From positions 1-22,080 of the forward strand of contig JBFGZE010000056.1 of assembly GCA_041586955.1 (NCBI GenBank): a DNA stretch of 22,080 nt, given 5' to 3'. The position numbers were made by a program, and so were the translations under genes. Under the pieces are notes generated by a model. That model searched no databases and had not been told where the DNA came from. It saw nothing but the letters and a program-made list of their open reading frames with translations. How positions within the stretch are numbered: position 1 is the first letter of the stretch; the number at the start of each line of letters is the position of its first letter. Shown here in pieces: positions 1-22,080 of the stretch. This DNA is from Bacteriovoracaceae bacterium. Its GTDB lineage: Bacteria > Bdellovibrionota > Bacteriovoracia > Bacteriovoracales > Bacteriovoracaceae.

Positions 1-93
1 AATATCTTATGACAATGTCATGTCACCATTTTTAATTAGCTCAAAGAATGAAGATTATAGAGAGAAATATCTAATGACCCCTCTTCGATCACG

Positions 94-756
94 TTAGAAG
101 AAATCGAGAGTTTCAAAGTCGTCGTAATTCCATAAAAGAAGAAAAAGATAAGTTCTCATGTATTTATACACCTCCTTATAAAGAATTCTCGCATTGCGAA
201 ACTTTTTATAATCTGTTGGAACACCAGAAAAATAAAAATCATAATTATCACGAGATGTTGTGATGGTGTCTGTAATGAGCTTTATCCTTTTGAGGTGATA
301 GTCGTGAGATATAATTAAAACTTTTTGTAATTCTTTATTTTTTCGAAGGTGGGTTAATGTGGCAATAACATTTTCAAGAGTATTGCGAGCAAGGTAGTCT
401 ATTTCTAGTTGATTGGTATCAAAGTCCTGTTGAATTTTTAACGGGGTTAATAAGGTATCGACGCTATTTTTGGAATAGACGCCAGTAATAAGAATATTGG
501 GCTGCTTATATTTTTGTGCTGTTTTAAGAGCGTGAGGAATACGCCCTCGGTGACCAGTGAAAACGACAATAAGGTCAGGTGGGCGCATGTAAAAAAAGTC
601 GTCTGCGAGTTTATTTTGTTCATCAGCAAAGCGAACGAAGTGAAAACCTGCAACAAGATAGGCAATAGAAAGGACTACCAAGCCTATAGAAAGGTTGAGT
701 AATCGTCGCCTTTTTTTTGTTTTACGAGTTTCAAAAACGTATTTTTTAGTAAACAT
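94..756 (-). CDS. YdcF/DUF218 (ElyC/SanA-like) family protein with N-terminal membrane anchor
   Basis: 220 aa. N-terminal hydrophobic helix, then DUF218-type motifs DLIVVFTG, ILITG, ARNTLENV and LIISHDYHLKR. Starts 3 nt after the ridA stop. Confidence 0.8.
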   Translation of the reverse strand: MFTKKYVFETRKTKKRRRLLNLSIGLVVLSIAYLVAGFHFVRFADEQNKLADDFFYMRPPDLIVVFTGHRGRIPHALKTAQKYKQPNILITGVYSKNSVDTLLTPLKIQQDFDTNQLEIDYLARNTLENVIATLTHLRKNKELQKVLIISHDYHLKRIKLITDTITTSRDNYDFYFSGVPTDYKKFRNARILYKEVYKYMRTYLFLLLWNYDDFETLDFF

Positions 757-759
757 AAT

Positions 760-1140
760 TTAGCGGGCGGCCAAAACCTCTATTTCAATGAGAGCACCTT
801 TTGGCAATGCTGATACTTCAACACAGCTCCTGGCGGGATAAGGCGCTTTAAAATATTCTTCATAAGCGATATTCACTTCATTAAAATTGCCTAAGTCTGT
901 AAGAAAAATACTAGTTTTGACAATATTTTCGCGAGTTAGGTTTTGAGAGTCTAAAAGACCATCTATGTTTTTCATAATTTGTTGAGTTTGCTCTTGGAAT
1001 TGATCACTCATTTCCATCGTCTCGGGATTCAGACCAATTTGACCTGAGAAGTAGAAGACTCCATTTAGCTCAACGCCTTGTGAGTAAGTACCAACGGCCT
1101 GAGGTGCTTTCTCTGTGGCAATAATTTTTTTGTCGGTCAT
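760..1140 (-). CDS. ridA: RidA/YjgF/UK114 family reactive enamine/imine deaminase
   Basis: APQAVGTYSQG, SGQIG, YPARSCVEVSALPKG and IEIE motifs including the catalytic Arg. Start revised to ATG 1140 (126 aa): AAGGA/AGGA SD-like sequence upstream and no overlap with maeB. Confidence 0.92.
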   Translation of the reverse strand: MTDKKIIATEKAPQAVGTYSQGVELNGVFYFSGQIGLNPETMEMSDQFQEQTQQIMKNIDGLLDSQNLTRENIVKTSIFLTDLGNFNEVNIAYEEYFKAPYPARSCVEVSALPKGALIEIEVLAAR

Positions 1141-1144
1141 AATC

Positions 1145-3451
1145 CTATCCTTTGTGATTATAATAAATTGTTTCTTCCTCACATAGAAGAGCTGTTAGAT
1201 TGCACATATTGAGAATCTCTGTAATAGAAGCTGTTCTCTGTATAATATTAACGGTACTCGACATAGGCGTTAAAATAGGTCCGATAGCATTGGCATCGGC
1301 CAATTGGCTGAGAAGCTTGTAGCTAATATTGGCGGAGTTGAGGTCGGGAAAAATAAGCACATCAGCTTCCGCATCCAGACTATTAAAATTAAATAGATTG
1401 TCACGAATACGTTTGTTGACGGCCACATCCGCTTGCATTTCCCCATCGACAATCATTTCGGGGTAAAGCTCTTTAGTCATGGCCACAGCTTTTTTGATTT
1501 TTCGGGCTTCCGGATGGTTATTGGAGCCAAAATTAGAAAAACTTAAAAAGCTGATACGAGGCTCTTTATGCATAAGGTTGCGAAAAAGAGTGCGTGTATT
1601 GGCAGCAATCTCGACAAGGTCTTCAGAAGTCGGGTTAATTTGTGCTGTACAATCAGCAAAGAAAAGTGCGCGATTTTTAAATACTAGCATGTAAATACCA
1701 GCTGCTTTGCTATTTTCGCGTGTTCCGACAACTTTAATGATAGGGAGAAGGCAGTTGGCATAACTTAGGGTTGGACCGCTGATTAATGTGTCCGCTAGGC
1801 CTTTACGTACCATCATGGAGCCAAAATAATTCTCTTGCGCCATGAGATCTTCAGCATGTGATAATGAGACACCCTCGCGCTTTTTAAGTTTAGAAAACTC
1901 AAAATAAAATTCTTTAAAATGTTCCGATTCTTCAGGCGTAATTATTTCCAGCTCTTTTAATTCACTAAGACCTAAGGCCTCCATTTTTTTAAGAATTTTT
2001 TCCTTATGCCCAAGTAAAATAGGCTCAATGATATTTTCATCTTTTAAAACTTTAACCGCTTGAAGGATGCGCATATTGCTACCTTCGGCGAAAACCATTT
2101 TAATTTTACGCTTATTTTTTTTGATATGGGCCTTTAGGCGATCCTTAAATCCCTTCATCATAGAGGCCGTCGTGCCAAGTCTATTTTCAAGGTTATTGGC
2201 ATAATCATTTAAGTCTTCAATATTAATTCGCGCGACACCTGACTCAATCGCCGCCTTGGCGACCGCTGGAGTGACTCGAGAGAGAACACGAGAATCAAAT
2301 GGCTTAGGAATTAAATAATTTGAACCAAATGTGAATTCTTCATTATTATAAGCAAGCTTAACTTCATCAGGAACCTCTTCTTTGGCAAGAGAAGCAAGGG
2401 CGTGAACTGCTGCTAATTTCATTTCGATATTGATTTTTGTCGCTCGCACGTCAAGGGCCCCTCTGAAAATAAAGGGAAATCCTAGAACGTTATTTACTTG
2501 GTTAGGGTAGTCGCTGCGCCCAGTGGCCATAATAACATCATCTCGTACACTTTGGGCCTCTTCCGGTAGAATTTCCGGATCGGGATTGGCCATGGCAAAA
2601 ATAATGGGATTTTTGGCCATAGACTTAACCATTTCACCATTTAAAACCCCTCGGGCCGAACAACCAATAAAGCCATCGGCGTTTTTCATAGCATCGGCCA
2701 AGGTTCTATTTTTAGTGTTAACGGCAAATTCTTGTTTGTATTTATTCATTCCCGCTTCACGACCTTGATAAACAACGCCTTTGGAATCACACATGGTGAG
2801 ATTTTCTGGTTTGAGACCTAAGTCGATAAATAAGCGGGCACAGGCGATACTGGCCGCACCTGCGCCAGAGAAGACCACTTTAACTTGATCGATTTTTTTT
2901 CCGGCCACTTCGAGTGCATTAATAAAGGCCGCCGAGGCGATAATTGCCGTTCCATGTTGGTCATCATGAAAAACCGGAATATTCATTTGCTCAATTAATT
3001 GAGCTTCGATTTCAAAACATTCAGGGGCCTTAATATCTTCTAAATTGATACCACCAAAGGTTGGTTCAAGGGCCTTAACTGTGCGGACCATGCCATCGAT
3101 AGTATCTTCATTGACCTCTAGGTCGAAGACATCAATATCGGCAAATTTCTTAAAAAGAATCCCTTTACCTTCCATGACTGGCTTTCCTGCTAAGGGGCCA
3201 ATATTTCCTAGGCCAAGAACTGCACTACCATTTGAGATAACCCCAACGAGGTTTCCTTTTGCGGTGTATTTAAAAACGTTTTCAGGGTTTTCGGCAATTT
3301 CCAAGCAAGGAGCTGCGACTCCTGGCGAGTAGGCAAGAGATAATTCTTGTGATGTAAGAGTTGGTTTAGTTGCGATAACTTCAATTTTACCGGGACGTCC
3401 CTTCGAGTGATAATCGAGGGCCTTTTGATTCTTGTCAGTGATGTCTGTCAA
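1145..3451 (-). CDS. maeB: NADP-dependent malic enzyme, hybrid type with C-terminal phosphotransacetylase-like domain
   Basis: 768 aa with [34 protein letters not shown] and [29 protein letters not shown]-like domain has FAEG, DGEMQAD and [16 protein letters not shown] start with AGGAG 7 nt upstream. Confidence 0.96.
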
Positions 3452-3526
3452 ATGACACTCCTGTTATGATTGATAAAGGCCAATAGGATAGCCTAAAGTC
3501 TCGGATATGCCTAATTTTAGAAGCGG

Positions 3527-4954
3527 TTAACTTTTTGCGTCATTGGGCGAAAAAATGTGGTAGAAAATGAGTCCAAAAAGAGTGCAAAAAATTCCAGCAT
3601 ATAAGTCATCGACGTTGGCAAAAAACCCTTGGTGATCAGTGTTGCGCCAATAGGACGTGCCAATAATCCCGAGCACACTGGCGAAAACAAATTGTTTATC
3701 CTTAATTTTTCCGGGAAATAAATGGCCGAGACAAACGGGTAGTAAAAGACAAGCTGCAGAATAAGAACCTAAGGTTTTCCATACAGTCTTGATTTTACCA
3801 TCAAAAGTTAAGGCCAGTAGCCAGGTGAAAAGACCTGAAAAGATGATACCCCATTTATATAGTTTTGTATTTTGACGGAATCTTTTGGGGAGCATATCAA
3901 AGCTGAGGGTACTTCCTGCTAGAAAGAGGTAAGAATCCATCGTGGAAAGGATGGTTGCAACAATACCGGCCAATAAAAAACCACGGAGCCCTGGCGGTAA
4001 AATTTGAACGCCGTATGTTAAATAGGCATTAGCAGATGAGGCATCGGGGATGACCGCCTTAGCGTACATGGCACCAAATGTGGTGCATAAATCAAATAAG
4101 ATCCAAATTACGGTGGAGCAGAGAATCCCTTTTTTCGCCGTTTGGGTGTTTTTTGCGGCAAAGCAACGCTGGTAAAAATTGGGGTCGACCAGGGTTGAAA
4201 GGGCAATAAATCCCCAAACTAAGGTACTTGCCCATGAATTTGTTCCAGTAAGAGTAAAATAGGAGTCAGGGAGCTTGGTTTTTAGAAATCCGATCCCACC
4301 AAAAGTACTCATAGAGAAGATAATGATTAATGCCACGGCGGAACACATAACAACAAATTGCACGATATCAGAATAAACAACTGCCCTAAAACCGCCAAAA
4401 ATTGAATAGGCGAGGATAAGTATAAGGCCTATGGCCATTGACAGCCAAAAAGGAACCGGCAAGAGCATTTGTAACAGAAGGCCAATACTAATGATATAGG
4501 CGATAGGTAATACGTTGAAAAAATTAAAAATACTGCTGAGGAATCCCGATTTGGGCCCAAACATTTTAGTAATAAGGTCAGGTAGAGTGAGGGCCTTAAA
4601 AGGCTCAATTTTATCGACCATCCATAGAGCAAAAATAATATAGGAGACATACCAGAAAAAACCTTGAGTGACGAAGTTAAAGATCCCCTGGTTAAAGGCG
4701 ATTTCCGTTACACCAAAAATTCCGCCATACCACGTTGCAACCAGAGTGGCGGTGAAGAGAGGAAGAGTTAATCGACGGCCCATCAGGAGAATTTCCAGCC
4801 AATTGGTGTAATCTCCTTTGTTATCTTGCTTTGTCTTGAGTTGGTTGCCCCATAAAACGCAGAGATAGGTAAGAAGGAGAATAAAAAGGAAAACTCCCCA
4901 GTCTAGGGGGGTTAATAAATTGGCTAATTCAATCTCAGGTTGAATGGTTTTCAT
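3527..4954 (-). CDS. Sodium:solute symporter (SSS) family transporter, probable thiamine or thiamine-precursor uptake (ThiV-like)
   Basis: Multi-TM protein with SSS motifs ATLVATWYGG, YSIFGGFRAVVYSDIVQF, YQRCFAAK and AGIVATILSTMDS. Start revised to ATG 4954 (475 aa) with GGAAGGA SD. Substrate inferred from the upstream TPP riboswitch. Confidence 0.88.
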   Translation of the reverse strand: MKTIQPEIELANLLTPLDWGVFLFILLLTYLCVLWGNQLKTKQDNKGDYTNWLEILLMGRRLTLPLFTATLVATWYGGIFGVTEIAFNQGIFNFVTQGFFWYVSYIIFALWMVDKIEPFKALTLPDLITKMFGPKSGFLSSIFNFFNVLPIAYIISIGLLLQMLLPVPFWLSMAIGLILILAYSIFGGFRAVVYSDIVQFVVMCSAVALIIIFSMSTFGGIGFLKTKLPDSYFTLTGTNSWASTLVWGFIALSTLVDPNFYQRCFAAKNTQTAKKGILCSTVIWILFDLCTTFGAMYAKAVIPDASSANAYLTYGVQILPPGLRGFLLAGIVATILSTMDSYLFLAGSTLSFDMLPKRFRQNTKLYKWGIIFSGLFTWLLALTFDGKIKTVWKTLGSYSAACLLLPVCLGHLFPGKIKDKQFVFASVLGIIGTSYWRNTDHQGFFANVDDLYAGIFCTLFGLIFYHIFSPNDAKS

Positions 4955-4955
4955 G

Positions 4956-5043
4956 GCGTATCCTTCCGGCGGTATTATCCACATCAAGTTATAGGGTCGT
5001 TCCAAGTACTTGAAACCTCTCAGCAGGATTGCTCCCCTAACGC
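4956..5043 (-). ncRNA. TPP (thiamine pyrophosphate) riboswitch
   Basis: Minus strand reads GCGUU-AGGGGAGCAAUCCUGCUGAGAG-GUUUCAAGUACUUGGAAC-GACCCUAUAACUUGAU-GUGGAUAAUACCGC-CGGAAGGAUACGC. It has the conserved GGGG..GCUGAGA, ACCC, UGAU and GGAUAAU elements. Pairings: P1 GCGU/ACGC, P2 AGGG/CCCU, P3 AGCA/UGCU, an extra hairpin, P4 CUU/AAG (compensatory versus canonical CCU/AGG) and P5 GUGG/CCGC. Confidence 0.93.
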
Positions 5044-5148
5044 TAGGCGCCCAATGTAAGCATAAAAATGCTATATGAAAAGGTGTTTATAAATCTTTTA
5101 CTGTTGTATACTCTCTTTGTTTCAAACGGAGACTAGGGAGAGTCTGGG

Positions 5149-6078
5149 ATGGGCCTTGCTCAATTGAGATATATTCTTGCCGTTGATAAATTTCGCCACT
5201 TTCATAAGGCCGCCGAATCTTGCCATGTGACTCAACCGACATTGAGCATGCAAATTGCCAAATTTGAGCGTAGTTTAAATATAATGATTTTTGATCGCAG
5301 TAAGAGCCCCATTTTACCAACGGAAATGGGGATGCGGCTCATTGATCAGGCGCGAGTTATCCTACGTGAGTATGACCGTCTTCATCAAATCATTCAGGAT
5401 AAAAATAACGCTATGGTGGGGACATTCCGCCTTGGAGTTATTCCGACGCTATCTCCCTATCTCATCCCCTCTTTCCTCAAGCATTTTCAAAACCAATTCC
5501 CTGAAGTCGAATTATTTGTAGAGGAAATGAAAACAGAACAAATGATAGAGGAGTTAGAGAAAGATCGAATTGATGGAGGTCTTTTGGTGACTCCTCTTTA
5601 TCGGGACTCTCTCATTGAAAGAGTCATTGGCCATGAAGATTTTGTCATTTACATCCACCCTGAGCATCGCTTGGCACAGAAAAAACAAATTTCTGCTTTG
5701 GCCTTACAAAATGAGGACTTGTGGATTTTAAAGGACGGCCATTGTTTTCGTAACCAAGTTCTCAATTTATGCCAACTAGATAAAAAAAGCAGTGGTTTTC
5801 ATTTTGAAAGCGGAAATATTGAAACATTAAAAAAGCTTGTTCAGCAAAATGGTGGCGTGACCATTATTCCAAGGTCTGCCATTATGCCTAATTATGATAG
5901 AGAATTTATTAAAGAGTTTAAAGGGAAGATACCAGCGCGAGAGATTTCATTAGTTCATCATCGCCCTTTTTTAAAAGAAAAAATTATTGAAGAGTTGGAA
6001 GCTTTAATAATCACTAACCTGCCTGAAGCAATTTCATCTCACAAGAGCAAAAAATTCTCTATTATTGATATTACTTAA
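5149..6078 (+). CDS. oxyR: LysR-family hydrogen peroxide sensor OxyR
   Basis: LysR HTH (HFHKAAESCHVTQPTLSMQI), LGVIPTLSPYL, and the redox-active cysteine pair in GHCFRNQVLNLC (C199/C208 equivalents). Confidence 0.88.
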   Translation: MGLAQLRYILAVDKFRHFHKAAESCHVTQPTLSMQIAKFERSLNIMIFDRSKSPILPTEMGMRLIDQARVILREYDRLHQIIQDKNNAMVGTFRLGVIPTLSPYLIPSFLKHFQNQFPEVELFVEEMKTEQMIEELEKDRIDGGLLVTPLYRDSLIERVIGHEDFVIYIHPEHRLAQKKQISALALQNEDLWILKDGHCFRNQVLNLCQLDKKSSGFHFESGNIETLKKLVQQNGGVTIIPRSAIMPNYDREFIKEFKGKIPAREISLVHHRPFLKEKIIEELEALIITNLPEAISSHKSKKFSIIDIT

Positions 6079-6275
6079 AGAGATTGATGTCATTTTGATC
6101 CTAGTCTGTCTTAAGTATTTAATAATGTGTCCGTTTAATTTGATAGGAATTGTTGGCCTTTAAGGCTGTCTTTAAGTCACTTCTTTTCGATATAGTGAAA
6201 GAGATTTAAGAATGCCGATGAAAGGTTGAATATCCCTTAGAAATTGGCCGGACCCTTAAATGATCAGGAGTATTT

Positions 6276-7763
6276 ATGGAAAAGAATACGCATAATTATG
6301 GAAGATTTAAAGTTCTGATTTTTATTTTTCTAATGTTAAATTTAAGTTGTAGCAAAGAGGCCGATGATAGCAATACAAAGACTATTTCGGGCTCAGTTAT
6401 TATTGGAACAAAAGACTGGCAAAGTATCGTTGATGCAGATTTAAATGCCGAGCAAGATTATAATGCAAAGGCCGTTGCGGATATTAGAATTCCGGTTATG
6501 CGAACACGGTGTACTGGATTTTTAATCAGTAAAAACATTCTTATGACTAATAATCATTGCATCCCTAGTCCTCGTTACGCCAAAGGTGTGACAGCAATCT
6601 TTAATCATGTCAAAGGTGTCCCTAAGGAGGAGTACCGCCGCTACGATTGCTCAGAATTTATTCACACTGATAGAACTCTCGATTTTTCTCTTCTTAGATG
6701 TCAGGAATCACCGGGGCTCGACTTTGGTTTTGTTCAACTTGATTCTACGGATTATAGTCCGGGAGATAGTATTTATGTGATCCATCAAAACTGTGACTAT
6801 TACACTAACCGTCGATGTGACTTTCATAAAAAAATATCTTTTGGTAAATTAGTGAGAAAAGATAGAGACTTTATTCATAATGCTGATACTTTGGGGGGGT
6901 CCTCTGGGAGTCCTGTGTTTCATGGTGATAGCCATAAGGTGATGGCCATCCATCATGCGGGACGTGGAAATATTGGACGCGGACGTGGTTATGAAAATTT
7001 GGCGGTTCCAATGTCCCTTATTATGAATGTTGTTAATAATTTATACCCCGAAATCTTAAGCGAGGAACCGTCAGATGTCAGCAATGGTGATAATAATAGA
7101 GGCGACGTTAGGGTTAAAGGACCAGGGCATGATTTTAAATCGGCATTAAAGATTCAGTCATTTCCCTTTCAACTGAAAGCGGGGCTTAAATCAAATATTA
7201 AAGATTATTTTGAATTGGTCGCACAGACTGGAGCAGAGGTAAAAATTACCTTTTCTCACGCTGATGGTGATTTGGATTTGGCGATTTATGATGAGGCCGG
7301 AAAGTTGGTGGCGAAGAGTGAGACACTACAAGATAAAGAGGTGATCACTATGCCCCGTGGAGGCCATTATTTTGCCGTCGTCTATGGTTATGCGGGGGCC
7401 TCAAATGATTATGAATTATTGGTTACAAAAAATCGTAATGACATTAATAATACCACTTTAAAAAACGCTCTGCCTTTAAAAAAGGGGAAACTTGTCCTCG
7501 GGAAAATCAATGCTGTAGGCGAAAAAAGATTTTACTCCTTTACAGTCGATGAGGAACTGCGACTAGGGATTAAATTAGATTTTAAGCACAATGAGGGCGA
7601 CCTTGATTTATTTGTTATTGATGATAGGGGCAGTATTATTGCCAAAAGTGAAGGATATACTGATCAAGAAATGATTTCGACCATTTTCCAGAAGGGGGAA
7701 TACGACGTCATCGTAAAAGGTTATGAAGAGGGCATTGGGAAGTTTACTCTTGAGCTTTATTAA
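6276..7763 (+). CDS. Trypsin-like (S1) serine protease with two C-terminal PPC domains; probable lipoprotein
   Basis: Catalytic triad contexts TNNHC, LDFSLL and GGSSGSPV. Lipobox-like LNLSC after a hydrophobic stretch. Two repeated PPC units (GDLDL..D..G...AKSE). AGGAG SD. Confidence 0.85.
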   Translation: MEKNTHNYGRFKVLIFIFLMLNLSCSKEADDSNTKTISGSVIIGTKDWQSIVDADLNAEQDYNAKAVADIRIPVMRTRCTGFLISKNILMTNNHCIPSPRYAKGVTAIFNHVKGVPKEEYRRYDCSEFIHTDRTLDFSLLRCQESPGLDFGFVQLDSTDYSPGDSIYVIHQNCDYYTNRRCDFHKKISFGKLVRKDRDFIHNADTLGGSSGSPVFHGDSHKVMAIHHAGRGNIGRGRGYENLAVPMSLIMNVVNNLYPEILSEEPSDVSNGDNNRGDVRVKGPGHDFKSALKIQSFPFQLKAGLKSNIKDYFELVAQTGAEVKITFSHADGDLDLAIYDEAGKLVAKSETLQDKEVITMPRGGHYFAVVYGYAGASNDYELLVTKNRNDINNTTLKNALPLKKGKLVLGKINAVGEKRFYSFTVDEELRLGIKLDFKHNEGDLDLFVIDDRGSIIAKSEGYTDQEMISTIFQKGEYDVIVKGYEEGIGKFTLELY

Positions 7764-7770
7764 CGAATTT

Positions 7771-8745
7771 TTAAAAGGGAGTGCTAAGAAACTGAGCACT
7801 CCTTTTTTCTGTCCAAAAGGAAATTCCTTTTCCAAATTGCATAAACCCTAGATGACCACCTGTTTCTGTTATTTCCAGAAGTAGGGAATGATTTTCTTTT
7901 GCAGCTTGAATGGGGAAAGAGTTTTTACGCAAAAAAGGATCATCTTTGGCATTTATAATAAGAGTGGGGGTGGTGATTTGATGAAGAACATTATTGCTAC
8001 TGGCCTTGTGGTAATAATCTGCAGCATTTCGATACCCAAATAGAGGCGCAGTCACTAAATCGTCAAACTCTTTAAATGTTTTAACTTTCGGCAATTCGTT
8101 AAAATCAATTTCTGGAAGTGGAATCGTATGGGCTTTTTGAATGATTTTTTGTTTCATTGTTCGCAAAAAATTAGCGGTATAAATCTTCCCCATTGGAGTA
8201 TCAGTTAGGGCCTCTACCGACGATTTAATACAACTAGGGCATGATATGGCAATACCCTTTTCAATACGATTGACATGCTTTTCTTTTTTTTCACCGAGAT
8301 ACATAAGTGTTATATTGGCGCCAATGCTAAATCCCATAAGGGAAACATGCTTATATTTCAGATTATTTAAGGCAAAGTCGACAACTGTATCTAAATCTTG
8401 GGTGGCGGCCGCATGGTAAAATTTTTTTGTTCGATTCATTTCTCCACTGCAACTTCTCATATTCCATGCAATGACATCATATCCCTGAGCGCGAAGCCAT
8501 TGGGCCATGCCTTTCATATAAGAGGTATTACTCGAGCCCTCTAGTCCATGTGTGAGGATAACAACATGATTGGATCCCGCCTGGTAGAGGTCTAGGTCAA
8601 GAAAATCATCATCAGGAGTGTCGATACGAATCATCTGATCTTTATAATCAGGAAGCTTGCGAAATAGGTAGGGAGTGATTGTTTGAAAATGCCTATTACT
8701 TAAAATAGGGATATTTTGAAAACAAATCTTAGTTGCTGATGACAT
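7771..8745 (-). CDS. YheT-like alpha/beta-fold hydrolase
   Basis: HFQTI, HGLEGSS, RSCSGE, nucleophile elbow GFSIG, AKDDPF and GGHLGF. GAGGAG SD. Confidence 0.88.
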   Translation of the reverse strand: MSSATKICFQNIPILSNRHFQTITPYLFRKLPDYKDQMIRIDTPDDDFLDLDLYQAGSNHVVILTHGLEGSSNTSYMKGMAQWLRAQGYDVIAWNMRSCSGEMNRTKKFYHAAATQDLDTVVDFALNNLKYKHVSLMGFSIGANITLMYLGEKKEKHVNRIEKGIAISCPSCIKSSVEALTDTPMGKIYTANFLRTMKQKIIQKAHTIPLPEIDFNELPKVKTFKEFDDLVTAPLFGYRNAADYYHKASSNNVLHQITTPTLIINAKDDPFLRKNSFPIQAAKENHSLLLEITETGGHLGFMQFGKGISFWTEKRSAQFLSTPF

Positions 8746-8911
8746 TCGTTCTCCTCGTTTTTCGACTCACTTTAATTATGAGCGCAAATTGAATGATGGA
8801 AAAGCATTATTATAGATGATAAGATCTTTTATAGCTGATAGTGCGCCGAACAATCTCAAATATTTTTTATAAATCAATTGGTTTAGAAATAAGAGAAGTT
8901 TATTTAATAAA

Positions 8912-9691
8912 TTAAGGAGCGAACCAACAACGTGGGCGTGCCCCTTTAGGAAAATAAATGGTGTCGTAAGGATTTCTGGAGCAAGTTCCATTATGGAGCT
9001 CATAGAGGTCTAATTCACTATCAGGGTTACTTGGGCAAACTGCGCCGGCCAAAAAAGTATCAAGGCGGCATTGGGCGTTTGGATGGCTTCCTTTAGTGTA
9101 GGTCACACGGCGAGGATCTTTCTTGTCCAAATAGAGTTTGCTTTCGGGATAAATTATTTTGAGGGTTTCAAAGGATTCATAAACGATCCTTATGCATTGG
9201 TTTGTGCGACAACCTCGATTCTTAATTATTTTTTGAATCTTTGAGGGAATCTTGGCAACGGCCTTTCTATTTAGGGCAGGATTACTATAGAGTCGTTTGA
9301 GGCATTTTGTTGCAGCGAAATAATCTGATTGACCTTCAATAGATGTTTCAAAAGGAAAACCTGGTTTCTGCTTACGTAACGGTGTGCCACCTAGAATATG
9401 GCCAAATTCATGGCAAATAATATTGCGGATATGGGAGGCCTTAATTGAAGGCCGCTGGATAAGTGCCCTAGACAATAGGAGCACGGCCTTTTTAAAAGGA
9501 TAAACGGACGCTATTTTTTCTTCGTCTACGACTTTTAATCGGATTGTTTTATTAAGTTGCTGAAGGTCTCTCTTATGTTGAGCTAAAATGGCCCGAAAAA
9601 CCTTATGGGCCTGCTCTTCACTGATTTCAGCACTTACTGGTTTAAGCGAGAGTATCAGAAATGATAAAAAAGAGAGAAGGCCAATTTTCAT
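8912..9691 (-). CDS. Secreted HExxH zinc-metallopeptidase-like protein (M48-like motif order), cysteine-rich
   Basis: Sec signal peptide (..PVSA/E), CHEFGH, downstream EGQSDYFA and SHPNAQCR, several cysteines, C-terminal RPRCWF. Confidence 0.65.
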   Translation of the reverse strand: MKIGLLSFLSFLILSLKPVSAEISEEQAHKVFRAILAQHKRDLQQLNKTIRLKVVDEEKIASVYPFKKAVLLLSRALIQRPSIKASHIRNIICHEFGHILGGTPLRKQKPGFPFETSIEGQSDYFAATKCLKRLYSNPALNRKAVAKIPSKIQKIIKNRGCRTNQCIRIVYESFETLKIIYPESKLYLDKKDPRRVTYTKGSHPNAQCRLDTFLAGAVCPSNPDSELDLYELHNGTCSRNPYDTIYFPKGARPRCWFAP

Positions 9692-9949
9692 AGGAGTGTC
9701 TTAACCTAGAAAGGAACTTTTGGGGGGAAATTGCACTTGGGGAAGTAAATATTTCATGCCTATCCGGAAGGCCGACTCGTGCTACAGTGTGACCTAAGCT
9801 GACCTGCCTCATGACCTAGTATTTTAAATAGATTTGGTGATCAAAAATAATAAAGAATCTAAACTTCGAGGCCATGATAAACTGCCATCAAAGAATTATT
9901 GATAAAAATATAGTGGTCAATGAATTAGGCCGAAAGGGAAAATTTGACT

Positions 9950-9979
9950 TTGTTTTTTTGGTTTTATTTATTTTATAAT
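9950..9979 (+). promoter_or_regulatory. Putative sigma70 promoter for the tandem GNAT gene
   Basis: Perfect TATAAT at 9974-9979 with TTGTTT at 9950-9955 (18 nt spacer), about 25 nt before the start codon. AT-rich context lowers specificity. Confidence 0.4.
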
Positions 9980-10004
9980 AAGAAGATTTAAAGGGAATTA
10001 TTTG

Positions 10005-11054
10005 ATGTGGTATCCGCCTACCTTGATGACCGATAGATTGATATTAAGATCTCTTTCTAGAAAAGATGTAAAAGATATTTTTTCCTATGCTCATAAACCT
10101 ATTATAACCCAGTTCACTCTTTGGGCGCCTCACAAAACTCTAGCTGACTCAAAGAAATATATAGACCGATACGTGATGGATTATTATAGGGAAGGAGTTC
10201 CTGAGCCTTTTGGGATTATAGATAAAATGACAAATCAATTAATTGGCACGGTAGGCTGCTTCTGGGTGTCCAAACAAAATAAATCTATGGAATTAACCTA
10301 TGTTCTTTCTGATAAGCAATGGGGTAAAGGAATTATGGTAGAGGCCTCACTGGCAGTTATTGATTATTGCTTTAAATTATATGGCCTTCAGAGAATACAG
10401 TGCCAATGCAAAGCGGAAAATATAGCATCCTACCGAGTGATGGAAAAATTGGGAATGGTTTTTGAAGGCGTTTTGAATAATGAATTATTTCACCGGGATT
10501 GTTATTGGGATATGAGATCTTACTCTCTATTAAAGAAAGAATGGCTTTTAACTCACCGAAAAACGGGGCATGCCTTTATCAGAAAAGCTGAAAATGGTGA
10601 TGAGAAGGGAATTCATTACGCTCATATGAAATCAATTCAGGAGATTTGCGTCCAGGATTATACGCCCCAGCAGATTGCTGCGTGGGGGAAGGAAAAGTAT
10701 AACTTTAAAATGAGAAATAAAATGATTACCCAAGACCATGTTTGGGTCGTGGAATTGAATGGCGAAATCGAAGGTTATGGCCATTTATTCATTGTCGATA
10801 AGGAAAAACACGCTGAAGTGATGGGATTGTACTTAACCCCGAAAGTCATCGGATTAGGCCTAGGACAAGAGTTATTGTTTTATATAAAAGAGATGGCGAA
10901 AGTCTTGGGTGCCCATGAGCTTTATCTTTCCTCAACCAAAACATCAAAGCGTTTTTATGAGAAACATGGATTTATGCAATATGAGGATAATAAATGCTTT
11001 AGCATTGCTGGCGTAGAGTTTGAAGGCCATCCAATGCGTCATATCTTTTCCTGA
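10005..11054 (+). CDS. Tandem GNAT acetyltransferase (RimJ/RimL-type N-domain plus a second YafP-like GNAT domain)
   Basis: N-domain TDRLILR, QWGKGIMVEA, ENIASYRVMEKLGM. C-domain DYTPQQIAAW, LYLTPKVIGLGLGQELL, FYEKHGF. Start ATG 10005 or TTG 10002. Confidence 0.85.
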   Translation: MWYPPTLMTDRLILRSLSRKDVKDIFSYAHKPIITQFTLWAPHKTLADSKKYIDRYVMDYYREGVPEPFGIIDKMTNQLIGTVGCFWVSKQNKSMELTYVLSDKQWGKGIMVEASLAVIDYCFKLYGLQRIQCQCKAENIASYRVMEKLGMVFEGVLNNELFHRDCYWDMRSYSLLKKEWLLTHRKTGHAFIRKAENGDEKGIHYAHMKSIQEICVQDYTPQQIAAWGKEKYNFKMRNKMITQDHVWVVELNGEIEGYGHLFIVDKEKHAEVMGLYLTPKVIGLGLGQELLFYIKEMAKVLGAHELYLSSTKTSKRFYEKHGFMQYEDNKCFSIAGVEFEGHPMRHIFS

Positions 11055-11167
11055 TTTTTCTTAGGAGGAGAGGTTTATATGCTTTTGTTGCGGAGGGTGT
11101 TAGGATTTTGTTATAGTTTAAATTGCCTAATAATATCTTCATCTTAATGGAGAGAAAAGGAGAATCA

Positions 11168-11608
11168 ATGATAACAATAATTATTAATGGCCTCATTCTT
11201 TTATTGGTGGGATCTTGCGCTCAAATTAATCAAGAATCTAGGGAGCATCATTTTAAAGGTCGAGCTATGAGGCATGGGTTTATACCACTTGAAAAAAAGA
11301 CGGTAGAAGAAGAAGAATCTAAAAAAATTATTTCCTATAATGTTGAAGCAGCAGACAGAGGAAAAGTTGTTTACCGTAAAAATTGTATGGAATGTCATGG
11401 CCAGGAAGGTGAAGGGGATGGTCCTCGTGGTAAGAAGCTCTATATGAAACCGGCCAATTTAAAAAAAGCAGTCCACGCTGTTCCTGACTTTAGCTTCTAT
11501 ATGTCAATTTCGGAGTGGGAGGGGGAAATGCCAGGTTGGGAAAACGTTTTAACCGATAAAGAGATTAAAGATGTCAGTGAGTATATTAAATCCCTGGCCA
11601 CGAAATAG
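11168..11608 (+). CDS. Class I monoheme cytochrome c, probable lipoprotein
   Basis: Single CxxCH (CMECHGQEGEGDG), distal Met in GEMPGW, lipobox-like LVGSC. Start revised to ATG 11168 with AAAGGAG SD. Confidence 0.85.
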   Translation: MITIIINGLILLLVGSCAQINQESREHHFKGRAMRHGFIPLEKKTVEEEESKKIISYNVEAADRGKVVYRKNCMECHGQEGEGDGPRGKKLYMKPANLKKAVHAVPDFSFYMSISEWEGEMPGWENVLTDKEIKDVSEYIKSLATK

Positions 11609-11610
11609 CT

Positions 11611-12948
11611 CTAAATTGAATCAGCTTTCTTATTGAGGAGAATTTGCCTTATAATCAAAAAGAAAGAGAGAAAAAGGAAGGGAAAGCCGGGGATGATAGG
11701 TAGAAAGGCTCCGGTAATTCCAATGATTAAAAAAACAATTGCCAAGATGAGGTTTAATATCGTTCTCAGTTTAGAATTGACATTTTTTAGTTCGCTTTCC
11801 TGAAAAATAAACGCCATTGAAAAGTTAGAAATAAGTGCCAATACGATGTAAAAGAATAACATTTGTAATTTTTGAAAAAGAGAAAAATTTTCACTAAAAG
11901 ATTTAGTATCAATTCTTTCACAACCAACTTCGATTAATTTATCAATTTCTTGTTCTAAGTTCTTAGCAAAGGTCTCTGAGTAAATATTGACATTCATCTC
12001 TAAATTACCCTGATAACTGGTATAATTGAGGTTAAAAGATCCAATCGTCGACCATTTTCCATCAACTGTCGCCAATTTCCCATGGAGAATGGATTTTTCC
12101 CATTGGTAAATTTCGACTCCCTTGTCCAAAAATTGGTGAAAAAGGTATTGCGAAGCGAGGACCCAGCTTTTCCAATCAGAATGTTTCGGCAAAATAAGAC
12201 GTACTCTCACGCCTCTCTCGCTTGCCGCGACCAGCTTTTTTATGAATTTTTTTCGGGGAAAGAAATACGAATTGATAATGGTTATACTGCGCTGGGCCCC
12301 ATCGGTAATTTGACTGTACTCTCTGGTAATTTGCCTCCTATTATTGACCCAATCATTAACAGAAATTTTGGCATCCATTCCCATTGGGTGAGAAATAATA
12401 GGACAGGGAGCATTAAATGTTAATGGCTCGTAATAAGATTTTTGGAAAATATTTTGGCAATAAGCAGTAAGCCCTTTGGTAATAGGGCCCTCAATGCCAA
12501 CAGCAAAGTCCAAACGAGGGGACTTAAATAGTGTATCCACATAAGCTGAAATGATATTAATTCCGCCTATTATTGCTTTATTACCATCAACTAATAAAAT
12601 TTTATGGTGCAATCGACGACCCCAGCGGAAAAGAGTTTTAAGGCGAATACCATTAAAACGACAAAAATAGATCCCTGCTTCTTTTAATTGTTGCTCATTT
12701 TTAAAGGGGAAATCCTTAGATCCAAGACCATCAATAAGCAGGTAAATTTGAACTCCTCTTTTGCTGGCTAGAATTAATTCGTTATGAATCTTTTTACCAA
12801 ATGCATCCATACTGAAAATATAAACTTGAAGGTGGATACTTTTTTGGGCCGTTTGAATGAGTGTTAAAATCTCGATATCATAATCCTCCCCATCGTAAAA
12901 AAACTTTACGAGATTATGTTTCGTCTTTTTATAATATCTATTTTTCAT
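11611..12948 (-). CDS. clsB: ClsB-like cardiolipin synthase (phospholipase D family) with extra C-terminal membrane segment
   Basis: Two HKD motifs (LHHKILLVD, LHGKLATVD) and no N-terminal TM helices. Start revised to ATG 12948, overlapping the end of the upstream ybhP-like gene as in the ybhP-clsB operon. Confidence 0.8.
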   Translation of the reverse strand: MKNRYYKKTKHNLVKFFYDGEDYDIEILTLIQTAQKSIHLQVYIFSMDAFGKKIHNELILASKRGVQIYLLIDGLGSKDFPFKNEQQLKEAGIYFCRFNGIRLKTLFRWGRRLHHKILLVDGNKAIIGGINIISAYVDTLFKSPRLDFAVGIEGPITKGLTAYCQNIFQKSYYEPLTFNAPCPIISHPMGMDAKISVNDWVNNRRQITREYSQITDGAQRSITIINSYFFPRKKFIKKLVAASERGVRVRLILPKHSDWKSWVLASQYLFHQFLDKGVEIYQWEKSILHGKLATVDGKWSTIGSFNLNYTSYQGNLEMNVNIYSETFAKNLEQEIDKLIEVGCERIDTKSFSENFSLFQKLQMLFFYIVLALISNFSMAFIFQESELKNVNSKLRTILNLILAIVFLIIGITGAFLPIIPGFPFLFLSFFLIIRQILLNKKADSI

Positions 12949-13687
12949 AGATTTTAATCTCTGAGTATATCGCCAAATGATCGGATAAAGAGCGTTTACT
13001 AACATTTTCCATGGTATAGGCGTCTAAGGCCTTGGCGTTTTTGATATAAATTCGGTCGAGATATAAAAAGGGTAAGAATGCGGGAAATGTCTTTGCATAG
13101 TTTCCGTGGGTCACTTTGTGGACTTCCTCCATTCCCAATTCGTGTTCAAAAATTTCGGGGGAACGGTTATTCCAATCATTAAAATCACCCGCTAAGATAC
13201 ATGGGATATTCTTTCCTCGAATTCTATTATTGATTTCGTTTTTGATTTTTTCATATTGTTTGGCCCTTCCTCGGTGAAATAGATCAAGGTGGGCACACAT
13301 GGCATAGAGTTTTTTATTTCCGAAATCTGGCAAGCTTATTTTGCAGATGAGGAGTCCTCTTTGCTCTAGAATATTTGTTGATAAACCAATATTGGTATAT
13401 TCCTCAATCGGATATTTGCTTAAAATTAGATTCCCATGATGGCCATGATTATAAATGGCATTGCGAGCGTAGGAATAATAGGTCCAAAGATTATCGGCAA
13501 GAAACTCAAATTGCTGATCAATATGACCTTGCTCTTTGAGTTTATTATGTTCACCGATAACTTCTTGAATGAAAACGAGCTCCGCTCCTGAGACTTCAAT
13601 TAAGTGTTTAATCTCTTGCAGAATGAACTTTTGGTTACTCCAATTAAAACCTTTATGAATATTATAACTCAGAATTTTTAATTTCAT
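12938..13687 (-). CDS. Endonuclease/exonuclease/phosphatase family protein (YbhP-like)
   Basis: LSYNIHKG, FIQEV, HGNLILSKYPI, CAHLDL, AGDFNDW, LDRIY and LSDHL motifs. Directly upstream of the clsB-like gene. Confidence 0.9.
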   Translation of the reverse strand: MKLKILSYNIHKGFNWSNQKFILQEIKHLIEVSGAELVFIQEVIGEHNKLKEQGHIDQQFEFLADNLWTYYSYARNAIYNHGHHGNLILSKYPIEEYTNIGLSTNILEQRGLLICKISLPDFGNKKLYAMCAHLDLFHRGRAKQYEKIKNEINNRIRGKNIPCILAGDFNDWNNRSPEIFEHELGMEEVHKVTHGNYAKTFPAFLPFLYLDRIYIKNAKALDAYTMENVSKRSLSDHLAIYSEIKIYEK

Positions 13688-13693
13688 GTTGTG

Positions 13694-13699
13694 ATTATA
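13694..13699 (-). promoter_or_regulatory. -10 box (TATAAT) 6 nt before the ybhP-like ATG, suggesting a leaderless transcript
   Basis: Minus strand reads CTC-TATAAT-CACAAC-ATG with no SD sequence. Confidence 0.5.
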
Positions 13700-13772
13700 G
13701 AGCGAAAAAAATAAATTAAGTAACTTTATTTATTTTAATTACGATGCTTTTACTGGACTAAAATGATAGTAC

Positions 13773-14999
13773 TTAGGAGTCCTCACTTTTACGTAAAAAC
13801 CCCTGGTCGATAGCAAAACCTAGTCTCACCAGAATGGATAATATAAAAAGACCCATACCCCAAATGCCAATACTGATTCCTATTTCGATAAGTGTTGGAT
13901 GATATTCGACATATTCATGTAAGGGAGAAGGAATAAACCCAGGGATAATAAGGCCCATTCCTTTATCGATCCAAATCGCAATAAAGAGTAGAGCACACGC
14001 AGGATAAAGAATGTATGGATTTTTTCTAAAGCGATGAAAAGTGAGTGTAACAGTGACAAGAATATTGAGAATGATTGATGTCCAAATCCAAGGAACGAGA
14101 GCATTTAATTTACCGATTCCAAAAAATAGATACATAGCGCTGGCGCTATGTTCCGTTGGGTTGTAAAACTCTTTAAACAGTTCACTGCCGAGCATAATTA
14201 AATTAATTTGAGCGGCCGCTGTTATGATGATCGCCAACTTGTTGATAACCTCAGTGTCAACTTTAAATTGGCTAAATTTTTTAACGGCCCCTAAGAGTAC
14301 AAGAATGAAAGCGGGTCCACCGGCAAAGGCAGATGCTAGAAAACGAGGACCTAAAAGTGAATTATTCCAAAATGGTCTAGCGGGAAGGCCAGCATAGAGA
14401 AAGGCGGTTACTAAGTGAATTCCTAACGCCCAAAAGATACTTAGGAAGACAAAGGGGAGATAAAACTTTTTATTGGGGACACGCCCATGATAGCGCTGAA
14501 ATAAGATATACATGGGAATGAACATGTTGAGGAGCAGATATCCATTGAGTACGATTACATCCCATGCCAGCATTGATTCGGGCCAATTAAAATAACCGAT
14601 CTTGGGGATAAGATGCCAAAGTCTATGGGGCCCACCCATATCGACTGTCACAAAGGCCAGGCACATGAAAAGTGCGCCGACGGCAACACCTTCCCCGATC
14701 AGGACGACTTTATGAAAATCGACATCCGAAAAAATATAGGCCGGTAATACGAGCATGACGGCCGCGGCTGCCAGCCCAACTAGAAAAGTAAAATTAGATA
14801 TATAAAGACCCCAGCTAACATAATCATTCATACCTGTGACGATCAGGCCTTGGTCCAATTGAATGAGATATAGGCCTGCGCCCATTAACATTAGAAAAGT
14901 AAGAAAACCCATCCAAAGATGGTATATCCTCTCTCCGGTTAATGAATAGCGAAGGCAATCAAAGAAGAAATTGGTAAATTGTCTATAAAATATTCGCAT
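13773..14999 (-). CDS. NrfD/PsrC-family quinone-interacting membrane protein, DsrP-like (about 10 TM)
   Basis: 408 aa. VSWGLYISNFTFLVGLAA, FVTVDMG, WDVIVLNGYLLLN, IHLVTAFLYAGLPARPFW and PRFLASAFAGGPA closely resemble DsrP sequences as I recall them. Last gene of the nap operon. Confidence 0.88.
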   Translation of the reverse strand: MRIFYRQFTNFFFDCLRYSLTGERIYHLWMGFLTFLMLMGAGLYLIQLDQGLIVTGMNDYVSWGLYISNFTFLVGLAAAAVMLVLPAYIFSDVDFHKVVLIGEGVAVGALFMCLAFVTVDMGGPHRLWHLIPKIGYFNWPESMLAWDVIVLNGYLLLNMFIPMYILFQRYHGRVPNKKFYLPFVFLSIFWALGIHLVTAFLYAGLPARPFWNNSLLGPRFLASAFAGGPAFILVLLGAVKKFSQFKVDTEVINKLAIIITAAAQINLIMLGSELFKEFYNPTEHSASAMYLFFGIGKLNALVPWIWTSIILNILVTVTLTFHRFRKNPYILYPACALLFIAIWIDKGMGLIIPGFIPSPLHEYVEYHPTLIEIGISIGIWGMGLFILSILVRLGFAIDQGFLRKSEDS

Positions 15000-15002
15000 A
15001 AA

Positions 15003-16034
15003 TTAATCCATGTAATACCAGAATTTAGGTTCTGTTCCCAATTCCTCTTTGAGTCTAAATACTTTTTTATTTTCGATGATATAGCGAATGTCACTATTAG
15101 GATCGAGTATATTGCCGAAGACTCTCGCTCCAGTGGGACACGCGTCAACACAGGCCGGGTTTTCGCCCTTACGAGTTCTTTGGACACAGAAATGACATTT
15201 TTCCATTGAGCCTTTTGATTTTTTGCGATTGCCCAAATAATGCTGGTTAGGATTAATTTGCTCGGCCGGAACATGGGGCTCGCCCCAGTTGAAGCGGCGT
15301 GCCCAATAGGGGCAAGCTGCTTCACAATAACGGCAGCCAATACACCAATCATAATCAACGACAACAATTCCGTCCTGCTCTTTCCATGTTGCACCGGTTG
15401 GGCAAACTGGCACACAAGGCGGATTTTCACAATGCATACATTGAGTACCAATATAAAATTTATCATCTTGTGGTACTTCATGAAAATAAGCAGCATCGCC
15501 ATTCTCTAAATTGATTTTTCCATGATCCATTTCAAAAACTTTGATATATTGCATATTGGAATCACGGTCGAGGTTATTTTCTTCAACACAGGCCTTGATG
15601 CAATCCATATAGCCTTCACATTTAGAGATGTTAAACGCGTAACCGAAGAGAACTCCTGGAATTGGTTCGGCGCCTGAGACTTGAATATTTTCATTACGAT
15701 TGAGTTTGGCAAGCTCTTCTAGACGTTTTAGGGTCGCCAAGCGCTCCTTTTTATTCATCACGCGATAATTGCCTTTAAAGTATTCTTCCCATTTTAAGGA
15801 CGCAGATTGTCGCGTTTTTTCATCAAGTAGAGCAGTTGGACCTACCGCCATCAATGAGGCGCCCGCTCCCGCTGATGCAGCAGCTCCTCTAAGGAAATTT
15901 CGCCGCCCCATAGTGCGACCTAAAAGTTGCTTGGCCCCAGACTCCTCATGGGAGCAGCAGTTTGCCTGGTCTCGGCCATGGTCACACTTTTTGCCTTTTA
16001 AAAAACGATTTAAAAAATCTCTTATTTTTTTCAT
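15003..16034 (-). CDS. NrfC/DsrO-like periplasmic iron-sulfur protein with twin-arginine signal
   Basis: GRRNFLRG Tat motif. Cys groups CEGYMDCIKAC, CMHCENPPCVPVCP, CIGCRYCEAACP and CHFC..PACVDACP. Typical ending LKEELGTEPKFWY. Confidence 0.9.
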   Translation of the reverse strand: MKKIRDFLNRFLKGKKCDHGRDQANCCSHEESGAKQLLGRTMGRRNFLRGAAASAGAGASLMAVGPTALLDEKTRQSASLKWEEYFKGNYRVMNKKERLATLKRLEELAKLNRNENIQVSGAEPIPGVLFGYAFNISKCEGYMDCIKACVEENNLDRDSNMQYIKVFEMDHGKINLENGDAAYFHEVPQDDKFYIGTQCMHCENPPCVPVCPTGATWKEQDGIVVVDYDWCIGCRYCEAACPYWARRFNWGEPHVPAEQINPNQHYLGNRKKSKGSMEKCHFCVQRTRKGENPACVDACPTGARVFGNILDPNSDIRYIIENKKVFRLKEELGTEPKFWYYMD

Positions 16035-16049
16035 TACTACCTACTTTGG

Positions 16050-16652
16050 TTATTTAATCCAACGGGAACCGTTTGGATTAATACTAGGCCAACGGGGTTT
16101 AAAGCTGGGGTCATGGGGGTTATGGCAATCTGTACAATTATTCCGTACTATTTTTCCATGCCAACCACCAACTCGTTTGCCGTGAGCGCCCTTAGACCAG
16201 TCTTCAACTTGTTGAAAATGGCATTGTGTACAAACTTGGTAGGGGTGATTGATAGACACGGTGAAATGATTTAATGTTTTTAATTGCCAAACTCTTTTTG
16301 GGTCATGACAGGTTGTACAATTCATAACTTCCTGACTTGCATGCTGTAAAATAATCTCTGAATGTTGGGTGACGCCTACTTGGTTTATGATTTTTTTTGA
16401 TTCATGACAATCTTTACAAGTATTTTCTTTGAATTGACTAAAGCGCTTTTGCACAAAGAAGTCAGTCTTCGTTTTCCATTTGGCCTTTTCATATTGAATA
16501 TCTTGGAGAAGTTCAGGGGAAATTTGGTCACTTGCCATCGATGATGTACCAACTTTTGCCTTTTCGATTTTTTTATTTAAAACACCATGATGGCCAGGGT
16601 GGCATGCTGCCATTAATATCGATAGGAATAATAGGTGGATTGCTTTCATCAT
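16050..16652 (-). CDS. Tetraheme cytochrome c, probable lipoprotein
   Basis: Four CxxCH motifs (CKDCH, CTTCH, CTQCH, CTDCH) with extra His candidates for distal ligation. Lipobox-like LMAAC. ATGA overlap with the upstream napB-like gene. Confidence 0.88.
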   Translation of the reverse strand: MMKAIHLLFLSILMAACHPGHHGVLNKKIEKAKVGTSSMASDQISPELLQDIQYEKAKWKTKTDFFVQKRFSQFKENTCKDCHESKKIINQVGVTQHSEIILQHASQEVMNCTTCHDPKRVWQLKTLNHFTVSINHPYQVCTQCHFQQVEDWSKGAHGKRVGGWHGKIVRNNCTDCHNPHDPSFKPRWPSINPNGSRWIK

Positions 16653-17341
16653 AATTGACCTCTCTCCCAGGGGGTCTCTTCAAGAGCGGAAACGTGGCAT
16701 TGCAGGCAATTGACTCTCTCTGGATGAGTTACACGAATGGCCTTGATGCTTCCCTGTCCCGAATGGCAGGAAAGGCAAGTTTCGCGCATTTGCAGAGAAT
16801 GAGGGATGGTAGGGGGAGAACCTTTAAGATGAGATTTTCCAAGTTTTGCAGTTGTCGGTTTATGCCAATTGATATCCTTAAATAAAGAAGTCGTCCGCTG
16901 TGGAACGTGACATTGTTTGCAATTGGTGAATTCAGGATGAGGAGTAACTGGTGCATAGGCCTCAAATTCCGCTGCAAAACCACCATTGAGATGACAATGC
17001 AGGCAATTTTCAAAACTACCATTCATCGATGTTTTTATTTGATGGGGAATGGTTGGAGGAGCACCCAAATAGGCACGATTTTTATAAAAACTATCTAGGT
17101 CTCGTTTGCTATTGGGGTTATTTTTGGTTTCGGGATATTTATTCCCTTCTTTCAATCCATAATACATACCAGCTTGTGATTCTAAGGGCCTATCAATCCC
17201 TCTAAAATCTGTCAGTACCTCTTTTTTAAATGGGCCATGAGAATCAAAGTCAAAAACTTTAATCATAACCCAGATAAAGGAGACCATAAGCATTAGGGCA
17301 ATACCTAAAAAAATGGGGGATATTTTTGTTTTTTTGCTCAT
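16649..17341 (-). CDS. napB: NapB-like nitrate reductase cytochrome c subunit, internally duplicated (four hemes)
   Basis: Two NapB-type repeats PPTIPH..CLxCH..HPE..NCxQCHV (CLHCH, CKQCH, CLSCH, CLQCH). N-terminal hydrophobic anchor. ATGA overlap with the napA stop. Confidence 0.8.
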   Translation of the reverse strand: MSKKTKISPIFLGIALMLMVSFIWVMIKVFDFDSHGPFKKEVLTDFRGIDRPLESQAGMYYGLKEGNKYPETKNNPNSKRDLDSFYKNRAYLGAPPTIPHQIKTSMNGSFENCLHCHLNGGFAAEFEAYAPVTPHPEFTNCKQCHVPQRTTSLFKDINWHKPTTAKLGKSHLKGSPPTIPHSLQMRETCLSCHSGQGSIKAIRVTHPERVNCLQCHVSALEETPWERGQL

Positions 17342-19668
17342 ACCTTCTCAATCTTTATGGCGCATTTTTTATAATCGGGTTGCTTTGAAATCGGGCAATA
17401 GGCGTCGATTGTTAAATCATTAATAAGGTATTTTTCATCAAAAAATGGCACGAAGACATGACCTTCCTGTGGCCTACCACGGCCATTCACCTGGGCCTTC
17501 ATGATAATACTACCTCGGCGACTCGTTATTTTAATTTTGTCGCCAGTTCGTACCATCATTCTTTTGGCATCAGCAGGGTGAAGTTCAACATAGGACTCGG
17601 GAACAGCTTGGTGTAAAACTGGAATCCTTCTTGTCATTGATCCTGTATGCCAATGTTCGATTACTCGGCCAGTATTGAGAATAAAGGGATAGTCTTTGTC
17701 TGGTGGTTCTGGCATCTCCTCAAAGGGGCGTAAAAAGATCCACGCTTTATGGTCGGGTTTACCATAAAAATCGAAACCTTTGCCTTTGGCCGCAGGATCG
17801 TATTTAGCATGATAACGCCAACGAGTTTCTTGTCCGTCGACAAAAGGCCAACGAACTCCGGGTCTCTCTTTGAGAAGTTGGTAAGGTGCCATATTATGCT
17901 TTTTGCCTGCATGAAATAAACGGTATTCTTCCCATATCTTTTCGATATGATTTTTTTTATCCCATGGGAATAATTCCCCATGGCCCATACGTTTCGCCAC
18001 TTCAATCATAGTCCAAGCATCACTAATGGCATCACCTGGAGGTTCGACCAATTGATCAAAATGCTGAGTTCGCCGTTCTGAGTTGCCAAACATTCCCTCT
18101 CGTTCAATCCATAAGGCGGAGGGAAGAATGACATCGGCAATGTCAGTGGTAGGAGTGGGATAAATATCTGAGACCACAATAAAACGATCTTCTTTTTGGG
18201 CAGCTTCCCGGTAGCGGTTAAGATGGGGCATGGTGACCATGGGGTTAGTCACTTGAATCCACATGAATTTAATTTCACCGCGGTCAAGTGCCCGAAACAT
18301 CGATACTGTATGATGAGATGGTTTCGGTGAAATGTTTGATTCTGGTACTTTCCAAATTTTGGCGGCCATTTCGCGATCTTTCTTATTCGTTACGACACCA
18401 TGGGGGAGCTTATGGGTGAGCGTTCCGACTTCTCTTACTGTCCCGCAGGCACTTGGTTGGCCGGTTAAAGAAAACGGGCCATTTCCTGGAGTTGATATTT
18501 TACCGACAAGAAGGTGGATATTATAAACTAAATTATTGATCCATGTTCCACGAGTATGCTGGTTCATCCCCATGCACCAAAACGAGGTGACCTTTTTCTG
18601 TGGGTCACCATAGAGAGAGGCGAGGTAGCGAATGTCCTTTGCAGGGACGCCAGAGATATTTTCAACTTTCTCAGGAGTATAGTCCTTTAGAAAGTTTTTA
18701 TATTCATCTAAAGAAGAAGACTTGACTTCATCTTTGAAGTTAAATTTTTCTTCTAGGCCGTAACCTATATTGGTTTTACCAGTTTTAAAGGAACAATGGT
18801 TTTTAATAAACTCTGGATTTTCCCAACCATTTCGTAAAATTTCAAAACAAATGGCATTGGCGATCGCCAAGTCTGTTTGTGGTTTAAATAGAATGGACTT
18901 ATCGGCAGCATAACTTGTTCTTGTTGTTCTCGTTGCCAAGTCTATAATTTTAACTTTTTTATTCTTATATTTTCGATCGAGCATACGAGAGAAAAGTACT
19001 GGGTGCATCTCGGCCATATTATTACCCCATAGGACAAAGACATCGGCATAATCGATATCTTCATAGCAGCCCATGGGTTCGTCGAGGCCAAAGGTGGTCA
19101 TGAATCCCGTCACAGCGCTGGACATACAAAGTCTAGCATTGGCCTCTAGGTTGTTTGAGCCAATTGCGCCCTTCATAAATTTAGAGGCGACATAACCGTC
19201 TGGAATAGTCCATTGGCCACTACCGTAAATAGAAACAGCATCTTTACCATGTTTCGCAATTGTTTCTTTCATTTTTTTGGCAACAAGGTCCAGCGCTTCC
19301 CCTAAGGGGACTTCTACCATCTTACCATTCTTGCGCACCTGAGCTTTTTTGATCCGGTCTTTACCGTAGAGGACTTGGATCGAGTGATACCCTTTGACGC
19401 AGCAAAGTCCTTTATTGACAGGGGAGTCGGGATCACCCTTAACTGCTGTCGCCTTCCCATCTTTAATTCCAACAAGAAGGCCACATCCCACCCCACAAAA
19501 ACGGCACGGTGTCTTCTTCCATTGTAGATCTTGGTCATTTTTTAGTTTTTGTTCATCAGCGAATAAAACTCCTGGAACAAGTCCCTTGGCGACGAGGAGG
19601 GCCGAAGCGAATGCCATATTTTTAATGAAATCACGACGGTCAATTTGAGTTAAGTCTTCAGGCCTCAT
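17338..19668 (-). CDS. napA: Periplasmic nitrate reductase catalytic subunit NapA (Mo-bisPGD, [4Fe-4S])
   Basis: Tat signal DRRDFIK, Fe-S motif CRFCGVGC..CCVKG, Mo ligand NARLCMSSA, PFSLTGQPSACG, TGRVIEHWHTGSMTRR and C-terminal PISKQPDYKKCA. Start revised to ATG 19668 (776 aa), overlapping the napD stop (TAATG), with GGAG SD. Confidence 0.95.
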   Translation of the reverse strand: MRPEDLTQIDRRDFIKNMAFASALLVAKGLVPGVLFADEQKLKNDQDLQWKKTPCRFCGVGCGLLVGIKDGKATAVKGDPDSPVNKGLCCVKGYHSIQVLYGKDRIKKAQVRKNGKMVEVPLGEALDLVAKKMKETIAKHGKDAVSIYGSGQWTIPDGYVASKFMKGAIGSNNLEANARLCMSSAVTGFMTTFGLDEPMGCYEDIDYADVFVLWGNNMAEMHPVLFSRMLDRKYKNKKVKIIDLATRTTRTSYAADKSILFKPQTDLAIANAICFEILRNGWENPEFIKNHCSFKTGKTNIGYGLEEKFNFKDEVKSSSLDEYKNFLKDYTPEKVENISGVPAKDIRYLASLYGDPQKKVTSFWCMGMNQHTRGTWINNLVYNIHLLVGKISTPGNGPFSLTGQPSACGTVREVGTLTHKLPHGVVTNKKDREMAAKIWKVPESNISPKPSHHTVSMFRALDRGEIKFMWIQVTNPMVTMPHLNRYREAAQKEDRFIVVSDIYPTPTTDIADVILPSALWIEREGMFGNSERRTQHFDQLVEPPGDAISDAWTMIEVAKRMGHGELFPWDKKNHIEKIWEEYRLFHAGKKHNMAPYQLLKERPGVRWPFVDGQETRWRYHAKYDPAAKGKGFDFYGKPDHKAWIFLRPFEEMPEPPDKDYPFILNTGRVIEHWHTGSMTRRIPVLHQAVPESYVELHPADAKRMMVRTGDKIKITSRRGSIIMKAQVNGRGRPQEGHVFVPFFDEKYLINDLTIDAYCPISKQPDYKKCAIKIEKV

Positions 19669-19922
19669 TATTTTTCTCCTCCATGATTGGAGTTGTCGGT
19701 GCTTTCTGCATAAACCAGTGTTAGGCAACTAAGAGAAGTTACTTTCTTTAAACTTTCTTGGAGGTGCTCTTCTTCGCAATCACTACCAGTGTCAGTGATA
19801 AGTATAATCATGTCTTCGTTGAGGGCCGCTCTCGCATCACAGGACGAGAGTTGATTGAGATCGGCAACTAATTGTTCCTTGCCGTTCTCGTTTGGATAAG
19901 CGATATAACTCATGATGGGCAT
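19668..19922 (-). CDS. napD: NapD-like signal-peptide chaperone for NapA
   Basis: 84 aa, small and acidic, NapD-like pattern (MPIMSY.., MIILITDT, LTLVY). Translationally coupled upstream of napA. GGAGG SD. Confidence 0.75.
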   Translation of the reverse strand: MPIMSYIAYPNENGKEQLVADLNQLSSCDARAALNEDMIILITDTGSDCEEEHLQESLKKVTSLSCLTLVYAESTDNSNHGGEK

Positions 19923-19973
19923 TCTTTCCTCCAGAGGTTCTCTTGCTAGTCTGGGCCAGGAGATGATTCTTGG

Positions 19974-19990
19974 CCATGATGTGGGTCAGG
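19974..19990. promoter_or_regulatory. Putative FNR/CRP-family binding site (proximal) for the nap operon
   Basis: CCATGATGTGGGTCAGG contains ATGAT-N4-GTCAG, resembling TTGAT-N4-ATCAA, centred about 60 nt upstream of napD. Confidence 0.55.
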
Positions 19991-20118
19991 TATTTTTGTG
20001 CTATTTTGTGGCCGTATTTTTATCGCATCCCGGGGAAATGCCATGCAACCTCTTGAGTTTGCGTTGCGTGTGAGTTCCCGAGCCTTTTTCTTTGTTTAGT
20101 GGGCCTGTCTTTATGTTG

Positions 20119-20135
20119 CCTGACTCCCATCATGG
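20119..20135. promoter_or_regulatory. Putative FNR/CRP-family binding site (distal), inverted copy of the proximal site
   Basis: CCTGACTCCCATCATGG matches the reverse complement of 19974-19990 at 15/17 positions; both mismatches fall in the central 4-nt spacer. Confidence 0.5.
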
Positions 20136-20200
20136 TTATTTTTCTGATCTAGGTTGTGACGCAGTCCCTGGCCTCAAATGGGGCCACGCCACATGAGCTT

Positions 20201-20752
20201 TTAGTTACGTGAGGGAAAGAGGCCATACAGACAAACGATATAATTCAATGATTGGTAAGGTTGAGCGTTATGAATTGGTCGATTTTCACCTTGAACCATC
20301 GTTTCTACTTCTGTTGTCACCACCTTAAGGGCCTTTACTTCTGCCAGGCCTGTCGCTAATTGGAGGGCATCATCTGTTTCGACTGCCGATGGAACTTGTA
20401 AAGAGATGGGGATATCAGGCATATGTCTCTGACTCAATTGAATATTTTCCTGGCCGCCCTTTTCGCCAAGTCTTTTCATGGAAAGTCCTGGGCCATTACC
20501 GGCACCTACGGGCACTCGACCACGTAAATCGGGAAGAGCAAAAGTGGTTCTCCCATCCCCACCATAGGTGGTACCTAATATGGCAAATAGGGCGTTATTT
20601 TGACTAATCGCCATTAATTGGCCATGTGCAAAGGCCCAATTGCGAGGAGCAAAATTTCCAGCAAACATTTTCACTTCACCGATAGTGCATTCTTGCGACC
20701 AAGCACTGGTTGAAATCATTAACATTAAAAGAATCAACTTGAAAAATTTCAT
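20201..20752 (-). CDS. Phage tail-collar domain (MdpB/microcystin-dependent-protein-like) protein with Sec signal peptide
   Basis: IGEVKMFAGNFAPRNWAF, LFAILGTTYGGDGRTTFALPDLRGR and C-terminal QPYQSLNYIVCLYGLFPSR. Signal peptide MKFFKLILLMLMISTSAWS. AGGAG SD. Confidence 0.88.
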   Translation of the reverse strand: MKFFKLILLMLMISTSAWSQECTIGEVKMFAGNFAPRNWAFAHGQLMAISQNNALFAILGTTYGGDGRTTFALPDLRGRVPVGAGNGPGLSMKRLGEKGGQENIQLSQRHMPDIPISLQVPSAVETDDALQLATGLAEVKALKVVTTEVETMVQGENRPIHNAQPYQSLNYIVCLYGLFPSRN

Positions 20753-20848
20753 AAGAGCTCCTTTTGTAATAGTAAAAAAATGTGAGAACGAACCTATTCA
20801 GCTCAAGAGAAGATACGGGGGGAAATATGCTCTTTTTTGGCATTGGAG

Positions 20849-21526
20849 TCAAGGAGACATGAGTAGGTCTTTTAAGGACCATTCGATTCCATATTTAAAG
20901 GGAGAAAAGAGAGGCCTTTTCAGTCCCGCCGCTTTAAGGCCATCAGCGGTCCATTGGTTACACGAGTAAAAGAGGTGGTAACTTCCTTTCGCTGCTAGAA
21001 AAAAATCACTGTCATAATAATTAAATGAAGAGTCGAGGAAGGGGAGTTTATCTTGGTTGAGTGAAAAGGAGTTTTTTATATAGGAGAGAAGTTGTTGATA
21101 GTTGTGGTGAGTTATTGATATTCGATACAGCTTCATATGAGAAGGCAATTCTGAAAGAAAGTTAATATGCATAACACTTGGAGTTTTCAAAAAGAGCGCC
21201 TTTAAAAGGACGCTTAGTTTTACTTTATCCCAAGTTTGGATATGATAAAAAAAACCTCTGTCCCCCCAACCAATGCTTATATATTTTGACTCGTTGATAA
21301 GATAAATTTTTTCTTTAGGAATAACTTTTTTCCAAGCAAAGAGATTATCTGTGAGGGGTAGAATAAATTCTGTATGAATTTGAGCAGAAGACAGATAAAT
21401 GACATCTTCCTCTTCTTGTCCTATGTTGCCTACTGTTAAAATAGAGCCGACCAGAGAAAGTGACCCATAAAAGAGGGTGAATAAAATAGGGAAACCGATA
21501 ATGAGAAAGTATAACCATTTTTTCAT
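20849..21526 (-). CDS. DUF2459 / TIGR02117-like conserved protein
   Basis: IHTEFILP, IGWGDRGFF, PSVMHI and GSYHLFYSCNQWT motifs. N-terminal TM segment. Confidence 0.8.
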   Translation of the reverse strand: MKKWLYFLIIGFPILFTLFYGSLSLVGSILTVGNIGQEEEDVIYLSSAQIHTEFILPLTDNLFAWKKVIPKEKIYLINESKYISIGWGDRGFFYHIQTWDKVKLSVLLKALFLKTPSVMHINFLSELPSHMKLYRISITHHNYQQLLSYIKNSFSLNQDKLPFLDSSFNYYDSDFFLAAKGSYHLFYSCNQWTADGLKAAGLKRPLFSPFKYGIEWSLKDLLMSP

Positions 21527-21578
21527 CCGATATCCTGTTTTTGCCGCGTTTTAATCAATCATAAATTTAAGTTTTGAT

Positions 21579-21827
21579 ATGAGTGCATTGATCCTATTGA
21601 GACATATCGTAAAGCAAGAAAAGTGTCCAGCCTACTCGGTATTGTGTGATAATTGTGGAAGGAAAAGGTTAATATATAATATGAGAATTATTTCCTCGAA
21701 AACTCATACTTTAGAAGCAAAATTACTAATGATAGACCATGTTTCAAACAAGGAGCTTTATTTTTATGAAGAAAGCGTCTTGGGGGATATTGTTGAAACG
21801 ATACAACTAAATGATATAAAATCATGA
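21579..21827 (+). CDS. Possible small hypothetical protein (true start may be ATG 21681)
   Basis: Only ORF in an otherwise empty AT-rich region, divergent from the DUF2459 gene. No recognisable motif. Confidence 0.25.
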   Translation: MSALILLRHIVKQEKCPAYSVLCDNCGRKRLIYNMRIISSKTHTLEAKLLMIDHVSNKELYFYEESVLGDIVETIQLNDIKS

Positions 21828-22080
21828 ATAAAAATGGTGTTGATTCAGTTGTCGGGGTTAGTTTCTTAATGAGTTTTTCAAAAATCGCCCACCACTAAGT
21901 TTAAGTTGTTAGATCCATGATTGATGCCAAAAATATTTGGCTTCTTCTTTTGATTATTTTTTTTTATAGGTACCTTAAATTATTTGAATTTGATTAACTC
22001 GGATCATTGCTTGTAGGTGAGATCTTATTATTAGTATAAGATTATGCTTAATTAAAGCGCTTGTTGTTGTACGTCTATAC

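Follow-up and report, generated by a model that had tools for sequence, protein, structure and literature searches.

Structure of the operon

A six-gene operon for a putative periplasmic nitrate reductase (Nap) system lies at positions 13773-19922 of the window (the whole 22,080-nucleotide stretch of DNA analyzed here), which comes from a marine predatory-type bacterium. According to the ORF listing and the translations, all six genes are co-oriented on the minus strand, with the following features:

19923..20200, minus strand: presumed promoter region, the 278-nt intergenic stretch upstream of napD, with its boundary drawn from gene spacing only
19668..19922, minus strand: napD, 84 aa, NapA-specific Tat chaperone
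17338..19668, minus strand: napA, 776 aa, catalytic Mo-bisPGD/[4Fe-4S] subunit
16649..17341, minus strand: tetrahaem "double NapB", 230 aa, with an N-terminal hydrophobic anchor
16050..16652, minus strand: tetrahaem lipoprotein cytochrome c, 200 aa
15003..16034, minus strand: Tat-exported DsrO/NrfC-like Fe-S protein, 343 aa
13773..14999, minus strand: DsrP/NrfD-like integral membrane quinol-interacting subunit, 408 aa, about 10 transmembrane helices

The napD/napA junction, read directly in the sequence, is a TAATG overlap, and 4-nt ATGA overlaps join napA to the double NapB gene (17338-17341) and the latter to the lipoprotein cytochrome gene (16649-16652). From the coordinates, gaps of 15 nt and 3 nt precede the Fe-S and DsrP-like genes, respectively. 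The napA ORF as listed spans 17338-19728 (TTG at 19728), and its true start was placed at the ATG at 19668. A sigma-70 consensus scan returned no site in the 278-nt gap 5' of napD and 12 sites overall, fewer than in shuffled sequences (mean 16.3), and no terminator was found by consensus 3' of the DsrP-like gene, the last of the operon. An earlier note on this DNA had described six tightly coupled genes with these overlaps and gaps; the ORF coordinates and the sequence agree with that layout, as do the profile matches and motifs given below with the six gene identities it proposed.

Catalytic subunit and its chaperone

The NapD encoded in the window gave no Pfam match by itself, and PF03927 (NapD) was matched by 20 of 22 aligned positional orthologues. 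A profile built from the orthologue alignment retrieved the E. coli NapD structures 2PQ4 (E 1.7e-6) and 2JSX (E 2.1e-6), and these matches support the NapD identity at the family level. NapA scores above the equivalog cut-offs of NF010055 (993.4 bits; cut-off 904) and TIGR01706 (963.5 bits; cut-off 930.55) and can be aligned over its whole length with E. coli NapA (2NYA, 810.4 bits), with the Mo-ligand Cys and its surrounding motif kept. All 75 full-length orthologue rows, a count that excludes two rows cut by contig ends, retain its twin arginine (residues 11/12), Fe-S Cys 55/58/62, and Mo-Cys 181. MoaA was also found in the host genome (298.5 bits).

None of the nitrite reductases NrfA, NirK, and NirS was found in the host genome assembly (88.45% complete, 194 contigs), where absences are to be read as "not found". 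The physiological role of the system may accordingly be respiration, redox balancing, or nitrite supply. This result is also the point in favor of a NapA-like enzyme acting on a substrate other than nitrate, such as chlorate, selenate, or another oxyanion, or of a system running toward quinone reduction. Such a function is nevertheless highly improbable, given the equivalog-level scores, the E. coli-like motif, and the universal Mo-Cys among full-length orthologues. A further argument against it comes from Tenacibaculum maritimum, whose nitrate reduction is assigned to NapAB in the available part of its genome report (PMC5561996), a parallel at the level of NapAB.

Cytochromes and Fe-S protein

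Both cytochromes of the operon contain four CxxCH motifs. The double NapB matches PF03892 (NapB) at 48.3 bits, and its residues 86-152 align to C. necator NapB (3ML1_B). In each of its two repeats, a PxIPH His and a CxxCH are joined by another His and another CxxCH, a pattern kept in at least 93% of 78 rows; the N-terminal hydrophobic 19-mer occurs in 77 of the 78. In the lipoprotein cytochrome, the four CxxCH motifs together with His97, His104, His157, and His180 are invariant across 29 aligned rows, and the lipobox Cys17 is kept in at least 90% of these sequences. This protein is homologous to the tetrahaem cytochromes of NapA-free modules (34%, E 7e-23; 39%, E 4e-25).

The Fe-S protein matches Fer4_11 at 72 bits. 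Its best-scoring named family is DsrO (NF045797, 186.6 bits, below the cut-off of 200), followed by QrcC (147.8 bits) and NrfC (125.4 bits). The alignment has an invariant twin arginine (R44 R45) and 15 invariant Cys residues grouped 3+4+4+4. The first Cys motif has an invariant Tyr142 in place of its second Cys, so the outermost cluster is probably of the [3Fe-4S] type.

Complex prediction covered one pair, the Fe-S protein (residues 70-343) with the lipoprotein cytochrome (residues 18-200), and gave ipSAE values of 0.85, 0.86, and 0.85, against 0.00 for the best of three controls; at least 88% of contacts agreed between runs, and partner pLDDT was at least 77. Among solved complexes, 116 of 157 reach the mark applied, versus 2 of 215 mismatched pairs, counts that are only approximate here because the alignments were the analysis's own. 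The predicted interface, which supports docking of the cytochrome on the Fe-S protein, involves residues 138-150 (the first Cys group) and 287-323 of the latter and residues 147-196 of the former, around haems 3 and 4. These values express model confidence, and the solved Fe-S/cytochrome pairs of ACIII might have allowed the pair to pass by likeness.

Membrane subunit and bioenergetics

The membrane protein matches PF03916 (NrfD) at 111.3 bits and DsrP (NF045798) at 411.3 bits, above the equivalog cut-off of 350, and a Kyte-Doolittle scan gives 10 hydrophobic segments. The nearest solved relative is the ACIII subunit ActC (6F0K_C, E 1.9e-14 with the family profile). D120, S142, and K346, invariant in 17 rows, align to ActC His139, Ser164, and Arg395, respectively, which the available part of an NrfD-family review ties to quinol protonation, the quinone pocket, and the mid-membrane gate, with Asp106, Ser124, and Lys329 listed as the DsrP1 equivalents (PMC8076601). 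The alignment thus supports retention by the DsrP-like protein of residues that this review assigns to quinol handling.

The correspondence of the quinol-pocket residues to the ActC site on the periplasmic side, together with a sequence in which nothing demonstrates pumping, would suit a NapC-like, non-energy-conserving quinol dehydrogenase moving no charge across the membrane beyond that of any Nap system. Quinol would be oxidized at the periplasmic face, where both protons and electrons would leave; the wiring would be as in the preferred explanation set out below, with the bioenergetics alone differing. Neither E. coli NrfCD nor classical Nap is considered proton-motive on its own, which also counts for this alternative. 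Against it, the menaquinol-to-nitrate span of about 0.5 V from standard potentials leaves room for coupling, and the exchange of one-helix NapC for a 10-helix subunit throughout these lineages would be otherwise unexplained. Moreover, Lys346 in mid-membrane is invariant across phyla, as are further charged or polar helix residues, and such positions are linked to ion pathways in the available part of the NrfD-family review (PMC8076601). The non-conserving alternative falls a little short of even odds. Proton-motive operation of the complex is plausible, and the chance that the NrfD-type subunit adds proton translocation is about one in three.

Conservation of gene order and candidate electron donors

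A close relative of the DsrP-like protein is encoded in at least 590 species genomes, and the best 80 loci, which carry six or more phylum-level labels, were examined. Among these best 80, napA lies upstream of the DsrP-like gene in the same orientation in 77, and the six genes occur in full order in 70; seven of the other ten are truncated by contig ends, and three are missing only a detectable napD. The recurrence of this order across 70 related loci places the gene grouping far beyond chance. In a forward sample of 301 Flavobacteriaceae genomes, NapA was present in 48 (47 above the cut-off and one contig-end fragment), and each of the 47 complete napA genes has a DsrP-like gene 3-5 kb downstream on the same contig and strand. 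In both samples the NrfD-family gene is syntenic with napA, a point that the earlier note had left to a neighborhood search. The six genes behave as a single conserved unit.

Neither the cluster nor the rest of the 88.45%-complete genome yielded a napC, napG, napH, or napF gene at cut-off. The PF03264 (NapC/NirT family) search of the host genome returned no match, and the best scores there were 19.4 bits for NapG (cut-off 178.85) and 61.6 bits for NapH (cut-off 213). PF03264 is likewise absent in four of five other operon-bearing genomes examined. Among the 47 Nap-positive Flavobacteriaceae, no NapH exceeds the cut-off, and a separate NapC/NirT-family gene is absent from 26; a NapC/NirT/NrfH-type gene occurs somewhere in the genome of the other 21, and in two Flavobacteriaceae (G228 and G411) such a gene directly follows the DsrP-like gene. 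Cluster content and genome searches support a Nap architecture of a distinct kind that lacks both NapC and NapGH. The 61.6-bit NapH match is a weak NapH-superfamily membrane ferredoxin on contig C15, outside the operon.

In three genomes of the host's own family, the trio of tetrahaem cytochrome, Fe-S protein, and NrfD-type subunit is coupled to an octahaem cytochrome of the HAO family, and in one Flavobacteriaceae genome it stands alone, without NapA. The host genome additionally has a complete ACIII locus (contig C3), which could be another feed of periplasmic cytochromes, and a cbb3-type monohaem cytochrome c gene (11123-11608) lies 2 kb from the operon. All of this can be cited for an arrangement in which NapA and the NapB-like protein are fed by ACIII or a bc-type complex through a soluble or tethered cytochrome c, while the trio would be a separate quinol:cytochrome c module that only accompanies nap and delivers its electrons to other periplasmic acceptors; Campylobacter Nap, reported to use Qcr in the available part of the source (PMC6195509), counts in the same direction. 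This arrangement is improbable in view of the co-linear order seen in all 47 Flavobacteriaceae and in 70 of the best 80 cross-phylum loci, with genes overlapping or nearly touching. In addition, the Nap-linked DsrP-like proteins form one clade in the tree (support 100/99), separate from the HAO-linked and stand-alone proteins, as expected of a dedicated partner.

Comparison with known systems

Classical Nap comprises NapAB with NapC or NapGH, encoded in operons such as napFDAGHBC, napEDABC, and napAGHBFLD. The operon described here resembles it in the NapD chaperone, the Tat-exported NapA with a [4Fe-4S] cluster and Mo-ligand Cys, the NapB-type bis-His haem partner, and the presumed periplasmic conversion of nitrate to nitrite. 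Unlike classical Nap, it has no NapC, NapG, NapH, or NapF, its NapB is tandem-duplicated into a tetrahaem protein with an N-terminal anchor, and it adds a tetrahaem lipoprotein, a four-cluster Fe-S protein, and an NrfD-family membrane protein.

ACIII (ActABCDEF; 6F0K, 6BTM) provides the nearest solved relatives, namely ActC for the membrane subunit and the ActB Fe-S domain for the Fe-S protein, and follows the same logic from quinol through an NrfD-type subunit, Fe-S clusters, and multihaem cytochrome c to a periplasmic acceptor; the cluster lacks the ActB molybdopterin-like domain, the second NrfD subunit (ActF), ActD, and ActE. Likeness to DsrMKJOP lies in the DsrP-like protein, which exceeds the DsrP cut-off and shares with DsrP1 the 10 helices and the Lys at the gate position, and in DsrO as the best named family for the Fe-S protein. 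However, the cluster has no dsrM, dsrK, or dsrJ, dsrA was not found in the host genome, and the partner would be NapA with nitrate as a high-potential acceptor. E. coli NrfABCD and Wolinella MccACD-type systems likewise link a periplasmic N- or S-oxyanion reductase via a cytochrome, an NrfC-type Fe-S protein, and an NrfD-type subunit to quinol, and their closest parallel is the HAO-octahaem version in relatives of the host. Unlike NrfABCD, the operon scores far below cut-off on the NrfC/NrfD models (125.4 versus 377.6), has no NrfA, and ends in a molybdoenzyme.

Candidatus Electrothrix P0161 (421 aa) has 36% identity to the DsrP-like protein of the window over residues 11-392, scores 236 bits on the DsrP model versus 411 for the latter, and falls outside the Nap-linked clade. 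From organism and length alone, we take it to be the DsrPh of the "dsrOhPh-tetrahaem" locus. The available part of the 2026 description reports this locus in cable bacteria, some Desulfobulbales, and Gamma- and Betaproteobacteria, with the same trio (a tetrahaem cytochrome with DsrO and DsrP homologues) detached from dsrMKJ, and its authors suggest quinol-to-periplasm electron transfer while leaving the function unknown; the locus has no NapA and includes a small TMH1 gene that the present operon lacks (PMC13047784).

Two published mentions, compared here by description only, concern Nap genes followed by Fe-S/NrfD-type genes. Lacipirellula parvula PX69 is said in one sentence to have an operon in which NapA is accompanied by a fusion of an Fe-S subunit with an NrfD-like membrane subunit, unlike the present genes (PMC6995999), and tunnel MAGs OFTM8 and OFTM33 have a multihaem/4Fe-4S/NrfD/ActD cluster downstream of Nap genes (PMC10732223). 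The six-gene unit, the double NapB, the lipoprotein tetrahaem, their distribution, and the mechanism appear in neither paper, and Nap goes unmentioned in the available part of the NrfD-family review (PMC8076601). As to the earlier doubt about novelty, no full published description was found, although these passing mentions exist.

Proposed mechanism

The locus is best explained, with a probability of roughly 0.78, as a functional non-classical periplasmic nitrate reductase operon whose product is a quinol:nitrate oxidoreductase fed via the trio. NapD would mature NapA in the cytoplasm before its export by Tat. Quinol, probably menaquinol as the likely quinone species, would be oxidized at a periplasm-facing site of the 10-helix DsrP/NrfD-like subunit, and electrons would then cross the four clusters of the Tat-exported DsrO-like protein to the lipid-anchored tetrahaem cytochrome docked on its outermost cluster. 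From there they may pass to the membrane-anchored tandem-NapB tetrahaem and on to the [4Fe-4S] cluster and Mo center of NapA, where nitrate would be reduced to nitrite. The earlier note had proposed this chain; the quinol-site residues and the predicted Fe-S/lipoprotein docking speak for its first part, and the order from lipoprotein to double NapB to NapA is one that we infer. Since all parts are membrane-tethered, the system probably works as a single membrane-bound quinol:nitrate oxidoreductase complex. Its layout is widespread in nature and barely mentioned in print. Since this trio is coupled in relatives to an octahaem cytochrome of the HAO family, it constitutes a portable quinol module, which in this operon would stand in for NapC or NapGH.

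Organization of the operon and its catalytic subunit

The nap operon of the window lies at 13773-19922 (-), a span wholly occupied by six ORFs in the ORF listing: napD, napA, a napB-like tetrahaem cytochrome gene, and genes for a lipoprotein tetrahaem cytochrome, a DsrO-like Fe-S protein, and a DsrP-like membrane protein of the NrfD family. The junctions claimed in the earlier note (TAATG, two ATGA overlaps, and gaps of 15 and 3 nt) are all borne out by the coordinates, and TAATG by direct reading as well: the napD stop and the napA start have one base in common, the overlaps join napA to the napB-like gene and the latter to the lipoprotein cytochrome gene, and the gaps form the last two junctions. 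As listed, the napA ORF reaches back to a TTG at 19728; the start was set instead at the ATG at 19668, which is preceded by a GGAGG. Counted from this ATG, the twin arginine falls at positions 11/12, where every one of the 75 full-length rows in the NapA alignment has it.

NapA exceeds both equivalog cut-offs (NF010055, 993.4 against 904; TIGR01706, 963.5 against 930.55), and the alignment to E. coli NapA (2NYA) spans its full length at 810.4 bits. By alignment to the 2NYA motif, the window's protein has the [4Fe-4S] cysteines at 55/58/62 and the Mo-ligand Cys181 in place; the twin arginine and these cysteines are kept in 75/75 full-length orthologues, two further rows cut by contig ends being left outside this count. 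The first gene, napD, adjoins napA and encodes 84 aa. Taken alone, the window's NapD matched no family in Pfam or the curated models; 20 of 22 aligned positional orthologues match PF03927 (NapD), and the family profile matches the E. coli NapD structures 2PQ4/2JSX at E ~2e-6.

The genes on either side are unrelated: they encode a protein with a phage-tail-collar domain and a DUF2459 protein upstream, and an endonuclease/exonuclease/phosphatase-family protein and a PLD-like protein downstream. A promoter consensus scan placed no site upstream of napD and gave 12 in all, where shuffles averaged 16.3; a terminator scan returned 8 sites against 7.2 in shuffles, none after the last gene of the operon. 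The G+C content is 0.41-0.46 over the operon (14001-20000), 0.35-0.37 at 11001-14000 and 0.32 at 21001-22000; the operon may have been acquired by transfer. On the opposite strand, some 2 kb away, lies a gene for a cbb3-type monohaem cytochrome c (PF13442; 11123-11608 (+)), for which a link to Nap is not evident.

Redox and membrane subunits

The NapB-like cytochrome (230 aa) matches PF03892 (NapB) at 48.3 bits, and its residues 86-152 align to Cupriavidus necator NapB (3ML1_B). Across 78 aligned rows, it consists of two repeats, in each of which a PxIPH histidine and a CxxCH are followed by another histidine and another CxxCH; a hydrophobic 19-mer stands at the N terminus in 77 of these rows. 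Two NapB repeats behind a hydrophobic stretch indicate a tandem, probably membrane-anchored NapB with four haems, which differs from the dihaem classical NapB and whose haems would all be bis-His ligated. Four CxxCH motifs are present in 76 of 77 loci and five in the remaining one.

Over 29 rows, the second cytochrome (200 aa) keeps four CxxCH motifs and four additional histidines without exception; it also carries a lipobox cysteine, and every complete copy in the related loci has the four motifs. Its match to PF03264 (NapC/NirT) is marginal and partial (25.4 bits), and its sequence found nothing below E 0.04 in the PDB. The AlphaFold2 model (mean pLDDT 65.8, pTM 0.54) gave 0 matches at E <= 0.001 in a Foldseek search of the PDB; an uninformative fold search is expected for the apo model of a multihaem protein.

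In the Fe-S protein (343 aa), the twin arginine is invariant, as are 15 cysteines grouped as 3+4+4+4. The second cysteine is missing from the first motif, where the invariant Tyr142 stands in its place. By ferredoxin rules, a missing second cysteine is the signature of a [3Fe-4S] cluster, and the first group probably holds one, judging from the motif. Among named families DsrO scores best, below its cut-off (186.6 against 200), followed by QrcC and NrfC. A conserved Cys-rich region ahead of the Tat motif is unusual. In the window, this long stretch (residues 1-43; 15906-16034 (-)) contains three cysteines; 65 of 78 orthologues (related loci L005-L082) have at least three, typically a CxC with a third cysteine 4-6 residues on, and seven have none, among them L003 and L004, which are the closest relatives. 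The stretch may bind metal or serve in proofreading on the cytoplasmic side, or act as an uncleaved anchor.

The membrane protein (408 aa) belongs to the NrfD family, has about ten helices, and passes the DsrP equivalog model (411.3 against a cut-off of 350). All 17 sequences compared share its D120, S142, and K346, which align with His139, Ser164, and Arg395 of ActC. The NrfD-family review gives those ActC positions roles in protonating quinol, in the quinone pocket, and in a gate midway through the membrane, with Asp106, Ser124, and Lys329 as the Desulfovibrio DsrP equivalents (PMC8076601). Three DsrP-like proteins (P0078, P0090, and P0117) are named 'sulfate reduction electron transfer complex DsrMKJOP subunit DsrP' in public records, and these come from non-sulfate-reducers (Reichenbachiella, Rhodothermales, and Acanthopleuribacter); such naming of the Nap-linked membrane subunit is probably a systematic misannotation. 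Four of the 50%-identity representatives are much longer (P0123, P0125, P0128, and P0129; 563, 566, 859, and 616 aa) and may have the Fe-S subunit fused to them, the arrangement reported in Lacipirellula.

Conservation and linkage to napA

Relatives were sought in a species-level genome collection with an alignment of 17 DsrP-like proteins. At least 602 stretches matched, and at least 590 encode a DsrP-like relative; the neighbourhoods of the best 80 of these loci were examined by tblastn with the window's six proteins. In 77 of the best 80, napA lies directly upstream in the same orientation, and in 70 all six genes occur in the same order. Contig ends cut seven of the other ten (L008, L012, L015, L018, L042, L054, and L075), and the remaining three (L014, L019, and L059) have no detectable napD and are otherwise complete. 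In 15 related loci the dsrO-dsrP gap is longer, and no small conserved ORF was found in it. Among the best 80 loci, carriers by record title include Halobacteriovorax, Bacteriovoracaceae, and Oligoflexales; many Flavobacteriaceae (Tenacibaculum, Aquimarina, Zobellia, Arenibacter, Flagellimonas, and others); Cytophagales, Chitinophagales, Rhodothermaceae, Gemmatimonadaceae, and Longimicrobiales; and Myxococcota, Planctomycetota, and Acidobacteria.

The forward question, whether napA implies the module of tetrahaem lipoprotein, Fe-S protein, and NrfD-family protein, was asked at family level, since Nap is rare at phylum scale, where a sample had NapA solely in its centre genome (1/201) and was useless for linkage. 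Among 301 evenly drawn genomes of the Flavobacteriaceae, the family of locus L039, NapA was found in 48, over the cut-off in 47 and as a contig-end fragment in one. The same 47 genomes have the DsrP-like gene, on the same contig and strand and 3-5 kb downstream in every case. A separate NapC/NirT-family gene is absent from 26 of the 47 Nap-positive genomes, and NapH exceeded the cut-off in 0/47. In two sampled genomes, G228 (C6:191304-191768) and G411 (C1:1141366-1141581), a gene for a NapC/NrfH-type cytochrome immediately follows the DsrP-like gene; it may begin a nitrite reductase unit.

Within the window's own order, 4 of 121 genomes, its own included, carry the Nap-type gene. The operon is genuine, widely distributed, and conserved; its parts belong to known families, and Nap schemes leave out their arrangement. 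The window's copy is one ordinary member of this Nap type.

Other donors and comparison with named systems

The genome of the window (GCA_041586955.1) is a 3.46-Mb assembly of 194 contigs, 88.45% complete, and absences are to be read as not found within that. The earlier note had claimed that napC, napG, napH, and napF are missing from the cluster; this holds, and the genome-wide search extends it, with 0 matches to the NapC/NirT family (PF03264) and best scores below the cut-offs for NapH (61.6 against 213.05), NapG (19.4 against 178.85), and NapF (26.9 against 102.2). The sole other NrfD-family gene of this genome belongs to an alternative complex III (ACIII) locus on contig C3, with ActB-, ActD-, and ActE-type neighbours. 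MoaA was found in the assembly; dsrA had no match, and NrfA (PF02335), NirK, and NirS were not found there.

The operon was compared with several named systems. The napD gene beside napA and the NapB partner are those of a Nap system; the module would take the place of the classical donors NapC and NapGH. Against the DsrMKJOP models, the DsrP-like subunit scores above its cut-off and the DsrO-like one below; dsrM, dsrK, and dsrJ are not in the cluster. NrfABCD is set apart by the missing NrfA and by an NrfC score of 125.4 against a cut-off of 377.6, and Qrc by scores far below the cut-offs (QrcD, 43 against 570; QrcC, 147.8 against 400). The ActB molybdopterin-like domain, ActD, ActE, and ActF of ACIII are absent from the nap cluster, the ACIII genes of this organism lying at the separate C3 locus.

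In gene content, the module matches the dsrOhPh-tetrahaem module of cable bacteria, which has a tetrahaem cytochrome and DsrO and DsrP homologues apart from dsrMKJ. It differs in that a DsrP-like protein from Candidatus Electrothrix presumed to be of this type (P0161) falls outside the Nap-linked clade and in that a TMH1-type small membrane-protein gene is absent from the nap cluster. The 2026 paper describing that locus gives its function as unknown and draws no link to Nap (PMC13047784); a 2024 paper likewise makes none, and the words Nap and nitrate reductase do not occur in the NrfD-family review (PMC8076601). In Lacipirellula, NapA has been reported in one operon with an Fe-S subunit that is fused to an NrfD-like one (PMC6995999), and a multihaem/4Fe-4S/NrfD/ActD cluster lies downstream of the Nap genes in two tunnel MAGs (PMC10732223). 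For nitrate reduction in the sequenced Tenacibaculum maritimum strain, the genome paper names NapAB alone (PMC5561996). No description of the six-gene operon was found in the full-text literature searched. Papers on five other organisms proved irrelevant: Deferrivibrio (napG/H present), Caldithrix (NapGH plus Rieske/cyt b), Ca. Sulfobium (NapGH), Thermosulfurimonas (napMADGH), and Acididesulfobacillus.

The module outside Nap

The trio of tetrahaem, Fe-S, and NrfD-family proteins is a portable module. Three genomes of the window's family carry a paralogous DsrP-like gene (487-533 bits on the custom profile) in a cluster linked to an octahaem protein of the HAO family:

L093, 7001-11558 (-), HAO-linked cluster
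L094, 7001-11517 (-), HAO-linked cluster
L095, 6984-11268 (-), HAO-linked cluster

The order is octahaem protein (476-492 aa, PF13447), a 150-aa protein with no family, tetrahaem cytochrome (162-167 aa), DsrO-like protein (181.6 bits), and DsrP-like protein (400.7 bits). The cluster, which was not found in the window's own assembly, may encode a quinol-linked nitrite or hydroxylamine reductase. In the Flavobacteriaceae genome G434, two tandem cytochrome/Fe-S/NrfD trios without NapA, separated by a monohaem cytochrome c, occur besides the nap operon (L092, 7062-12902 (+)). The lipoprotein cytochrome is 34% and 39% identical to the tetrahaems of NapA-free modules (E 7e-23 and 4e-25).

A tree of 47 rows groups the Nap-linked DsrP-like proteins in a single clade (support 100/99), separate from the HAO-linked clade (100/100), a stand-alone group, and the Electrothrix protein. 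A canonical DsrP was sought among 20 representatives, most of which bear MAG labels that tell nothing of their identity, and the Electrothrix cluster alone was identifiable; P0161 is 36% identical to the window's protein and scores 236 bits on the DsrP model. With no verified canonical DsrP, several long branches, and midpoint rooting for drawing only, the tree is read solely for the monophyly of the Nap-linked clade.

Proposed electron path

The DsrP-like subunit would oxidise quinol and pass electrons to the Fe-S protein and on to the lipoprotein tetrahaem cytochrome, from which they would reach NapA through the double NapB, the whole acting as a membrane-bound quinol:nitrate oxidoreductase. 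Both the sequence of the cytochromes and the identity of the quinone are inferred. For the step from Fe-S protein to tetrahaem cytochrome, as the earlier note had it, predicted docking offers support: the complex of the Fe-S protein (70-343) with the lipoprotein cytochrome (18-200) scored 0.85, 0.86, and 0.85 in ipSAE, against 0.00 for the best of three controls, with contact agreement of at least 88% and partner pLDDT of at least 77. In the benchmark, 116/157 solved complexes and 2/215 mismatched pairs attain this score mark, figures that hold only roughly here because custom alignments were used. Binding between the two proteins is thus supported at the level of structure prediction, and likeness to solved ACIII structures could have helped the pair to pass. 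The predicted interface brings the haem 3/4 region of the cytochrome (147-196) against the first (138-150) and last (287-323) cysteine groups of the Fe-S protein. By the topology of four-cluster proteins, this is the site of the cluster farthest from the membrane, where a catalytic subunit docks in polysulfide and DMSO reductases.

Proton translocation by the ten-helix subunit is conceivable, and would be allowed by the large potential span and by the polar and charged residues conserved in its helices. D120, S142, and K346 are conserved candidate residues for charge translocation. A wider reading, that the trio is a general, proton-motive quinol dehydrogenase cassette plugged onto different periplasmic reductases (NapA and the HAO-family octahaem), is tentative, at roughly three chances in ten.

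Implications for periplasmic nitrate reduction

Schemes of Nap usually show NapC or NapGH as the sole quinol dehydrogenases, and the system is treated as non-energy-conserving. The present module is a third dedicated donor, and it defines the only Nap type in the sampled Flavobacteriaceae (47/47). Given its presence in at least 590 species genomes and in all of these Nap-positive Flavobacteriaceae, textbook schemes and nitrogen-cycle gene surveys leave out the route that electrons would take in abundant groups of the sea and soil. The orphan DsrOP-like/tetrahaem loci of cable bacteria are offered a testable function, and cultivable carriers exist among the loci (Zobellia, Tenacibaculum, Aquimarina, Flagellimonas, and Arenibacter strains).

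If the NrfD-type subunit couples the large menaquinol-to-nitrate potential span to proton movement, growth yields of these organisms on nitrate would differ from those assumed. Should the wider reading of the trio be true, the 'DsrOP homologues of unknown function' of 2026 would gain a role, periplasmic nitrate reduction would be energy-conserving in Flavobacteriaceae, Gemmatimonadota, Myxococcota, Acidobacteriota, and the predatory Bacteriovoracaceae, and the view of Nap as dissipative or scavenging would fail for those groups.
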